Source: an uncultured Pseudomonadota bacterium (GTDB lineage: Bacteria; Pseudomonadota; Alphaproteobacteria; RF32; CAG-239). From it: a stretch of DNA of 64,000 nucleotides. Positions within the stretch are counted from its first letter, which is position 1; the number at the start of each line of letters is the position of its first letter. The position numbers and the translations under genes are program-made. This document shows positions 1 to 64,000 of the stretch, one piece after another. The notes under the pieces were generated by a model. The model was not told the origin of the DNA and made no database searches. It saw only the letters and a list, made by a program, of their open reading frames with translations. The DNA is taken from contig CASFRM010000013.1 in NCBI GenBank assembly GCA_949297185.1, positions 774 through 64,773 of the forward strand, in the 5' to 3' direction.

Positions 1-268
1 GCTCATCAAGCTCTATAACCGTCATTTTTTGAGGACAAGCACTTAAAATTGAACGTGTCAGACCTCCGGGGCCCGGACCTACTTCAAAAGCATGTGCTTG
101 CGAGAAATCTTTTAGGCCTTGTTGCTTTAGGGATAAAGATATTATTTTATCGGTAATATTAGGGTTAAGCAAAAAGTTTTGCCCCAGAGATTTTTTTGCT
201 AAAAGACCATAACTTTCAACCGTGGTACGTAATGAAGGTAATGCCGAAAGTGCTGTTTTTATATCCAT
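1..268 (-). CDS. rsmA: 16S rRNA (adenine1518/1519-N6)-dimethyltransferase RsmA/KsgA, N-terminal part; gene runs off the window edge
   Basis: Minus-strand translation from the ATG at 268 gives MDIKTALSALPSLRTTVESYGLLAKKSLGQNFLLNPNITDKII, the KsgA N-terminus with the GQNFL motif. Its position downstream of surA matches the classical lptD-surA-(pdxA)-ksgA order. Confidence 0.8.
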   Translation of the reverse strand, partial: MDIKTALSALPSLRTTVESYGLLAKKSLGQNFLLNPNITDKIISLSLKQQGLKDFSQAHAFEVGPGPGGLTRSILSACPQKMTVIELDE

Positions 269-283
269 ATCCCGCGCCTTAAA

Positions 284-1183
284 TTATTTCTTTATTTCTA
301 TAATGGCGGTTTGCTTGATATCTTGTAACTGTTTCTTGGATATTGCTTCCATTTTTTGGTTTTCAAGCAAGGTTTTTATTTCTTTTTGGTCTGGTGTAAA
401 ATTGGGGTTTTGTTTGGGGTCAAAAACTTGTTGCAGTTTTACTATATAATAACCGTTACCAATCAAAATGGCATCACTTATTTCACCTGGTTTCATTTTT
501 GATAAACGCATCTCAAGAGACGAAAGCATTTTGCCTGAGTTTATCCAGCCTAAATTGCCTCCGTTTGCGGCTGACGGAGCTTCGGAAAAATGAGCTGCGT
601 ATAATTCAAAGCGAGGATCTTCACGCAATTTGGCCACCAAACCTTCAATATCTTTGGCATTTTCTTTTTTGATAAATATTTCCGAAACCAGATATTTTTT
701 TATACTCATGTCTTGGGTTACTTCTTTGATGGTTTCATCAATTTCTTTTTGTGTCAGGCCTGAGGTTTGATAAAATTGACGGCGTATTAGTTTGACCCAG
801 CCAATTTCAGTGCGAATATTTTCACTAAGCGCTTTTTTATTTATTTTTTTATCTAGTGATGAAATGTTGAGTTTGTTTTTTTGAGCCCATACTTTGAGTT
901 GATTGTTTACTTCTTCGTCGCTTACGGAAATACCTGCTTTGGCGATGGCTTGTGATTTGATTTTTTGCTCAATGGTTTGCGCCAAAACTCTGTCGTTTAT
1001 CATGTCTTTGGTTTGTTCATTGTAAGGAATCGGCGAATTGAGCATAAATATTGCTCGTTGATCTGATAAATCTTCGTTGGATATTATATCGCCGTTGACA
1101 AGTGCCGCTATTTTGAAGGCAGCAGCATTTGCCGTCGAAATGCAAGCAAAAACTAATAAAATCGGTAAAAGTCTTTTTAACAT
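284..1183 (-). CDS. surA: Periplasmic chaperone/peptidyl-prolyl isomerase SurA-like (short form with one parvulin domain)
   Basis: 299 aa with an N-terminal signal peptide and a C-terminal parvulin PPIase domain (GEISDAILIGNGYYIVKL). Located between lptD and ksgA. Confidence 0.75.
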   Translation of the reverse strand: MLKRLLPILLVFACISTANAAAFKIAALVNGDIISNEDLSDQRAIFMLNSPIPYNEQTKDMINDRVLAQTIEQKIKSQAIAKAGISVSDEEVNNQLKVWAQKNKLNISSLDKKINKKALSENIRTEIGWVKLIRRQFYQTSGLTQKEIDETIKEVTQDMSIKKYLVSEIFIKKENAKDIEGLVAKLREDPRFELYAAHFSEAPSAANGGNLGWINSGKMLSSLEMRLSKMKPGEISDAILIGNGYYIVKLQQVFDPKQNPNFTPDQKEIKTLLENQKMEAISKKQLQDIKQTAIIEIKK

Positions 1184-1201
1184 TTTGTTGCTCCTTGTGT
1201 G

Positions 1202-3457
1202 TTAATTTGTGCCTACGCCGCCGAGGGTTTTGAGGTAGAATGACAGGTATAAGTTAAAGTCATTTTCACTGTCGGGGTCGTCTGAATATTCTTTTTCAAT
1301 ATGGAATGCTACTCTTGAGCATTCGTCTTCATATGCAAAACCGCCGCCGTTTGATATGGTTTCGTTGTTGACCATATCTTGTCTGGTGAATACATCAACA
1401 GACCAGTTGCGGGTTACCTTTGAACTGAGCGAAAGGTATATTTCTTCGCGGCGGCTGTCAAAATAGTCGGGGTAAAGTTCTTTTAACTCTTCGTAGTAGT
1501 CTTGTTCCGGAAATAAAATATAGGAGACATATAATCTTAGCATATCGGTGCCTAAAGAGGAACTTAACTCACTGTAGTTAATACCAAAGTCTTCTTTATC
1601 TATCTTGAAGCGGTAGTTGATATCAAAATATTCGTTGGGAGCGGCATACATACGGCCTACATAATCTGAGAAATGACTGTTTTCATCCGAGGTGTTAAAC
1701 AGATCGTTATCTTTATCAAATTCGTATGTTTGTGCCAATAATAGGGAAGAACGCCCCCATTTTTTGCCATAAAAGCTCCAGTTCAAACCATAGCTTACTC
1801 GGCTGCCGGTATCATTTCTGTCATAGCCGGAATAACGATCAAGATCAAAGATGTTGACATCGGTTATTTCGACATCTCGGCTATCGGTATTGGGTATTTT
1901 TTCAGGATTATTGTCGTTGTTTGGTGATACGGCAGCAACTATTATCGGCTCAAGTATTTGTGATGTTGTTTGTGTGTTTTTTACAAATGGTAGGCGCCAT
2001 TCCAATCCCAATTGCGGGAAAATCCGTCCTGTCGCTCCGCTAAATTCTTCGCCTTCGTCATTTAGGTATTTATTAATGTAATAGAGGTCTGATTTTACCG
2101 ATGCAACCAAACGATATTTTTCTCCGTAGGGACTGGTGTATGGTAAATTCCATGAATTTATCATAGTAACTCTTTGCGAAGAGGTATCCTCATCATCATG
2201 GTATACCGAGGCCGTATTAAATGTATTTTTAAAGTAGGCTCCGTACTTATCGGGAGACGATATATTTTCATAGCTCATCAGCGGAATGACATATGGGGTG
2301 TCCCTGTTTTGCAGATTATAGCTAAGCATGTCATAATAATAGCCTTCTATGGCCGCATAATTACGGTTATCAAAGGCTTGTAATCTTACTCTTGAAGTGA
2401 GCCAAGAATCGTCTTTTTTTGGCAAAGATAGATCTTTGAGGTAGTTATGGTCGGAAGCATAGTTAATGTCGGTATCTGCGACCCAATAGTCATTTATTTC
2501 ATAACGTCCGTATAAGAATAAGTTGCCGCGATTTTTGTCGTCATCCTCATCGCGCAAAAAAGTGCCTGAAGCATTTAGTTCGCCGCGGTAAAAATATTTG
2601 TTGAGAATACCAGAATAAATTATACCTTTATCTGAAGATAGAATCGGGTTAAAGGTAAAGTTTTCATGTGGCGATATGTCCCAAAAATACTGTGGCTGTA
2701 TTGCTGCGCCAAGATAATTACTACTCTGAAGTCTTGGAAAAAGAAATCCTGAGCGATGTTTTACAGAGGGATCCGGATGCGAAAAATAAGGCGAATAAAG
2801 AACCGGAACTCCTTTTACTTCCAAAAATGCATTTTGGTACTCTATATTCTGGTCTTTGGGATCGTGTATTACTTTATCGGCCTTAAGTTGCCAAAGCGGT
2901 GATTCCCCTCTACAATTGTCACAAGGAGTATAGATAGCTTGTCTTAGGACTTTTTTATCATTAACTTTTTTGTGAAAAGAGTTTGCGGCCATGCGGGTTT
3001 TATCGGATAATACTACTTTGATGTTTGCAACATCGGCATTTTGCATGCGTTCACTTAGGTCTATCTTGTCAGCAAACATCACATTGCCGGTGTCGTCAAG
3101 AAGCACCACATTACCCTCGGCATTGATTTTATCTTTTTTTTGATCGTAAACGACTTTATCGGCACGGAGCGTGATGTTTTCTCTTATGATTTCAACCGCT
3201 CCTTTAGCGGTGATAATGCCGTTTTCGGCATCGTTTTCCATCTCGTCGGCGCTAAAATAAATGTCGGTTGGTTCTTCTGACTGGGGCTTGATTATGTCGG
3301 TCATGTTATGCTTGGGGTCAACATGACTGTTGGGTTTGGGTCTGGTCGCTTCAATGGTCTTTTTGGTGTTTAACAGTATTAGGCTATCGTCTGATGCCAA
3401 AGATGCAAGCGGCAGTAAACATATTCCGGATAATAGGAGCAAAGTGCGTTTAGTCAT
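1202..3457 (-). CDS. lptD: LPS-assembly outer-membrane protein LptD
   Basis: 751 aa with a signal peptide and a large beta-rich, Tyr/Asn-rich OMP. Synteny lptG-lptD-surA-ksgA. Its start overlaps the upstream lptG stop by 8 bp. Confidence 0.85.
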   Translation of the reverse strand: MTKRTLLLLSGICLLPLASLASDDSLILLNTKKTIEATRPKPNSHVDPKHNMTDIIKPQSEEPTDIYFSADEMENDAENGIITAKGAVEIIRENITLRADKVVYDQKKDKINAEGNVVLLDDTGNVMFADKIDLSERMQNADVANIKVVLSDKTRMAANSFHKKVNDKKVLRQAIYTPCDNCRGESPLWQLKADKVIHDPKDQNIEYQNAFLEVKGVPVLYSPYFSHPDPSVKHRSGFLFPRLQSSNYLGAAIQPQYFWDISPHENFTFNPILSSDKGIIYSGILNKYFYRGELNASGTFLRDEDDDKNRGNLFLYGRYEINDYWVADTDINYASDHNYLKDLSLPKKDDSWLTSRVRLQAFDNRNYAAIEGYYYDMLSYNLQNRDTPYVIPLMSYENISSPDKYGAYFKNTFNTASVYHDDEDTSSQRVTMINSWNLPYTSPYGEKYRLVASVKSDLYYINKYLNDEGEEFSGATGRIFPQLGLEWRLPFVKNTQTTSQILEPIIVAAVSPNNDNNPEKIPNTDSRDVEITDVNIFDLDRYSGYDRNDTGSRVSYGLNWSFYGKKWGRSSLLLAQTYEFDKDNDLFNTSDENSHFSDYVGRMYAAPNEYFDINYRFKIDKEDFGINYSELSSSLGTDMLRLYVSYILFPEQDYYEELKELYPDYFDSRREEIYLSLSSKVTRNWSVDVFTRQDMVNNETISNGGGFAYEDECSRVAFHIEKEYSDDPDSENDFNLYLSFYLKTLGGVGTN

Positions 3458-4586
3458 CTATAGCTCCTTTTATATAGGGATTTTTTTGCGGACGGCGGTG
3501 GTGTAAAATTTGCGGAAATACCAGAAGCATCAGACATGATATCAGAGGTAATATGATGTTGGCATACATCAAGATGAGCCACCACAAATTTTTGGCGGCT
3601 AAATTGCCGGAAGTTAGGTCAATGGCTTGAATCAAAATTACCGAGGCCAGCGCAACACAGACTACTTTGCCTTGACCGCGGCGGTTAAAGTTGCTTACCA
3701 AAAGTCCGGTGCAGGCTATAAGAGCATAAACTAAAGCCAATAGCGGAGTTGTTATTCTTTTGTTGCCCTCGACAAACATTTTGCGTTGTTCTTCGGCTGG
3801 GATTTTGGTGTCGTTTACTGCGGTAATAAGCTCTTTGAATGATTGTACCCTGACGCTGTTTTTGCGGCGAGCTTTAGTTTCCTTCAAGCCAAAGTCAACC
3901 GAATATTTTTCAAAATTAACCGAATAGAATGTGCCGCTTTTTTTATTTATCTCTTGGCGGTTGCCGTTTACCAACACTATGCGAGGCCCTTTGGAGGTTT
4001 GTATAATAACACCTTTTTCGGCGGTGGTTGTGGATTTTAGGTTGGGATTGCGTTCATCGTTTATTAAAATTCCGCCGACACTGCCGTCTTTGTCATGTGA
4101 GGTAACAAAAACCGTAAGTTCCGGCTGGATGGTCGTGAATTCTCCTTCGCGGAACATAAGGTGTGAAACATTATTTTTTATTTTCCATTCCAGATCGTTA
4201 AATGCGTTTTCGGCCTTAGGTATGCCAATGTTCATTACATAGATGTTTATGAATACCATTAAAAATCCGCAAAAAATTGCCGGTTTGGAAAGTTGCCATG
4301 GACTGATGCCTGATGATTTCATTACTATCAATTCTTGGTCAGATAACATTCTGTTATATACAAACAAAACTGCCGCAAAAAGAGATATGGGGGCAAGGAT
4401 GGTAAAAATGCGGGGCATCAATAGGGTGGTGAGCTCGACAAATATGCCGATGGTTATGCCTTTGGAGGCAATCATGTCCAAAAATCTTAAGGATTGCGAG
4501 AGCCATATAATCGACATCAAAGAAAAGCTTATCAGCAAAAAGCCGATAAGTATCTGCTTGGTTATGTATGTATTTAGTCTTTTCAT
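3450..4586 (-). CDS. lptG: LPS export ABC permease, YjgP/YjgQ family (LptG or LptF)
   Basis: 378 aa with six predicted TM segments and a periplasmic beta-jellyroll insert, typical of LptF/LptG. Immediately upstream of and overlapping lptD. Confidence 0.75.
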   Translation of the reverse strand: MKRLNTYITKQILIGFLLISFSLMSIIWLSQSLRFLDMIASKGITIGIFVELTTLLMPRIFTILAPISLFAAVLFVYNRMLSDQELIVMKSSGISPWQLSKPAIFCGFLMVFINIYVMNIGIPKAENAFNDLEWKIKNNVSHLMFREGEFTTIQPELTVFVTSHDKDGSVGGILINDERNPNLKSTTTAEKGVIIQTSKGPRIVLVNGNRQEINKKSGTFYSVNFEKYSVDFGLKETKARRKNSVRVQSFKELITAVNDTKIPAEEQRKMFVEGNKRITTPLLALVYALIACTGLLVSNFNRRGQGKVVCVALASVILIQAIDLTSGNLAAKNLWWLILMYANIILPLISCLMLLVFPQILHHRRPQKNPYIKGAIDD

Positions 4587-4753
4587 AGTTGCCGATTATA
4601 ACCGTTATATTTTATATTTAAACTGCTTTATGCAAGATGGTCGATTTTTTGTGAATTGTCAAAATGTTTTTATTAACTAAAATTGTACTTGAAGTTGATT
4701 TTTTTTGCCTTTATGATTCTTGACAGTTACTTAATCTTTTCAAGGAGACGCAG

Positions 4754-5227
4754 ATGGTTGAAACTTCACAAGCCGCGCAAATTGCCAATAAATGGCGAAA
4801 AAAGCGCGGCTCTTTGATTATGGCTTTGCACGAAATCCAAGATGTTAAGGGGTATGTGGACTGGCAAGATGCCGTTGATGTATCTTTGTGTATGGGAATA
4901 CCTTTGGCCAGAATCTATGAGGTTTTAACTTTTTATAATTTCTTTAAGTTGGAGGCTCCGGGAAAAGCAGTTATTTCGGTTTGTACGGGAACGGCTTGCT
5001 ATTTGAAAGGTAATGATAAAGTACTGGAGAAGTTTAAGGCCGAGTTGGGTATTAACGAGGGTGAAAGTACTCCTGATAGAATGTTCCACCTGCAAAGCGT
5101 GCGTTGCGTTGGGTGCTGCGGTTTGGCTCCGGTGTGCGTAGTTAACGGTAAAACCTACGGAAGAATGACACCTGATATGGTACCGCAGATTTTGGAAGAA
5201 TGGCGTCAAGCTTTTAAGGAGAACTAA
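4754..5227 (+). CDS. hydC: NuoE-like (24 kDa) thioredoxin-fold [2Fe-2S] subunit of the [FeFe]-hydrogenase complex (HydC/HndA-like)
   Basis: 157 aa with the Cys pattern CTGTAC...CVGCCGLAPVCVV typical of NuoE/HoxE/HndA. RBS AAGGAGA upstream. Its stop is 1 nt before the next start. Confidence 0.8.
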   Translation: MVETSQAAQIANKWRKKRGSLIMALHEIQDVKGYVDWQDAVDVSLCMGIPLARIYEVLTFYNFFKLEAPGKAVISVCTGTACYLKGNDKVLEKFKAELGINEGESTPDRMFHLQSVRCVGCCGLAPVCVVNGKTYGRMTPDMVPQILEEWRQAFKEN

Positions 5228-5228
5228 C

Positions 5229-6914
5229 ATGGCCGATATGGATTTAGATAAAAGATTTGATATTCACGAAATGGCTAAAAATAAACAAGCCGAAATCGAT
5301 AGATTTGTTTGCTCGATTTATTGTTGCCATTCTACCGGTTGTAAGTCTTCCGGAAGTGATGATTTGATTGATTTGATGAAAAATTTTATTGCCGAAAAAG
5401 AGGCCGAAGACAAGATTAGAATCGTGGCTACGGGGTGCATGGGATTGTGTGCTCAGGGGCCTTTAATCAGAGTGGAGATTAAGGGTAAAAAAGATGTCTT
5501 ATTCAAAAGATTGGATAAAGAATCCGTTGCCGAGATTATGAATGATTATGTTTGGCCGGCAATAAATACTCAGGGCGATTTTTTAGTTCCGGAAAAGTTG
5601 CAAGAGCACATTTTGTCTCTTGATTTGCCGTTCTTTACCAGACAAGAGAAAGTGGTGTTGCAAAATACCGGACATATGGATCCCGAAGATATTCAAGAAT
5701 ATATTGCCCGCGGTGGTTATTTGGCCTTGGAAAAAGCCTTGAAAACCATGACACCGGAACAAGTGGTGGCCGAAATTAAAAAGTCGGGCTTGAGAGGTCG
5801 CGGCGGCGGTGGATTTTCTACCGGTATGAAATGGGAATTGGCCGCGAAGGTGCCGACGATTGATGAGAAATTTATTATTTGTAACGGCGACGAAGGCGAC
5901 CCCGGAGCTTATATGGATAGGTCGATTTTGGAAGGGGATCCTCATGCCGTAATCGAAGGTATGATGATTGCGGCTTATGCAATCGGGGCAACAGAGGGAT
6001 GGTTTTATGTCAGAGCAGAATATCCCTTGGCCGTGGAGAGATTGGAAAAAGCCATTAAAGCATGCAAAAAGAATCGATTGCTCGGTAATAATATTATGGG
6101 AACGGACTTCTGCTTTAATGTTGATATTCGTCTTGGAGCAGGTGCTTTCGTTTGCGGTGAGGAAACCGCTTTGATTCACTCAATTGAAGGAGCCAGAGGT
6201 ACGCCGCGTCCGCGTCCGCCATATCCTACCAACAAGGGATTGTGGGGCAAACCGTCTTGTGTTAACAATGTTGAGACTTTGGCCAATGTGGCAAAGATTT
6301 TGCTCAAAGGTGCCGATTGGTTTGCTTCGTTTGGTACCGAAACTTCTAAGGGTACAAAAGTATTTGCTTTGACCGGTCAGGTCGAACATTCCGGCTTGAT
6401 TGAAGTACCGATGGGAACTACCATTAATGAGATTGTTAATGAAATCGGCGGTGGTGTTCCAAACGGCAAAAAGCTTAAGGCCGTGCAGACCGGAGGACCT
6501 TCGGGCGGTGTTATTCCTAAGGAATATATGGATATGCCGGTGTGCTATGAAGAACTAAAAAAAGTAGGTTCTATCATGGGGTCGGGCGGCATGATTGTTA
6601 TGGATGATACATCTGATATGGTATCAATCGCCAAGTTTTATCTTGATTTTACGGTCGATGAATCTTGCGGAAAATGCGCTCCGTGCAGAATCGGCGGTAA
6701 GCAAATGTTGAGCTTGCTTGATAAAATTAATAAAGGAAAAGGAACCAAAAAGGATTTGGCACAGTTGAGAAAAATCGCTTCGGCAATGCAAAAAGCTTCT
6801 TTGTGCGGTTTGGGTCAGACGGCTCCGAATCCGGTATTGTCGACGCTCAAATTTTATGAAGATGAGTATCAAAGCAAGTTGGTGGATAACAAAAAGGCTG
6901 CAGGGGAGAACTAA
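5229..6914 (+). CDS. hydB: NuoF-like (51 kDa) NADH/FMN-binding subunit with an N-terminal [2Fe-2S] thioredoxin-like domain (HydB/HndC-like)
   Basis: 561 aa. The N-terminal domain carries Cys pairs (CCHSTGC...TGCMGLC). It has the NADH motif GRGGGGFSTGMKWE and the N3 [4Fe-4S] motif ESCGKCAPCRIGG. TAATG overlap with hydA. Confidence 0.85.
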   Translation: MADMDLDKRFDIHEMAKNKQAEIDRFVCSIYCCHSTGCKSSGSDDLIDLMKNFIAEKEAEDKIRIVATGCMGLCAQGPLIRVEIKGKKDVLFKRLDKESVAEIMNDYVWPAINTQGDFLVPEKLQEHILSLDLPFFTRQEKVVLQNTGHMDPEDIQEYIARGGYLALEKALKTMTPEQVVAEIKKSGLRGRGGGGFSTGMKWELAAKVPTIDEKFIICNGDEGDPGAYMDRSILEGDPHAVIEGMMIAAYAIGATEGWFYVRAEYPLAVERLEKAIKACKKNRLLGNNIMGTDFCFNVDIRLGAGAFVCGEETALIHSIEGARGTPRPRPPYPTNKGLWGKPSCVNNVETLANVAKILLKGADWFASFGTETSKGTKVFALTGQVEHSGLIEVPMGTTINEIVNEIGGGVPNGKKLKAVQTGGPSGGVIPKEYMDMPVCYEELKKVGSIMGSGGMIVMDDTSDMVSIAKFYLDFTVDESCGKCAPCRIGGKQMLSLLDKINKGKGTKKDLAQLRKIASAMQKASLCGLGQTAPNPVLSTLKFYEDEYQSKLVDNKKAAGEN

Positions 6915-8680
6915 TGATGGTAAAGCTTAAAATTGATAATTTTGATGTAGAAGTCGAGAGCGGCACCAGTATCTTGGATGCAGCCAGAAAAGTACATATT
7001 GATATTCCGACTTTGTGTAAACACCCTGATGTGGATCCCTCTGCCGGATGCGGAATGTGTATCGTAAAAGTGGGCGGGAGAATATTGCGTTCTTGTTGTA
7101 CTCCGGTAGCAGAAGGTATGGAAGTTGTTACCAATGATGCCGAGTTGCAAGAAACGAGAAAAACCGTTTTGGAACTTATTTTGAGCAACCACCCGAATTA
7201 TTGCTTAAAATGCGCCAGAAGCGGTCAGTGCGAGCTACAAGATTTGGCTATGAGATTTGGTGTTGACCATGATGAAATCAGAAAAATTTTAGCGCCGACC
7301 GAAATAGACGAATCGACTCAAGCAATAGTTTTGGATCCGGCGAAATGTATTGTTTGCGGTCGCTGTGTAGATATTTGCCAAAATCAGCAAAATGTGTGGG
7401 CTTTGAGCTATCAAAACAGAGGTTTGGCAACCAAAATTACCGGTGCCAATGATGCAGATTTGGCAAATACTCCGTGTATTAAATGCGGTCAGTGTGCGGC
7501 GCATTGTCCGACCGGTGCTATAGTTGAATATGACGAAACGCAAAAAGTTTGGGATATGCTCAAAGATAAAGAATTGTTTACCGTAGTGCAAATTGCTCCG
7601 GCGGTCAGAGTGGCTTTGGGCGAAGAATTCGGTTATGATTTCGGTGAAAATTTGACCGGAAAAATCTATGCAGCTTTGCGGAGAATCGGATTTAATAAGG
7701 TTTTTGATACTAACTTCGGTGCAGACTTGACGATTATTGAAGAAGCAAGCGAATTTGTCAGAAGATTTAGTGAAAAAGATAATTTGCCGATGTTTACTTC
7801 TTGCTGTCCGGCATGGGTCGATTATGTGGAAAAATATTATCCGGAGAATATTTCTAACTTGTCGACCTGCAAATCACCGCATCAAATGGTCGGTGCAGTG
7901 GCAAAAACCTATTATGCTCAAAAAGCCGGTGTATCACCGGATAAAATGCGGGTAATTTCGATTATGCCTTGTACGGCAAAAAAATGGGAAGCACATCGTC
8001 ACGAAACCATGTCATCTTCAGGATATCAGGATGTTGATGTGGTGCTGACAACCAGAGAATTGGCCAAGATGATAAGACAAGCCGGCATTAATTTTAAGGG
8101 ATTGCCGGAAGAGGTGGCTGATAATCCATTGGGAGAGTATTCGGGTGCGGCAACCATTTTCGGAGTTACCGGCGGCGTGATGACGGCTGCTTTGCGTACG
8201 GCTTATTTCTATATCACGGGGCAAGAATTGGGAATGCTCAATTTTGCCGAGATTGACGGACTTGACGGTATAAAAGCGGCAGAGGTCGATATCAACGGAA
8301 CCAAGATTAGAATCGCGGTGGTGAATGGTGTCGGCAATGTCGAAGAAGTTATGAGCGCCATAAGAGAGGCTGCAACTAACGGTGAAGAATTGCCGTATCA
8401 TTTTGTTGAGGTTATGGCTTGTCGCGGTGGATGTATAGCCGGCGGCGGTCAGCCCAAAGTAATGATGCATGGTTTGCCCAAACCATGGGGTATTAATGAC
8501 GAAATTCGTAAGCTGCGTTCAAAGGGTTTGAATGATGAAGATGAAGAGGCTAAGAATCGTTTATCTCATCATAATAAATCGATTAAACAAGTTTATGATG
8601 AATTTTTGGGCAAGGCCGGTGAGGGTAAGGCACATGAGTTGTTGCACACCAAGTATCGGCAACGCGACTTATATAAGTAG
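6914..8680 (+). CDS. hydA: [FeFe]-hydrogenase catalytic subunit HydA (M3-type: 2Fe-2S ferredoxin domain, accessory FeS domains, H-cluster)
   Basis: 588 aa. All three H-cluster signatures are present: L1 FTSCCPAWV, L2 IMPCTAKKWE, L3 EVMACRGGCIAGGGQP. The N-terminus has a plant-type 2Fe-2S fold, a His-ligated cluster (HPNYCLKCARSGQC) and two CxxCxxCxxxCP ferredoxin motifs. Confidence 0.92.
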   Translation: MMVKLKIDNFDVEVESGTSILDAARKVHIDIPTLCKHPDVDPSAGCGMCIVKVGGRILRSCCTPVAEGMEVVTNDAELQETRKTVLELILSNHPNYCLKCARSGQCELQDLAMRFGVDHDEIRKILAPTEIDESTQAIVLDPAKCIVCGRCVDICQNQQNVWALSYQNRGLATKITGANDADLANTPCIKCGQCAAHCPTGAIVEYDETQKVWDMLKDKELFTVVQIAPAVRVALGEEFGYDFGENLTGKIYAALRRIGFNKVFDTNFGADLTIIEEASEFVRRFSEKDNLPMFTSCCPAWVDYVEKYYPENISNLSTCKSPHQMVGAVAKTYYAQKAGVSPDKMRVISIMPCTAKKWEAHRHETMSSSGYQDVDVVLTTRELAKMIRQAGINFKGLPEEVADNPLGEYSGAATIFGVTGGVMTAALRTAYFYITGQELGMLNFAEIDGLDGIKAAEVDINGTKIRIAVVNGVGNVEEVMSAIREAATNGEELPYHFVEVMACRGGCIAGGGQPKVMMHGLPKPWGINDEIRKLRSKGLNDEDEEAKNRLSHHNKSIKQVYDEFLGKAGEGKAHELLHTKYRQRDLYK

Positions 8681-8686
8681 TGAAAA

Positions 8687-8712
8687 AGCCGGATGAAAGT
8701 CCGGCTTTTTTG
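8687..8712 (+). terminator. Rho-independent terminator after hydA
   Basis: AGCCGGA-tgaaag-TCCGGCT hairpin followed by a T6 run, starting 7 nt after the hydA stop. Confidence 0.65.
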
Positions 8713-8744
8713 TGTTCTATAGTGCCACCTTTGGATTACAAACG

Positions 8745-8900
8745 TACTGTCACCCTCGGACTTGTTCCGAGGGTCTACCCTATATTGTCATCCTCGGATT
8801 TATTCCGAGGATCTCATGAGTATTGGCACATTGTTTTACTAGATTCTCGGGACAAGCCCGAGAATGACTAAAATGAAAAACATGCCCGAGAATGACATTA
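8745..8900. repeat. Cluster of short REP-like palindromic elements (TGTCA-YCCTCGGR-loop-YCCGAGGR and the inverted TTCTCGGG-loop-CCCGAGAA-TGACA form)
   Basis: Three full hairpins (8753-8773, 8791-8811, 8844-8864) and a partial copy (8884-8897) share a CCGAG / CTCGG core. They lie between convergent hydA and the flagellin-like gene. Confidence 0.6.
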
Positions 8901-18775: not shown

Positions 18776-19806
18776 TATATAAACAAGTACAGGTCGAATC
18801 ATATTTTAAGAAGCCGGCATCTGAAATCAAGGCCGTGCTTTTGTATGGTCAAAATGAAGGATTGATTGACGAGTATACCAAAAAATTTGTTAAAACCGTA
18901 AGTGCAGATTTGTATGATCCTTTTGCGACAGCTTATTTGGATTGGGATGATGTTAAAGCCGACGGTGGAGCGGTTATGGCTGAGTATAATGCTCAGTCAT
19001 TAATGAATGTCAGAAGAGTGGTTGTGGTAAAAGAAGCTGATAATAATTTTACCAAAACTTTGGAAGCTCTTTTGGAAAACGATAAAAATGATAATCTGCT
19101 TTTGCTTATCGGCAAACAAAGCCTTAATAACAAATCTTCTTTGGTCTTGCTGGCTAATAACAATAAGGCGGTTGCCGCGGTGGCCTGTTATGAAGACAGA
19201 GAAGAAAATGTTTCATCATCAGTGCGGGCAATGTTGGCAGAAAACGGTATCACTTATGAAATGCCGGCGTTTAGCTTGTTGTGTTCGCGCTTGTCTAACG
19301 ATAGAAAAATAAATGTTTCGGAGATTGAAAAACTTATAACTTATGTCGGTACAAAAAAACACTTCACAGCCGCAGATGTTGAAGCTGTGATTTTTGATCA
19401 GGCAGCAACAGGAATGGACGATTTGTGTTTTGATGTGTTTTCCGCAAACAAAGAAAAAGCTATAAGCGGTTTGCAAAGGTTGATAAATGAGGGCGAAGAA
19501 GAAGTTCAAATCGTGAGAGCTTTGATGCGGCATGTCAGTAATCTTTTGGCAGCTAAAGCCTTAACCGAAGGGGGAATATCTGATTTAGAAGCCGTAAAGA
19601 AAGTTCTTTCGAAAAGGTTGTTTTATCGTTATGATGCTATGGCGGCACAGCTTAGAGTATGGAAAAAAGAACGGCTGTTTGATGTGATGGAACTTTTGTA
19701 TAAATCAGAAAAAGATTGCAAAACTACCAATATGCCGGTAACCGAGATTTTGTCTTATACGGTGCTTACACTACTATCTGCGGCCGGAAAACTTAAAAGA
19801 GTTTAG
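18772..19806 (+). CDS. holA: DNA polymerase III delta subunit
   Basis: 344 aa. The N-terminus (AVLLYGQNEGL) is delta-subunit-like. It sits downstream of lptE in the canonical order. Confidence 0.65.
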   Translation: MIYKQVQVESYFKKPASEIKAVLLYGQNEGLIDEYTKKFVKTVSADLYDPFATAYLDWDDVKADGGAVMAEYNAQSLMNVRRVVVVKEADNNFTKTLEALLENDKNDNLLLLIGKQSLNNKSSLVLLANNNKAVAAVACYEDREENVSSSVRAMLAENGITYEMPAFSLLCSRLSNDRKINVSEIEKLITYVGTKKHFTAADVEAVIFDQAATGMDDLCFDVFSANKEKAISGLQRLINEGEEEVQIVRALMRHVSNLLAAKALTEGGISDLEAVKKVLSKRLFYRYDAMAAQLRVWKKERLFDVMELLYKSEKDCKTTNMPVTEILSYTVLTLLSAAGKLKRV

Positions 19807-20099
19807 ATTTCAATTTGGGCTTCGTAAGCATAAATCATTTTAGGCTCTTTACCTTCGTCGCGACTTAATTCGCAGACCAGAATAGAATCCTCAAGTTGCA
19901 GTGCTGATAGGATATCTTCGGATATGTCATTAATAACAACACAATCATTGGCGTTACGGTAAAGTTCGGCGCTTTTGTTGTCAAAATCTACAACCATATA
20001 TGCATCTTCTGGTTTGCTCTCCTTGGCATATAACAAAAGCATAACTTCATCGTCTTCGTTTATCAAAAAATCGTAACTGTCAAATTTGTCTTTGTTCAT
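19803..20099 (-). CDS. Small acidic hypothetical protein; the start was moved to the RBS-supported ATG at 20099, and the full ORF runs to 20210
   Basis: An AAAGGA RBS lies 8 nt upstream of the ATG at 20099. The product is 98 aa and strongly acidic (MNKDKFDSYDFLINEDDE...). No homology was recognised. Confidence 0.35.
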   Translation of the reverse strand: MNKDKFDSYDFLINEDDEVMLLLYAKESKPEDAYMVVDFDNKSAELYRNANDCVVINDISEDILSALQLEDSILVCELSRDEGKEPKMIYAYEAQIEI

Positions 20100-20233
20100 A
20101 GTGATATCCTTTCGGTGTATGTTGGCATTATTGTACACGGCAATGCTTGAAGAAATGTTAATATGTTGCATATTCACGGTGAAAATATAGTTTATTTCTG
20201 TTAAAATCATTTCATCATGCTGAGAGGATTGTA

Positions 20234-20911
20234 ATGAGGGATTTGGTCGATAAATTTGTTAATATGCTAAAATGGCCGGTGGCATTATGGCTGCTTTTTT
20301 CGCTGCCGGCGTTTGTGAGCTCTTTGGATTATTTTAGGTTTTCGGAAATTAAATATTGGGCTTTATTCGGAGGCTTTTTTCTGTTCTTTATTGCTCGCTC
20401 ATTTATGGACTCATCGGCAAAAGTGAGCATGGAAGTGCTGGCTCATGAATTTTCGCATGCCCTGTTTGCTGTTTTGACATTGCATAAAGTGAACGGACTT
20501 AATATTAATCCGGATGACAGCGGAGGGGAAATGTCATTTGAAGGAGAAGGTAATTGGCTAATTATTATTGCGCCATACTTTTTTCCGTTCTTCGGTTTTT
20601 TGGCAATGATTGGTATTAGTATTTATACCATGTTTGCACCTATGAATCTTATCTTAAACGGTATTATGGGGTTTGTAATCGGTTATCATGTTGATACCGT
20701 GGCATCGCAAATCCATGAAAAACAAACCGATTTGCCTAAGGTCGGGTATGGCTTTTGTGCCGTATTTTTGTTGCCGGCCAATATGTGGATGATTGGTTCA
20801 ATGCTGGCTTTCAATTCAAAAGGATGGGACGGGTTTATGATGTACCAGTCCCTGATATCGCATTTGAATGGTAAAAATTTGAATTATATTGCTAACTTTT
20901 TGGGGTTTTAA
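20234..20911 (+). CDS. Polytopic membrane protein with an HExxH zincin motif (M50B-like putative metallopeptidase)
   Basis: 225 aa with five to six TM segments. AHEFSHALFA sits at a membrane boundary and is followed by a Gly/Pro-rich TM (IIAPYFFPFFGF). It is paralogous in layout to ORF 23887-24447. Confidence 0.45.
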   Translation: MRDLVDKFVNMLKWPVALWLLFSLPAFVSSLDYFRFSEIKYWALFGGFFLFFIARSFMDSSAKVSMEVLAHEFSHALFAVLTLHKVNGLNINPDDSGGEMSFEGEGNWLIIIAPYFFPFFGFLAMIGISIYTMFAPMNLILNGIMGFVIGYHVDTVASQIHEKQTDLPKVGYGFCAVFLLPANMWMIGSMLAFNSKGWDGFMMYQSLISHLNGKNLNYIANFLGF

Positions 20912-22272
20912 CCTGCAATCGCCGTTAGCAATTCTCGACTAAAGTCGGCTAATGAATTATCGTGAGCTCCCATAATGACAATTCTGTCGCCTTTACGCAC
21001 ATTGCTTAAAACAAATTTCTTTGTATCTTCTTTATGCGGCAGAAACAGAGCTTGATTATGTCCGTTTTCTTTAATGCGGTTGATTATGTTGGCCGATGAT
21101 ATGCCTACATCTTGCGGGGTGAGTTCGTAAATTTCTTGCATAATCATAATATCATCTGATGACAGAACTCGAGCAACAGCAGCTGCAACTTCATCTCCGG
21201 TGTTAACTGCCGAAAACGGGGTGTGAGGCTGGTACATTGCAATTATGCGGCCGGGGTAGTCTTTGAGAGCCGATAAAGAAGCCTCTATTTTGCTCGGGTT
21301 ATGAGCAAAGTCGTTGTAAACGGTTACGCCGTTGGCAGTGCCTATTTTTTCGAGACGAACTTTGATTCCGGTAAAGCTCTCAAGAGCCTTTGCGGCATCT
21401 AATGGATTGATGCCAACAAAAGAGCAAGCGGCTATAGTGGCAAGAGCGTTGGCAACATTGAACGCGCCTAAGAGATTAAGTTTGAAGGTTTGTCCGCGGA
21501 ATTCATATTCAACACCGTCGGCTACGCTTCTTACCGATGAGGCATAGAAATCTGCCTCGGGGTTGTGCATGGAAAAGCTCTTGCAGTTTGGATGTGTGTT
21601 AATGTGAGTGTGGTTAGGACAATCCAAGTTTATAATGAGGTTTTGAGAATTGGCGGCAAAAGCATTAAAATATTCAAACAATTTCTCCATTGAAGTGTGG
21701 TCATGAGAGATGTTGTTAATAATACCGACAAAGGGGTGATACTTGCGGATTGAACCGTCACTTTCATCAGCTTCGATTACACAGATATCACTTTCATTAT
21801 AGATATAGTTGGGGATGCCTTTGCGGTCTGAAAAATTGCACAAGGCGCCACCGTTAACCATGCAAGGCTTTTTGCCCAAGACATCTAAGACATAGCCTAT
21901 CATCGCGGTGGTGGTGGTTTTGCCGGCGGTGCCGCCGACAGCTATACCTTGCGGGTATGAGGAAAATAACTCTTGCAATAAATCGGAACGGGTCTTAATC
22001 GGAATATTTAGGGCTTGAGCAGCTTTAACATCCGGATTGTTGGGATTAATGGCTGCAGATACGCACAAGTATTCTAAGTCCGAGGTAATTCCGGAGCCAT
22101 CTTGTTTGACAATCTTGATCCCGACATCTTCAAGCGCTTGTTTGCGGTCGGCATCTTTGCCAATATCAAAACTGTAGTCTGAACCATATACTTCATAACC
22201 TTTTAGTGCCATAATTTGTTCGAGCGGACTGATGCCGTTGCCGGCTGCGCCGCTAAATGCTATCTTTTTCAT
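20908..22272 (-). CDS. mpl: Mur ligase family protein, most likely Mpl (UDP-MurNAc:tripeptide ligase) or a MurC paralog
   Basis: 454 aa with the N-terminal GSD motif and the P-loop GGTAGKTTTTAMIG. Its size fits Mpl (about 455 aa) rather than MurC (about 480-490 aa). It is solitary, lying outside any mur/fts cluster. Confidence 0.6.
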   Translation of the reverse strand: MKKIAFSGAAGNGISPLEQIMALKGYEVYGSDYSFDIGKDADRKQALEDVGIKIVKQDGSGITSDLEYLCVSAAINPNNPDVKAAQALNIPIKTRSDLLQELFSSYPQGIAVGGTAGKTTTTAMIGYVLDVLGKKPCMVNGGALCNFSDRKGIPNYIYNESDICVIEADESDGSIRKYHPFVGIINNISHDHTSMEKLFEYFNAFAANSQNLIINLDCPNHTHINTHPNCKSFSMHNPEADFYASSVRSVADGVEYEFRGQTFKLNLLGAFNVANALATIAACSFVGINPLDAAKALESFTGIKVRLEKIGTANGVTVYNDFAHNPSKIEASLSALKDYPGRIIAMYQPHTPFSAVNTGDEVAAAVARVLSSDDIMIMQEIYELTPQDVGISSANIINRIKENGHNQALFLPHKEDTKKFVLSNVRKGDRIVIMGAHDNSLADFSRELLTAIAG

Positions 22273-22292
22273 ACTGTTAAAAGTCCTTATCC

Positions 22293-23147
22293 TTATAATG
22301 CATCAAGAGTTTCTGCTTCTTGTTTTTTTAATATTTCCAAATTTTTGTAGTCTATCACTATATAGGTTTTTTTGTCGCCGTCAACACCTATGCTTAAAGC
22401 TGCAGCAATATCATCGTTGTAATAGGTGGAAAATAAAACTGCATCTCCGGACAAAAGCTGTGATAAAAATTCAGGATTGCCTATGGGAGCATTTTCAGTG
22501 ACGGTTTCTTCTTTGCCTTGAGCGTTAGTAATGGTTTTGCTTATGACGGCAGGGGTAAAGTCTTCTTGCTTGTTGCCATATTTTTTATTTAGGTATTCTG
22601 AATAGGTATTATATTCTTTCAAAACTTTTGAGGCAGAAGCATCGTCGTCTATTAGTTTGCTATAGGCTAATATGCGGTATAGCTTGTTCTCTTCGCCATA
22701 GGTAACATAAACGCGTTCAAAAAAATCTATTGCTTTAGGTAAGTTGCCGGCCAGAAAGCTATTGGCGTAATCTTCCATTTCAACGGGGGTGAGAGTTACT
22801 CCTTGGTTGCGGGTATTATCCATTGTTGAAGCCCAGTACAGACCGAACGGAGCACTGTCAAGTTCTTGTGTGGGAGCTGTTGTTGATGAAGCACTCAAAG
22901 CGCGGCTTTTGAATTCGGGGAATTTTTGCTGCCGTAATTTTATCGGTTTTTGGTTGAGAAGATTGCGAGCGGAATCAACGGCATCGGAGATATTTTCTTC
23001 GGTATTTAGATTTTGCTTTTGCTCATCGGCTGCTGTGGGAGCCGAAGGATCGAATAAAATATCTTTTGTAAATCCGTTGTCTTGACTGAATCCTACCGAA
23101 GGCAGAATGATGGTCAGACCTAATGCAATTATTGATTTTTTCATCAA
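22293..23147 (-). CDS. Secreted or periplasmic hypothetical protein
   Basis: 284 aa with a signal peptide (MMKKSIIALGLTIILPSVGFSQ). No motif was recognised. Confidence 0.45.
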   Translation of the reverse strand: MMKKSIIALGLTIILPSVGFSQDNGFTKDILFDPSAPTAADEQKQNLNTEENISDAVDSARNLLNQKPIKLRQQKFPEFKSRALSASSTTAPTQELDSAPFGLYWASTMDNTRNQGVTLTPVEMEDYANSFLAGNLPKAIDFFERVYVTYGEENKLYRILAYSKLIDDDASASKVLKEYNTYSEYLNKKYGNKQEDFTPAVISKTITNAQGKEETVTENAPIGNPEFLSQLLSGDAVLFSTYYNDDIAAALSIGVDGDKKTYIVIDYKNLEILKKQEAETLDAL

Positions 23148-23180
23148 AATCTCCTGAAAATCTTACAAATTTAGTTTGAA

Positions 23181-23196
23181 ACATAACTTATTATGT
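23181..23196. promoter_or_regulatory. Candidate TetR operator, perfect inverted repeat ACATAA-ctta-TTATGT
   Basis: A 6-bp inverted repeat with a 4-bp spacer lies 60 nt upstream of the TetR ATG, followed by a TATATATATA tract. Confidence 0.3.
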
Positions 23197-23256
23197 GCTT
23201 ATTATATATATATTTATTCGGAATGGTTACAAGTTTTTTATCAGACTGTGAAAAAC

Positions 23257-23886
23257 ATGATTGATGATAAAGATGCCAGATTAAAAGCTTTTGTCAGAAA
23301 CAAAACTAAGGAAGCTTTGCTTAACTGTGGCAGAAAGTTGGTGATAAATGAAGGAATTAATGCTTTAAGTGCCAGAAAGTTGGCGCAGGCAGCTAATTCT
23401 TCCGTGGGGATGATTTATAATATTTTTGCGACCATGGATAATTTTATCGCCGAGCAAAATGCTATGACACTAAATGAGTTATTGGAAAAAATGAGCTCAT
23501 TAACAATGTCAAAAAATCCTTTTAATAATCTCAATCATTATGCCGATGTCTTGGCTTCTTATATTATGGCAAATCCTAATCTATGGGCATTGTTATATAA
23601 TCGCTATTTGTCAGGCGATGGTTTTAAACTTACATTTGCCGAGGCCAGAATTATTAAAAAAATTGACATACTCATAAGTTTTCAAGTGGTGCCTCTGATA
23701 AAGAAAATGTCGGCTAAAGAAAAAAGGTTGTCCATAAAAGTTTTGGAAATGGCTCTGTTTGCCATGAGCGGATATTTGTTGAGTGACAGATTAAATACAA
23801 AATCTAATCTAAATAAAGAGACTTTGTGTAAGTTGTTGATGAATACATATATTGCCGGAATGGTCAGCTTGGAGGATATAAAATAA
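23257..23886 (+). CDS. TetR-family transcriptional regulator; start moved to the ATG at 23257, ORF begins at 23176
   Basis: 209 aa. The HTH region (LSARKLAQAANSSVGMIYNIF) matches the TetR_N signature. Its stop TAA abuts the ATG of the next gene. Confidence 0.75.
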   Translation: MIDDKDARLKAFVRNKTKEALLNCGRKLVINEGINALSARKLAQAANSSVGMIYNIFATMDNFIAEQNAMTLNELLEKMSSLTMSKNPFNNLNHYADVLASYIMANPNLWALLYNRYLSGDGFKLTFAEARIIKKIDILISFQVVPLIKKMSAKEKRLSIKVLEMALFAMSGYLLSDRLNTKSNLNKETLCKLLMNTYIAGMVSLEDIK

Positions 23887-24447
23887 ATGTTGGAACAAAT
23901 TTATTACAGCTTTTTGGCTTTTTGGGAATATATAAATTCTTATTCGTTTTTGCAGACTTTTTTTAATAATCGTTTTTATATGATTTTGTTGGTGATAGTT
24001 TTGATTCACCTAAAAAACGCAACCTACAGTTCTATGTTTATGAGCGCTCTAATCAACATTCCGGGAACAATCTTGCATGAGTTGATGCATTTTTTGATTG
24101 GGTTGGTGATGAATGCAAAACCTTGTAATTTTTCTCTTATTCCTAAAAGAAATATGGATGGTAATTATGTGATGGGTAGTGTGGGTTTTACCAATATTAC
24201 CTTCTATAATGCGGTGCCTTCGGCTTTGGCTCCTTTGTTGTTGCTGCCTATCGGATTTTATATTAACCGCTACATTTTGCCGGTTATTACACCATCATTT
24301 GTTAACTATACCCTGTATGTGTTGTTGCAGACAATTATCATTGAGAATTCGATGCCGTCTTCAACCGATTTTAAGGTTGCACGGTCGCATTTCTTGGGTG
24401 TGGTTATGTATACGGTATTATTTATTGCTCTTTTTACCATGATATAA
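23887..24447 (+). CDS. Polytopic membrane protein with an HExxH motif (M50B-like putative metallopeptidase), translationally coupled to the TetR gene
   Basis: 186 aa with about five TM segments. HELMHFLIGLVMN sits at a TM boundary, followed by the ALAPLLLLPIGFY TM, the same layout as ORF 20234-20911. Confidence 0.45.
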   Translation: MLEQIYYSFLAFWEYINSYSFLQTFFNNRFYMILLVIVLIHLKNATYSSMFMSALINIPGTILHELMHFLIGLVMNAKPCNFSLIPKRNMDGNYVMGSVGFTNITFYNAVPSALAPLLLLPIGFYINRYILPVITPSFVNYTLYVLLQTIIIENSMPSSTDFKVARSHFLGVVMYTVLFIALFTMI

Positions 24448-24594
24448 AAAAAAGAATCAGTAGGTGTTTAACCGATTATTTAGACTCTTGGCAGTATCTT
24501 AAAGCCATAACATGACGAATCGATAGCCGGCTTTCGGGTCGGTTGTCCTGTTATAATTATAGTTTGTGGATTAATCGTATTTAAGGAATCTGAT

Positions 24595-27024
24595 ATGATA
24601 AACCTAAAAAAAGGAAAAAGTTTGGTCGCTTGGGTGGTGGCTGCATTTTTAGCCATGACCAACGCGGCTTTAGCTTCGGAAATTGATTTGAAAATTCCGT
24701 CGCTTGATGTTTCTTATAACATCTTTGGTTATGCAATTACCGGATCACATATTTTGCTGTATGGTTTGGCAATTTGTGCGTTCGGTTTGTTGTTTGGTTT
24801 GTATGAATTTGTCGGAATTAAAAGAATGCCGGCTCATAAAGCTATGCTTAATGTTTCGCATACAATTTATGAAACATGCAAAACTTATATGAAACAACAA
24901 GCTAAATTGTTGGTGGTTTTGGAATTGTTTATTGCCGCCTGCATATTCTACTATTTCTACTATTTGAATGCAACTCCGCTGCCTAAAGTATTGACTGTTT
25001 TGGCTTGGTCAATTTTGGGTATTTTGGGTTCTTACACAGTGGCTTGGTTCGGTATGAGAATTAATACTTATGCTAACTCACGTACCGCCTTTATGTCATT
25101 GAAAGGAAAACCATATCCGGTAATGAATTTACCTTTGCGCTCCGGTATGTCTATCGGTGTTTTGCTTATCTGCGTTGAATTGGTAATGATGATTTCCATT
25201 CTTTTGTTTGTGGATAAGGAAAATGCCGGTGCTTGCTTTATCGGTTTTGCTATTGGTGAATCTCTCGGTGCTTCGGCTTTGCGTATTTGCGGCGGTATCT
25301 TTACCAAAATTGCCGATATCGGTGCCGATTTGATGAAAATTATTTTCAAAATTGACGAAGATGATGCCAGAAACCCAGGTGTGATTGCTGACTGTACCGG
25401 TGATAATGCCGGTGACTCTGTCGGACCTACCGCCGATGGTTTTGAAACCTATGGCGTGACCGGTGTGGCTTTAATCAGCTTTATCGTTTTGGGTGCCGGC
25501 ATGATGTATGCCACAAACGGCGATTTGGTTATGATGCAAAACGGAATCGACATTCAGGCAAGATTAATCGTATGGATTTTTGCCATGAGATTGTTGATGA
25601 TTTTGACATCGGTCGTTTCTTACTGGTTGAACGGCGTGTTCTCTAAATTGGCATTCGGTAAAAAAGATGCTTTCAATTTTGAAACTCCGCTGACAACATT
25701 GATTTGGTTGACATCAATCATTTCTATTTTGGTTACCTTCGGCGTATCTTATGTGATGATTGGCGATATGGATGAGAATTTGTGGTGGAAACTTTCGGTT
25801 ATTATTTCTTGCGGTACTTTGGCTGCAGCATTAATTCCGGAATTTACCAAAATTTTCACTTCCTCAAAATCCAAACATGTGGAAGAAGTGGTTAATGCTT
25901 CACGCGAAGCCGGTGCTTCTCTTAACATAATCTCCGGTATTGTTGCCGGTAACTTCTCGGCCTTTTGGCAGGGTTTGGTTATGGTCGGTTTGATGGCCGT
26001 TGCTTACTTTACCGCTCGTGAAGGTTTGGATGCTTTCATGGTATATCCGACAATATTTGCTTTTGGTTTGGTGGCTTTCGGTATGCTCGGTATGGGACCT
26101 GTGACCATTGCCGTTGACTCTTACGGACCGGTTACCGATAATGCTCAATCCGTATTTGAATTGTCACAGATTGAAAATATCAAAGGCATTAATAAAGAGA
26201 TTGAAAAAGATTACGGATTTAAGCCCGATTTTGAAAAAGGTAAACACTTCTTGGAAGAAAATGATTCAGCCGGAAATACCTTTAAGGCTACGGCTAAACC
26301 GGTATTAATCGGAACGGCCGTTATCGGTGCTACAACCATGATTTTCTCAATCATCTTGTTGTTAAACTTGCAGCTTAACCTTTTGGATCCTGAAGTATTG
26401 TTCGGTATTATACTGGGCGGTGCGGTAATATTCTGGTTCTCTGGTGCTTCAATGCAAGCCGTTTCGACCGGTGCTTATCGTGCAGTAAACTATATTAAAA
26501 AGCACATTAAGCTAAATACCGCAAAAGCTGCTTCAATCGAAGATTCAAAGAAAGTGGTACAAATTTGTACTTTGTATGCTCAAAAAGGTATGTTTAACAT
26601 CTTTATCGTGATTTTCTCTTTCACGATAGCCTTTGCATGCTTTGATGCAAATTTATTTGCCAGCTATTTGATTTCGATTGCCGTATTTGGGTTGTTCCAA
26701 GCTTTGTATATGGCTAATGCCGGCGGTGCTTGGGATAATGCCAAGAAGGTTGTTGAGGTTGATTTGGGCGAAAAAGGTACTCCGTTGCATGATGCTTCGG
26801 TAGTAGGTGATACCGTTGGTGATCCTTATAAGGATACCTCGTCGGTAGCCTTGAACCCGATTATCAAGTTCACCACTTTGTTTGGCTTGTTGGCGGTTGA
26901 AATGGCCGTGGCAGCTCCGAAGTGCGTATCTATGGGATTGGGAATCGCCTTCTTTGTTTTGGGATTGATTTTTGTATGGCGTTCTTTCTATGCCATGAGA
27001 ATCGAACCGGCAAATAAAGACTAA
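24595..27024 (+). CDS. hppA: Membrane-bound ion-pumping pyrophosphatase (M-PPase)
   Basis: 809 aa. PPase signatures are present: DCTGDNAGDSVGPTADGFETY and VGDTVGDPYKDTSSVALNPIIK. About 16 TM segments. There is an N-terminal extension of about 100 aa with a signal-peptide-like start. Confidence 0.9.
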   Translation: MINLKKGKSLVAWVVAAFLAMTNAALASEIDLKIPSLDVSYNIFGYAITGSHILLYGLAICAFGLLFGLYEFVGIKRMPAHKAMLNVSHTIYETCKTYMKQQAKLLVVLELFIAACIFYYFYYLNATPLPKVLTVLAWSILGILGSYTVAWFGMRINTYANSRTAFMSLKGKPYPVMNLPLRSGMSIGVLLICVELVMMISILLFVDKENAGACFIGFAIGESLGASALRICGGIFTKIADIGADLMKIIFKIDEDDARNPGVIADCTGDNAGDSVGPTADGFETYGVTGVALISFIVLGAGMMYATNGDLVMMQNGIDIQARLIVWIFAMRLLMILTSVVSYWLNGVFSKLAFGKKDAFNFETPLTTLIWLTSIISILVTFGVSYVMIGDMDENLWWKLSVIISCGTLAAALIPEFTKIFTSSKSKHVEEVVNASREAGASLNIISGIVAGNFSAFWQGLVMVGLMAVAYFTAREGLDAFMVYPTIFAFGLVAFGMLGMGPVTIAVDSYGPVTDNAQSVFELSQIENIKGINKEIEKDYGFKPDFEKGKHFLEENDSAGNTFKATAKPVLIGTAVIGATTMIFSIILLLNLQLNLLDPEVLFGIILGGAVIFWFSGASMQAVSTGAYRAVNYIKKHIKLNTAKAASIEDSKKVVQICTLYAQKGMFNIFIVIFSFTIAFACFDANLFASYLISIAVFGLFQALYMANAGGAWDNAKKVVEVDLGEKGTPLHDASVVGDTVGDPYKDTSSVALNPIIKFTTLFGLLAVEMAVAAPKCVSMGLGIAFFVLGLIFVWRSFYAMRIEPANKD

Positions 27025-27048
27025 TTCAATCTTTAGAAAATAAGCGAT

Positions 27049-27082
27049 TAGAGCCTCCGAAGTGTGAAAGCTTCGGGGGCTT
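27049..27082 (+). terminator. Probable terminator after hppA
   Basis: GCCTCCGAAG-tgtgaaag-CTTCGGGGGC hairpin followed by TTT, about 25 nt after the stop. Confidence 0.4.
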
Positions 27083-27099
27083 TAATCAAATATTAGACT

Positions 27100-28395
27100 T
27101 TGTTTGCTAAGGTGGCAATAAAAGGAGAAGTTGCCGTGTTGTTGAGCTGGATAAAATCGCTAAAAATTTATGCCGACAGAAGAATGCCTTTGATGCTGTT
27201 GCTCGGGTTTGTTTCGGGTTTGCCGTTTTTGTTGGTGTCATCTACTTTGTCTTTGTGGTTGAAAGATGTCGGTATTTCTTTGGCGGCAATCGGGCTGTTT
27301 TCGTTGGTAAAAGCTCCTTATAGTTTTAAGTGGTTGTTCTCGCCATTAATCGACCAAGTAAGTTTGCCTTTGTTATCAAGGCTTGGGCGGCGCCGTTCTT
27401 GGGCGGTGTTGTTACAGATTTTATTGATAATATCACTATTGGTGATGTCAATTTCGGAACCGAAAGTTTCGCCGGCATTATTTGCTTTTTGGGTGCTTTT
27501 GGCAGCATTGTTTTCAGCTTCGCAAGATATTGTTTTAGATGCTTATCGTATTGAGAGATTTAAGCCTAAAGAACAGGCTGCCGGTGTGGCAGTGTTTGTA
27601 TTGGGGTATAGAATCGGTACGATTTTTTCCGGAGCCGGTGCATTGTTCTTGGCAGAATTTTGGGACTGGTCAATAGTATATCAAATTATGGCTTGCGGTG
27701 TTGTCGTCGGTTTGGTGTCGATTTTGATTGCCAAGGAGCCGGAAAACAATAAGCCGTCAAAACCTAAGACTTTGCGGGCTACGGTTGTAAATGCGGTGGT
27801 AAAGCCGTTTACCGATTTTATGAAACGCGATAAATGGGCTGTTATCTTGCTGTTTATTTTCTTTTATCGGATGAGTGATGCCTATGTGGCTCCGATGGCC
27901 TATCCGTTTTTTGACGATATGGGATTTTCTAAAATTCAAATTGCTTCAATCATCAAAATTTATGGTGTGATTGCGACCATTATCGGAACGGTTATCGGTG
28001 GTGCAGTGGTTGCAAAAATCGGTTTGGTGAGAGCATTAGTTATTTGCGGATTTTTGCAAGGTTTGTCAAATCTGGTGTATGTAGGGCAGGCTTATGCCGG
28101 AAATAATACGCAGGTTTTGATGCTTAACATATTTATCGAAAATATTTCGGGTGGTATGGGTACGGCAGCTTTTGTGGCTTATTTGTCGGCGTTATGTAAC
28201 AGAAAATATACAGCGACACAGTATGCACTGTTGTCGTCGTTTATGGGAGCGGCACGCGACATTTTTGCCGCGACTTCGGGATTGGTCGCGGCAGCAGTGT
28301 CATGGCAGAGTTTCTTTATTATTACCACAATAATGGCAGTGCCGGGGTTGTTGATATTGTGGTATTTGATAAGAATAAAAGCTATAAGAGATTAG
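27100..28395 (+). CDS. ampG: Muropeptide permease AmpG (MFS)
   Basis: 431 aa with about 12 TM helices and an AmpG-type N-terminus (LLLGFVSGLPFLL..LSLWLKD). Confidence 0.7.
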   Translation: MFAKVAIKGEVAVLLSWIKSLKIYADRRMPLMLLLGFVSGLPFLLVSSTLSLWLKDVGISLAAIGLFSLVKAPYSFKWLFSPLIDQVSLPLLSRLGRRRSWAVLLQILLIISLLVMSISEPKVSPALFAFWVLLAALFSASQDIVLDAYRIERFKPKEQAAGVAVFVLGYRIGTIFSGAGALFLAEFWDWSIVYQIMACGVVVGLVSILIAKEPENNKPSKPKTLRATVVNAVVKPFTDFMKRDKWAVILLFIFFYRMSDAYVAPMAYPFFDDMGFSKIQIASIIKIYGVIATIIGTVIGGAVVAKIGLVRALVICGFLQGLSNLVYVGQAYAGNNTQVLMLNIFIENISGGMGTAAFVAYLSALCNRKYTATQYALLSSFMGAARDIFAATSGLVAAAVSWQSFFIITTIMAVPGLLILWYLIRIKAIRD

Positions 28396-29153
28396 GCTTT
28401 GTAGGGTAATTTATCGTAGATAAAATCACTTATGCAGTTGGGCAGAATTGAACCCAACCAAACGGCTAGACGCATTTGCCACGGAAAAGCAATCAAACCG
28501 ACATTTTTTTCTATTCTTTCGGCGATAATGCGTGCAGCTTGATCTGCTTCCATAAAAAACGGCATGGGACAAGTGTTTTTATCGGTAATACGCGAACGGA
28601 CAAATCCGGGGCAAATGGTGGAAACACCAATGCCAAGGTTTTTTAAGTGCAATCTTAAACCTTCGCCCCAAGCTTTGACACAAGCCTTGGAGGCGGAATA
28701 AGACGGGCAGGTCGGCATACCGTGATAACCGGCGATTGAAGATGTAATAGCAATCTGTTTTACTTGTTCTGACGGGGCTTTTTTGAAAAGCTCGATGGTA
28801 GGAAGAACCGTATTTACAACACCCATGACATTAATGTTGAAGGTGTTGCGGACATTTTCCGATGTCTCTTCTATAGAACCGACGCCGGCATTGGCAAAGA
28901 CCAAATTGAGCGGAAGTTGGGCATTGCATTCTTCTATCCAATTTTTAACAGCCGCGGCGTCAGAAACATCAAGTTTTACAGCCGTAACTTCACAGCCCAA
29001 TTCTCTGCATTTGGCTGCAACCTGATTTAATCTTTCTTCGTTGCGGCCGCACAGTGATAAACGCGCGATTTTTAATGATGCATAGTGCAGAGCCAAAGCT
29101 TCACCGATGCCGGATGAAGCTCCGGTAATTAGTACATGAGAAAATTTGGTCAT
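28392..29153 (-). CDS. Short-chain dehydrogenase/reductase (SDR)
   Basis: 253 aa with TGASSGIGEALA (the glycine-rich motif) and a YxxxK catalytic dyad (YSASKAC). Confidence 0.8.
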   Translation of the reverse strand: MTKFSHVLITGASSGIGEALALHYASLKIARLSLCGRNEERLNQVAAKCRELGCEVTAVKLDVSDAAAVKNWIEECNAQLPLNLVFANAGVGSIEETSENVRNTFNINVMGVVNTVLPTIELFKKAPSEQVKQIAITSSIAGYHGMPTCPSYSASKACVKAWGEGLRLHLKNLGIGVSTICPGFVRSRITDKNTCPMPFFMEADQAARIIAERIEKNVGLIAFPWQMRLAVWLGSILPNCISDFIYDKLPYKA

Positions 29154-29193
29154 TATTTTTCCTTTAAAAACTTATTAAACTTTTGTTTTTATA

Positions 29194-30135
29194 ATGTTTG
29201 CAAAATTTAATTTACAAAACGGAGTTCTTACCTTGAGTATAGCAAGCATGACCGGTTTTGCAAGAAGTAACGGAAGTTTGCAAACAGCCGAAGAAAATAT
29301 TAATTGGATGTGGGAAATAAAAACCGTTAACGGAAAATCTTTTGATATGAAAACAAAGTTGCCGACGGGATATGAGGATTTGGCAATGGTAATAAAAAAT
29401 ACTGCCGCATCTTATATAAATCGCGGCAGCATTAGTGCAATGTTGGAAATAAACTCAGAGACAAATGCAAAAAAGGTTAAAATCGATACTGATTTGTTGC
29501 AAAAACTAACTGAAGAGGCTTTGACTTTGAGTGAAAAATACTCCGGCAAAATTGCTCAGCCCAGAGCTTCGGAATTAATGTCATTGCGTGGGGTTATTGA
29601 GCTTGAGGATACTCAGTTAAGTGAAAGCGAAAAAGAAACATTGCGAGATAAAATTTTGGCTGATTTTGCTGATTTGTGCAGCAGATTGCGTCAAGATCGG
29701 GAAAGCGAAGGTAAAAAAATAAAAGTTGCGTTGGAGGCAATTTTAGATAAAATCACTACTATCGTTGCCAATATTGAGCAAGCAGCCGATAGTTTGCCGG
29801 AAAAAATTAAAGAAAAACTGCAAGAAATGTTGAAGCAATATACCGCAGATGTGCAAATAAACGAAGACAGGATGGCTCAAGAGATAGTGTTTCTGGTTAC
29901 CAGAGCTGATATAAGAGAAGAGATAGACCGCTTAAAAGCTCATATAAAAACAGCAACCCAATTACTGAATTCTGATGAAGCTGTTGGAAGACGCTTAGAT
30001 TTCTTGTGTCAGGAACTTAATCGTGAAGCTAATACAACTTGCTCAAAATCTGCCGATATCGCGATAACCGATTGGGGTATGGAATTAAAATCTTTGATAG
30101 AGCAATTTAGAGAACAAGTACAAAATATAGAGTAG
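29194..30135 (+). CDS. yicC: YicC-family stress-induced protein
   Basis: 313 aa with a YicC_N domain plus a C-terminal DUF1732 motif (RRLDFLCQELNREANTTCSKS). Confidence 0.7.
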   Translation: MFAKFNLQNGVLTLSIASMTGFARSNGSLQTAEENINWMWEIKTVNGKSFDMKTKLPTGYEDLAMVIKNTAASYINRGSISAMLEINSETNAKKVKIDTDLLQKLTEEALTLSEKYSGKIAQPRASELMSLRGVIELEDTQLSESEKETLRDKILADFADLCSRLRQDRESEGKKIKVALEAILDKITTIVANIEQAADSLPEKIKEKLQEMLKQYTADVQINEDRMAQEIVFLVTRADIREEIDRLKAHIKTATQLLNSDEAVGRRLDFLCQELNREANTTCSKSADIAITDWGMELKSLIEQFREQVQNIE

Positions 30136-30145
30136 GGGAAAGAAT

Positions 30146-30808
30146 ATGGACGAGATTATTGACAGATTGCGTAAGGTTAGAAAGGGAGCTATGTTTATTA
30201 TCGAAGCTCCTTCGGGAACAGGTAAAGGAACCGTAATTAAAGAATTATTGAAAAATGATGATAATATCAAATTTTCGGTTTCGGTTACGACCCGCGCTCC
30301 TCGTGCCGGTGAGGTAGAAGGGGTTGATTATTATTTTGTTACCGATGAACAGTATAATGAATTCTTAAAACAAGATGCATTTTATGAATATGTTGATTCT
30401 CAATATGGTTCGCGCTACGGAACACTGCGTTCGGAAGTAGATAGCTTTATCAATGTCGGCCAAGATGTGCTGTTTGATATGGATTGGGCCGGAGCCAGAC
30501 AAATGCGGCAAAAAGCTAAAGATGATGTGGTAACTATATATTTGTTGCCACCTTCAATAAGAGAACTCAGAAGTCGTTTGGAAGGCAGAGGAACGGACTC
30601 CCAAGAGGTGATAGATAAAAGAATGGGAATAATTTTGGATAAGGTTAGTCATTGGGATGAGTTTGATTATGTGATTGTTAATGTTAACTTGCAAGAAACC
30701 GTTACAAAAATTCAAAAGATTATTTCCGGTGAGAGAATGCGCAGAGTAAGACAAATCGGCCTAAAGGGATTTGTTGATGAGCTGATTAAAGAGGCTAAGG
30801 AAGGTTAA
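30146..30808 (+). CDS. gmk: Guanylate kinase
   Basis: 220 aa with the P-loop APSGTGKGTV and core motifs (VSVTTRAPRAGEVEGVDYYFV). Confidence 0.9.
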   Translation: MDEIIDRLRKVRKGAMFIIEAPSGTGKGTVIKELLKNDDNIKFSVSVTTRAPRAGEVEGVDYYFVTDEQYNEFLKQDAFYEYVDSQYGSRYGTLRSEVDSFINVGQDVLFDMDWAGARQMRQKAKDDVVTIYLLPPSIRELRSRLEGRGTDSQEVIDKRMGIILDKVSHWDEFDYVIVNVNLQETVTKIQKIISGERMRRVRQIGLKGFVDELIKEAKEG

Positions 30809-31368
30809 CGAGAGAGCTTTTTCTTTTGTTCTTCGCTCATTGAATTGTATACGATCACAGCGTTTTTGTCGGCATTGGCGACATTTAGTGATGCAGCCTT
30901 TTTGTAGAGGTTAAAGGCTTCGACATAATCTTTGGAAACCCCGATACCTTTGGTATACATCCAGGCTAAAATTTCGGTGGCCTTGGGGTCGTTTTCTTTT
31001 ACCCTTGAAGTGATTTCGTTTAATTCAAGCGGGGTTACCTGATTGGTTTTGACGGCGGCTATGGCTTTTAGCCACTGCTGTTGTTTGGATTTTTCCAAAG
31101 CCGAGGGATTGGAGTATTCACGAGACAAGCTCATCGGTCCTTTAGTATCTTTTAAGGGAGATATTTTTTCTTGAGGCAGATTTTTGAAGTTTTCTTCATC
31201 GAGCCAATTAAAGTCGGAAGTTTTGCGGTTTTTTACAAATAAAGGCAAGTAGCCCTGATTGTCGGAGCGGATGACATCACGGTATAGTTCATCAAGGCTT
31301 GAGCAATGTCCGTTTTGCCCAAACAATAAAAAAATACTTACCAAAGCAAAAAAACTTATATGCTTCAT
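30805..31368 (-). CDS. Secreted hypothetical protein with a Sel1/TPR-like repeat
   Basis: 187 aa with a signal peptide. A Sel1-like segment (ILAWMYTKGIGVSKDYVEAFNLYKKAA) is present. Its stop overlaps the gmk stop convergently. Confidence 0.4.
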   Translation of the reverse strand: MKHISFFALVSIFLLFGQNGHCSSLDELYRDVIRSDNQGYLPLFVKNRKTSDFNWLDEENFKNLPQEKISPLKDTKGPMSLSREYSNPSALEKSKQQQWLKAIAAVKTNQVTPLELNEITSRVKENDPKATEILAWMYTKGIGVSKDYVEAFNLYKKAASLNVANADKNAVIVYNSMSEEQKKKLSR

Positions 31369-31466
31369 AGTCCTTCCCTTAAAATTAACATTGCAATAAT
31401 AGCATATTTTTGCTATAGGGGTCTATATATTTTTGTGCTTTATAAACAAAAGGGATGTGGTGATTT

Positions 31467-32387
31467 ATGTTAAAAACTTTTACCAATATTACCGAAATGA
31501 TTGGAAAAACTCCGATGCTGGAGTTTGCCTCTTTAGAAAAAAGATTGGCCTTAAAAGCCAAAATTTTTGGTAAATGCGAATTTTATAATCCGTTGTTTTC
31601 AATAAAAGACAGAGCAACTTGGAATATGATTAAAGCTGCTTTGGATAAGATTGAGGTTGATGAAGATACAGTGTTTGTTGAGGCAACCAGCGGTAATGTC
31701 GGTGTGGCTATGGCGGCAATTTGTGCGGCAAAGCAACTTAAGGCTTTAATTATTATGCCGGAGGATACTTCGGCAGAAAAAATTAAGATGATAAAATATT
31801 TTGGTGCCGATGTTATCTTGACTCCTAAAGAAGACGGAATGCAAGGGGCAATCGCCAAAGCTGAGATTTTGGCTAAAAAATCGGATAAAGTCGTTATGCT
31901 AAAACAGTTTGAAAATCTGCACAATATGGAAGCTCATTTGCTTAATACCAGTACCGAGGTTTGGGATGAGATGAACGGAAATGTCGATGTCTTAATTTCG
32001 GCGGTGGGAACATCAGGAACTTTAAGCGGAATCGCGCAGGCCCTAAGAACTTCCAATCCGGATTTGTATGTGGTTGCAGTGGAGCCTAAAAACAGCAATG
32101 TCTTAAACGGAGGCAATAAGGGCTTGCACAAAATTGCCGGAATCGGAGCAGGATTTGTACCGCCGCTTTATAAAAAAGAGCTGGTTAATGAAGTGTTTGA
32201 TGTGGAAGATGATGACGCTTGGGATATGGCAAAAGCCGTAGCTCAGACCGAAGGATTGCCGATAGGAGTATCTGCCGGTGCGGCTATGGTGGCAGCAGTG
32301 GATTTGGCGGCTCGTGATAAGTTTAAGAATAAAAATATTGTGGTAATTTTGCCGGATGCAATAAATAACTATATTTCGCAAATATAG
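31467..32387 (+). CDS. cysK: Cysteine synthase / O-acetylserine sulfhydrylase (PLP-dependent)
   Basis: 306 aa with the PLP-lysine region SIKDRA and the Gly-rich loop GTSGTLSGI. Confidence 0.8.
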   Translation: MLKTFTNITEMIGKTPMLEFASLEKRLALKAKIFGKCEFYNPLFSIKDRATWNMIKAALDKIEVDEDTVFVEATSGNVGVAMAAICAAKQLKALIIMPEDTSAEKIKMIKYFGADVILTPKEDGMQGAIAKAEILAKKSDKVVMLKQFENLHNMEAHLLNTSTEVWDEMNGNVDVLISAVGTSGTLSGIAQALRTSNPDLYVVAVEPKNSNVLNGGNKGLHKIAGIGAGFVPPLYKKELVNEVFDVEDDDAWDMAKAVAQTEGLPIGVSAGAAMVAAVDLAARDKFKNKNIVVILPDAINNYISQI

Positions 32388-32457
32388 ATTTTTGCTTGCC
32401 AGAAAATATTTTTTTGCCTAGTCTGAATTATAATTTTAATAAAATTAAAGAGTAAAA

Positions 32458-33567
32458 ATGAAAGCAAATTCTATTCTCGGCCGCTATTTAATTAAGCAAA
32501 TAGTATTTAACTTTTTGGCGGTGTTGTTGGTTATATTAGGCATCATCTTTTTGTTTGAGATGGTGGAAAGATTGCGTCGTATTGCCGGACATCCGGATTT
32601 GGATGTGTGGTTTGCAGTGCAGCTTGCGGTGGCAAGGTTGCCGAAAACTGCCGAACAGGTGTTTCCGTTTGTGATGATGATTGCGGCAATGATAACTTTT
32701 TGGAAGTTAAGCAAAACCAATGAATTTGTGGTAATGCGTGCCGCCGGTGTTTCAATCTGGGATTTCTTGTCGCCGGTGTGTTTGGCAACATTTGTAATCG
32801 GTATTATAAATGTTACCATGGTTAATCCGGTGGCAGCCGATTTGTATAATATGTTTGAAGTTTTGGAACGGAGAATGGATAATAAAGACCCTTCGGCAGT
32901 CATGTTTTCGGACGACGGGTTATGGATAAGAGAATCCATAGACAATAATAAGGTTATGGTAATGCAGGCCAAAACTTTGCAGCAAGAAAAAAACGGTAAC
33001 TTGTTGTTGCGAGGGGTGAGTATAAGCGAAATAGATGAAAAATCTCGACCCATAAGACAGATTGAGGCATTTGCCGGAGTATTGGAAAAAGGCTTTTTTG
33101 ATTTGAAAGATGTTGCGATTTATACCGCCGGTAAACCCGTTGAAAAATTAGGTAATATGCAATACAAAACGGTTTTGGATATGAGTAAAATTCAAGATAA
33201 TTTCTTGGAACCGGAAGCAATATCTTTTTGGAAGCTGCCGAAAGTGATAAGTTTTTATGATAAGTCGGGATTTGCAATACAGAGACATCAGATGCGTTTT
33301 TGGTCTTTGGTGGTTTCACCGTTTTTCTTGGTAGCCATGGTAATGATGGCGGCGGTGTTTGCTTTGCGTCCGAATAATCGTCGCGGCGGGGTTATGTTCT
33401 TAATCGTTGGCGGTATTGTTACCGGTTTTTCGGCTTATTTCTTATCTCAGGTGGTTTATGCCATGGGTACCAGTGATAATCTTCCGGTTGGTCTTGCGGT
33501 TATTGCACCCACAGTTATTGCTGCTTCTATAGCAGTATCATTGTTGCTTCATTTGGAAGACGGGTAA
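32458..33567 (+). CDS. lptF: LPS export ABC permease, YjgP/YjgQ family (second LptF/LptG paralog)
   Basis: 369 aa with a six-TM permease topology and a periplasmic insert. It is paralogous to ORF 3450-4586. Confidence 0.7.
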   Translation: MKANSILGRYLIKQIVFNFLAVLLVILGIIFLFEMVERLRRIAGHPDLDVWFAVQLAVARLPKTAEQVFPFVMMIAAMITFWKLSKTNEFVVMRAAGVSIWDFLSPVCLATFVIGIINVTMVNPVAADLYNMFEVLERRMDNKDPSAVMFSDDGLWIRESIDNNKVMVMQAKTLQQEKNGNLLLRGVSISEIDEKSRPIRQIEAFAGVLEKGFFDLKDVAIYTAGKPVEKLGNMQYKTVLDMSKIQDNFLEPEAISFWKLPKVISFYDKSGFAIQRHQMRFWSLVVSPFFLVAMVMMAAVFALRPNNRRGGVMFLIVGGIVTGFSAYFLSQVVYAMGTSDNLPVGLAVIAPTVIAASIAVSLLLHLEDG

Positions 33568-33727
33568 AAAACGCGTATAATGGCTCATCTAAAGCGATTT
33601 TTCGCCGATGAATTAAAAAAATACTGGATTTTTAAATTTTTTCTGTTATAAAACAGAACATATTAGATGTGAATATTGTGAAAGTGGGGCCGAAAGCTCC
33701 GCTTTTTGTTTAGGGAGAATCGATATT

Positions 33728-34228
33728 ATGCAACAGAAACACCAACTCTATGATTTGCTGGTGCCGGTGATTGAAAAAATGGGTTTTGAAGTGGTCAGAA
33801 TTATGACTATCGGAGTACAAAAACCTACTTTGCAGATTATGATTGAACGGCAAGACAGAAAAAATTTGGTGGTGGATGATTGTGCCGCCGTTAGCCGCGT
33901 GGTTTCCGATATTTTGGATGAAAAAGATCCGATTGAAGGCGAATATTCTTTGGAAGTTAGTTCTCCGGGGCTTGATAGACCTCTTACCAAGCCTGAGAAT
34001 TTTTCAAGATTTGCCGGTTATGAAGCAAAAGTCGAAACCGATGAAGCGGTAGACGGTCGCAAAAGATTTAAGGGAAAAATTATCGGAATCGATAATGACC
34101 AAGTTATTAGCTTTGAAATGGATGATAAGGTTTATAATATTCCTTTCAATGCAGTTGCAAAAGCTAAGCTTCTACTTACCGACGCTTTGTTGGCAGAGGC
34201 AGAAGCAGAACAGTTTATTGATGAATAA
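33728..34228 (+). CDS. rimP: Ribosome maturation factor RimP
   Basis: 166 aa at the conserved position upstream of nusA, carrying the LEVSSPGLDRPL motif. Confidence 0.8.
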   Translation: MQQKHQLYDLLVPVIEKMGFEVVRIMTIGVQKPTLQIMIERQDRKNLVVDDCAAVSRVVSDILDEKDPIEGEYSLEVSSPGLDRPLTKPENFSRFAGYEAKVETDEAVDGRKRFKGKIIGIDNDQVISFEMDDKVYNIPFNAVAKAKLLLTDALLAEAEAEQFIDE

Positions 34229-34264
34229 TGTACTAACTTTTAATTTTTTTACGCAGAGGATAAT

Positions 34265-35779
34265 ATGCAAACACAAGAAAATATGCCCAGACCTGAGATT
34301 ATCTTAGTCGCAGATACCGTTGCCAGAGAAAAAAACATTGATAAAGAAGATGTTTTTGAGGCAATGGAAGTTGCAATTCAGAAATCTGCCCGTTCTAAAT
34401 ACGGTATGGAACACGATATCAGAGCTCATATTGACCGCAAAACCGGTGCAATTTCTCTATCAAGATATCGTGAGGTTGTAAAGTCGGAAGATGATATCGA
34501 AAACGAAGCTACTCAAATAGCTTTGGATGATGCTTCGGCTTATGATGATAAAATTAAGGTCGGCGAATTTTTGATTGATCCGCTGCCGCCGATTGACTTC
34601 GGACGAATCGCCGCTCAAACCGCAAAGCAAGTTATTATGCAAAAGGTAAAAGAGGCTGAACGCAATAAACAGTTTGAAGAATATAAAGAAAAAGTCGGTA
34701 CAATTATTAACGGAACAGTTAAAAGAGTCGATTTTGCCAGTGTATCGGTTGATATCGGTAAAACCGAAGCTTTGTTGCGTCGTGACGAAATGATACCTAG
34801 AGAAAAATTTAAGGTCGGCGACAGAATCAGAGCTTATGTTTTGGAAGTTCGTCGTGAAAATAAAGGACCGCAAATCTTCTTGTCCAGAACTTGTCCCGAA
34901 TTTTTGGCAAAATTGTTTACTTCGGAAGTTCCGGAAATCTATGACGGTATTGTTCAAATCGTTGCCGTTGCTCGTGATCCGGGATCAAAAGCAAAAATGG
35001 CCGTTAAGACAGATGATGTTACCGTTGATGCAATTGGTGCTTGCGTTGGTTTACGCGGTATCAGAGTTCAAGCAGTTGTTAACGAGTTGCAAGGTGAGAG
35101 AGTTGATATCGTTCCTTACTCTGATGATAAGGCTCAATATATTGTTAGTGCTTTGGCTCCGGCAGAGGTAACCAAAGTGGTTATTGATGAAGAAAATAAC
35201 AGTATAGAAGCCGTGGTTCCGCAAGAGCAGTTTTCGATTGCTATCGGCCGCAGAGGTCAAAATGTAAGATTGGCTTCGCAGTTGTTGGGATGTGATATCG
35301 ATGTCTTGACCGAAGAACAAGAGCAAGAAAGAAGATCAAATGAAAACAAAGTTCGTTCACAAAGATTTATGGAAGCTTTGGATGTTGATGAAATGATTGC
35401 TCACTTGTTGATTGCCGAAGGTTTCTCCAATGTTGACGAGATTGCTATGGTAAGCGTCAATGAATTGGCTGAAATTGAGGGCTTTGACGAAGATGTGGCT
35501 CAAGAATTGCAAAAACGTGCCAAAGAATATGTTGAAAAACGCAATGCAGAATTTGCACAAAAGAGCAAGTCTTTGGGTATTGATGAAAAATTGCAAGCTA
35601 TTGAAGGCTTGGATAAAGATATGCTCTTGACTTTGGCTAACAACAACATTCGCAATGTTGATGATTTGGCCGATTTGGCAACAGATGAACTTATTGAGAT
35701 TTTAGGCGAAGATACTTTGTCGGTTCAAGAGGCCGAAAAGGTTATTATGGCAGCCAGAGCTCATTGGTTTGAAGAATAG
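34265..35779 (+). CDS. nusA: Transcription termination/antitermination factor NusA
   Basis: 504 aa with an N-terminal domain, S1 and KH domains, and C-terminal acidic repeats. Confidence 0.95.
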   Translation: MQTQENMPRPEIILVADTVAREKNIDKEDVFEAMEVAIQKSARSKYGMEHDIRAHIDRKTGAISLSRYREVVKSEDDIENEATQIALDDASAYDDKIKVGEFLIDPLPPIDFGRIAAQTAKQVIMQKVKEAERNKQFEEYKEKVGTIINGTVKRVDFASVSVDIGKTEALLRRDEMIPREKFKVGDRIRAYVLEVRRENKGPQIFLSRTCPEFLAKLFTSEVPEIYDGIVQIVAVARDPGSKAKMAVKTDDVTVDAIGACVGLRGIRVQAVVNELQGERVDIVPYSDDKAQYIVSALAPAEVTKVVIDEENNSIEAVVPQEQFSIAIGRRGQNVRLASQLLGCDIDVLTEEQEQERRSNENKVRSQRFMEALDVDEMIAHLLIAEGFSNVDEIAMVSVNELAEIEGFDEDVAQELQKRAKEYVEKRNAEFAQKSKSLGIDEKLQAIEGLDKDMLLTLANNNIRNVDDLADLATDELIEILGEDTLSVQEAEKVIMAARAHWFEE

Positions 35780-35787
35780 TGTAATAG

Positions 35788-35816
35788 AAGTCGACGGGAT
35801 TATCTCCCGTCGACTT
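35788..35816 (+). promoter_or_regulatory. Intercistronic perfect stem-loop between nusA and the ylxR-like gene
   Basis: AAGTCGACGGGA-ttatc-TCCCGTCGACTT forms a 12-bp perfect stem with no U-tract, 9 nt after the nusA stop. Confidence 0.4.
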
Positions 35817-35828
35817 AAGGATTAAAAA

Positions 35829-36401
35829 ATGCAAAAAGAAACGACCAGAAAATGTATTGCAAGCGGTGTTGTGGCAGAAAAGGAGCAAATGTTGCGCTTT
35901 GCTGTTTTGCCGGACGGAACTGTGGTGCCTGATTTCAAAAAAAGGCTGCTAGGTAAAGGGGGTTATGTTTGTAATGCAAAGTCTTTGCTGCAAAAAGCCA
36001 TAAAGGCAAATTTGTTTGCTAAAGCTTTGAAAGTAAAGACAAAGGTAAGTGAGGAATTACTTGCTCAGGTCGAAGGTATTTTGCATAAACAGGCTCTTGA
36101 TGCCGTGTCTTTGGCTCGCAAAGCCGGTTGTTTGGTTTGCGGAATGGATAAGGTAGCAGATGCATTGAAAAAAAATAATGTCGAGTTTTTGTTGGAGGCC
36201 TCCGATGCCGGTGAAGACGGGCATAAAAAAGTTATGGCTGCCGCCAAAAATTTGGAAGTTTTCAGTTTGTTTAAGACAGAGGAGTTAGATAAAGAATTAG
36301 CAAGAGATAATACAGTCCATTTGGCCTTTTTGAAAGGTGGCGATATGGCAAAAGCGGTTAGAAAAACTTTTGTTGCTCTGACCTCGTTCTTAAACAACTA
36401 A
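35829..36401 (+). CDS. YlxR (DUF448)-like RNA-binding protein fused to an L7Ae-like domain
   Basis: 190 aa with an N-terminal RKCIASG...LRFAV motif (DUF448). It sits at the conserved position between nusA and infB. Confidence 0.65.
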   Translation: MQKETTRKCIASGVVAEKEQMLRFAVLPDGTVVPDFKKRLLGKGGYVCNAKSLLQKAIKANLFAKALKVKTKVSEELLAQVEGILHKQALDAVSLARKAGCLVCGMDKVADALKKNNVEFLLEASDAGEDGHKKVMAAAKNLEVFSLFKTEELDKELARDNTVHLAFLKGGDMAKAVRKTFVALTSFLNN

Positions 36402-36426
36402 AGATTAGAAACGGAGATTAATATAT

Positions 36427-38928
36427 ATGACAGAAGATAATGCAAAAACTAAATTAACATTATCGGGAAAATCTACCCTGACGCTCAAACTCAGCGGCAA
36501 ACCTCAGACAACTGACGGTAAAAAAATGGTGCAGGTTGAAGTGCGTAAAAAAAGAGTTATCGGGCAAAATCCGCAAACTGAAACCAAACCAAAAATTGAC
36601 GAAGAAACAGCTGCTAAGTTAAAACTTATTGCCGAAGCAAAGGAGTATGATTCAAAGCGCAGGCAAGAAGAGGAAGAACGCAATTTATTGAGACAAAAGC
36701 AAAAAGAAGAGGAATTGCGTAAACAAAAAGAAGTTGAAGAAGCACAAAAGAGAGAAGCCGAAGAAAAGGCTAAACAAGAGGCTGAACAACAGAAAAAAGA
36801 AGCCGAACAACAAAAGAAAGAGGAAGCGGCTGCTCAGGTTAAGGAAAATGAAAACAGAGTCTTGACCAAGTTTAAGGAAAGACAAAAGCACGATTTTGAT
36901 GATGAAGATGATGACGATGATTATGGTTATGCTTCTTCGGGAGCTTCTAAAAAAGCCGTATCAAAAGAAGAGGTGTTTGAGCAAGAACGCAAAAAACAAA
37001 TAACCAAGCGCTCTTTTGAACCGCAGCGCAGACAGGCAAAAGTCAGCATCCACAATATTTCGAGCGGTGATGATGACGATGATGATTATGGATTTGGAGC
37101 GCCGCGTCGCAGATTTAAGAAAAAACAGCCCAAACCGGTAACACAGGTTGCACCCACAGAGAAGGTAATTAAGGAAGTTATTATTCCCGAGATTATAACC
37201 GTGCAGGAATTGGCAAACCGTATGGCCGAAAAATCTGCCGAAGTTATTAAAAAATTGATGTCTTTGGGCGTTATGGCTACCATTAACCAGCCGATTGATG
37301 CAGATACGGCACAAATCATTGTTGAGGAGTTCGGTCACAAATTTAAACGTGTTGCTGATAGCGATGTTGAGCAAGTTTTAAATGTTAACGAAGATACCCC
37401 TGAGCAGTTGTTACCCAGAGCTCCGGTCGTTACCGTTATGGGACACGTTGACCATGGTAAAACCTCTTTGCTCGATGCTTTGCGTGAAACTAATGTCGCC
37501 GCAAAAGAGGCCGGTGGTATAACCCAGCATATCGGTGCTTATCAGATTACCGTTAAATCGGGTGACAAGATTACCTTTATTGATACCCCCGGTCACGAAG
37601 CATTCTCAGAAATGCGTGCCAGAGGTGCTAAGGTTACCGATATTGTGGTCTTGGTTGTGGCCGCCAATGACGGTATTATGCCGCAGACAGTTGAGGCTAT
37701 CCGTCATGCGCAAGCAGCCGAAGTGCCGATTGTGGTGGCAATTAATAAAATCGATTTGCCGGGGGCAGATCCGATGAAGGTTAAAACTTCATTGTTGCAA
37801 CATGGAATCGGTGTCGAAGAAATGGGTGGCGAGTGCTTGTGTGCTGAGGTTTCGGCTAAAAAGCGCATTAATATCGATAAATTGGTCGATGCAATTTTGC
37901 TGCAAGCCGAAATGCTTGATTTGAAAGCCAATCCGAATCGTAATGCCGAAGGTGCAATTATTGAAGCTAAAATGGAAAAAGGCCGCGGTACGGTAGTTAC
38001 AGCTTTGGTACAGAAAGGAACACTCAAAGTCGGTGATATTTGTATTGCCGGTAAAGAGTGGGGCCATGTTCGTGCCATGTTTAATGAAAATGGCCACAAG
38101 ATGCAAGAAGCAGGTCCGGCCACTCCGGTAGAGGTCTTGGGATTGCAAGGAACGCCTTCGGCCGGTGATGACTTCGTTGTGGTTGCCGATGAAGGAAAAG
38201 CCAAAGAAATTACCGGATATCGTATCAGAAAAGAACGCGAAGCCAAGTTGGTTAAATCGGCTAAGTCGGCTATGGAACAAATGCTTGATAAGATTAAGTC
38301 CGGTGAGGTTAAACACTTGCCGATTATTATCAAAGCCGATGTTCAAGGGTCGATTGAGGCTATTGAAGGTACGGTTTCTAAGCTTTCTAATGATGAGGTT
38401 AGCGTTCAGATACTGCATTCGGCTGTCGGTGCAATTTCCGAATCGGATGTAACTTTGGCTAAAGCGTCTCATGCTTTGATTATCGGATTTAATGTTCGTG
38501 CCAATGCCCAAGCCCGAGATATGGCTCGTCGTGACGGAGTTGAGATTAAGTATTATTCAATCATTTACGATGTTTTGGATGATATTAAGAAAGGTTTGGA
38601 AGGTATGTTATCGCCCGAACTCAGAGAAAAACTCTTGGGTTATGCTGAAATCAGAGAAGTTTATAACATTACCGGCGTGGGCAAGGTTGGCGGTTGTATG
38701 GTTACCGAAGGTATGGTTAAACGCGGTGCTAAAATCCGCTTGTTGCGTGATAATGTGGTTATTCATGACGGAGCTATCGGTCAGCTCAAGCGCTTCAAAG
38801 AAGATGTAAAAGAAGTTAAAGAAGGGTTTGAGTGCGGTATTTCATTTGAAAATTATAATGACATTCAGAAAGGTGACTTTATTGAATGTTATGAGATTGA
38901 GGAAATTGCCGCTAAGTTGCAAGCCTAA
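36427..38928 (+). CDS. infB: Translation initiation factor IF-2
   Basis: 833 aa with a GTPase domain (VTVMGHVDHGKTSLLD, DTPGHEAF, NKID). The N-terminus contains a Lys/Glu-rich low-complexity region. Confidence 0.95.
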   Translation: MTEDNAKTKLTLSGKSTLTLKLSGKPQTTDGKKMVQVEVRKKRVIGQNPQTETKPKIDEETAAKLKLIAEAKEYDSKRRQEEEERNLLRQKQKEEELRKQKEVEEAQKREAEEKAKQEAEQQKKEAEQQKKEEAAAQVKENENRVLTKFKERQKHDFDDEDDDDDYGYASSGASKKAVSKEEVFEQERKKQITKRSFEPQRRQAKVSIHNISSGDDDDDDYGFGAPRRRFKKKQPKPVTQVAPTEKVIKEVIIPEIITVQELANRMAEKSAEVIKKLMSLGVMATINQPIDADTAQIIVEEFGHKFKRVADSDVEQVLNVNEDTPEQLLPRAPVVTVMGHVDHGKTSLLDALRETNVAAKEAGGITQHIGAYQITVKSGDKITFIDTPGHEAFSEMRARGAKVTDIVVLVVAANDGIMPQTVEAIRHAQAAEVPIVVAINKIDLPGADPMKVKTSLLQHGIGVEEMGGECLCAEVSAKKRINIDKLVDAILLQAEMLDLKANPNRNAEGAIIEAKMEKGRGTVVTALVQKGTLKVGDICIAGKEWGHVRAMFNENGHKMQEAGPATPVEVLGLQGTPSAGDDFVVVADEGKAKEITGYRIRKEREAKLVKSAKSAMEQMLDKIKSGEVKHLPIIIKADVQGSIEAIEGTVSKLSNDEVSVQILHSAVGAISESDVTLAKASHALIIGFNVRANAQARDMARRDGVEIKYYSIIYDVLDDIKKGLEGMLSPELREKLLGYAEIREVYNITGVGKVGGCMVTEGMVKRGAKIRLLRDNVVIHDGAIGQLKRFKEDVKEVKEGFECGISFENYNDIQKGDFIECYEIEEIAAKLQA

Positions 38929-39052
38929 TTCTTTGAAAATCAATGTAAAACAGCCTAAAGTAAAAAATGGGCTGTTTTTTTGTCTTTTTATGTTTGACAA
39001 TTTTGTCTATTTCTGATAAATTTATGTCATAAGGAAATATAATTTATATATT

Positions 39053-39292
39053 ATGGGAGCATATATTCTTTTGCTTTTGTCATTGATAGTGTTCGTGGCA
39101 AGGCGGATCCATCTGAAACGGAACGCCGTTAAAATTGTAGAGATACGGCGTTGCGGAAATATCAGGTATTGTTCTTTTGTATGGAAGGGACAGTATTTTG
39201 AAAATGGTGTAATTAGCAGTTATGCCAAAAAAATAAAGAGACTCAAAGTTGTCGGTTACGATGTAACAGATGAAATTTGGGTTCTCGAGTAA
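39053..39292 (+). CDS. Small hypothetical membrane protein
   Basis: 79 aa with one N-terminal TM segment. No homology was recognised. Confidence 0.25.
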   Translation: MGAYILLLLSLIVFVARRIHLKRNAVKIVEIRRCGNIRYCSFVWKGQYFENGVISSYAKKIKRLKVVGYDVTDEIWVLE

Positions 39293-39313
39293 ATAACCTT
39301 TTATTTTTTTATT

Positions 39314-39799
39314 ATGGATACATTAAAAATTTTATCTCCGGCACTGATGGTGTTTGGAACATTCGTTTTATATCAATTCTGCTGTCGCGGAATGGTGTTG
39401 TCGTTTTCGGCAATATTCGGACTCTCAATGATCTTAAAGGTTGTTGATGTCCTGTTGCTCGCGGCGGTGGTGGCAATTTTTTATAAAAATCCACCCGGAT
39501 TGGTATTTAATCTAACCCTTTCTTTTTTGTTGTTTGGGGTGCAACAAGAAATTCTGCATCAAGCAAGAGCAGACTTTCTTGATTTTGTAACTCACTGTGG
39601 AAAAAATGTTGACTTTGTCTTGACCGACGAAGTCAATGGCAGAGAGGGTGAAGTGAAGATGGAAGGAGTTTCATTTCCGGTGTTGTATATCGGGGATGAA
39701 AAATTAAACAAACAAGAAACATATAAGGTTGATTTGTTTGTTCTATATGACAAGCGTGGTGAACCTGAGGATATTTACTGCAACTTGTCAGAAATTTAG
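39314..39799 (+). CDS. Hypothetical membrane protein (3 TM plus a roughly 80-aa C-terminal domain)
   Basis: 161 aa with three TM helices followed by a soluble domain. No homology was recognised. Confidence 0.3.
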   Translation: MDTLKILSPALMVFGTFVLYQFCCRGMVLSFSAIFGLSMILKVVDVLLLAAVVAIFYKNPPGLVFNLTLSFLLFGVQQEILHQARADFLDFVTHCGKNVDFVLTDEVNGREGEVKMEGVSFPVLYIGDEKLNKQETYKVDLFVLYDKRGEPEDIYCNLSEI

Positions 39800-39935
39800 A
39801 CGGTGAGGTCTTGAAGATCTTGCCGTTTTTTGTTTTAAAAAATCCTTGAAAAATAAAAAAATTGCGTTATAAAAGCAAAAGCTTGAAGACACCCCTGGAG
39901 GTCTTTGAGTCGTTTGGTTTATTTTATAAAGGATT

Positions 39936-40226
39936 TTGAAAATGATTACTTTTAATGCAGAAAAAAGAGAAAAAGCAGGTAAGGGGGCAGCTCGTGCATG
40001 TCGTCGTGAGGGCCGTATTCCTGCCGTTATTTATGGTGGAAAACAAGAACCGATGATGGTTTCTTTGCATCCGGTAGAGTTGGAAAAGGCTCTTGACACC
40101 AGAGGTTTTTATGAATCTGATGTAGAAGTTGTTGTTGACGGACAAAAGATTGCCGTTGTTTGCAAAGATGTGCAGTTCCATCCGGTTTCGGATAAGCCTA
40201 TTCATGTTGATTTCATCAGAAAATAA
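39936..40226 (+). CDS. rplY: 50S ribosomal protein L25 (short form)
   Basis: 96 aa (GRIPAVIYGG motif). It lies in the conserved rplY-pth-ychF block. Confidence 0.8.
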   Translation: MKMITFNAEKREKAGKGAARACRREGRIPAVIYGGKQEPMMVSLHPVELEKALDTRGFYESDVEVVVDGQKIAVVCKDVQFHPVSDKPIHVDFIRK

Positions 40227-40268
40227 AAAATTCGTCTAATGGGCAACTAATACAAAATTTGCAATATG

Positions 40269-40306
40269 GCGGCACGAGGATAAATATTTCTTGGTGCCGC
40301 TTTTTT
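40269..40306 (+). terminator. Terminator-like hairpin between rplY and pth
   Basis: GCGGCAC...GTGCCGC stem followed by TTTTTT. Confidence 0.45.
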
Positions 40307-40323
40307 ATAAAAGAGAAATAAAG

Positions 40324-40896
40324 ATGTTTTTAATCGTTGGTTTGGGAAACCCCGGAAAAGAATATGAAAATACTCGTCATAATGCCGGTTTTATGACGGT
40401 TGATGCTTTGGCGCAAAAGTTTGGATTTGCTCCGTTTAAGAGCAAATTTGACGCCTTAATCGCCGAGGGCAAAATTGGGGCAGAAAAGGTTTATATCTTA
40501 AAACCGCAAACCTATATGAATTTGTCCGGCAATGCAGTAGTAAAAGCCGCTAATTTTTATAAGATTTTACCGCAAAATATAATAGTTATTCATGATGATA
40601 TGGATTTGCCATTGGGAAAGATAAAAGCCAAACTCGGCGGTGGTGCCGGTGGACATAACGGATTAAAATCAATAGATGCGGCAATAACTCCGAATTACAA
40701 TCGTATCAGAATCGGGGTCGGGCATCCTATTGGCAAAGGCGAAGAGGTGGTTAATCATGTGTTGTCCGGTTTCGGCAAGGCTGAAAAAGAAATTTTGCAA
40801 AAAGATATTGAGCTGATTTTAGATACCATAGAAGTGTTGATTGAAAAAGGAATTGCCGAATATTCGTCTTGCTTGGGAATGAGACAAAAGAACTGA
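40324..40896 (+). CDS. pth: Peptidyl-tRNA hydrolase; start moved to the ATG at 40324, ORF begins at 40291
   Basis: The product begins MFLIVGLGNPG..YENTRHNAGF, the canonical Pth N-terminus. The 40291 start would add 11 non-conserved residues and overlap the terminator. Confidence 0.9.
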   Translation: MFLIVGLGNPGKEYENTRHNAGFMTVDALAQKFGFAPFKSKFDALIAEGKIGAEKVYILKPQTYMNLSGNAVVKAANFYKILPQNIIVIHDDMDLPLGKIKAKLGGGAGGHNGLKSIDAAITPNYNRIRIGVGHPIGKGEEVVNHVLSGFGKAEKEILQKDIELILDTIEVLIEKGIAEYSSCLGMRQKN

Positions 40897-40978
40897 TATA
40901 AGCGGTTTTTTGCGGTTGAAATTGTAAAAATTATAAGCTATAACAATGCCAATTTTGAATTTTTTGGAGAGTTTTGAT

Positions 40979-42088
40979 ATGGGATTTAATTGCGGTATTG
41001 TCGGATTGCCTAATGTGGGAAAATCTACTTTGTTTAATGCCTTAACTCAAACTATTGCGGCACAGGCAGCCAATTTTCCGTTTTGTACGATTGAACCAAA
41101 TACCGGCAGGGTGGCAGTACCGGATGAACGCTTACAAAAGCTTGCCGATATTGTAAAGCCTAAGCAAATTGTGCCAACCCAACTCGAATTTGTTGATATT
41201 GCCGGATTGGTCAAAGGTGCTTCCAAAGGCGAGGGTTTGGGCAACCAGTTTTTGGCCAATATTCGTGAGGTAGATGCCATAATCCATGTGTTGCGTTGTT
41301 TTGAAGATGAAAATATTACCCATGTTGAGGGTTCGGTCGATCCTATTCGCGATGCCGAAATTGTTGAAACCGAGTTAATGATTGCCGATTTGGAATCTTT
41401 GGAAAAAAGGTTTGATCAGGCTCAGAAAAAAGCCAAAGGCGGTGATAAAGAGGCCATACTCAATGTATCGGTTATGGGACCGATTATCGAGGCTTTGAAA
41501 ATGGGACAGCCGGCTCGTACTGCCGCTCCCGATGAAAGCAATAAAGATGCTTATAAAACCTATAAAATGTTGCAGCTTTTGACTGCAAAGCCGGTGTTGT
41601 ATGTATGTAATGTCGATGAAGCCGCGGCTGCCGATGGCAACGAGTTTTCTAAAAAAGTATTTGAAAAGGCCAAAGAAGAAAACGCTCGTGCGGTAATTAT
41701 TTCGGCGGCAATAGAATCGGAAGTTGCACAGCTTGATGATGAAGCTGAAAAGAAAGAATTTTTGGAAACATTGGGGCTAAAAGAAACCGGATTGTCAAAG
41801 ATTATTCGTGAGGGTTACAATCTTTTGGGGTTGCAAACTTACTTTACAGCCGGTCCGAAAGAGGTCAGAGCTTGGACATTTGTTAAAGGTTCGAAAGCAC
41901 CGGTTTGTGCCGGTATCATTCACTCGGACTTTGAACGCGGCTTTATTCGTGCCGAAACCATCTCTTATGATGATTTTGTGACTTTGGGCGGCGAGCAGGC
42001 ATGCAAAGAAGCCGGCAAGGTGCGTTCCGAAGGAAAAGAGTATGTGGTGCAAGATGGCGATTTGCTGAACTTTTTATTCAATGTTTAG
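40979..42088 (+). CDS. ychF: Ribosome-binding ATPase YchF; start moved to the ATG at 40979, ORF begins at 40946
   Basis: [22 protein letters not shown] is the canonical N-terminus. A GGAGAG RBS precedes it. There is a C-terminal TGS domain. Confidence 0.9.
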
Positions 42089-42232
42089 CGGATTTCTACT
42101 TGTGTATTTACTCCTCATGTACCTCTTTTGTGTACACCTTCGTCGTAAATATACTGCGTATTAATTTCGCTAAACATTAAATAAACAAACAAGAGCGGAT
42201 TCCTACTGGTATATTTACTCTTCGTATAACTT
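42088..42232. repeat. Two imperfect 33-bp direct repeats (GCGGATTYCTACTKGTRTATTTACTCYTC) bracketing an AT-rich segment
   Basis: Copy 1 runs 42088-42120, overlapping the ychF stop. Copy 2 runs 42195-42227. About 30 of 33 positions are identical. Copy 1 is followed by CATGTAC...GTGTACAC. Confidence 0.5.
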
Positions 42233-42262
42233 TTAAAACTTTCTTGTTTATAGGATATAAAA

Positions 42263-42727
42263 ATGCGTTTGGCTTTGTTTCAACCCGATATTCCGCAGAA
42301 CACCGGAACTTTGCTAAGGCTGGGAGCCTGTTTGGATTTGCCTTTGGATATTATTGAACCTTGCGGTTTTGTGTTTAACGAAAAGGCAATGCGGCGCGCC
42401 GGTATGGATTATTTGGATAAGGTGGAATACCGCAGACACAATTCGTGGGATGATTTTTTGCAATTTAGGGCGCAAAACCAGAAAGAATACGGGCGCATTA
42501 TTTTGATGACAACCAAAGCCAGCCAACCTTATACCGATTTTCAATTTAGAGAAAACGACATTATTTTGATGGGACGCGAATCGGCGGGAGTACCCGAAGA
42601 AGTGCATAATTTGGCTGACGCCAGAGTGGTAATTCCGATGTCGCCGGATACTCGCTCGATAAATATGGCAATATCAGCAGCAATGGTGATTGGTGAGGCT
42701 TTGCGGCAAATTAGGTGGCAAAAGTAA
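42263..42727 (+). CDS. trmL: tRNA (cytidine34/uridine34-2'-O)-methyltransferase TrmL (SpoU family)
   Basis: 154 aa, a single-domain SPOUT methyltransferase (LFQPDIPQNTGTLLR...VIPMSPDTRSINMAISAAMVIGEALRQ). Confidence 0.8.
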   Translation: MRLALFQPDIPQNTGTLLRLGACLDLPLDIIEPCGFVFNEKAMRRAGMDYLDKVEYRRHNSWDDFLQFRAQNQKEYGRIILMTTKASQPYTDFQFRENDIILMGRESAGVPEEVHNLADARVVIPMSPDTRSINMAISAAMVIGEALRQIRWQK

Positions 42728-42883
42728 GATTTTTAATATTTTTTGTACAAAACCAGTTGACCATTTTGTCTAAAAGTGCTATTTTATGGTTTGTAAAAAA
42801 ATTATGAAAATATTATTAAGTCAGGTTTCAGGCATCTTTTGTTGTGCTCTTTTAGGCTTAAAATTTTAAAAATTTTTTGAATT

Positions 42884-43552
42884 ATGGCAAAAGAAATTGT
42901 AATCCCGACAATTTCACGGGATTTAGAACTAAACCGGTCCGTGAGCACTGCAGCAGGTTTCAAAAAAATAGAGCTAGGGCTTTCGCGCTCCGAGCGATTT
43001 GAACGCCTTGAAAGAAATCTTCCTTGGGTATATGAGGAAGAGATGGGAGAGTTTTTCCCTGAAGGTTTTTCAGGGCTTTTGTCGGCGGTATCTGAATCCT
43101 ATCCAATGGGAATTAGCTTTACGCTGACACCAAAACTTTCGGATGAGTATCAGAAAGTTCCAGTCGGACTAAACTCTTTGTTTAGAGGAAGGTCTGCTTT
43201 TGAAGCTCGTACATATCTGATTGATAAAAAAGGCAACCTATCAAATATCATGGATGCTAAGCGCGTTATGGTATATAAGGCAGCCTTAAACGCAGCAGTG
43301 AAGGTGGCTGATTTCTTCAAGCTGGGGACGCCACAACATAGCGGTATTTATCTGATTGGAGAAAAGAAGATTCCCTTCAGGGTCTTTGAGACCAAAGGAA
43401 AGAGTATTTTTATGAACATGGTGAACGGAATTATCTCCGTTGGGGGAGAAAAAAATGAATTTATGGAGCTTGCTCCAGAAAAATTCTCCTACGGAGAAAC
43501 AAGATTCCGTCCGGATTGGGGGGATAATCCCAAAAATTATGTGCGCTACTAG
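42884..43552 (+). CDS. Hypothetical protein with atypical codon usage
   Basis: 222 aa with no signal peptide or TM segments, and followed by its own strong terminator. Codon choice differs from neighbours: Gly GGG 5 times and GGA 8 times, against the GGT/GGC preference elsewhere. AGG, CGG and CCC are also used. Confidence 0.4.
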   Translation: MAKEIVIPTISRDLELNRSVSTAAGFKKIELGLSRSERFERLERNLPWVYEEEMGEFFPEGFSGLLSAVSESYPMGISFTLTPKLSDEYQKVPVGLNSLFRGRSAFEARTYLIDKKGNLSNIMDAKRVMVYKAALNAAVKVADFFKLGTPQHSGIYLIGEKKIPFRVFETKGKSIFMNMVNGIISVGGEKNEFMELAPEKFSYGETRFRPDWGDNPKNYVRY

Positions 43553-43575
43553 GTAGTGCGTTAAATTCTTAAAAG

Positions 43576-43617
43576 AGGTGTTAAATGTCTGGTCAAAGGC
43601 ATTTGACACCTTTTTTG
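43576..43617 (+). terminator. Strong rho-independent terminator
   Basis: A 15-bp stem (AGGTGTTAAATGTCT / AGGCATTTGACACCT, with two G-U pairs), loop GGTCAA, then TTTTTTG. Confidence 0.6.
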
Positions 43618-43760
43618 TTGCAAAAAGAGAGAAAATATTAACTTTTTTATGCTATATGTGTTTTTGTTATTGAAAATTAAGTTTTTGTTGCTAAATTTAA
43701 TCTTGTGTTAGCTGCGGTTGCAGTTATTGCAAAATTTTAAAACCATATGGAGAATATAAA

Positions 43761-44219
43761 ATGAAAAAGCTTTTAAGTATGTTTTGTGCTGTTTTGGCTT
43801 TGTCTGCTTGTTCAACTTTGGGCGAAAGCTCTTTCTTTGGCGGCAGTGAATGCGAATCCAGAATGGCTCGTGACTTCATGGAAAACGCTGAAGACAGAGT
43901 CTTCTTCGCATTTGACAGCTCTGCTATTTCTGCCGATGCTGCCGAAGTTTTGGACACTCAAGTTAAATGGTTGAAGAAACACGAAGATGTTAAAGTTGTT
44001 GTTCAAGGTTACTGCGATGAAAGAGGTACCAGAGAATACAACTTGGCTTTGGGTGAAAGACGTGCCAATGCCGTAAAACAGTATTTGGTTTCTAAAGGTA
44101 TTGCCGCTGACAGAATTTCTGTAATCTCTTACGGCAAAGAAAGACCGGCTGTTTTGGGTAACAACGAAGCTGCTTGGGCTCAAAACCGTCGTGCCGTTAC
44201 CGTTGTTGTAAGCGAATAA
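43761..44219 (+). CDS. pal: Peptidoglycan-associated lipoprotein Pal (OmpA-like)
   Basis: 152 aa with a lipobox (LALSACS) and the OmpA_C motif (YNLALGERRANAVKQYL...NRRAV). Confidence 0.85.
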   Translation: MKKLLSMFCAVLALSACSTLGESSFFGGSECESRMARDFMENAEDRVFFAFDSSAISADAAEVLDTQVKWLKKHEDVKVVVQGYCDERGTREYNLALGERRANAVKQYLVSKGIAADRISVISYGKERPAVLGNNEAAWAQNRRAVTVVVSE

Positions 44220-44243
44220 TTTTACACGACAGTAGAGTTTTGG

Positions 44244-44281
44244 TTATGCCTTCGGATTATTTTCCGAAGGCATAATTTTTT
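44244..44281 (+). terminator. Rho-independent terminator after pal
   Basis: A 13-bp stem (TTATGCCTTCGGA / TCCGAAGGCATAA), loop TTATTT, then a T-run. Confidence 0.65.
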
Positions 44282-44347
44282 GCTCTTGTGCTTTGCTGGC
44301 TTTTGTTTTAAATTGTGGTAAAATGTTGTTTTATCCGGAGATGAAAA

Positions 44348-45181
44348 ATGAAAAAAATTGGTTTGGTTGTGTCGGTTGTGGCTTTGACGGCCGCTTTTGA
44401 TGTGAAAGCAGTATCAGATAATGCTTTGCAAAGACAAATAGATGAATTGCGTGAAGATATACAAGTAATGCAAAGACAGCAATATCGTAATAAAGATGCC
44501 GGTGCTGCTCAGGATGTGGTAAAAATGGGCGAAATGGATGAAAATTTGCGCGATGTTATCGGCCGGATGGATATGATTGAACATCAGATTAAAACTTTGG
44601 ACGAAAAAATAAATCTGCTTAATAAAGATGTTGATGTCAGAATTAAAATGATTGAGGGAAAGCCTATTGAGAGCAGTGGATTGGGTAAGGATACCCCGAA
44701 GAAAAAGTTTGATGCTCCGGTAGCTAAAGATGCTCCGGCCTCTATTGTCGGTGGTGCAATTACCAAAGGTAATGATTTGCCGGAAGTTAAAACTAAAACC
44801 GCAGAGCAAGTATATCAAGAAGGCTTGGATGCTGTTAATGCCGGAAAATATGATGAAGCGGCAGATAAATTTACGGTATTTTTAACTAAATTTCCGGATA
44901 ATAAATTAGCGCCAAATGCTCAATATTGGTTGGGTGAATCATATTATGGTAAAAAAGATTATGCTAAGGCTGCGGTAGCTTTTGCCAAAGGATATGAAAA
45001 GTATAAAGATGGTAATAAGGGGGCAGACAATATCTTAAAGCTCGGTATGTCGATGCAAATGCTCGGCAAAAAAGAAGAAGCTTGCACCGCTTTTGTAAAT
45101 TTGCCCAAAGAATTTCCCAAGGCAGCTGATAATTTGAAAAATAAGGCGGCTCAGTTGGCTAAGGAGCTTAGCTGCAAATAG
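44348..45181 (+). CDS. cpoB: Tol-Pal system protein CpoB/YbgF
   Basis: 277 aa with a signal peptide, an N-terminal coiled coil and C-terminal TPR repeats (AQYWLGESYYGKKDYAKAAVAF). Confidence 0.7.
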   Translation: MKKIGLVVSVVALTAAFDVKAVSDNALQRQIDELREDIQVMQRQQYRNKDAGAAQDVVKMGEMDENLRDVIGRMDMIEHQIKTLDEKINLLNKDVDVRIKMIEGKPIESSGLGKDTPKKKFDAPVAKDAPASIVGGAITKGNDLPEVKTKTAEQVYQEGLDAVNAGKYDEAADKFTVFLTKFPDNKLAPNAQYWLGESYYGKKDYAKAAVAFAKGYEKYKDGNKGADNILKLGMSMQMLGKKEEACTAFVNLPKEFPKAADNLKNKAAQLAKELSCK

Positions 45182-45186
45182 GTGTT

Positions 45187-46236
45187 ATGAAAGAATTTTT
45201 TGCCAAATATAAGATCGATGAGGATGTTATCGCCGTCGGGGTATCCGGAGGAGCGGATTCTTTGGCATTGGCCTTATTGTTACAACAAGCCGGAAAAAAG
45301 GTCGTCGCTTTGACGGTTAACCACGGCTTGCGAAAAGAAGCTCAAGATGAGGCGGAATATGTGGCTCAAATTATGGCAGAAAATAAAATAGAACATCATA
45401 TTTTGTTTTGGCAGGGTGAAAAACCTAAAAAAGGAATCGAAGAAGCCGCCAGAGAAGCCAGATATAATTTGTTATTTGATTTTTGTAGGCAAAACGATAT
45501 TAAAGTTTTGGCTACCGGACACCATATGCGAGATCAGGCCGAAACTTTTTTGCTAAGGCTGGCTCGAGGCAGCGGAGTGTTTGGTTTGAGCGGAATTTTG
45601 CCGGTCAGCAAGCGGCAAGGAATTAAAATCATCAGACCATTGATTAATACTCATCCCGATGAGATGAAAAAATTTTTGCTTAATCAAGGTATCAAATGGG
45701 TTGAAGACCCGATGAATGGTGATGAGGATTTTCTCAGAGTAAAGATGCGTAAATTTCTGCCGGAACTTGCAAAAATCGGTATTGATGAAAAAAGGTTGGC
45801 ACAAACGGCGGCGACACTCCTTAAAACTAGAGAATTTATTCAAAAAGAGGTTGATTCCTTTGTAAAATCTTGTGTCAGAAATTGGGACAATGTAGCGGTA
45901 AGTTTGTCGTGGCATAAATTAAAATCCTTGGATTTAGAGATAAGCAGACGAGTTTTAAGCGATTTGATTTGCCGGATAGGTAATGAAGATTATGCTCCTA
46001 AAGCCGAAGAGCTGGAAAGAGTTTTGACCGAAGATGATGATTTTAAGGGTTGCACTTTGGGCAAATGTGAATTACTTTGGGCGGCAAAAAGATTGTGGAT
46101 TATACCGCAAGATGAAACAAATGAACTTATGAGCAAAAGTTGTTGGGATGATTTTGTAGAGGCTCATCCGCAGTATAAAAACGCCGGACTGCCTTATAAG
46201 GTCAGACGGGCATTGTGGCAGAATTTGAAGGATTAA
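45187..46236 (+). CDS. tilS: tRNA(Ile)-lysidine synthase TilS
   Basis: 349 aa with the PP-loop VGVSGGADSLAL. Confidence 0.8.
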   Translation: MKEFFAKYKIDEDVIAVGVSGGADSLALALLLQQAGKKVVALTVNHGLRKEAQDEAEYVAQIMAENKIEHHILFWQGEKPKKGIEEAAREARYNLLFDFCRQNDIKVLATGHHMRDQAETFLLRLARGSGVFGLSGILPVSKRQGIKIIRPLINTHPDEMKKFLLNQGIKWVEDPMNGDEDFLRVKMRKFLPELAKIGIDEKRLAQTAATLLKTREFIQKEVDSFVKSCVRNWDNVAVSLSWHKLKSLDLEISRRVLSDLICRIGNEDYAPKAEELERVLTEDDDFKGCTLGKCELLWAAKRLWIIPQDETNELMSKSCWDDFVEAHPQYKNAGLPYKVRRALWQNLKD

Positions 46237-46237
46237 A

Positions 46238-46714
46238 ATGGCAAAGGCTAAAAGAAAATCGGATTTTATTGTCAGTGGTTTGGTGGCACAAAACCGTCGT
46301 GCTAATTTTGATTATTTGATTGAAGAAAAATTTGTGGCCGGTTTGCAGCTTTTGGGAACTGAGGTTAAGTCTTTACGGCTTGGGCATGCCAATATCAATG
46401 ATGCATATGGTATTGAACGAAACGGCGAAATTTTTATGGCCAATATGTTTATTGCCGAGTATGCCAACAAGGGATATTCTTCACATGCCGAAAAGCGCGA
46501 ACGCAAGCTGTTGCTTACCAAAAAAGAAATAAGAGATATTATGAACGCTTTGGCCAAAAAGGGAGCAACCTTGGTAGCGATAAGATTGTTTTTTGACAAT
46601 CGCGGCAGAGCCAAGCTCGAGGTTGGGCTTGGTCGAGGCAAAAAGAATTATGATAAGAGAGAGACGATTAAGAATCGCGAACTCGATAGAAAAATACGTC
46701 TAAAGGATTTCTAA
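46238..46714 (+). CDS. smpB: SsrA-binding protein SmpB
   Basis: 158 aa (GTEVKSLR, KLLLTKKEI motifs). Confidence 0.9.
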   Translation: MAKAKRKSDFIVSGLVAQNRRANFDYLIEEKFVAGLQLLGTEVKSLRLGHANINDAYGIERNGEIFMANMFIAEYANKGYSSHAEKRERKLLLTKKEIRDIMNALAKKGATLVAIRLFFDNRGRAKLEVGLGRGKKNYDKRETIKNRELDRKIRLKDF

Positions 46715-47043
46715 AGCAGCTTTGTGCGGTCTCGCAAAATTCATGTACTGCTTTGTACACTAAAATTTTGCTCACCTTCAAATCCACTTTATAAATCTCT
46801 TTATCCGTATTTTTCTTGAAGCAGCAAAGGATTTCTAAAGCAGCTTTGTGCGGTCTCGCAAAATTCATGTACTACTTTGTACACTAAAATTTTGCTCACC
46901 TTCAAATCCACTTTATAAATCTCTTTATCCGTATTTTTCTTGAAGCAGCAAAGGATTTCTAAAGCAGCTTTGGCGGTCTCGCAAAATTCATGTACTGCTT
47001 TGTACACTAAAATTTTGCTCACCTTCAAATCCACTTTATAAAT
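46703..47043. repeat. 124-bp tandem repeat, 2.75 copies, beginning inside the last codons and stop of smpB
   Basis: Copies start at 46703, 46827 and 46951, giving a 124-nt period. Copy 2 differs from copy 1 by one substitution. Copy 3 has a 1-nt deletion and is truncated at about 47043. Each copy starts AAGGATTTCTAA, which is the smpB C-terminal K-D-F-stop. Confidence 0.9.
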
Positions 47044-47045
47044 AT

Positions 47046-49316
47046 CTACAAAACTTCGCGACGGCCAACATGGTCTGCGGCAGAAACTATGCCCTCGGCT
47101 TCCATGCGGTCAATAATTGAGGCCGCTCGGTTGTATCCTATTCTTAATCTTCTTTGGACATAGCTGATGGAAGCTTTCTTGTCGTTTTGTACAATTTGAA
47201 CAGCTTGGCGATACAAGTCTTCGTCACTGCTGCCCCCTCCGAAATCGCCATTGTCAAATACTGCTCCGCCACCGGATTTGCTGTCATTTAATTCGCCTTC
47301 GGTTACGGCCTCAACATATTCGGGTTGTTTTTGCTTTTTCAAGAACTCAACAATTTGCTCAACTTCGCTATCTTTGACAAAAGGTGCATGAACACGCAAC
47401 GGACGTTGTCCGGCCGGCATATAAAGCATATCTCCCATGCCGAGTAATTGTTCGGCACCTTGCTCACCCAAAATGGTGCGGCTGTCTATTTTTGAGGTTA
47501 CTTGATAGCTGATACGGGTCGGGAAGTTGGCCTTAATCGTACCGGTGATAACATCAACCGATGGTCTTTGCGTCGACATAATCAAGTGAATACCTGCGGC
47601 ACGAGCCATTTGCGCCAAACGCTGAATTGCCGCTTCGACCTCTTTGCCGGCAACCAACATCAAATCGGCCATTTCATCAACCACAATCACAATATAAGGC
47701 ATTGGGGTTAAGTCGAGTTCTTGCTCTTCGTATATCGGTTTGCCGGTTTCCATATCAAAGCCGGTTTGAACCGTGCGGGTTATTTTTTCGCCGCTGCTTC
47801 GCAATTCTTCAAGTCGTTGGTTGTAACCGCTGATGTTGCGAACATTTAACTGAGCCATGGCACGATAGCGGTCTTCCATCTCTTTAACCGCCCATTTTAG
47901 ACCGATAACCGCTTTGGACGGGTCGGTAATAACCGGAGTAAGTAAGTGCGGAATGCCGTTGTACATGGTAAATTCCAGCATCTTGGGGTCTATCATTATC
48001 AGTTTGCACTCATCGGGACGCATACGGTACAAAAGCGAAATTATCATCGAGTTAACACCGACAGACTTACCGGAACCGGTGGTACCGGCAACCAGTAAGT
48101 GAGGCATTTTTGATAAATCGGCATAGGTGTTTTTGCCACCGATATCCTTACCCAAACTTATGGTCAGAGCGGCTTTGGCGTTTTTAAAATCATCACTTTC
48201 CAGTAAATCACGCAGATACACAATTTCGCGGGTGGAGTTGGGGAGTTCGATACCGATGGTATTTGACCCCGGAACAACCGCAATACGAACCGAGACCGCA
48301 CTCATGGAGCGAGCAATATCATCAGACAATCCAATTACACGAGCCGTTTTGGTGCCTGGTGCCGGTTCAAGCTCGTAAAGAGTAACTACGGGGCCTGGAC
48401 GAATCTGTACTATTTTGCCCGATACGCCGAATTCTTGCAGAACTTCTTCTAATTTGGCGGCAACTTTTTCAAGTTCTTTTTGACTCATGTGCTGCGTGGC
48501 TTTGTCTTTTGCGGCAGATAACAAGTTAATATCGGGAAATTCGTAGCCATCATCTATCTTGCTGACCGGTTTAGCAATCTTTATTGCTGCCGGAGCAGGT
48601 GCGTCCTTATCTTCTTTACTTTCGCGTAGTTTGGGTTCTTTGCGAGTTTTGGTCGGTTTTGTTGAGGCTTTTTTGCCTTTTATTTGGGAACCGAAAGAGT
48701 ATAGGTTGCGGCTGCCGTTGACGAGCATGAGTAAAATACCGGCAATGAATAAAACAATTTTTTTGCTTAATTTGTACCAACTGCTGATGTTGATTCCGCA
48801 AGCAAAATTAAATGAAATCAACGCAAGAGCAAACATTATGAAGCCTAAGATAATTCCATGATAAGCAAAGGGGTATATTCTGGAGGCTAAACTTAGGAAT
48901 TGCCGGGTGAAAAATACGCCGATGTTGCCGCCGAAACTAAATCTATCTATTTCGCCGATACTTAAGTCAAAAAACGAAGATAGGCAAACAGAGCCTAAGA
49001 TAAAAGCAAAAATGCGACCGTAAGCATGAACAAAGGTTTTGTATCTTAAAATTTCGTATCCCCATACTAAAGGAGCTATTAAAAATATTGCCAATCCTAG
49101 TCCAAACCAACTTAGAACAAAACTTGCCGCATAGGCTCCGTTTGCTCCCAATAGGTTGTTGATGGGAAGGGAATTGGCTATGTTGTAGCCGGAATCGCGA
49201 CTGTCATAAAACAGGCACGAAAATATCAGGAATGTTGCTGATAGTATAAAAAATACACCAAGTCCGAAAGTTAGAAGTTTGGCGAAAAGTGTTTTTCCTT
49301 TTTTGCGTTTAGCCAT
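47046..49316 (-). CDS. ftsK: DNA translocase FtsK
   Basis: 756 aa with N-terminal TM segments, a linker and a C-terminal motor (AGTTGSGKSVGVN Walker A, gamma domain). Confidence 0.9.
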   Translation of the reverse strand: MAKRKKGKTLFAKLLTFGLGVFFILSATFLIFSCLFYDSRDSGYNIANSLPINNLLGANGAYAASFVLSWFGLGLAIFLIAPLVWGYEILRYKTFVHAYGRIFAFILGSVCLSSFFDLSIGEIDRFSFGGNIGVFFTRQFLSLASRIYPFAYHGIILGFIMFALALISFNFACGINISSWYKLSKKIVLFIAGILLMLVNGSRNLYSFGSQIKGKKASTKPTKTRKEPKLRESKEDKDAPAPAAIKIAKPVSKIDDGYEFPDINLLSAAKDKATQHMSQKELEKVAAKLEEVLQEFGVSGKIVQIRPGPVVTLYELEPAPGTKTARVIGLSDDIARSMSAVSVRIAVVPGSNTIGIELPNSTREIVYLRDLLESDDFKNAKAALTISLGKDIGGKNTYADLSKMPHLLVAGTTGSGKSVGVNSMIISLLYRMRPDECKLIMIDPKMLEFTMYNGIPHLLTPVITDPSKAVIGLKWAVKEMEDRYRAMAQLNVRNISGYNQRLEELRSSGEKITRTVQTGFDMETGKPIYEEQELDLTPMPYIVIVVDEMADLMLVAGKEVEAAIQRLAQMARAAGIHLIMSTQRPSVDVITGTIKANFPTRISYQVTSKIDSRTILGEQGAEQLLGMGDMLYMPAGQRPLRVHAPFVKDSEVEQIVEFLKKQKQPEYVEAVTEGELNDSKSGGGAVFDNGDFGGGSSDEDLYRQAVQIVQNDKKASISYVQRRLRIGYNRAASIIDRMEAEGIVSAADHVGRREVL

Positions 49317-49491
49317 TTTAATTCCTTTGATTTGAGATAGCTCTTTAAATATCTTAGTTGCCGAGTATATATTAAAATTGTCAAAAATCCCTTAATTTTT
49401 ATTTTTATAACTGGCGCAACGCTCTTGACTTTTGTTGAGCTTTAAACCAATCTTATGGGCAGTTAATTTTAGCAGTAAAAAGGATAAAAAT

Positions 49492-50229
49492 ATGTTTAGA
49501 TTAGATGGAAAAGTTGCTTTGATTACCGGTGCTGCCGGTGGTTTGGGCGATAAAATTGCTCGCACTTTGCATGCTCAGGGTGCTAAATTGGCTTTGACCG
49601 ATATGCGTGCCGAACCAATGGAAAAATTAAAAACCGAATTGGGTGATAATGTTGAAGTATTTGTTGCCAATCTTTCGGATTCAGAGGCTATTAAAACCTT
49701 GGTTGCTGAAGTAGAAGCAAAATTCGGTCAAATCGATATCTTGGTTAACAATGCCGGTTTAACCAGAGATAATTTGTTTATGAGAATGAGCGATGATGAA
49801 TGGCAGTTGGTATTGGATGTTAACCTCTCTGCCGGTTTCAAATTGGCAAGGAGCGTTATCAGAGGAATGATGAAACGCCGTTTTGGTCGTATTATCGGTA
49901 TTGCCTCGGTAGTCGGTGTTACCGGAAATGCCGGTCAAGCTAACTATGCTGCTTCTAAGGGTGGTATGATTGCCATGAACAAATGCTTGGCTCAAGAAGT
50001 TGCTTCTCGCGGTATCACAGTTAACTCTATTGCTCCGGGCTTCATCAGAACTCCGATGACCGATGTTTTGCCCGATGATGTTAAGACAGCTTTGTTGGCT
50101 AAAATTCCGGAAGGAAAACTCGGCGAAGCTCAAGATATTGCCAATGTAGTTGCTTTCTTGGCTTCTGACGAATCGCAATACATCACCGGTCAGACCATTA
50201 ACATCAATGGTGGTATGGCTATGATTTAA
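49492..50229 (+). CDS. fabG: 3-oxoacyl-ACP reductase FabG; start moved to the ATG at 49492, ORF begins at 49432
   Basis: MFRLDGKVALITGAAGGLG gives the standard 245-aa FabG. AAAAGGA lies upstream. The YAASK catalytic motif is present. Confidence 0.85.
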   Translation: MFRLDGKVALITGAAGGLGDKIARTLHAQGAKLALTDMRAEPMEKLKTELGDNVEVFVANLSDSEAIKTLVAEVEAKFGQIDILVNNAGLTRDNLFMRMSDDEWQLVLDVNLSAGFKLARSVIRGMMKRRFGRIIGIASVVGVTGNAGQANYAASKGGMIAMNKCLAQEVASRGITVNSIAPGFIRTPMTDVLPDDVKTALLAKIPEGKLGEAQDIANVVAFLASDESQYITGQTININGGMAMI

Positions 50230-50250
50230 TAGCTGATTATAAGCTAAAAT

Positions 50251-50284
50251 AAAAAACCGGATATTTTTGATATCCGGTTTTTTG
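50251..50284. terminator. Bidirectional terminator between fabG and rbfA
   Basis: AACCGGATAT-ttttg-ATATCCGGTT hairpin flanked by an A-run on one side and a T-run on the other. Confidence 0.6.
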
Positions 50285-50659
50285 TTATTTCAAATCTTGA
50301 GCAACTTTGGGGTCTTGCAAGAGTTTTTCTATCTTGTCTACGGCCTCAAAAGTTTTATCGACACGGAAGTTTATCTCCGGTACATAGCGCAGAGATGTTT
50401 GAGCCGCAACTTGTTTGCGGAAAAAGTTGGCGGCTAGTTGCAAACCTCCCAAAACTTCTTGCAAAAAATTGCCGTTTGAGGTGGTGAACCACACCGTGCA
50501 ATATTTCAAATCGGGCGAAACGGTTACTTTGGTAATGGTAACAAGGGTGTCAATTCCCTCTAAATTGTGGACTTCGCCGCGGTCAATAAAACGCGTGATA
50601 ATTTTTCTGATTTCTTGGGCTACCCTTAGCTGTCTTTGCGAAGGTTCTTTATCTGCCAT
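50285..50659 (-). CDS. rbfA: Ribosome-binding factor A; start moved to the ATG at 50659, ORF runs to 50707
   Basis: MADKEPSQRQLRVAQEIRK..., 124 aa. An AGGAGA RBS lies upstream. Confidence 0.8.
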   Translation of the reverse strand: MADKEPSQRQLRVAQEIRKIITRFIDRGEVHNLEGIDTLVTITKVTVSPDLKYCTVWFTTSNGNFLQEVLGGLQLAANFFRKQVAAQTSLRYVPEINFRVDKTFEAVDKIEKLLQDPKVAQDLK

Positions 50660-50791
50660 GTTTTTTCTCCTAAACTTTTGTATAATCTTATTTTCATATA
50701 AAGACAAAAAGCTTTATTTGGCAAGTGTTTTTGCTAAAAGGTTTGACAGCTTGGTCAATTTGCCGTATCAAAAAATTAAACGGAGAGAAAA

Positions 50792-51694
50792 ATGAAGCAT
50801 AAAAAAGGCGAAAATGTTAACGGTTGGCTGATTATAAACAAACCGGCGGGAATGGGTTCAACCTTGGTGGTTAATCTGACGCGAAAACTGCTAAATGCCA
50901 AGAAAAATGGACATACCGGAACTCTTGATCCTTTTGCCGAAGGAGTGTTACCGATTGCCTTTGGTGAGGCGACAAAACTAATTCCTTATGTGATGGACGG
51001 CGACAAAGAGTATGAGTTTGTTTTGAAATTCGGGGTGTCCACCGATACTTTGGATTTGACCGGAAATGTGGTGGCGCAAAGTTCTAAAATCCCGAGTAAA
51101 GATGAAATATTGGCGGTTCTGCCACAGTTTATCGGGGAGATTGAGCAAACTCCGCCGATGTATTCGGCACTAAAGATTGCCGGAGAAAGAGCTTATGATT
51201 TGGCAAGAAAAGGACTTAATCCGGAAATGCCAAAACGAATCGTAAAAATTTATGATTTGCAGCTTATTGAAATGATGAGCGAATCTGAGGCAAAATTTAG
51301 AGTAAAGTGCTCTAAAGGTACTTATGTCAGGACTTTGGGGGCTGATTTGGCTCAAAATTTGGGCTCATGCGGTCATTTAACCGCACTAAAAAGGACAAAA
51401 TGCGCCTTATTTGATATCTCGGATACGATTTTGCTGGAAAATTTAAAAAATATGGAGTATGTTGAAGAACGCAAAAAATTGTTGCTTCCCTTGTTGACAT
51501 GTCTGTGCGACATCACGGTCATTGCCGTAGGGGAAGAAGATGCTGCCAAGTTGCGTAAAGGACAGGCAATTTCACCAAAGGCTTATGGAGATATAAAGCT
51601 CGGTGAGGCTGCCGCGGTCTTTGAAAATGAATTGGTGGCTATGGTGCGAGTGGAAGAAAACAAAATTTCTCCCGTTCGTGTGTTTAATTTATAG
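50792..51694 (+). CDS. truB: tRNA pseudouridine55 synthase TruB
   Basis: 300 aa with the catalytic GTLDPFAEGVL motif and a PUA-like C-terminus. Confidence 0.9.
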   Translation: MKHKKGENVNGWLIINKPAGMGSTLVVNLTRKLLNAKKNGHTGTLDPFAEGVLPIAFGEATKLIPYVMDGDKEYEFVLKFGVSTDTLDLTGNVVAQSSKIPSKDEILAVLPQFIGEIEQTPPMYSALKIAGERAYDLARKGLNPEMPKRIVKIYDLQLIEMMSESEAKFRVKCSKGTYVRTLGADLAQNLGSCGHLTALKRTKCALFDISDTILLENLKNMEYVEERKKLLLPLLTCLCDITVIAVGEEDAAKLRKGQAISPKAYGDIKLGEAAAVFENELVAMVRVEENKISPVRVFNL

Positions 51695-51712
51695 TAAAAA
51701 AAAGGAAAAACG

Positions 51713-51982
51713 ATGTCGATATCTAATGAAAAAAAACAGGAACTTGTTAAAGCTTTCGGATTAAACCCCAATGATACCGGTTCTCCGGAGGTTCAAATCG
51801 CTATTTGGACCGAAGAAATCAACAACCTGGTTGAACACTTCAAAGTTCACGCCAAGGATAATCACTCTCGTTTGGGTTTGATGAAAAAAGTTGCTCGTCG
51901 TCGTCACTTGCTCGACTATTTGAAGAATAAAGACGAGAACAGATACAAAACCATTATCTCTAAGTTGAATATCAGACGATAA
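51713..51982 (+). CDS. rpsO: 30S ribosomal protein S15
   Basis: 89 aa (GSPEVQIA...[20 protein letters not shown]). Confidence 0.95.
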
Positions 51983-52091
51983 TTTGGTTTGTTTTTGGGG
52001 GGCGGAGCTTGTTGAAAGAGCTCCGCAACCTGTATAAAAATCCTGCATGGGGCAGGTAGAGGATTGTATGATAGATGAAAGGTAATTATAT
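51983..52091 (+). promoter_or_regulatory. rpsO-pnp intergenic leader with two stem-loops
   Basis: Hairpins GCGGAGCT-tgttgaaag-AGCTCCGC and CCTGC-atggg-GCAGG lie upstream of pnp. Confidence 0.4.
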
Positions 52092-54215
52092 ATGATCGAT
52101 TTTAAAGAAGTCCGCAAAGAAATGATGTGGGGCGGACGTAAGCTGGTTTTGGAAACCGGTAAAATCTCGCGTCAGGCAGCCGGTTCGGTGGTGGTTACTT
52201 ACGGTCAAACCGTTGTTCATGGTACAGTTTGTGCCGCTAAAGAAGTTAAGGCTGATCAAGATTTCTTCCCTTTAACCGTTAATTATCAAGAAAAATATTA
52301 TGCTACCGGTAAAGTGCCCGGCGGCTTTATGAAAAGAGAAGGAAAACCTTCGGAACGCGAAGTTCTTATTTCTCGTTTGATTGACAGACCTATTCGCCCG
52401 TTGTTTCCAGATGCTTTCAAAAATGAAGTACAAGTCGTATGTACCGTATTGGCTCATGATAAACAAACAGATTCAGATGTCGTTGCCATGATTGCTGCTT
52501 CGGCTGCTTTGGCTGTGTCTGGTATCCCGTTCTTGGGTCCTATCGGTGCTGCTAAAATCGGTTATAAAGATGGTCAGTATATTTTGAACCCAACAATTGA
52601 ACAACAACAAACTTCTGATTTGGAATTGGCTGTCGCCGGTACCAAAGAGGGTGTTTTGATGGTTGAGTCCGAAGCTAACGAACTTTCCGAAGAAGTTATG
52701 CTCGGTGCTGTTATGTTCGGTTTTGAAAACTTCCAACCGGTTATTGATTTGATTAATGAACTTAAAAACGAAGCCGGTAAAGAAGCTTGGGAAATGCCGG
52801 TATTTCCGCCGGAGTTTGATGCCCTCTATGCAAGAGTGGAAAAGGATTTTGAAGCTAAATATGCAAAAGCTTTTGAAGAAACCGATAAACTTACTCGCGG
52901 TACATTGGTTGGTCAAATTTCGGAAGAAGTTAGGGCTACAATCGACCCCGAAAATGAAATTGAAAACCGCTATGTCGGTGATGTAATCGAAAAATTGATG
53001 CATAAGGTTGTACGCGAAAAAGTTTTGACCACTGGTCATCGTATTGATGGTCGTGATACCAAAACCGTGCGTCCGATACAGTGTGAAGTTGATGTCTTGC
53101 CTACAACTCACGGCTCGGCTTTATTTACCAGAGGTGAAACTCAGGCTTTGGTCGTTACTACTTTGGGTGTGGGCGAAGATGCTCAAGTCATTGATGGTTT
53201 GTTTGATGAGACCAAAGAAGATTTTATGCTTAACTATAACTTCCCGCCTTATTCGGTTGGTGAATGCGGTCGCTTGGGTTCTCCGGGACGTCGTGAAATC
53301 GGTCACGGAAAATTGGCATGGCGTGCAATTCACCCGATGATGCCGAAAGATAAAGACGCTTTCCCGTATACCGTACGTGTGGTTTCAGAAATTATGGAAT
53401 CTAACGGTTCGTCTTCGATGGCTACGGTTTGCGGTTCTACAATGTCTTTGATGTCTGCCGGTGTGCCGTTGCGTAAACCGGTGGCCGGTATTGCAATGGG
53501 CTTGATTAAAGAAGATGACTGCAGAGTTGCTATCTTGACCGATATCTTGGGTGATGAAGATCACTTGGGTGATATGGACTTTAAGGTTGCCGGTACTAAA
53601 GATGGTGTTACCGCTTTGCAAATGGATATTAAAATTACTTCCATTACCAAAGAAATTATGCAAAAGGCTTTAACCCAAGCTCATGAAGGCAGAATTCATA
53701 TCTTGGGCGAAATGGCCAAGGCAATCGCAGAGCCTCGTCCGCATGTTTCTGATAAAGCTCCAAGAATCGTTGCTATCAAAATTCCGGTAGATAAAATTCG
53801 CGAAGTTATCGGAACAGGTGGTAAGGTTATCAGAGAAATTGTTGATACTACTCATACCAAAATTGATATTTCTGATGATGGCGTAGTTAAAATTGCTTCG
53901 ATGAAAAAAGAAGACGGTGATGCCGCTTTGGAATGGATTATTGGTATTGTTGCCGAACCTGAGACCGGTAAAATCTATCATGGTACTATTACCAAAATTA
54001 TGGATTTCGGTGCGTTTGTTCGTTTCCTCGGTACTACCGAAGGTTTGGTTCACATCTCTGAAGTTAAGAACGAGAGAATTGCCTCGGTTTCTGATTTCTA
54101 TAAAGAAGGTGACAAAATCTGGGTTAAGTGCTTGGGTGCCGATAATCGCGGTAAGATTAAACTTTCGGCTAAGAGAGTTAATCAAGAAACCGGTGAAGAT
54201 TTGGAAAACAAATAG
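52092..54215 (+). CDS. pnp: Polyribonucleotide nucleotidyltransferase (PNPase)
   Basis: 707 aa with two RNase PH domains plus KH and S1 domains. Confidence 0.95.
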
Positions 54216-55095
54216 TCCTAATCTGATACAAATAAAAAGGCTCTGCTTTTGGCAGAGCTTTTTTATTACATGCTTTACAGAAAACCCCGAGTTTACTCGG
54301 GGCTGAATGCCAAGGTATCGTTAGATACCGTTCCACGCCAACGAGCGTGGTCAAACCGTTAGGTTTGTAACTACTATAGAACCCCCAGTTAGATTTGAAT
54401 TCTGCTAAAGTGCTTACTTCAAGGTATGGGTTGCACTTTTTTTCTTCGCCTAAGCTCATTGGGGCGACAGGTAATCCGGAAGATAGACGCTCGCGAGCTT
54501 GGGTTAAGTATTTTTGGATATCTTCGTTGCCATGGTTATAGGCAAAAGCAAATCTGGCTCCGCCCATAGTGTATTCATGTCCTGGGTAAAATAAAGTATC
54601 ATCAGGCAGAGATTTTATTTTTTGCAAGGCGGCAAACATTTGTTCTGCCGTTCCTTCAAAAATACCACCTATACAAAGATTGAATAAGGTGTCGCCGGTG
54701 AATAAAATTTTATCTGATTTAAAATAATATAAAATGTGGCCGATGGTGTGAGCCGAAACATCTATAATTTCGGCAACGGATTCACCTAGGCTAAAAGTTT
54801 TGCCTGCCTCGAGGCCAATATCGGCACCTTCTATGCGATGCATGTCGGCAGAATTACAAGCAATTTGGGCGTTATATTTATTTTTTAGCTCAATATTGCC
54901 GTCAACGTGGTCAAAATGATGGTGCGTATTTAAGATATATTGCGGCTTAATGCCTAAATCATTACATTTTTTTATAACCGGTGCGGCTTCTGACGGATCA
55001 ATAACGGCGGCTAATTTACTGGCACTATCAATTATAATATAGGCGTAATTATCCATATAGTCCGGACGGCAAAGTACCGGATAAACTTCTAGCAT
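54178..55095 (-). CDS. gloB: Hydroxyacylglutathione hydrolase-like MBL-fold protein with a C-terminal extension
   Basis: 305 aa with [10 protein letters not shown], the MBL HxHxDH motif. The GloB C-terminal region ...[12 protein letters not shown] is present. A further roughly 75 aa continue across the hairpin cluster and the pnp terminator, overlapping the pnp 3' end by 38 bp. Confidence 0.65.
54236..54266 (+). terminator. Rho-independent terminator after pnp
   Basis: AAAGGCTCTGC-ttttg-GCAGAGCTTTT followed by a T-run. Confidence 0.6.
54285..54350. repeat. Three consecutive short hairpins (REP-like), lying inside the 3' end of the gloB-like ORF
   Basis: CCCCGAG-ttta-CTCGGGG (54285-54302), GGTATC-gtta-GATACC (54314-54329) and CCACGC-caacga-GCGTGG (54333-54350). 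The first shares the CCGAG/CTCGG core with the elements after hydA. Confidence 0.45.
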
Positions 55096-56784
55096 TTACA
55101 GATACTCCTCGGGGTTTATTTCATCAATTTGGTCTTTATCGATATATTCTTTGGCGTACTCCATATATACACCGCTTTTAATGAAAAGTTCGTATAAATC
55201 GGGATCAAGATGTCCACTGTTTTTCATCTCTTGCATAATGCGCAAAACTTCGGAGAGTTTTTTTGGTTCTTTGTATGGGCGGTCACGAGCGGTTAGGGCT
55301 TCGTAGACATCGGCAATGGCCATTATCTTGGCCGGAATAGACATTTGTTTGCCGGTTAAGCCATTGGGATAGCCTTTGCCGTCAACTCTTTCGTGGTGAG
55401 CTCCGGCGTATTCAACAATGTTGGATAGCTCAGGCGGAAAAGGTAAATTCTTTAATATTTGAATCGTGGTGACAATGTGTTCGTTTATTTTTTGTCTTTC
55501 GGATTGGTTTATAGTGCCTTGGCGAATTTTTAAGTTGGTTAATTCACCCTGATTATATGTGGCTGCAAGTTGTTCGGGACGGTCTTGTAAAACAGATTCA
55601 ACTTCCGGATTATTGTAGGTCGACGGAGTATTAATAAGTTTGCGTTCGCCCCAAGATAAGCCAACCATGCGGCTGAAATAGCGGGTGAATGTTAGTTCTT
55701 GTGATATCTGGTCTAATCTTTCTATATCTGCATCGCTGAGAGCGGCGTCTCCTATGTTGCAACGGCCGATAAATTCAAAGTCTTCGGTAAGTTTTTTTAC
55801 TTTGGCTACAAATTCGGCTTGAAGACTTTCTTTGCTGTCCATGTTTTGTAGTCTTTTTTGCAGATATTCGATATGGGCATCACGGCGTAATATTTCAAAT
55901 CTATCTCTGATTTCGTGAATACGGTTATGGACAGTTTCCAGCTTGGCTGATTTGTCCATTATAAATTCCGGCGTAATTATTTTACCGCAATCATGCAACC
56001 AAGAAGCTATGTGAAGTGCATACCAGTCATTATCTGACATTTCAAAATTCTTGAAGGCGCCTTCGGTATCTTGAACGGCTGCTGATGCCAATAGTCTGGT
56101 AATAATCGGAACTTTTTGACAGTGAAGACCGGTATAGGGTGATTTTGCATCAATGGCTTTGGCCATTACATCAACAAAAGATTCCAATAACTGGGTGTAT
56201 GATTCTTCTAAGCGTTTGCGCTCTACCGCAAAAGATAATATGCTGCATATTTCTTCAATTTGTTCTTGAATGTCATTGCTAAAGTTAATTATTTTTCCAT
56301 TGAAATCTTTGGCATTTATAAATTGGGCAACGCCAATTATGTTGTTTTTGCTATCTGATATCGGGAATGATAGCATAGATAAAGTGCTGTAATTGTTTTC
56401 CTCGTCAAATTCTTTGAGATATGATGAATCTATGGTGGGCTCATTAAAAATATTTGCCGTGTTGATTATCTCGCGGTTGATGGCGCATAATTCAGCCGGT
56501 TGTTTGGGGTGCTTTTCGACAATATCAGGTAAATAAACCGAAGGAAACAAACGCATGTTAGAAGTGCCCGAGATGGAAGAATTTAGGCTTTCGATACGGC
56601 TAAATACCAGATTTAGAAATTTCTTTGGGGTAACATGGAAGAAAAAACAACCATCAGCGTTGGCGATGCTACAGGCCAAGGTCATAGTAGATGCTATGAT
56701 ATCATCTACAGAATCTCCGCAAGACGCGCTCTTGCACAGTCTTAGGACATTGGATAAAATTAAATCTGACGGATTTGTTATCAA
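55096..56784 (-). CDS. HD-GYP domain c-di-GMP phosphodiesterase with an N-terminal GAF-like sensor domain
   Basis: 562 aa carrying HD (WLHDCGKIITPEF) and GYP (HHERVDGKGYPNGL) motifs. Confidence 0.8.
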   Translation of the reverse strand: MITNPSDLILSNVLRLCKSASCGDSVDDIIASTMTLACSIANADGCFFFHVTPKKFLNLVFSRIESLNSSISGTSNMRLFPSVYLPDIVEKHPKQPAELCAINREIINTANIFNEPTIDSSYLKEFDEENNYSTLSMLSFPISDSKNNIIGVAQFINAKDFNGKIINFSNDIQEQIEEICSILSFAVERKRLEESYTQLLESFVDVMAKAIDAKSPYTGLHCQKVPIITRLLASAAVQDTEGAFKNFEMSDNDWYALHIASWLHDCGKIITPEFIMDKSAKLETVHNRIHEIRDRFEILRRDAHIEYLQKRLQNMDSKESLQAEFVAKVKKLTEDFEFIGRCNIGDAALSDADIERLDQISQELTFTRYFSRMVGLSWGERKLINTPSTYNNPEVESVLQDRPEQLAATYNQGELTNLKIRQGTINQSERQKINEHIVTTIQILKNLPFPPELSNIVEYAGAHHERVDGKGYPNGLTGKQMSIPAKIMAIADVYEALTARDRPYKEPKKLSEVLRIMQEMKNSGHLDPDLYELFIKSGVYMEYAKEYIDKDQIDEINPEEYL

Positions 56785-56807
56785 TTATTGCTCCAATGCT
56801 AAACAAA

Positions 56808-57914
56808 TTAGTTTATCTTTGATACCAGATATTTAATATCTTCAGGACTTAATTCATCATTTTTTTGAGTGAAACTTAAAATCCTTTCAATAACTTTGTG
56901 GCCAAAGGCTTTGCGATCCGAACGAGCGCAGTCAAAGCGAATTTCTTGGATAACTTTTAACGCGCTGAAAATAGCCGGAAATACATTCTTGGGGATGAAT
57001 GCTTTGCGCAAAAGATTTCTTATCATAAAATCGGCTTTGTTATTGAATAGTATTTTTCGGACTTCTGCAATTGGTGTTTCTGATAAGTATACCAGTGCGT
57101 ATTCAAAGAATTTTAAATCACCCAAACAAATCGAACGAACTACCAGTCCCGGTGTAAGGCGATTGGCTTTGTATAGTTGATGAACTAATTCTTCAATTTG
57201 GTTGTCGGAGGAATATTCTTCCGATATACTCAAGGTGATTTTTTCTTTTACTTCGTCAACAAGGTTAGAGGCCAAATCTTTGGGTAGATTATGTTGTAAA
57301 ATTAGATGAGTTTTTAATTTGTAGGAAAGTTTATCTACTATTTTTTCAATTACCGAAACCGGAAGCTCCGAGCGGTATACAAGTCTTTGTTTGATATCGT
57401 CGTTTTCTGAATATTTTACGGCAATGCTGTTAAGAGTAGCTTCTTTGATATTTGCCTTGTTGTTAGAGACAAGCTCGCCGACAACTTCGCCAGAGCATTT
57501 ATCTGCTATATAGTCTGAAATATCGGCAGATAGATCAGAGCGTTTAGCAATTGCTTTTTGACGATTGATGCCCGGCATGCTTAGGATTTTGAGCATGTCT
57601 TCATTACTAAGAGATTCATAATATTGTAAAAAAGGAACGGCAATACTGTCACGGTCATTTATTATGCTGCTGACAATATCTTCGGGTAGGTCTGAACAGT
57701 GCTTTAGGCTGTCTGATAATACTTCGCGAACCTTAATTTCGGCATCGTGGACCATGATACGAAATATGTCTTCGGCCAATTTTATCGCTTGCGGTGAAAT
57801 ATCTTTGTCTTGGTAAAAGTGGCTAACTTTACGAGCAATAATAGACTTGCTCTCTGATGAAACATCTTGAGCTAAGTTGGTAACATCTTGCATACTCAAT
57901 TCATTTTTGCTCAT
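56808..57914 (-). CDS. Hypothetical alpha-helical repeat protein (possibly DUF2336-like)
   Basis: 368 aa, soluble and helical. It recalls an alphaproteobacterial DUF of similar size, but no motif was verified. Confidence 0.35.
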   Translation of the reverse strand: MSKNELSMQDVTNLAQDVSSESKSIIARKVSHFYQDKDISPQAIKLAEDIFRIMVHDAEIKVREVLSDSLKHCSDLPEDIVSSIINDRDSIAVPFLQYYESLSNEDMLKILSMPGINRQKAIAKRSDLSADISDYIADKCSGEVVGELVSNNKANIKEATLNSIAVKYSENDDIKQRLVYRSELPVSVIEKIVDKLSYKLKTHLILQHNLPKDLASNLVDEVKEKITLSISEEYSSDNQIEELVHQLYKANRLTPGLVVRSICLGDLKFFEYALVYLSETPIAEVRKILFNNKADFMIRNLLRKAFIPKNVFPAIFSALKVIQEIRFDCARSDRKAFGHKVIERILSFTQKNDELSPEDIKYLVSKIN

Positions 57915-57984
57915 GGTCGGGCTCCTTTGTATAGTCGAAGCTGTCGATATTTTTATCTTATAACAAAAAAAAGTTAATTACTAA

Positions 57985-58926
57985 TTACATTTTTGTTACA
58001 TATCTCGTAAAATTTTGTATTTCATCTTTTTTTACCATCGTATCATCTATTTGTGATTTGTCTATAGTTATTAATTCATAGTAAGCTAAGGTGTAGTCAA
58101 AAATGCCGGCATAGTTCTTTAAATTAGAACTGCCGTAAACATATGGCGCCAAAATAAGTCCTGACATGTTGGAGGTGCGTTCACGGCGTTCGCGACGGAA
58201 ATTGCGTAATCCCTTAAATGCCGGAGCAGAATTGATTTTGAGTGCATAGTCCTGCATTGAGGCATATATGTTAGGATAAATTTTTATGCGATAGCTGTCA
58301 TCTTCTGTTTCACCGAGCGGCTTTAAGCCTTTGTCGGTATGCCAAACCAACTGTTTGTATAGTGAGTTACCTTCTTTTACTATCCTCGAGGTACCCCAGT
58401 TGGTTTCTATTGCCGCAGCGGTTATCATTATTGAGGGAGGAATTTGGTCAACTCTTACCAGCAGTTCTTTGAGGAGATAATTGTAACGTTCTTCATCTTT
58501 TAGTCTTGTAAAAACATCGTATTTTACGGCCTGCTTTTCAATAAGGGCTATGTCTGTTGCGGGTAGTTCTTCGCCTCGGTTGAATTTTTGAGAAATTTCC
58601 GATATTTCGGCCCTCTCTTTTAAGATTTCTTGGTTTAATTTTAGGGCAAGCGGCGTAAGTATTTTTATAAACAAAGCGTTGCGTTCTTTTTCGTCGCTTA
58701 TAGAGTTGTAGTCTGTCGGAAAATTTTTTAGATAGACGGCCGGATAGCGGTAGCTTGGAAGCATAAGATATCCTTTTTCGCCGTCATAGCCTATTTTTGA
58801 ATAGAGGGATTGCAATTGCGCCAGAGGAATGTCTTGAAGCCATATTTCTTCCGCACTGACCGACACAGAAAAAAATATCTGTGTGAGAAGAGTTATGGCA
58901 AAAAGACTATTCTTCAACAGTTTCAA
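57985..58926 (-). CDS. Secreted GH73-family peptidoglycan glucosaminidase-domain protein (FlgJ C-domain/Bax-like)
   Basis: 313 aa with a signal peptide. TAAAIETNWGTSRIVKEGNSLYKQLVW resembles the glucosaminidase motif E-[ST]-x-W-G-x-S...N-N-x-F. Confidence 0.5.
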   Translation of the reverse strand: MKLLKNSLFAITLLTQIFFSVSVSAEEIWLQDIPLAQLQSLYSKIGYDGEKGYLMLPSYRYPAVYLKNFPTDYNSISDEKERNALFIKILTPLALKLNQEILKERAEISEISQKFNRGEELPATDIALIEKQAVKYDVFTRLKDEERYNYLLKELLVRVDQIPPSIMITAAAIETNWGTSRIVKEGNSLYKQLVWHTDKGLKPLGETEDDSYRIKIYPNIYASMQDYALKINSAPAFKGLRNFRRERRERTSNMSGLILAPYVYGSSNLKNYAGIFDYTLAYYELITIDKSQIDDTMVKKDEIQNFTRYVTKM

Positions 58927-59449
58927 GATTACGAACCTCCGTTACTTGCGGAATGTAGGTTTTTAATATGCGTTCTACCCCGTCTTTTAGCGTGCGCATG
59001 GCATAGGGACAGCCTTTGCAGGCTCCTTGCATTTCTACGGTGACTATACCATCTGCAAAATTAACGAATTTTATGTCGCCGCCATCTTTTTTTACTGCCG
59101 GACGAATACGGGCATCTAAAAGCGAAACAATTTGAGCGGTTACATCATCGCCGTCGGTCGCGTTTTCGGGCAGAACTTCTTCTCCGGTTGAAAAATAATC
59201 CATTATTTCGGCCATAATCAAAGGCTTTAGTGTTTCCCAATTGCTGTCATCATTTTTGGTGACAGATATCATGTCCGAGGTTATGAAAAGAGATTTTATG
59301 CCGCCTAAGTCAAATATATGTTCAGCTAGGGGCGAGCGACGCAAAGATTTAGCGTCGACAAATTCGGCGGTGCCACTACGGAGAACACTTTCGGAAGGGA
59401 AAAAGTTGATGATGTTAGTATCAGGTGTTTCTTGTATTTCTATAATCAT
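58907..59449 (-). CDS. Fe-S cluster assembly protein, NFU1-type (Nfu_N plus NifU C-terminal domain)
   Basis: 180 aa. The C-terminal CxxC motif (GACKGCPYAMRTLKDGVERIL) is typical of the NifU_C domain. Confidence 0.8.
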   Translation of the reverse strand: MIIEIQETPDTNIINFFPSESVLRSGTAEFVDAKSLRRSPLAEHIFDLGGIKSLFITSDMISVTKNDDSNWETLKPLIMAEIMDYFSTGEEVLPENATDGDDVTAQIVSLLDARIRPAVKKDGGDIKFVNFADGIVTVEMQGACKGCPYAMRTLKDGVERILKTYIPQVTEVRNLETVEE

Positions 59450-59463
59450 GAGTTATTTTCCGT

Positions 59464-60474
59464 TTATTTGAGACGATTAATTATCTCTCCCAGTATATTA
59501 ATACTGCGGGATGCAAAGTAGTTAATGGTGGCCAAGTGATTGGGCGAAAAACTGGAGTTTAGTTTGCCGTTGCGGACAATGCCGGGATTTAGGTCTGAAG
59601 CCATTTCCAGATTTTTTAGCAATGCAGTCCATTGTTGGTAAACATCTTCTTTTACCAAAATGTCTTTGAAGTCATTTCCCAAAGCCTTAAGAATTTGAGA
59701 ATATCCGTATAATTTTCCTAAGTCGTAGTAAAAAATATCATCCGATTTATTATCAATAAACGATTTTTGGTATTCTCGAATGTGGGTATCGGTTTTTATA
59801 ATTTGTTTGGATATGTCGGATTTTATTGCCGTTAAAATTAGCAATAAATTGTCAGGAGTGGCTTGAAATATTATCTGACCTTGGGCAATTTCTTGATTGA
59901 ATTGGTTGAGTTTCTTGCGTCCTTTTTTGTATTGGGTGCCGGATGAAGGAGCTAAGCGGTTGTCTGATGAAAACAACCAGACATTCCCCGGATATTGCAG
60001 CAATTCTGCTGCTTCTGAAAGGTTTTGCATCGAGGCGTCGTTGTCATAAGTAATTATGAGCTTGGGAAATACTGATATGGTTTTACTTATGGCGCTCATC
60101 ATACCTAGCTGGAAATTTGGCATATTGTCCAGAAAATAGGACGGGAACATGAAGGGAAGGTTGGGTGTCCATATTTTGTGATAGACCTCTCGATTAATCA
60201 GGTGGGAGCTCATATCAATAACGGATAAAGAATTACCCTTGTTTTTGGGGTGATAAGAGGAAGATGTATCAATGTTATTGATTATAAGTCCGCCAATTCC
60301 ATAATACAAAATGAGTAGGATTGCCAAAACTCCGAATACCATCTTCCAAAACGAAATATCCGCGTTTTTGAGGGCGGCAATTGTTTTTTTTGTTATCGCT
60401 ATTGTTTGAGACAATAGTTGGCGGAGAAAATTCTTTATGGTTAGTGTTATTTGTTGCGGATTGCTTTTAAGCAT
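59464..60474 (-). CDS. Hypothetical membrane-anchored periplasmic protein, translationally coupled to murJ
   Basis: 336 aa with a single N-terminal TM segment (VFGVLAILLILYYGIGGLIINNI). Its ATG overlaps the murJ stop (ATGCTTAA). Confidence 0.35.
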   Translation of the reverse strand: MLKSNPQQITLTIKNFLRQLLSQTIAITKKTIAALKNADISFWKMVFGVLAILLILYYGIGGLIINNIDTSSSYHPKNKGNSLSVIDMSSHLINREVYHKIWTPNLPFMFPSYFLDNMPNFQLGMMSAISKTISVFPKLIITYDNDASMQNLSEAAELLQYPGNVWLFSSDNRLAPSSGTQYKKGRKKLNQFNQEIAQGQIIFQATPDNLLLILTAIKSDISKQIIKTDTHIREYQKSFIDNKSDDIFYYDLGKLYGYSQILKALGNDFKDILVKEDVYQQWTALLKNLEMASDLNPGIVRNGKLNSSFSPNHLATINYFASRSINILGEIINRLK

Positions 60475-62050
60475 TTGTTTGTCCTTTTTTGCTCAAACCT
60501 TTTATTATTGCTGCAAAGTCCATCAGATGACAAAGCTTAGCACACAAAATAAAAGTAATAAAGCCTAAAAAACACATTAATGCAAATAGTACAAGTTTGG
60601 GCCAAAAACTTAGGCCAAGCCAGTTAGCATATTGTAGATTCAGTCCGTAATTTATTGATTCAAGAACAAAACCCATAACAATAGAGCAACCGATTATTTT
60701 AACGGTTTTTATTGTGAGGTCTCTTGACCATTGCCAAAATCCTCTTTTTTTGAGACCGTGATAATATTGCCACAGTGAAACAAAGGCCGCGATGGTGGTT
60801 GCCGAGGCGATGCCGACATGACCGAAAGGTATCATTAAAATAACCGAAAAGGCTAAATTTACCAATAAGACAACAATGCTGTATTTGACAGGCGTTTTGG
60901 TGTCTCCGCGGGCAAAAAAGTTCGGCGTTAACGATTTTACCAATACATAAGCCGGAAGTCCAATGGCGTAAGCAATGAGAGCTTTTGAGGTCATTAAGGT
61001 TTCTTGGGCACCAAATTTGCCGTGCTGGAATAAAATGTTGATTATCGGTTGAGCCAGAATTATTAGAGCAACGGCGGCAGGAATCGACAGCAGAGCACCA
61101 TATTCAACGGCTTTGCTTTGAACTTGGCGGGCTTGCTCGGTGTCATTTGCTTTAATATGGCGCGATAAAATCGGCAAAACGGCAACTCCGATGGCTGCCC
61201 CGACCACCCCCAGCGGAAGCTGTTGCAGGCGGTTGGCATAGTATAACCAAGATATTGCTCCGGTTCCGACCAATGAGACTAAAATAGTATCAACTACCAT
61301 ATTGATTTGGTAAACTCCAGCTCCTAATACTCCGGGGGCAATACGTTTAAATAAGGTGCGAATTTCACTATCACGGACAATATTACCAATATTGTATTGC
61401 GGTTTGATGCTGATATCTTGTCGTTTTAGAAAAAACATCAGCCACAAAATTTCGATAAAACCGGCGGCAGTGACACTAAAAGCTATACCATGGGCGGTCG
61501 ATGGTGAAAACGGTACAAAGATAAATACCGATATTATCATCATCAGATTAAGAATTACCGGAGCGGCTGCCGGTGCGGCAAACTTGTTGAGCGAATTTAG
61601 AATGCCGGATTGGAATGAAACTATTGAGATGAACAATAAAAACGGAAAAGTTATGCGTGAAAGTTCGGCCGCGAGCTCAAGTTTGCCTGCATCTCCGGCA
61701 AAACCTGGGGCCAGTACGGCGACCAGATAGGGCATAAAAAATTCTACCAGCAAAACAAATATAGCTAAAACAAAAGCCAATAAAGATATGGCGCGGGCGG
61801 CAAAGGAAATGGCTTGATTTTTATCGCCGGAGGCAAATTTTTGCGACATCATGGGAACAAAAGCCGCCGTAAAGGCTCCTTCGGCAAATAGCGAGCGGAA
61901 TAAATTGGGTAATTTGAAAGCTACAAAAAATGCGTCGGCGGCCATACCGGCTCCGAGGTAATTGGCCAAAACCATATCGCGAAAAAAGCCGGTAAAGCGT
62001 GACAACAATGTAAAGCCGCCAAAGGTGGCGATAGACTTAAAAAGATTCAT
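60467..62050 (-). CDS. murJ: Lipid II flippase MurJ (MviN)
   Basis: 527 aa with about 14 TM segments. The N-terminus (FRDMVLANYLGAGMAADAFFVAFKLPNLFRSLFAEGAF) is canonical MurJ. Confidence 0.9.
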   Translation of the reverse strand: MNLFKSIATFGGFTLLSRFTGFFRDMVLANYLGAGMAADAFFVAFKLPNLFRSLFAEGAFTAAFVPMMSQKFASGDKNQAISFAARAISLLAFVLAIFVLLVEFFMPYLVAVLAPGFAGDAGKLELAAELSRITFPFLLFISIVSFQSGILNSLNKFAAPAAAPVILNLMMIISVFIFVPFSPSTAHGIAFSVTAAGFIEILWLMFFLKRQDISIKPQYNIGNIVRDSEIRTLFKRIAPGVLGAGVYQINMVVDTILVSLVGTGAISWLYYANRLQQLPLGVVGAAIGVAVLPILSRHIKANDTEQARQVQSKAVEYGALLSIPAAVALIILAQPIINILFQHGKFGAQETLMTSKALIAYAIGLPAYVLVKSLTPNFFARGDTKTPVKYSIVVLLVNLAFSVILMIPFGHVGIASATTIAAFVSLWQYYHGLKKRGFWQWSRDLTIKTVKIIGCSIVMGFVLESINYGLNLQYANWLGLSFWPKLVLFALMCFLGFITFILCAKLCHLMDFAAIIKGLSKKGQTNA

Positions 62051-62166
62051 TTTATTTTGCCGTTTTTAGTTATCCGATGGCAAAAGATTATAGACGATTT
62101 TTTTGATATTAAAACCATAAAGAACATTGATTGTTGATTATTTTTTATTATGCCAAACTTAATAAT

Positions 62167-62196
62167 TTGACATTTGAAGCGCTTGTTTGGTATAAT
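62167..62196 (+). promoter_or_regulatory. Sigma70-type promoter (TTGACA -18- TATAAT)
   Basis: TTGACA at 62167-62172 and TATAAT at 62191-62196. The ATG at 62221 lies downstream with a GGGAGA RBS. Confidence 0.55.
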
Positions 62197-62220
62197 GGAA
62201 TAAATAGTGGGAGAAATAGT

Positions 62221-63075
62221 ATGGCTGAGATGAAACCTTCTTCGTTTAGTGCTACTGATGCCAATGGAGTGTCTTGGGAAGCTTCTTGGGTTGATGGCAA
62301 TATTTCGTATAGAGGTATTGATAAAAACGGAAATGTTGTTAATGCTCCGGCGCCTGCTGAGATAGTTAGTGCGGCTAAGGCATATGGAGCTTCTTTTAAT
62401 AGTGAAAAGGGTGATGTCAAAGATAAAAAAGATAAATCTGAAGAGAAAACTGAAACAGCCGGAAAAAAAGAGGAAGAAAAGAGCAATAGCTTGTCTGCAG
62501 TGTTTAGAGCGCGTCCCGAACTCAGACAAATTAAGATAAAAACGAACAAAAATGGCAGTGAAGTTGTTGGTTACGATAAAAATGGTAACGAAATTCCGTT
62601 GTCGAAAGAAGAAACAGAAAACATTATGAAAGCTCATAAAGAGAGTTTGGGAAAATCGTCGTTTAAGGGCTTAGCTCAGGCTTTTGGACGAGATATGAAA
62701 AATATGACCAATGATCTTAAACAAGATATATTGCGAAAAACCAATGATATTAAAAATACTTTTAAATTAATTAGCCAAGGAAAGTTTAGAGAAGTGGTAG
62801 ATAGAGCTGCTTTGCGAATTCATGATAACTTGGAGGCTATGGGAATTTTGAATGAAAAAAATTTATCCAGAATTGCCGAGGCAAGTAAGAAGATTGAAGA
62901 AAGATTGGGAATTGAGGAACGCAAGAAAAATCCGGGGAGATTATCTCAGCAAATCGGGAAAAATATTGCAGGGTTTAAGAGATTGCTTGGTTTGAGCGGC
63001 CGAGATAACTCAAGAGCCGTTCCGGTGTCTAAGGTTAGAGCTCCGGTTAATCAGCGAGGACGCGACGGAAGATAG
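62221..63075 (+). CDS. Hydrophilic Lys/Glu-rich hypothetical protein with an Arg-rich C-terminus; start moved to the promoter-supported ATG at 62221, ORF begins at 62131
   Basis: 284 aa, MAEMKPSSF..., with no signal peptide or TM segments. The C-terminus is RAVPVSKVRAPVNQRGRDGR. Arg codons are dominated by AGA, unlike neighbouring genes. It has its own promoter and terminator. Confidence 0.45.
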   Translation: MAEMKPSSFSATDANGVSWEASWVDGNISYRGIDKNGNVVNAPAPAEIVSAAKAYGASFNSEKGDVKDKKDKSEEKTETAGKKEEEKSNSLSAVFRARPELRQIKIKTNKNGSEVVGYDKNGNEIPLSKEETENIMKAHKESLGKSSFKGLAQAFGRDMKNMTNDLKQDILRKTNDIKNTFKLISQGKFREVVDRAALRIHDNLEAMGILNEKNLSRIAEASKKIEERLGIEERKKNPGRLSQQIGKNIAGFKRLLGLSGRDNSRAVPVSKVRAPVNQRGRDGR

Positions 63076-63093
63076 TCTGTGTATACAGGTAAT

Positions 63094-63123
63094 AAAAAAG
63101 CCCGCAGGTTTGCGGGCTTTTTG
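63094..63123. terminator. Bidirectional rho-independent terminator
   Basis: AAAGCCCGCA-ggtt-TGCGGGCTTT followed by a T-run. It lies between the convergent 62221 ORF and typA. Confidence 0.65.
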
Positions 63124-63127
63124 GTTG

Positions 63128-64000
63128 TTAAATAACTTCCGGTTTGGCACGACGACGAGCAATCGGATCAAGAATGCGTTTGCGTAAACGAAGTGTCTTA
63201 GGAGTTACTTCCAAAAGTTCGTCTTCTTGGATATAGGATAAGCCTTGTTCCAAGGTGAGTTTACGCGGCGGTATCAAGTCAATAGCTTCGTCTTTACCGG
63301 CAGCACGAATGTTGGTTAATTGTTTGGCTTTGCACGGATTTACTTCCAAGTCATTTGGCTTAGTGTGCTCGCCGATAATCATGCCGGTATAAACCGGTAC
63401 ACCGGGGTCAATAAACATCGGGCCGCGGTCTTGTAATTTCCACAATGAGTAAGCAATAGCGGTACCGGTTTCAGAAGAAATCAGTACACCGTTGCGCCGA
63501 CTGTCAATTTCTCCTTTGTAGGGTTCATAGTCTTTGAAAATACGGTTCATGACACCGGTTCCTCTGGTATCGGTCAAAAATTCGGAATGGTAACCGATTA
63601 GACCGCGAGACGGAGCGTTGAATATCAAACGACACTTGTTTCCGGCTTGAGATGGTATCATTTCTACCAATTCGGCACGGCGAGAACCTAATTTCTCGAC
63701 GACGGCGCCGGAGAACTCATCGTCAACATCTACAACAACTTCTTCTATTGGCTCTAAAAGCTGTCCGTTTTCATCTTTTTTCATCAAAACTCTGGGGCGA
63801 GAAATTGAAAGCTCAAATCCTTCGCGGCGCATGGTTTCGATTAAAACACCAAGCTGCAATTCACCACGGCCGGCAACTTCGAAAGAATCGCTGCTGTCGG
63901 TGCGGGCAATCTTTAGGGCAATGTTGCCTTCGGCTTCTTTGCATAATCTGTCCCAAATCATGCGAGAAGTAACTTTGTCGCCCTCGCGACCAGACAAAGG
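63128..64000 (-). CDS. typA: Translational GTPase TypA/BipA, C-terminal part; gene continues beyond the window
   Basis: The reading frame is open to the window edge. The sequence matches BipA domains III-V and the C-terminal domain (...RFEPVIVVEDLLELIP-like segments and a basic C-terminal tail). Confidence 0.85.
   Translation of the reverse strand, partial: PLSGREGDKVTSRMIWDRLCKEAEGNIALKIARTDSSDSFEVAGRGELQLGVLIETMRREGFELSISRPRVLMKKDENGQLLEPIEEVVVDVDDEFSGAVVEKLGSRRAELVEMIPSQAGNKCRLIFNAPSRGLIGYHSEFLTDTRGTGVMNRIFKDYEPYKGEIDSRRNGVLISSETGTAIAYSLWKLQDRGPMFIDPGVPVYTGMIIGEHTKPNDLEVNPCKAKQLTNIRAAGKDEAIDLIPPRKLTLEQGLSYIQEDELLEVTPKTLRLRKRILDPIARRRAKPEVI

Follow-up and report, generated by a model that had tools for sequence, protein, structure and literature searches.

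The closest described system is a hymABC-like cluster reported in 2016 from 'Azospirillum sp. CAG:239' and 'Acetobacter sp. CAG:977' (Degli Esposti et al. 2016, PMC4967309). It encodes a NuoE-like protein, a NuoF-like protein with an extra N-terminal [2Fe-2S] domain and an M3-type HydA, whereas the genes for HydEFG and PFOR lie at other sites of the genome. The hydCBA operon analyzed here, found in a 64-kb stretch of DNA (referred to as the window), shares this gene content and the lack of linked maturase and PFOR genes. It comes from the same kind of organism, but from a different species or genus. The operon is therefore not new: it has already been published for uncultured gut Alphaproteobacteria and is a normal feature there. 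Its one unusual point is that the NuoF-like subunit, HydB, has lost its ferredoxin-type domain at the C-terminus, of which no mention was found in the available part of PMC4967309.

Among solved structures, the best sequence matches to the window proteins were the bifurcating HydABC enzymes of Thermoanaerobacter kivui, Acetobacterium woodii and Thermotoga maritima (PDB 8a6t, 7q4v and 7p5h), together with HydB of the Acetomicrobium mobile NiFe-HydABCSL (7t2r). They have in common with the window proteins the M3 wire of HydA, the core of FMN, B1 and C1, the N-terminal [2Fe-2S] domain of HydB and its A/M, F and GGPSG residues. However, HydB of the window stops before a C-terminal domain of roughly 87 aa (B3/B4 and two extra cysteines), its HydA lacks the C-terminal [2Fe-2S] domain present in T. 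maritima, and the operon contains neither hydD nor a histidine-kinase-like gene. The two extra cysteines of the HydB tail we take to be ligands of the Zn/B2 site. In bifurcating HydABC this ferredoxin-like domain with B3/B4 forms the low-potential branch to ferredoxin.

Hydrogenases without B3/B4, predicted to be ferredoxin-independent, likewise combine HydA, NuoF-like and NuoE-like parts in a trimeric or fused module with a beta subunit lacking these clusters. Their beta subunits carry T/S...K/S/A and Y, have no GGPSG and form a separate clade (PMC7311640), whereas HydB of the window shows the reverse at each of the three sites and clusters with the bifurcating-type proteins. In the hydrogenosomes of Trichomonas and anaerobic fungi an [FeFe]-hydrogenase is fed by a NADH dehydrogenase module of NuoE/NuoF type (24/51 kDa), and this system, too, is probably non-bifurcating (PMC13556243). 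The eukaryotic NuoF, however, is of complex-I type, groups with mitochondrial NDUFV1 and lacks the N-terminal [2Fe-2S] domain, which according to PMC4967309 is without equivalent in anaerobic eukaryotes. The resemblance to hydrogenosomal 24/51-kDa subunits, drawn in an earlier note on this DNA, is thus one of general architecture only. In addition to its N-terminal [2Fe-2S] domain, HydB carries A/M and F at the positions of T/K and Y in complex-I-type proteins, and it matched 7t2r_B and 7q4v_B with 674 and 654 bits compared to about 290 bits for NDUFV1.

Organization of the operon and its gene products

The plus strand of the window carries hydC (4754–5227; NuoE-like gamma subunit, 157 aa), hydB (5229–6914; NuoF-like flavoprotein beta subunit, 561 aa) and hydA (6914–8680; M3-type [FeFe]-hydrogenase catalytic subunit, 588 aa). 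In the ORF listing their ends agree exactly with those reported earlier. With a spacer of 1 nt between hydC and hydB and a TAATG overlap between hydB and hydA, the genes form a single tightly coupled operon. An alternative hydA start at the second ATG (6917), the one used in the orthologues, would result in a protein of 587 aa.

A Shine-Dalgarno sequence (AAGGAG, 4742–4747, plus strand) is located 6 nt upstream of the hydC ATG. It lies between the divergently transcribed lptG and hydC, in an intergenic region (4587–4753, plus strand) that also contains sigma-70-like hexamers, for example TTGTCA-16-TAAAAT at 4656–4683, a consensus match only. Since the consensus scan found 16 promoter-like sites in the region covered where 10.3 were expected, these are weak evidence. 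Beginning 2 nt past the hydA stop, a perfect hairpin with a stem of 11 bp, AAAAAGCCGGA-TGAAAG-TCCGGCTTTTT (8683–8710), was found as an inverted repeat, although it was absent from the listing of the consensus scan. Its form suggests a bidirectional intrinsic terminator at the end of the operon.

Pfam analysis of HydA yielded Fer2_4, NADH-G_4Fe-4S_3, two Fer4, Fe_hyd_lg_C (4e-99) and Fe_hyd_SSU, which corresponds to the M3 architecture. The protein exceeded the cut-offs of the NCBIfam models NF040763 (790 bits; cut-off 765) and TIGR02512 (517; cut-off 406), and its top PDB match was HydA1 of 8a6t_A (4e-170, 570 bits). The H-cluster motifs L1 (TSCCPAW, 7796–7816, aa 295–301), L2 (MPCTAKKWE, 7964–7990, aa 351–359) and L3 (EVMACRGGCIAGGGQP, 8408–8455, aa 499–514), all on the plus strand, were intact on translation and kept in each of the 120 closest homologues (120/120). 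The accessory-cluster ligands (7016–7510, plus strand) comprise C35/C46/C49/C61-62 for a [2Fe-2S] cluster, H93/C97/C100/C106 for a His-ligated [4Fe-4S] cluster, and C145/148/151/155 and C188/191/194/198 for two ferredoxin-type [4Fe-4S] sites.

HydC belongs to the thioredoxin-like [2Fe-2S] family (PF01257, 1.8e-46) with C77, C82, C118 and C122 as ligands of C1, and scored below the cut-offs of all NCBIfam NuoE and HoxE models. The domain order of HydB in Pfam is an N-terminal thioredoxin-like [2Fe-2S] domain (C33, C38, C70, C74), Complex1_51K, SLBB and NADH_4Fe-4S. The FMN loop GRGGGGF (aa 190–196), DPGAYMDR (aa 224–231), GAGAFVCGE (aa 303–311), GGPSG (aa 422–426) and the N3-type [4Fe-4S] site (C480, C483, C486, C526) are all present. 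Every accessory Fe-S ligand of HydCBA is intact. The earlier assignments of the three genes, of the M3 type of HydA, of its three motifs and of the [2Fe-2S] domain fused to the NuoF-like protein are hence well founded.

On sequence grounds we regard hydCBA as a real and intact [FeFe]-hydrogenase, producing or consuming H2. That the trio is a relic without maturases, or that HydC and HydB are the NuoE/NuoF module of complex I, is very improbable. As already stated in the earlier note, maturase genes were missing: no radical-SAM or HydF-type family was matched in the Pfam scan of all but four of the window ORFs of at least 150 aa, nor did any of 70 related loci contain hydE, hydF or hydG at a distance of up to about 10 kb from hydA. 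However, in relatives HydEFG and PFOR are reported at unlinked loci (PMC4967309). Furthermore, HydC, HydB and HydA are more conserved across their clade (70–97% identity) than the flanking housekeeping genes (SurA down to 35–50%), with invariant cofactor ligands. A complex I module is opposed by the NCBIfam NuoE and NuoF equivalog models, which all remained below their cut-offs, by the lack of a nuo operon context around hydCBA and by the translational coupling of hydC and hydB to hydA.

Distribution and origin of hydCBA

About 70 species-level genomes of uncultured Alphaproteobacteria from gut and rumen contained the same operon, with HydA identities of 68–95%. They belong to one clade ("Azospirillum sp. 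CAG", CAG:495, Ca. Scatocola; probably RF32). The closest copies (loci L004 and L005) reached 94–95%, and the orthologues of 'uncultured Azospirillum sp.' and 'Proteobacteria bacterium CAG:495' 71–74%. Upstream of hydC the divergently orientated lptG, lptD and surA were confirmed by Pfam; of the neighbouring ksgA only the first 89 codons lie in the window (2–268, minus strand). The surA-lptD-lptG/hydCBA synteny was shared by 47 of the about 70 genomes and spans deep divergence: across these genomes SurA identity drops to 35–50%, with the Hyd proteins remaining at 70–90%. This distribution, together with the flagellin and LPS-export machinery encoded in the window, disagrees with the earlier view of an endosymbiont-like context in which hydrogenases are unexpected. 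The M-PPase mentioned along with it was recovered as an H+-PPase at 24595–27024.

Composition and synteny indicate that hydCBA is native, an ancestral and vertically inherited trait of this clade. That the genes stem from a mis-binned fragment of a Firmicute, Thermotogae or Spirochaete, or were acquired horizontally very recently, is effectively refuted. The GC content of the hyd genes (0.437–0.439) is about 1.2 sd higher than the window gene mean (0.406), and the nearest non-alphaproteobacterial relatives belong to Sphaerochaeta and a Dehalococcoidia MAG (53–56% HydA identity). But the genes are located inside a 64-kb housekeeping contig without flanking mobile-element genes, and their arrangement is identical in three independent metagenome assemblies. 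Moreover, GC, GC3 and codon-usage distance fall inside the range of the other long genes of the window. The composition check proposed earlier, carried out here against the window genes, therefore points to native codon usage, and no sign of the contaminant contig considered at that time was found.

The truncated HydB and the proposed coupling to NAD(H)

HydB ends 26 aa past GQTAPNP, about 26 residues past the N3-type site, with a cysteine-free tail. In the alignment all HydBs of the alphaproteobacterial clade end 15–30 aa past SLCGLGQTAPNP with no more cysteines; those of Sphaerochaeta and Dehalococcoidia have a tail of 87 aa with 10 cysteines and two CxxCxxCxxxC motifs. The alignment to 7t2r_B (597 aa) spans residues 7–530 and then stops, and no other CxxCxxCxxxC[P/G/A/S] motif was found in the window. 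Here and in every clade member HydB is without the C-terminal 2x[4Fe-4S] domain carrying clusters B3/B4.

The diagnostic residues of HydB are of the bifurcating type, namely A227/M229, F307 (and F365) and GGPSG. These three signatures, held most diagnostic by Losey et al. 2020, were kept in every clade member sampled. Of the phylogenies suggested in the earlier note, that of HydB placed it among domain-bearing bifurcating-type HydBs, apart from complex-I or Fds-type proteins. Because of this position, the residues and the retained N-terminal [2Fe-2S] domain, we conclude that the loss of the B3/B4 domain is secondary. We know of no characterised enzyme with exactly this combination.

Since HydB has lost the ferredoxin-like domain (B3/B4 and Zn/B2 site), ferredoxin is probably uninvolved, and the previous label 'NADH-dependent/bifurcating', which left both modes open, loses ground in its second half. 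On balance, the most likely function of HydCBA would be that of a reversible, ferredoxin-independent NAD(H):H2 oxidoreductase. In favour of this, the nearest solved relatives are HydABC-type subunits, and HydB ends early. Additionally, S. wolfei Hyd1ABC, a homologue without B3/B4, is experimentally non-bifurcating and NADH-dependent, and the 'sub-type II' BfuB without B3/B4 is predicted to be non-bifurcating (PMC11406978; PMC9304861). The operon would encode a soluble heterotrimeric [FeFe]-hydrogenase coupling the NAD+/NADH pool to H+/H2. NADH would bind at the FMN of HydB, and electrons would pass through its N3-type [4Fe-4S] cluster (B1) and reach the H-cluster by way of the N-terminal [2Fe-2S]/[4Fe-4S] wire of HydA, with HydC supplying the C1 [2Fe-2S] cluster beside the flavin. 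The enzyme may dispose of NADH as H2 if partner organisms hold H2 low or, in the alternative direction, consume H2 from the gut and form NADH; the HydEFG maturases would be encoded elsewhere in the genome. The sequences directly show the gene content, the cofactor ligands, the missing B3/B4 and the conservation and synteny across the clade; we infer the coupling mode, the catalytic direction and the presence of maturases in this particular genome.

The main rival, which is less likely, is that HydCBA has kept bifurcation or confurcation (2 H2 from NADH + reduced ferredoxin), like HydABC of Thermotoga, Acetobacterium and Thermoanaerobacter. In that case the site left empty by the lost domain would be taken by a free clostridial-type 2x[4Fe-4S] ferredoxin in direct electron exchange with the mobile C1 of HydC. 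The bifurcating-type residues and the nesting of HydB speak for this and against a ferredoxin-independent enzyme, as does the N-terminal [2Fe-2S] site, the B5 site of PMC12018979, where B5 of a FeFe-HydABC hydrogenase is reported to be essential for bifurcation by mutagenesis. All parts of the flavobicluster (FMN, B1, C1; concept: PMC12018979) are present as well. In relatives, genes for PFOR and a short ferredoxin are present (PMC4967309), so reduced ferredoxin should be at hand. However, no ferredoxin gene was linked to the operon in the window or among the conserved neighbours of the 70 related loci, the tested homologues without B3/B4 do not bifurcate, and a captured ferredoxin was 12.8 Å from B3/B4 compared to 28.7 Å from C1 (PMC12018979).

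One difficulty for a ferredoxin-independent enzyme is thermodynamic: NADH alone can drive H2 formation only where H2 is very low (PMC13556243), and levels in the gut can be high. This counts against the H2-forming direction; H2 uptake escapes the problem, and confurcation would remove it as well.

Composition and surroundings of the hydCBA operon

The earlier note had placed a hydCBA operon at 4754-8680. Exactly at these coordinates three tightly coupled ORFs with intact domains and motifs were found on the + strand. hydC (4754-5227, 157 aa) carries a Pfam thioredoxin-like [2Fe-2S] domain of the NuoE/HydC type and has an AAGGAG sequence 6 nt upstream of its ATG. It is followed by hydB (5229-6914, 561 aa), of the NuoF/HydB type according to Pfam, and by hydA (6914-8680, 588 aa; Fe_hyd_lg_C 4e-99). 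The spacer between hydC and hydB measures 1 nt, and hydB and hydA overlap in TAATG. The operon is closed by a hairpin with a perfect 11-bp stem flanked by A and T runs (8683-8710). This hairpin was missed by a consensus scan for promoters and terminators, the hits of which barely exceeded the shuffled expectation. Antisense ORFs inside the three genes are by-products of the coding frames.

The Pfam domains of HydA were Fer2_4, NADH-G_4Fe-4S_3, Fer4_7 (two ferredoxin-type sites), Fe_hyd_lg_C and a fused Fe_hyd_SSU. The H-cluster motifs L1 (TSCCPxW, aa 295-301), L2 (MPCxxKxxE, aa 351-359) and L3 (ExMACxxGCxxGGGQP, aa 499-514) were unchanged in the 120 closest database homologues. Additionally, the accessory ligands of the N-terminal [2Fe-2S], the His-ligated [4Fe-4S] and the two ferredoxin-type [4Fe-4S] sites were complete. 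Among the NCBIfam models, HydA scored 790.2 with NF040763 ('NADH-dependent [FeFe] hydrogenase, group A6'; cut-off 765) and 517 with TIGR02512 ('[FeFe] hydrogenase, group A'; cut-off 406), while it stayed below the clostridial ferredoxin-hydrogenase model NF040762 (615, cut-off 900). By motifs, ligands and family scores HydA is classified as a group A [FeFe]-hydrogenase of M3 architecture.

HydC is the NuoE-like counterpart of BfuC (PF01257, 1.8e-46), with C77, C82, C118 and C122 as ligands of the [2Fe-2S] cluster C1. An assignment of HydC and HydB to complex I as NuoE and NuoF was rejected, since both proteins scored below every NuoE/NuoF and HoxE cut-off of NCBIfam. The values (score/cut-off) were 477/559, 386/749 and 381.5/389 for HydB with the NuoF models and 126/142 and 123/141 for HydC with the best NuoE models. 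No nuo genes were found in the window; hydC and hydB are translationally coupled to hydA instead.

Annotation also agreed with the neighbours named previously. According to Pfam, lptG, lptD and surA adjoin the operon divergently. The first 89 codons of ksgA are present at the window edge and the M-PPase corresponds to an H+-pyrophosphatase at 24595-27024. A flagellin and the complete Lpt machinery are encoded in the window, and the remaining genes are of housekeeping character (leuS, lptE, holA, nusA, infB, pnp, ftsK, murJ and others). Scans of the 64-kb window for tRNAs and Rfam families gave no matches.

The intergenic stretch at 8745-8896, which separates the hydA terminator from the stop codon of the flagellin gene, contains the same type of hairpin three times (9-bp stem, 5-nt loop; ..CCTCGGA-N5-TCCGAGG.. 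and ATTCTCGGG-N5-CCCGAGAAT). Two of the three lie within 32-nt direct repeats which are 84% alike, and the pattern has no other occurrence in the 64 kb. They may represent a REP-like or miniature palindromic element. The flagellin (8901-10724, - strand) is unusually long with 607 aa; Pfam matched its N- and C-terminal helical domains only, the central ~400 aa being without a match. It was found beside hydA only in the window's own contigs and was elsewhere absent or only 36-50% identical at the same position. Two adjacent ORFs at 10950-12308 (452 aa) and 12308-13372 (354 aa), both on the - strand, had no Pfam match. The 354-aa ORF is hydrophobic-looking by sequence, and the 452-aa protein was 72-74% conserved directly downstream of hydA in several relatives (loci L006, L007, L014 and L073). 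GC skew was positive in nearly all 2-kb steps of the window (1-64000) irrespective of the coding strand, and the cumulative skew climbed almost monotonically. This almost uniformly positive skew suggests that the window lies entirely within one replichore, on which the + strand would be leading.

Distribution and origin of hydCBA

A hydrogenase had been regarded as unexpected in an endosymbiont-like context, a view which did not hold. When one genome per GTDB species was scanned, 79 loci were obtained. About 70 of these were from uncultured Alphaproteobacteria, so that hydCBA is carried by ~70 species genomes from the guts of humans, mice, chickens, rabbits, horses and ruminants. The records had names such as 'uncultured Azospirillum sp.', 'Proteobacteria bacterium CAG:495', 'Candidatus Scatocola faecigallinarum' (NCBI lineage Rhodospirillales) and RGIG rumen/hindgut MAGs. 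The 'endosymbiont-like' look of the window is due to the small and AT-rich genomes of the lineage; RF32-order MAGs from ruminant guts have a size of 1.59 Mb (Xie et al., PMC8199421). By the names of the matching records, the window probably belongs to RF32.

HydA identity to the window was 68-95% within the alphaproteobacterial clade and 53-56% in the next relatives, Sphaerochaeta and a Dehalococcoidia MAG. When the window proteins were compared with all loci by tblastn, hydC, hydB and hydA were found together in every complete locus, and the divergent surA-lptD-lptG block was present beside them in 47 loci. Across this synteny series SurA drops to 35-50% identity, whereas HydC, HydB and HydA hold at 70-90%. 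Because synteny is kept and Hyd identity remains high while SurA diverges, hydCBA is, judged from these comparisons, a trait that the clade has long inherited vertically and under strong constraint.

The identical HydA sequence was present on four metagenome-assembly contigs, and the lptG/hydCBA arrangement was the same in all three that were examined. The comparison of GC content and codon usage proposed by the earlier note was run within the window and identified the hyd genes as native. Their GC content was 0.437-0.439 (window gene mean 0.406, sd 0.026), and GC, GC3 and codon-usage distance all fell inside the window's own distribution. Contamination or recent horizontal transfer was rejected on the basis of the synteny in 47 genomes, the three independent assemblies and the native codon usage.

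A 681-aa glycogen/starch-synthase-like glycosyltransferase was a conserved neighbour in 34 genomes, namely in locus L060 (5681-7726) and 33 other related loci. In L060 it immediately precedes hydC in the same orientation, and the lpt block is absent. An alphaproteobacterial-type hydCBA with a short HydB and 68% HydA identity was also found on a 391-kb contig labelled 'MAG: Lactobacillaceae bacterium' (L065, JAISVX010000001.1). This label is probably wrong.

The reported lack of maturase genes in the window was confirmed among the ORFs scanned against Pfam, none of which was a radical-SAM or HydF-like gene. Likewise, in 70 related loci the regions up to ~10 kb from hydA contained no hydE, hydF or hydG. 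From these loci 859 ORFs of at least 200 aa were clustered and the conserved ones annotated; they were glycogen-synthase-like, UvrD, PD-(D/E)XK, OEP, protein kinase and unknown proteins. For gut-metagenome Alphaproteobacteria ('Azospirillum sp. CAG:239', 'Acetobacter sp. CAG:977'), Degli Esposti et al. 2016 describe an M3 [FeFe]-hydrogenase gene beside NuoE/NuoF homologues, 'resembling the hymABC operon', and the NuoF-like HymB has an additional N-terminal [2Fe-2S] cluster (PMC4967309). The same paper places the genes for HydE, HydF, HydG, PFOR and a short ferredoxin at other sites of those genomes, with non-adjacent accession numbers. As far as described there, the maturases are unlinked to hydCBA in this group, which would explain why they are missing from the window. 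By the same account hydCBA of this bacterial group was essentially already described in 2016.

We regard hydCBA as a genuine, intact and native operon and as an ordinary member of a described system, neither anomaly nor contaminant; the re-examination removes the impression of the latter two. The operon marks members of a widespread uncultured gut/rumen alphaproteobacterial lineage as anaerobes in H2 cycling. This had already been put forward in 2016 in the debate on a possible alphaproteobacterial origin of eukaryotic hydrogenases.

Retained core and truncated tail of HydB

The order of Pfam domains in HydB is an N-terminal second copy of the thioredoxin-like [2Fe-2S] domain, Complex1_51K, SLBB and NADH_4Fe-4S. 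Kept were the FMN loop GRGGGGF, the ligands of the N3-type [4Fe-4S] cluster B1 (C480/483/486/526) and those of the N-terminal [2Fe-2S] domain (C33/38/70/74). Compared with solved structures, HydB reached 674 bits with 7t2r_B, 654 with 7q4v_B and 582 with 8a6t_B, followed by FdsB (395) and mitochondrial NDUFV1 (~290). The proposed likeness to the hydrogenosomal 24/51-kDa subunits is limited to the architecture; the 51-kDa proteins of mitochondria and hydrogenosomes are far more distant from HydB than HydB/BfuB is. At the diagnostic sites its residues are not those of complex I. No eukaryotic equivalent of the N-terminal domain is known according to PMC4967309, and the fungal hydrogenosomal NuoF groups with complex I (PMC13556243).

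The alignment covers residues 7-530 of the 597 residues of 7t2r_B, where HydB ends. Its C-terminus extends 26 aa past GQTAPNP and is free of cysteines. In all ~70 alphaproteobacterial orthologues the tail was 15-30 residues long past the last N3-type cysteine (SLCGLGQTAPNP...) and Cys-free as well. The B3/B4 domain, the ferredoxin branch with two CX2CX2CX3CP motifs, is thus absent from the window HydB and these ~70 orthologues. In the outgroups Sphaerochaeta and Dehalococcoidia the HydB tail extends over 87 residues and contains ten cysteines as well as two CX2CX2CX3C motifs. Two extra cysteines upstream of the ferredoxin motifs in the outgroup tails (e.g. CPSGTC), candidate ligands of a Zn/B2 site, had no counterpart in the window HydB. 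A detached ferredoxin subunit was not found in the 64 kb, where the only CxxCxxCxxxC[P/G/A/S] motif lies within HydA.

According to Losey et al., three residue signatures separate bifurcating from non-bifurcating beta subunits and have more diagnostic weight than the number of clusters (PMC7311640). In the bifurcating state, T. maritima positions 232, 234 and 367 hold A/E, M and F, and positions 427-431 read GGPSG. HydB showed this state with A227/M229 (DPGAYMDR), the F in GAGAFVCGE and GGPSG at 422-426. The equivalent of position 367 is ambiguous, but both candidate columns carry F (F307, F365), as in domain-bearing HydBs. In the alignment columns each signature was in the bifurcating state in all sampled clade members. 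The S. wolfei Hyd1ABC type has a beta subunit without B3/B4 as well. However, in this type positions 232, 234 and 367 are T/S, K/S/A and Y and GGPSG is lacking, as opposed to A, M, F and GGPSG in the window HydB. By these residues HydB does not belong to the S. wolfei type.

HydB served as query in an exhaustive HMMER search of 1.84 billion cluster representatives, and the diagnostic columns were read from an alignment. Nearly all close relatives with the bifurcating signature carry the two-cluster tail or other C-terminal fusions (e.g. GltD-like modules). The combination of a short tail and the full signature was rare and limited to the 50%-identity cluster to which the window protein belongs (representative P0121) and to P0124. 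Both were located within hydC-hydB-hydA operons of other organisms (loci L083/L084 and L085). In NJ trees of the core region, which included no labelled S. wolfei or S. aciditrophicus sequence, the short-HydB clade came out as monophyletic in 59 of the 60 replicates. Every replicate placed it among domain-bearing HydBs with the bifurcating signature, nested in at least two successive ferredoxin-domain-bearing sister groups before any complex-I-type sequence. Since the short HydB is nested among domain-bearing groups, the B3/B4 domain was, on the evidence of these trees, lost secondarily from a bifurcating-type ancestor. For enzymology, this clade-wide loss of a ferredoxin-like domain from a HydB that is otherwise of the bifurcating type offers a modest yet genuine lead.

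Electron transfer and HydB variants

The 'NADH-dependent/bifurcating' architecture of the earlier note was only partly retained. Present by sequence are the H-cluster site, the HydA electron wire, the FMN/NADH site, B1, C1, the N-terminal [2Fe-2S] and the Losey residues, but the ferredoxin branch of HydB with B3/B4 is absent. According to present structural models of HydABC/Bfu, the low-potential path runs from C1 via B3 and B4 of the C-terminal domain to ferredoxin (Katsyv 2023, PMC10021017; Xiao 2025, PMC12018979), and homologues without B3/B4 are held or were shown to be non-bifurcating (Schut 2022, PMC9304861; PMC11406978; Losey 2020, PMC7311640). As the most likely reading, which we favour with some reserve, HydCBA would be a reversible NAD(H):H2 oxidoreductase working without ferredoxin. 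Its catalytic direction would be set by the H2 partial pressure. NADH-driven H2 evolution requires H2 pressures in the low-Pa range (PMC13556243); where gut H2 is higher, the reaction would be exergonic towards H2 uptake and NADH formation. Instead of confurcation of NADH and ferredoxin, the predicted physiology would accordingly be H2 evolution from NADH alone or uptake of H2.

Since the flavobicluster and the residues of the bifurcating type are preserved, bifurcation may instead persist, with a free 2x[4Fe-4S] ferredoxin, the structural equivalent of the lost domain, docking beside HydC. The PFOR and ferredoxin of relatives would agree with this. We consider this main alternative possible, though rather unlikely. 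More doubtful still is a wider proposal: HydCBA of gut Alphaproteobacteria, L083/L084 and L085 might together represent a natural 'B3/B4-deleted' derivative of bifurcating HydABC that kept the FMN-B1-C1 flavobicluster, the N-terminal [2Fe-2S] and all signature residues. It would either still bifurcate via ferredoxin docking on HydC or constitute an independent recent route to a purely NADH-linked hydrogenase, distinct from the S. wolfei lineage. If it bifurcates, the fused ferredoxin domain would be dispensable and the minimal Bfu core redefined. Under either reading the disputed mechanism of HydABC could be tested on an existing system, the short HydB being a natural variant for testing models of flavin-based bifurcation.

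Further variation was observed among the HydB sequences. L083/L084 (ENA ERZ10759792, ERZ10759738) and L085 (GCA_036681025.1) are two further lineages with hydC-hydB-hydA and a short HydB without ferredoxin domain (62-63% identity). In L085 the cysteines of the N-terminal domain were lost too. The representatives P0125, P0143 and P0144 (860-1055 aa), among the closest HydBs outside the clade, carry a fused GltD/NfnB-like module (Fer4_20 + Pyr_redox_2) in place of the C-terminal ferredoxin domain, and in P0122 the NADH_4Fe-4S region is duplicated. The gap between hydC and hydB is ~1 kb in the Sphaerochaeta operons (L074-L078, L082) and 376 nt in Dehalococcoidia L079, with room for an extra gene, and is missing in all alphaproteobacterial operons. 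This extra space may correspond to the hydD or histidine-kinase-like genes of other HydABC operons.

Follow-up and report, generated by a model that had tools for sequence, protein, structure and literature searches.

Why should a gene for a putative membrane-embedded protease lie directly behind the gene for a transcriptional regulator? The window, a 64,000-nucleotide stretch from an uncultured Pseudomonadota bacterium (Alphaproteobacteria; RF32; CAG-239), raises this question at positions 20234 to 24447, where a TetR-family gene runs into a gene for a polytopic HExxH protein (ORF2) and a second HExxH membrane protein (ORF1) is encoded upstream. The earlier note had likened the pair to signal-transducing repressor/protease systems of the BlaI/BlaR1 or ImmR/ImmA kind. 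The answer that we hold to be probable is that tetR and ORF2 form a lineage-specific, self-regulated TetR operon with one sigma-70 promoter, in which ORF2 is the regulated effector and not the sensor. The features of the region are as follows.

20234 to 20911, + strand: ORF1, 225-aa polytopic membrane protein, Peptidase_M50B-like; HEFSH (residues 71 to 75) at 20444 to 20458
20908 to 22272, − strand: 454-aa Mur ligase of the MurC/Mpl family, encoded second in the operon divergent from tetR
22293 to 23144, − strand: p284, secreted protein, first gene of the divergent operon; probable start ATG 23144
23176 to 23205, + strand: sigma-70-type promoter of tetR-ORF2; −35 TTGAAA (23176 to 23181), 18-nt spacer, −10 TATTAT (23200 to 23205)
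23181 to 23196, no strand assigned: candidate TetR operator, 6-4-6 palindrome ACATAA CTTA TTATGT inside the −35/−10 spacer
23225 to 23244, no strand assigned: second conserved AT-rich element, downstream of the −10 box and ahead of tetR
23257 to 23886, + strand: tetR, TetR-family transcriptional regulator, 209 aa; start ATG 23257
23871 to 23875, + strand: Shine-Dalgarno sequence GGAGG for ORF2, within the last tetR codons, 11 nt before the ATG; read from the sequence
23887 to 24447, + strand: ORF2, 186 aa, candidate membrane zinc protease of a minimal M50B-like (S2P-clan-like) type; HELMH (residues 64 to 68) at 24076 to 24090

The regulator and its junction with ORF2

Profile searches identify the upstream gene as encoding a true TetR-family regulator: its profile matches 17 TetR-family PDB chains, including 3cjd over residues 13 to 195 (E = 3.5 × 10−16), and TetR_N is matched in 22/22 orthologues at an E value of 0.01 or better (best, 3 × 10−8), with the window protein itself scoring 21 bits, below the cut-off of 24. 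The full-length match to 3cjd indicates that a C-terminal domain of the ligand-binding TetR type is fully kept, and there is no sign of a membrane anchor in the protein, which together imply direct sensing of a ligand. Orthologous gene calls are 206 to 209 aa long, with N termini that align to ATG 23257; the start at TTG 23176 of the mechanically called ORF (236 aa) was therefore rejected, its TTG being part of the −35 box.

The TAA stop of tetR (23884 to 23886) directly abuts the ATG of ORF2 (23887), and of 72 distinct junctions in orthologous loci, 65 retain an SD-like purine motif corresponding to the internal GGAGG. Neither a promoter-like nor a terminator-like site was found between the two genes. 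On these grounds, the two genes very probably constitute one transcription unit, as had been proposed.

Family assignment of the two membrane proteins

Both ORFs show the layout first described for them, namely, an HExxH motif in a polytopic protein followed by a Pro/Gly-rich helix. ORF1 matches PF13398 directly (Pfam; E = 6.9 × 10−11; 42.7 bits versus a cut-off of 26), and its H71, E72, H75, and the stretch from H161 to V170 are conserved at 95% or more in 40 orthologues; D166, within the conserved block HEKQTDLPKV, is a candidate third zinc ligand. The ORF2 sequence itself has no Pfam match. Homologue searches with it found 516 and 730 sequences, the family comprising about 730 clusters, and in 60 sequences reaching down to 26% identity, H64, E65, H68, P79, and P116 are invariant, whereas P157, S158, and D161 (PSxxD motif) are at least 90% conserved. 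The last of these (24367 to 24369), within ENSMPSSTD, is the candidate third ligand. PF13398 is weakly matched by 13/60 distant homologues, and a 46%-identical homologue (P0320) lies above its Pfam cut-off along most of its length. The claim that both proteins are M50B-like is thus borne out, directly for ORF1 and through its family for ORF2; judged by sequence, the ORF2 family is an outlying M50B-like branch.

With the Peptidase M50B-like family (PF13398; MEROPS M50/S2P clan), the two share a membrane-embedded HExxH helix, a beta-hairpin, Pro/Gly-rich helices, and a conserved Asp about 95 residues downstream (D166 in ORF1 and D161 in ORF2). The ENxxPSxxD motif of ORF2 resembles the NxxPxxxxDG motif of S2P, which we take to be a lead only; its P and D stand one residue closer together than those of S2P, and ORF2 carries neither PDZ nor CBS domains. 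Its AF2 model (pLDDT, 75.5) consists of five hydrophobic helices and a beta-hairpin region, polytopy being indicated by hydropathy as well, and recovers no significant structural neighbor in the PDB, the solved S2Ps included (SpoIVFB only at E = 2.9). Since the sole extramembrane stretch in this model is the approximately 30-residue beta-hairpin of the catalytic core, ORF2 has no sensor domain. A Pfam search for M56 or M78 signatures in it found none, and a literature search recovered no PF13398 member with a tested function.

The two proteins had been described as paralogous. This holds in the sense of one superfamily and fails in the sense of close paralogy: BLASTP of ORF1 against ORF2 gave no match (best E = 7.1), whereas profile-profile comparison joined them at 88.6% probability (E = 2.7 × 10−6) in an alignment confined to 32 columns, which take in the HExxH helix and the strand after it. 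The order of motifs is collinear, the aligned T-D included. As far as sequence comparison can tell, their kinship is a distant one within a single superfamily and does not stem from recent duplication. The ORF1 gene, which is syntenic across most related loci, belongs to a separate, very distant superfamily member that lies outside the tetR-ORF2 operon and happens to be syntenic with it.

Recurrence and limits of the pairing

In a survey of related genome loci, all from uncultured MAGs, 82 of 86 have a TetR orthologue whose end falls between −11 and +12 nt of the ORF2 orthologue, and an adjacent TetR is present in 46 of 47 further loci with at least 50% ORF2 identity. The adjacency noted in the window is, therefore, one that recurs in many genomes, and the pairing withstands the comparison that the earlier note had proposed for it. 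It ends at about 47 to 53% ORF2 identity: no TetR neighbor was found for 27 of the 28 sampled family members below 50%, and the distant TetR-less members occur in conjugation-like or phage-like contexts. Within the clade, a 61%-identical orthologue (L077) also lacks TetR. The TetR partnership is thus confined to one lineage of uncultured gut Alphaproteobacteria, and the existence of relatives without TetR implies that the protease has a TetR-independent job.

The whole block of ORF1, ligase, p284, tetR, and ORF2 is syntenic across the clade, so that the recurrence reflects shared descent in part. It could be held that descent is all there is, with tetR and ORF2 kept as neighbors by a stable gene order with no functional tie, and the fact that the pairing was not found outside the clade would agree with this. 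We consider it quite unlikely, because the junction persists with its SD-like motif despite divergence of TetR to about 34% identity, and the pair stays joined while its downstream neighbor changes repeatedly (H+-PPase, a 384-aa protein, Peripla_BP_6, DUF2155, or a 128-aa protein). The promoter region supplies a further argument against it.

Promoter and candidate operator

The TTGAAA-18-TATTAT promoter is the top promoter-like match within 23000 to 24700 (10/12), and its −35 and −10 positions are conserved among the intergenic regions of relatives. With TTGAAA as the −35 hexamer and ATG 23257 as the start, the palindrome, which had been assigned to the promoter, indeed falls upstream of the gene and in the promoter spacer. 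Taken alone it is not statistically unusual (1 in 64 kb versus 0.34 expected; at least one in 28 of 100 shuffles), and what lends it weight is where it lies, together with the conserved palindrome that relatives have at this site. Most of these carry TTGAACnnnGTTCAA there; TGAACnnnGTTCA occupies the equivalent position in 51 of 82 other loci and is nearly invariant in those 51. It accompanies recognition-helix sequences of the form LTARKL...S[VI]G[TS]IYN and is missing from loci with a helix of the form LSARKL...SVG[MV][IV]Y, the window TetR included. This co-variation between the candidate operator site and the TetR recognition helix indicates that the regulator is functional at the tetR promoter, in conflict with a purely inherited gene order. 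The palindrome of the window is common only to its two closest relatives (L007 and L008), with identical arms and a different loop; because the remaining members of the subclade have different, partly palindromic spacers, the operator of the window genome is not firmly defined.

Proposed regulation and comparison with known systems

We infer that a TetR dimer would bind the palindromic operator in the −35/−10 spacer (ACATAA-N4-TTATGT here and TTGAAC-N3-GTTCAA in most relatives, the TetR of a relative being expected to bind its TTGAACAGTGTTCAA region) and, once bound, would silence its own promoter and, probably, the divergent one that lies back to back with it. A small molecule at the C-terminal domain would release it from the DNA, and the same mRNA would then yield ORF2 as an M50B-like zinc metalloprotease, with H64, H68, and D161 as the proposed ligands and E65 as the catalytic residue, acting on a membrane or envelope substrate.

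Could ORF2 instead control the regulator, cleaving or sequestering TetR upon a membrane signal and thereby derepressing the operon, as in BlaR1/BlaI, ImmA/ImmR, or SpoIVFB/pro-sigma-K? Pairs of repressor and protease genes are well established elsewhere (BlaR1/BlaI and ImmA/ImmR), tetR and ORF2 are tightly and conservedly joined in one operon, and the zincin catalytic motif of ORF2 is intact. As in BlaR1/BlaI and MecR1/MecI, one operon holds the genes for a repressor and a membrane HExxH protein, and a palindrome lies in the repressor's own promoter region, binding here being predicted. However, BlaR1 combines an M56 protease with a large penicillin-binding sensor domain outside the cell, whereas the 186-aa ORF2 shows no M56 signature and has no sensor domain; the partner of BlaR1 is a winged-helix BlaI-family repressor, that of ORF2 a TetR. 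In ImmA/ImmR and IrrE/DdrO (M78, COG2856), an HExxH metalloprotease gene likewise adjoins a repressor gene, but ImmA and IrrE are soluble M78 enzymes with XRE-type partners, whereas ORF2 is polytopic and carries no M78 signature. Further, M50-type intramembrane active sites take as substrates segments that are embedded in the membrane or associated with it, the TetR is unanchored with a full 3cjd-like domain that points to direct ligand sensing, and the TetR neighbor is missing from most distant family members and from the 61%-identical orthologue. We therefore regard such a switch, which would be new given that our literature search found no paper describing a TetR/S2P-type pair, as very unlikely, and the resemblance to BlaI/BlaR1 or ImmR/ImmA signaling drawn in the earlier note is unsupported.

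The self-regulated operon that we favor has closer counterparts. It shares with TetR/TetA and QacR/QacA the TetR_N helix-turn-helix with an all-helical C-terminal domain, a palindromic candidate operator overlapping the promoter, and an adjacent regulated gene for a membrane protein, both standard arrangements being present; it differs in that a zincin-type protease candidate takes the place of the efflux pump, and in that ORF2 is co-transcribed downstream, not divergent. The criteria of Ahn et al., as quoted in PMC4482099, predict as regulated targets of a TetR a co-oriented downstream gene within 35 bp and a divergent neighbor within 200 bp, and the tetR locus shows both, the co-transcribed and the divergent arrangement. 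The statement that this is not a described system stands insofar as the literature search found no such pair; what the pairing represents is a known arrangement in a case that had gone unremarked, and no novel class of system.

The divergent operon

The divergent arrangement raises the possibility that the TetR mainly targets p284 and the MurC/Mpl-ligase operon (peptidoglycan precursor synthesis/recycling), with a muropeptide or UDP-MurNAc-peptide as the ligand and ORF2 co-induced to process an envelope protein. This arrangement is kept wherever the pair exists, the two starts lying about 110 bp apart, a distance at which divergent neighbors (200 bp or less) are reliable TetR targets according to PMC4482099. 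The ligase, which adjoins p284 in nearly all loci, carries the Pfam Mur_ligase N, M, and C domains and is followed by the recycling gene LdcA (Peptidase_S66) in loci L090 and L095, at 47% and 53% ORF2 identity; AmpG is encoded at 27100 to 28395. On the other hand, AmpG is non-adjacent in most relatives, and the ligase scores MurC over Mpl in NCBIfam (280 bits, cut-off 335, versus 149 bits), under both curated cut-offs. As for the first gene, p284 has an N-terminal signal-like sequence, no Pfam match, and a family of 148 proteins restricted to the clade of the window, and its AF2 model (pLDDT >90 over residues 100 to 284) gave weak PsbP/DcrB-like matches in Foldseek (E = 4 × 10−3 to 1 × 10−2; low TM-scores). 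As the candidate operator, moreover, overlaps the tetR promoter, we find this reading unlikely and retain the self-regulated tetR-ORF2 operon.

Between the −10 box and tetR, the second AT-rich element (GGTTACAAGTTTTTTATCAG in the window and AATTGCAAATATTTTGTTAAA in relatives) is present in nearly all of the intergenic regions listed, at a variable offset.

Arrangement and recurrence of the tetR-ORF2 gene pair

Two membrane proteins with HExxH motifs, which we call ORF1 and ORF2, are encoded within a short segment of the window, the second of them directly downstream of a TetR-family regulator gene (tetR) and both on the strand opposite to an operon that diverges from tetR:

20234-20911 (+), ORF1, membrane protein of 225 aa, HEFSH at residues 71-75
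20908-22272 (-), Mur ligase, in the operon divergent from tetR
22293-23144 (-), p284, first gene of that operon in every case
23257-23886 (+), tetR
23887-24447 (+), ORF2, membrane protein of 186 aa, HELMH at residues 64-68

Both HExxH ORFs described in the earlier note are present, and the contact it reported between tetR and ORF2 can be read directly in the sequence: the tetR stop codon (TAA, 23884-23886) abuts the ORF2 ATG, with a GGAGG 11 nt upstream of that ATG, within the last codons of tetR. The source of the window is an uncultured alphaproteobacterium of the gut or rumen, and the related metagenome-assembled genomes bear the labels Alphaproteobacteria, 'Proteobacteria bacterium CAG:495', and Candidatus Scatocola. 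Adjacency of a TetR gene and an HExxH membrane protein gene recurs in these genomes. The genome collection and the first look-ups together gave 86 loci, with TetR orthologues recognized by phmmer at E ≤ 7e-34. In 82 of the 86, the TetR orthologue ends between -11 and +12 nt from the start of the ORF2 orthologue, and a Shine-Dalgarno-like motif is kept in 65 of 72 distinct junctions. Three of the four exceptions are contig-edge or start-calling cases, and one (locus L077) is real. Within the clade, the gene downstream of ORF2 varies and the divergent pair of p284 and Mur ligase is kept. We also counted loci beyond the clade for which upstream sequence was available, using look-ups and a metagenome scan that started from distant family members. 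A TetR orthologue adjoins 46 of the 47 ORF2 homologues that are at least 50% identical and only 1 of the 28 below 50%, that one being 47% identical. Thus, the TetR pairing has a sharp boundary in ORF2 identity.

The real exception, L077 (3585-4540), carries a 61%-identical within-clade ORF2 orthologue without TetR, placed between a TPR-methyltransferase gene, from which it is separated by a 410-nt gap, and recJ, which overlaps its stop codon.

Classification of the two membrane proteins

ORF1 is a member of PF13398 (Peptidase_M50B-like), scoring 42.7 bits against a gathering cut-off of 26 (E = 6.9e-11) with the Pfam HMM in a partial match of its residues 66-132 to profile positions 23-92 of 201. 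ORF2 itself had no Pfam match at E ≤ 1 and is part of an unannotated outlying branch of the M50B-like group: its 46%-identical homologue P0320 exceeds the PF13398 cut-off (29.9 versus 26 bits, residues 35-173), and 13 of 60 distant homologues match this profile weakly (E ≤ 0.01). The M50B-like assignment proposed earlier accordingly stands for ORF1 on its own match and reaches ORF2 through its family. NCBIfam provided nothing useful for either protein, with no match at all for ORF2, and most scanned members of the ORF2 family are without a Pfam match. A word-indexed search placed 516 proteins in this family, and an exhaustive one recovered 730 cluster representatives (E ≤ 1e-3) down to about 26-30% identity; a second homologue search, seeded with a very diverse alignment, mostly returned the same close clade.

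Across 60 diverse members of the ORF2 family, H64, E65, H68, P79, and P116 are invariant, and P86, G97, V99, N108, A115, P157, S158, and D161 are at least 90% conserved; the corresponding ORF1 residues H71, E72, H75, and D166 are at least 95% conserved. Both proteins therefore combine a conserved HExxH in a hydrophobic helix with a conserved downstream Asp, as in the S2P clan, and this Asp (ORF1 D166, ORF2 D161) is a candidate third zinc ligand. Comparison of the ORF2 family with the ORF1 orthologues in hhalign gave a probability of 88.6% over 32 columns, covering the HExxH helix and the strand that follows it, and in a global alignment T165-D166 of ORF1, from a segment with at least 95% conservation, faces T160-D161 of ORF2. 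On the strength of these two alignments, we regard both as M50B-like zincins with the same order of motifs, namely, the HExxH helix, a beta-hairpin, a Pro-rich helix, and an (S/T)D about 95 residues past the HExxH. About 730 clusters at 50% identity are in this way put among the M50B-like intramembrane zincins, with candidate catalytic residues named.

By sequence, ORF1 and ORF2 are remote relatives only. BLASTP found no similarity between them (best E = 7.1), and recent paralogy was rejected on this ground; the description of the two as paralogous survives as membership in a common M50B-like group and fails as close paralogy. Site-2 proteases proper (PF02163, M50) do not accommodate the ORF2 family by HMM or fold: only 2 of 60 members matched PF02163, both under the cut-off (one at 17.2 versus 27.2 bits, E = 0.0033), and the family profile had no match among PDB sequences even at E = 10. 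The AF2 model of ORF2 (pLDDT 75.5), in which a short beta-hairpin region (residues 79-100) is the sole predicted structure apart from helices, had no significant Foldseek neighbor in the PDB, SpoIVFB (8vjl) scoring E = 2.9. Our literature searches recovered no functional study of PF13398/M50B-like proteins.

Beside ORF1, a 135-aa ORF (19803-20210, -) with no family match diverges from it at a distance of 23 nt; the same position is held by a 101-aa gene in the related loci L001 and L002.

The TetR regulator and its predicted operator

The upstream protein is a genuine and ordinary TetR-family regulator. All 22 orthologues scanned matched TetR_N (best E = 3e-8), the window protein itself falling just below the cut-off of 24 with 21 bits (E = 2.9e-4). 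Its profile matches 17 TetR-family PDB chains and aligns residues 13-195 with the TetR-family regulator 3cjd (E = 3.5e-16), an alignment that predicts the all-helical C-terminal ligand-binding/dimerization domain of this family. A mechanical call opens the ORF at TTG 23176. Orthologues, however, are called at 206-209 aa, their aligned N termini place the start at ATG 23257, and the best promoter-like site of the region (TTGAAA-18-TATTAT, 10/12) has its -35 hexamer, TTGAAA, at 23176, so that TTG 23176 is not the tetR start.

The starts of p284 and tetR are about 110 bp apart. The palindrome that the earlier note placed in the tetR promoter, ACATAA-CTTA-TTATGT, was located at 23181-23196, within the spacer of that promoter. 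Taken by itself it is not improbable (1 match versus 0.34 expected; at least one in 28 of 100 shuffles), but it occupies the same position as the site of the relatives, and its arms, not its loop, are kept in the two nearest of them. The element TGAACnnnGTTCA is conserved in 51 of 82 loci at a position overlapping the -35 box, where 47 distinct sequences give the consensus aAATTGAACAgTGTTCA..TTT..TtTATt.TA. Loci with TGAACnnnGTTCA encode a TetR whose helix-turn-helix reads LTARKL...S[VI]G[TS]IYN, whereas the 31 loci without it, including the window subclade, mostly read LSARKL...SVG[MV][IV]Y, and a few of them combine a degenerate site with I, L, or V at that position. Within the window subclade, the spacer differs between species and is often palindromic (ACATAAT-TC-ATTATGT in locus L008; CATCT-TTC-AGATG in locus L011). 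The palindromic operator typical of TetR-family regulators is thus present as a predicted site, and the co-variation of a recognition-helix position with the palindrome is the strongest evidence, at the sequence level, that TetR acts at this promoter. The putative pair of operator and recognition helix, TTGAACnnnGTTCAA with S-V-G-T-I-Y-N-Q-F, is directly testable and reusable; for a clade-B TetR, the candidate site is TTGAACAGTGTTCAA.

The same data bear on whether tetR and ORF2 merely lie in synteny without a functional relationship. Such an explanation is unlikely, given the conservation of the junction and the co-variation of the operator.

Between the -10 box and the start codon of tetR, nearly all relatives conserve a further AT-rich element, at a variable offset. 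It reads GGTTACAAGTTTTTTATCAG in the window (23225-23244) and AATTGCAAATATTTTGTTAAA in relatives and may serve as another promoter or operator, or as the p284 promoter. Downstream of ORF2, where no clear intrinsic terminator was detected, the extended -10 element TGTTATAAT (24550-24558) precedes the H+-pyrophosphatase start (24595) by 37 nt, so this gene probably has its own promoter.

The divergent operon and its neighborhood

p284 is a clade-restricted secreted protein without a Pfam match. A pLDDT > 90 was obtained for its C-terminal domain (residues 100-284), which Foldseek matches weakly to PsbP and DcrB (E = 4e-3 to 1e-2, with low TM-scores). More distant relatives have a gene for a larger protein of 352-426 aa at this position. 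The Mur ligase scored 280 bits with MurC and 149 bits with Mpl, under both curated cut-offs. An LdcA-type LD-carboxypeptidase follows the Mur ligase in the related loci L090 (1-2217) and L095 (1-2023), and AmpG is encoded in the window 2.6 kb downstream (27100-28395, +). These three hint at a peptidoglycan-recycling neighborhood and make a regulon linked to the cell wall a reasonable variant, albeit one of rather low probability.

A defense-system or prophage origin of the locus was considered and rejected. No relevant match to PHROGs or PADLOC was obtained for ORF1, ORF2, TetR, or p284 (TetR had just two marginal PADLOC matches, E about 0.005), and the flanks are housekeeping genes (LeuRS, LptE-like, HolA, H+-PPase, and AmpG).

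Comparison with known repressor-protease pairs

The earlier note likened the pair to BlaI/BlaR1 and ImmR/ImmA, a likeness that the defining features examined do not bear out. BlaR1/MecR1 proteins have an M56 domain and an extracytoplasmic sensor domain and act with winged-helix repressors of the BlaI/MecI/CopY type. Here, neither ORF1 nor ORF2 matches M56 at E ≤ 1, ORF2 is modeled as helices plus the single hairpin region with no such sensor, and the partner is of the TetR family. ImmA/IrrE pairs (M78, COG2856) join a soluble protease to an XRE repressor, whereas no M78 match was obtained here and ORF2 is polytopic and paired with TetR. The further claim that the pairing is not a described system holds in part: our literature searches recovered no TetR/site-2-protease-type proteolytic pairing or repressor cleavage, but a TetR gene with an adjacent membrane protein is a known design. 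Published rules for predicting TetR targets (PMC4482099) name co-oriented genes within 35 bp and divergent genes within 200 bp, and the tetR-ORF2 arrangement falls within both. The pairing is a new, well-conserved instance of this design, in which a TetR repressor regulates a membrane protein encoded next to it; unusual here is the class of the effector.

We consider it fairly probable that tetR and ORF2 constitute an autoregulated operon with a ligand-released repressor: a small molecule would release TetR, the membrane protease would be the regulated effector, and the divergent p284/Mur ligase operon may be co-regulated. A different scheme would have TetR inactivated proteolytically by the M50B-like intramembrane protease of the next gene, a minimal enzyme without a sensor, and the operon might also report cell-wall turnover via the divergent MurC/Mpl-type ligase operon. 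We hold this to be very unlikely, because ORF2 lacks a sensor domain, TetR keeps a full domain of the ligand-binding type, outside the clade the ORF2 family nearly always works without TetR, and L077 is a TetR-less orthologue within it. Only if cleavage of the TetR repressor were demonstrated would the pair represent a new class of signaling system. The ligand-released operon, for its part, would place a protease of uncultured gut Alphaproteobacteria under predicted TetR control beside a Mur ligase operon and so offer a handle on M50B-like function.

Contexts of distant ORF2-family members

No TetR_N domain was detected among 20 immediate neighbors of distant members of the ORF2 family. The Magnetofaba gene stands alone, and another member adjoins pilin-like genes. 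At L087 (230-8503), a 39%-identical member follows an OmpA-domain protein in an operon and has on its flanks a Pkinase/FGE-sulfatase protein, an RVT_1/FGE-sulfatase reverse transcriptase, and a PP2C phosphatase; the whole may be a diversity-generating or signaling cassette. Two members with about 43-52% local identity (L096, 424-3918; L097, 3-5693) occur in phage-like contexts with RNase_T exonuclease, SSB, DEAD helicase, and ribonucleotide reductase small subunit genes; neither matched PHROGs, and each overlaps the stop codon of an unannotated protein of 375-383 aa.

Further distant members, from environmental metagenomes and 27-40% identical, share one type of context. They are found at about 2400-4100 in each of L100, L102, L152, L155, L156, and L161 and also in L164, L167, L171, L172, and L176, and they sit between genes for TrbC_Ftype, a thioredoxin/DsbA-like protein, and an SH3_3 lipoprotein and genes for very large Cys-rich proteins. 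By analogy, this layout suggests F-type conjugative transfer clusters, in which the zincin may act as a processing enzyme.

Follow-up and report, generated by a model that had tools for sequence, protein, structure and literature searches.

A tandem hairpin array between smpB and ftsK belongs to a dispersed family of gene-end hairpins in uncultured gut and rumen Alphaproteobacteria

In the 64-kb stretch of alphaproteobacterial DNA that was analysed here (the window), the convergent genes smpB and ftsK are separated by a tandem array of near-identical units. We suggest, with a probability of roughly 0.6, that this array is a tandemly amplified gene-end hairpin resembling the REPIN and MITE elements, in which two complete copies are followed by one copy truncated at its 3' end. 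Its unit belongs to a family of dispersed hairpins with covarying stems that follow the 3' ends of genes in a fixed orientation, repeatedly form arrays, and differ in copy number between lineages. The family is a previously uncatalogued hairpin of about 130 nt from uncultured gut and rumen Alphaproteobacteria, although elements of this general kind are familiar. For such elements the array is nothing unusual, and the placement rules of the family are unusually strict.

The gap between smpB and ftsK is 331 nt long and consists of the repeat throughout, as the preliminary description of this DNA had stated. Tandem Repeats Finder placed the array at 46702-47047 (period 124, 2.8 copies, 98% matches, score 671) and scored it as by far the strongest tandem array in the window, and a direct-repeat search located the units at 46702-46825, 46826-46949 and 46949-47072, with a spacing of 124 and then 123 nt. 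The period of 124 bp and the 2.75 copies given earlier were therefore borne out. The same was true of the start of each unit, AAAGGATTTCTAA, which corresponds to the last three codons of smpB (K-D-F) and the stop codon, and of the two differences among the copies, namely a G to A substitution at 46874 in the apical loop of unit 2 and the loss of one T in unit 3 (TTTGTGCGG changed to TTTGGCGG, after 46972). A 51-nt core of the unit occurred three times, compared to 0.00 expected in shuffled sequences, and within the window near-exact copies of the unit were confined to the array. The unit is rich in cytosine (17 G and 27 C), opposite to the local skew. Two ORFs on the minus strand overlap the array (46668-46868, 66 aa; 46801-47034, 77 aa); they look spurious, as had been supposed. 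The period is no multiple of 3, and where gene callers had predicted these ORFs in other assemblies, no Pfam family was assigned to them. The coordinates of all features are listed in Table 1.

Table 1. Features of the smpB/ftsK array and of related hairpins in the window
Feature	Position	Strand	Basis or remark
Decayed family member, 5' arm only (TAAAAAACGCGTATAATGGCTCATCTAAAGCGATTTTTCGCCG)	33565..33605	+	begins on the TAA of ORF 32458-33567
Second gene-end hairpin, related subfamily, at the ychF stop	42073..42234	+	hairpin 42073-42185; partial second copy 42194-42234
smpB CDS, 158 aa	46238..46714	+	ORF list and translation; Pfam SmpB on identical proteins
smpB stop codon	46712-46714	+	ORF list
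Complete family element, long imperfect hairpin of ~135 nt, copy 1	46686..46820	+	covariance model R1, inverted repeat, fold
Repeat unit 1, 124 nt: AAAGGATTTCTAA, hairpin, 3' basal arm and TTGAAGCAGC	46702..46825	+	
Conserved apex GCAAAATTCATGTAC-N6-GTACACTAAAATTTTGC	46734..46771	+	repeated at 46858-46895 and 46981-47018
Junction segment J', 29 nt (CTCTTTATCCGTATTTTTC and the TTGAAGCAGC flank)	46797..46825	+	second copy 46921-46949
Repeat unit 2, 124 nt, without its own outermost 5' arm	46826..46949	+	
Repeat unit 3, 3'-truncated after CTTTATAAAT	46950..47045	+	ends 2 nt before the ftsK stop codon
ftsK, convergent to smpB	47046..49316	-	stop codon adjoins the array

The first copy of the hairpin is partly built of the smpB gene. 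Its inverted repeat pairs 46688-46705, which encodes R-K-I-R-L-K of SmpB, with 46799-46816 (18 nt, 89% complementary), and the same arm is equally complementary to 46923-46940. The 5' basal arm, starting at 46688, thus comprises the last nine or so codons of smpB and its stop codon, and the repeat unit runs from within this arm to 10 nt beyond the 3' arm. The possibility that the C-terminus of SmpB in this clade was derived from the element is ruled out, because homologues with as little as 78% identity keep the RKIRLKDF tail, as does L010, a lineage that lacks the hairpin; hence the gene's own coding sequence makes up the 5' arm. Sister lineages with an RGMGY tail gave no match to the covariance model. 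The array region folded far better than shuffled sequences (z scores: plus strand -7.1, minus strand -9.8). The part of the earlier proposal that predicted a structured 3' UTR is thus well supported, while the part that predicted an independent sRNA found nothing in its favour.

The apex of the hairpin led to the rest of the family. Among species-representative MAGs, six from uncultured Alphaproteobacteria contained the pattern GCAAAATTCATGTAC-N6-GTACACTAAAATTTTGC, in four cases away from any smpB context, and a looser pattern retrieved 82 stretches from human gut, rumen and other metagenomes, with several copies lying far apart on single long contigs. In the window the apex motif occurred four times, always on the plus strand, against 0.155 expected. 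The alignment of 53 non-redundant full-length copies revealed a hairpin of about 130 nt with conserved boxes on both sides of the apex (TCGTATAAC and CATCTAGAGC before it, CTCTATCT and TTCTCCGA after it). Conservation was highest at the apex and the internal boxes, the apex being fixed by the search pattern and varying among the copies that were matched by the model only. The family comprises subfamilies, and its copies have terminal inverted repeats, such as TAAAAGTTCG and CGAACTTTTA. Many copies carry TA at both ends, which is indistinguishable from the inverted repeat itself.

The pairing of the stem is strongly supported by covariation. RNAalifold predicted 30 pairs, 20 of which showed compensatory double changes, and 92.6% of the cells were paired, compared to 74.6% after shuffling. 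The covariation score was 0.468, while shuffled alignments gave 0.145 (0 of 500 reached the observed value) and slid partners gave 0.09-0.14. The covariance model built from the alignment (R1) matched the first copy in the window over model positions 1-136 with 128 bits (E 1.4e-30), on a par with the members from which it was built, a score that is partly by construction as copy 1 was among the 53 training sequences. Unit 3 was outside the training set and was recovered at 46955-47046 with 88.7 bits, over model positions 23-115 only. At the loci that were fetched, the model also detected more diverged copies, such as the three that share one strand in the 12.8 kb of L089, and it matched the decayed member in the window at 33563-33656 (21.6 bits, E 0.021).

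No known RNA or mobile genome accounted for the family. Rfam 15 gave no match at gathering score in the window and four other loci, a sensitive Rfam scan of 46600-47100 returned only chance-level matches to eukaryotic miRNAs and snoRNAs, and ARAGORN found nothing; a tmRNA, a tRNA or a known RNA family is thereby ruled out. An origin from phages or plasmids is likewise ruled out by the absence of apex-pattern matches in IMG/VR and of blastn matches in the phage, plasmid and E. coli collections.

Tandem amplification is a trait of the family. Arrays were found at L053 (period 128), L077 (118), L102 (128), L087 (131, at least 4.6 copies), L044 (160) and L078, and the periods across the family range from 106 to 160 nt. 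At these six loci a complete first copy abuts the gene. The copies behind it are without the outermost 5' arm and come after a short spacer taken from the 3' flank, which is the design of the smpB array. The units would grow and shrink in number by replication slippage or unequal recombination, perhaps stimulated by the hairpins, and the near-identity of units would be kept by homogenisation.

The preliminary description had derived the array from a duplication of the gene end plus its 3' UTR. The unit does hold the stop region and non-coding sequence, but it is a member of a dispersed family and its junction segment, J', could not be derived in this way. J' (CTCTTTATCCGTATTTTTCTTGAAGCAGC) is the final 29 nt of each full unit and is missing from unit 3. 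Its first 19 nt are the 3' basal arm of the element, followed by 10 nt of flank; it has two matches only in the window and is no direct-orientation duplicate of local sequence, but can pair with the smpB end over 18 nt (89% complementary). It was identical at 25 of 31 positions to the 3' arm of the family member L089, and both arms had changed in step (window, GAAAAATACG/CGTATTTTTC; L089, GAAAAACTCG/CGAGTTTTTC); it was absent from the single-copy lineage of L001 and L005. A one-off tandem duplication of the smpB end with a private 3' UTR, unrelated to the rest of the genome, would explain why every unit opens with the smpB stop region and why the window holds no other near-exact copy of the unit. 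However, we find it hardly credible in view of the full-length homology to the dispersed family, of J', which could not have arisen from the single-copy state, and of the same architecture at unrelated genes and at ychF within the window itself.

The comparison of related assemblies that had been recommended did show a difference in copy number. On contigs encoding an identical SmpB, the gap measured 84, 207 or 331 nt, lengths that correspond to a single truncated unit, to two units and to three. The single truncated unit is that of L001 and L005, which come from a sister lineage sharing only 89-93% identity with the window in the flanks. L002, with two units, is a strain of 99.9% identity that was assembled with k=87, below the period, while L003 has three units but shows no difference from the window in 7 kb (100% identity) and is ruled out as independent support for three copies. 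L004 and L006, which match the window exactly, are contigs that break within the repeat. All these assemblies were made from short reads and the exact copy numbers, mainly two versus three, are uncertain. We conclude that the difference between one copy and at least 2.75 copies among lineages is real, and that the difference between two and three within the strain may be assembly collapse. The phase-variable spacer suggested in the preliminary description thus gained no support, since the contrast of two and three copies comes from short-read assemblies that could have collapsed. As for an array that is altogether an assembly artefact, with a single copy inflated or a copy number that means nothing, the short-read metagenomic origin of all sources, the breaks in L004 and L006 and the two copies of the k=87 assembly would fit it. 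Nevertheless it is highly improbable, because the copies bear distinguishing marks (one substitution and one deletion) within one read length or k-mer, J' requires at least two adjacent units, and arrays of the same design were present at other loci in many independent assemblies.

The history of the array appears to be longer than its near-identical units suggest. The boundary ...ATAAAT|ATCTAC beside ftsK is common to the window and L001, and the 3' arm could not be re-created from a single truncated copy; together these point to a common ancestor that already bore a full element and a truncated one. Judging from these comparisons, the multi-copy state, or at least the full element, would be older than the single truncated copy of the sister lineage. 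As J' consists of the 3' basal arm of the element and its flank, the truncated copy of L001 is probably a collapsed array, although lateral replacement may be another origin of the difference between L001 and the window. The recent expansion that had been read from the near-identity of the units is only one reading, and homogenisation of an old array may also explain the near-identity.

The family follows strict rules of placement. The nearest upstream gene lay on the strand of the element at 59 of 61 loci, whereas the downstream genes were mixed (27 on the same strand, 17 on the opposite). An ORF of at least 100 codons stopped inside the element or at its 5' edge at 47 of the 68 non-redundant loci, and the stop codons of these were TAA in 38, TAG in nine and TGA in none. 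The distance from stop to apex was 44-59 nt at 36 loci, which places these stops at the 5' edge; the others lie within the 5' arm, with 38-39 nt at five loci and 27 nt in the smpB group alone. Even among copies found by the model only, which were free of selection by the apex pattern, 14 of 19 started within about 10 nt of the stop of an ORF on the same strand. The upstream genes are housekeeping genes of unrelated kinds, namely thyA, cpoB, pheT, gpsA, fusA, pnp, rpoA, those for PBP1A and a Lon-like protease, and one phage terminase. The GC skew of the locus was positive in the orientation of the element at 38 of the 39 loci of at least 5 kb. In the window it was 0.06-0.24 throughout, without a change of sign, and it stayed positive even across the minus-strand ftsK.

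The strand that folds best is not the one expected. The strand antisense to the upstream gene folded better in 52 of 53 members (mean -53.2 versus -41.4 kcal/mol), the lower stem still did so in 51 of 53 after removal of the apex, and there were 133 A.C mismatches, equivalent to G.U wobbles in the opposite strand, against 63 G.T mismatches; the counts come from members of common ancestry and are not independent. Better folding of the antisense strand is not predicted by a plain model of a hairpin in the sense mRNA.

These observations bear on the possibility that the family is purely a selfish element acting at the DNA level, whose hairpin serves as single-stranded DNA for a trans-acting transposase, HUH/RAYT-like or other, and has no function as RNA. 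The placement at gene ends would then reflect a choice of TA or TAA targets together with the purging of harmful insertions, and the array would be a by-product. An orientation locked to GC skew is a signature of replication-coupled transposition through single-stranded DNA, as in IS200/IS605-type elements, and the family has a single orientation relative to GC skew at 38 of 39 loci. The use of TAA and TAG but never TGA, the TA at both flanks of many copies, the dispersal into subfamilies, the parallel with REPINs including their tandem clusters, and the fact that the better-folding strand is not that of the mRNA all agree with it. On the other hand, the parental strand that is exposed at the fork would be the plus strand, which forms the weaker hairpin. 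The element was also 96-99% identical between lineages whose flanks are 89-93% identical, and so better conserved than the flanking genes, which suggests a constraint at the level of the host. In addition, co-orientation was 97% with the upstream gene compared to 61% with the downstream gene, so the replication strand alone is insufficient to explain the placement. We consider the purely selfish element a possible explanation, but the less likely one.

A bolder reading joins these features into a new class of non-autonomous element, with strand-specific homing to the TAA and TAG stops of leading-strand genes, growth of the arms and a hairpin acting on the antisense strand. Copying templated by the hairpin would let its stem extend into the end of the host's coding sequence, because the 3' arms are complementary to the native coding sequence of smpB and ychF. 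The functional hairpin would be antisense, either as single-stranded DNA or in the form of a polar obstacle that stops antisense transcription. A unit that had taken up a gene end might later be copied to other places. L089 could be such a case, as its 5' arm resembles a decayed smpB tail (22 of 27 nt, GKTRLEVF* compared to RKIRLKDF*) against a family median of 14.5 of 27. We regard this reading as doubtful, and decidedly less probable than the simple selfish element.

We favour instead the REPIN/MITE-like gene-end hairpin that is also used by its host. The family would spread as a non-autonomous element, a mobility that we infer because the copies are dispersed, and in transcripts the hairpins would act as stem-loops at gene ends, for termination, protection of the 3' end or both. 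Between smpB and ftsK they would insulate the two convergent genes, possibly as a bidirectional terminator, and the copy number itself would be of little consequence. A simple intrinsic terminator is disfavoured, as a consensus scan of 46000-47600 found its only site inside smpB and none in the array, although that tool cannot model long imperfect stems such as these. The long stems are flanked by a run of A and a run of T (AAAA...TTTT). Some members lie within operons, where a strong terminator would be unexpected; downstream of fusA, for instance, the next gene, presumably tuf, starts 43-49 nt past the element.

Within the family, the smpB group alone has its stop codon buried in the stem to a depth of 25 nt, an arrangement that offers a possible route to translational or trans-translation feedback. 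Liang and Deutscher reportedly observed that REP hairpins near stop codons in E. coli lower translation and engage the tmRNA-SmpB system. The array might in this way be a regulatory VNTR whose copy number tunes the expression of smpB or ftsK, with ribosomes stalling at the buried stop codon and trans-translation closing the loop. Yet the family is generic to many genes, and the extra copies lie downstream of the stop and leave the first hairpin unchanged, and we think such a role for copy number very unlikely.

The position next to ftsK also raises the question of a site for site-specific recombination, either dif/Xer-like or integron attC-like, with duplicates left by integration events. Two inverted arms of about 15 nt surround a variable 6-nt centre, a first scan apparently found one exact copy per representative genome, and attC sites likewise follow co-oriented ORFs. 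A dif/Xer site is nevertheless rejected, since it should occur once per chromosome at the switch of GC skew, while the skew keeps its sign at the array and many copies are found per genome and even per contig. An integron attC with RYYYAAC and GTTRRRY boxes and a cassette context does not fit either: the sequences at the R'' and R' positions, GTATAAC and GTTCTCC, are not complementary, R' agrees with the consensus at four of seven positions, and the upstream genes are core housekeeping genes rather than cassettes. A recombination site is thus the least probable of the explanations considered.

Several known repeats share features with the family. The MIRU-type VNTRs of mycobacteria are tandem intergenic units that are oriented with the flanking genes, overlap the upstream stop codon and differ in copy number between strains, all of which they have in common with the smpB array. 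They are not long hairpins and contain small ORFs for translational coupling, whereas the smpB array is made of long hairpins with a period that is not a multiple of 3. The Correia or NEMIS elements of Neisseria and similar MITEs measure 100-155 bp, have terminal inverted repeats with TA at both ends, and occupy intergenic regions that are transcribed, so that the mRNA contains their hairpins. The smpB family resembles them in size, terminal inverted repeats, TA ends and transcribed intergenic location. However, Correia elements insert in both directions and are not tied to stop codons, in contrast to the 59 of 61 sense orientations and the 38 of 39 loci on the G-rich strand reported above, and no sequence similarity links the two.

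REPINs are doublets of REP sequences that form hairpins and tandem clusters in Pseudomonas and Enterobacteria (Bertels & Rainey 2011, PMC3116915). Like REPINs (about 70-110 nt or more), the smpB family consists of dispersed extragenic hairpins with frequent compensatory changes, and its ordered clusters are tandem near-identical units that include flanking sequence. Persistence in lineages and an array orientation that follows the replichore are further likenesses. On the other hand, no pair of REP 16-25-mers and no GTAG-type motif was recognised in the family, which is longer (about 130 nt), abuts stop codons, is almost always sense to the upstream gene and occurs in another taxon.

Inverted pairs of uptake sequences occur in Neisseria and the Pasteurellaceae. 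Uptake sequences have been described as terminators at gene ends (Kingsford 2007, PMC1852404). They share with the smpB family a conserved sequence within the gene-end hairpins of many genes, but have short GC-rich stems with U-tracts instead of a stem of about 55 bp with conserved internal loops. The ERIC or IRU (RU-1) repeats of Enterobacteria are described as imperfect intergenic palindromes of about 127 bp and as small MITE-like mobile sequences (Delihas 2007, PMC2759123). They are thus similar to the smpB family in their imperfect palindrome of about 127 bp and intergenic location, whereas anchoring to stop codons or a strict orientation is not reported for ERIC. A blastn search with the smpB element gave zero matches in 5,426 E. 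coli genomes. As the element could be placed firmly in none of the named families (REP/RAYT, Correia, ERIC, attC, dif or those of Rfam), we file it among the intergenic palindromic repeats, outside any of them.

If this interpretation is correct, many core genes of a whole uncultured alphaproteobacterial clade from gut and rumen, including fusA, rpoA, pnp, pheT, thyA, smpB and ychF, are marked at their 3' ends by one conserved, covarying hairpin module that is strictly oriented with both gene and replication strand and readily forms variable tandem arrays. In these MAGs the module could then readily be used to recognise where genes end and which way the strands run, and it would account for recurrent contig breaks and spurious calls of small ORFs. 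It would also provide a tractable case for studying the target choice of REPIN-like elements and their domestication as terminators or mRNA stabilisers.

The window itself holds a second array at the ychF stop (TAG, 42086-42088). This hairpin has a 23-nt inverted repeat, 87% complementary, and a direct repeat at a spacing of 107 nt, and its 5' arm is the native end of ychF (...FLFNV*). It also carries the apex motif of the family. The unit is present in 1.4 copies in the window and in 3.3 copies in L001 (period 106, 97% matches). The lineage with one smpB unit thus has three ychF units, and vice versa.

The space between smpB and the convergent ftsK varied in length from 104 to 488 nt across the sister lineages L016-L033 (SmpB 92-93% identical), and it was filled by palindromic modules that are unrelated to the gene-end hairpin family (GTCATTCTGAGG...CCTCAGAATGAC and others) and differ in number among the lineages. 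Therefore, the smpB-ftsK gap is a hotspot of repeat accumulation. In the L007 lineage, an 87.5%-identical copy of the palindrome cluster listed in the table was found downstream of smpB. The palindromes of this cluster in the window, which include GTCACCCTCGGACTTGTTCCGAGGGTC, GTCATCCTCGGATTTATTCCGAGGATC and TTCTCGGGACAAGCCCGAGAATGAC, represent a repeat family distinct from the smpB gene-end hairpins.

The final five residues of SmpB had two forms among close relatives (homologues P0001-P0120), with the protein length being equal. Most of the proteins ended in RLKDF, and those ending in R[GS]M[GE]Y constituted a nested group. A search with R1, the covariance model of the family, did not find a trace of the element after smpB of the R[GS]M[GE]Y type. 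The 5' arm of the L089 member matched the 3' coding end of smpB at 22 of 27 nt and was translated in the smpB frame as GKTRLEVF*. It may be that a unit with an absorbed smpB end was later copied to this place.

Features in the window and in loci from other assemblies
Feature	Position	Remark
Short GC-rich REP-like palindromes, cluster	window 8740-8900; copy at L007 3107-3214	
Decayed family member, 5' arm only	window 33565-33605	first base on TAA of ORF 32458-33567
Related-subfamily gene-end hairpin	window 42073-42234; L001 1643-1990	at ychF stop codon
313-nt tandem duplication with family element	L035 1-700	
~130-nt direct repeat	L039 3600-4200	on both sides of family element
Family member	L089 8343-8477	after rsmB-like gene

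Possible traces of rearrangement were also present around other family elements. Because the second copy of the direct repeat in L039 terminates within the hairpin apex (GCAAAATTC|TGATCGG), we suggest that a rearrangement had its breakpoint inside the hairpin. In L007 and L038, the 3' arm was also replaced, immediately past the apex, and AT-rich sequence now occupies the place of the apex and 3' arm in the decayed member. The duplicated element in L035 adjoins a tRNA-like 3' fragment on the opposite strand (GGGTTTGAATCCCGCCACTCCA), and the two may be the scar of an old integration site; ARAGORN did not call an intact tRNA in this region.

In 52 of the 53 full-length members (alignment A1; array in the window at 46686-47045), the hairpin was more stable on the strand that is antisense to the gene upstream. 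Outside the apex, there were 133 A.C mismatches compared to 63 G.T. The element has more C than G, while the genomic background has more G than C.

The ychF hairpin is a second gene-end hairpin in the window, with its start at the stop codon, and its 5' arm is made of native ychF coding sequence. Its unit had 3.3 copies in the sister lineage L001 (106-nt unit, 97% matches), compared to 1.4 in the window.
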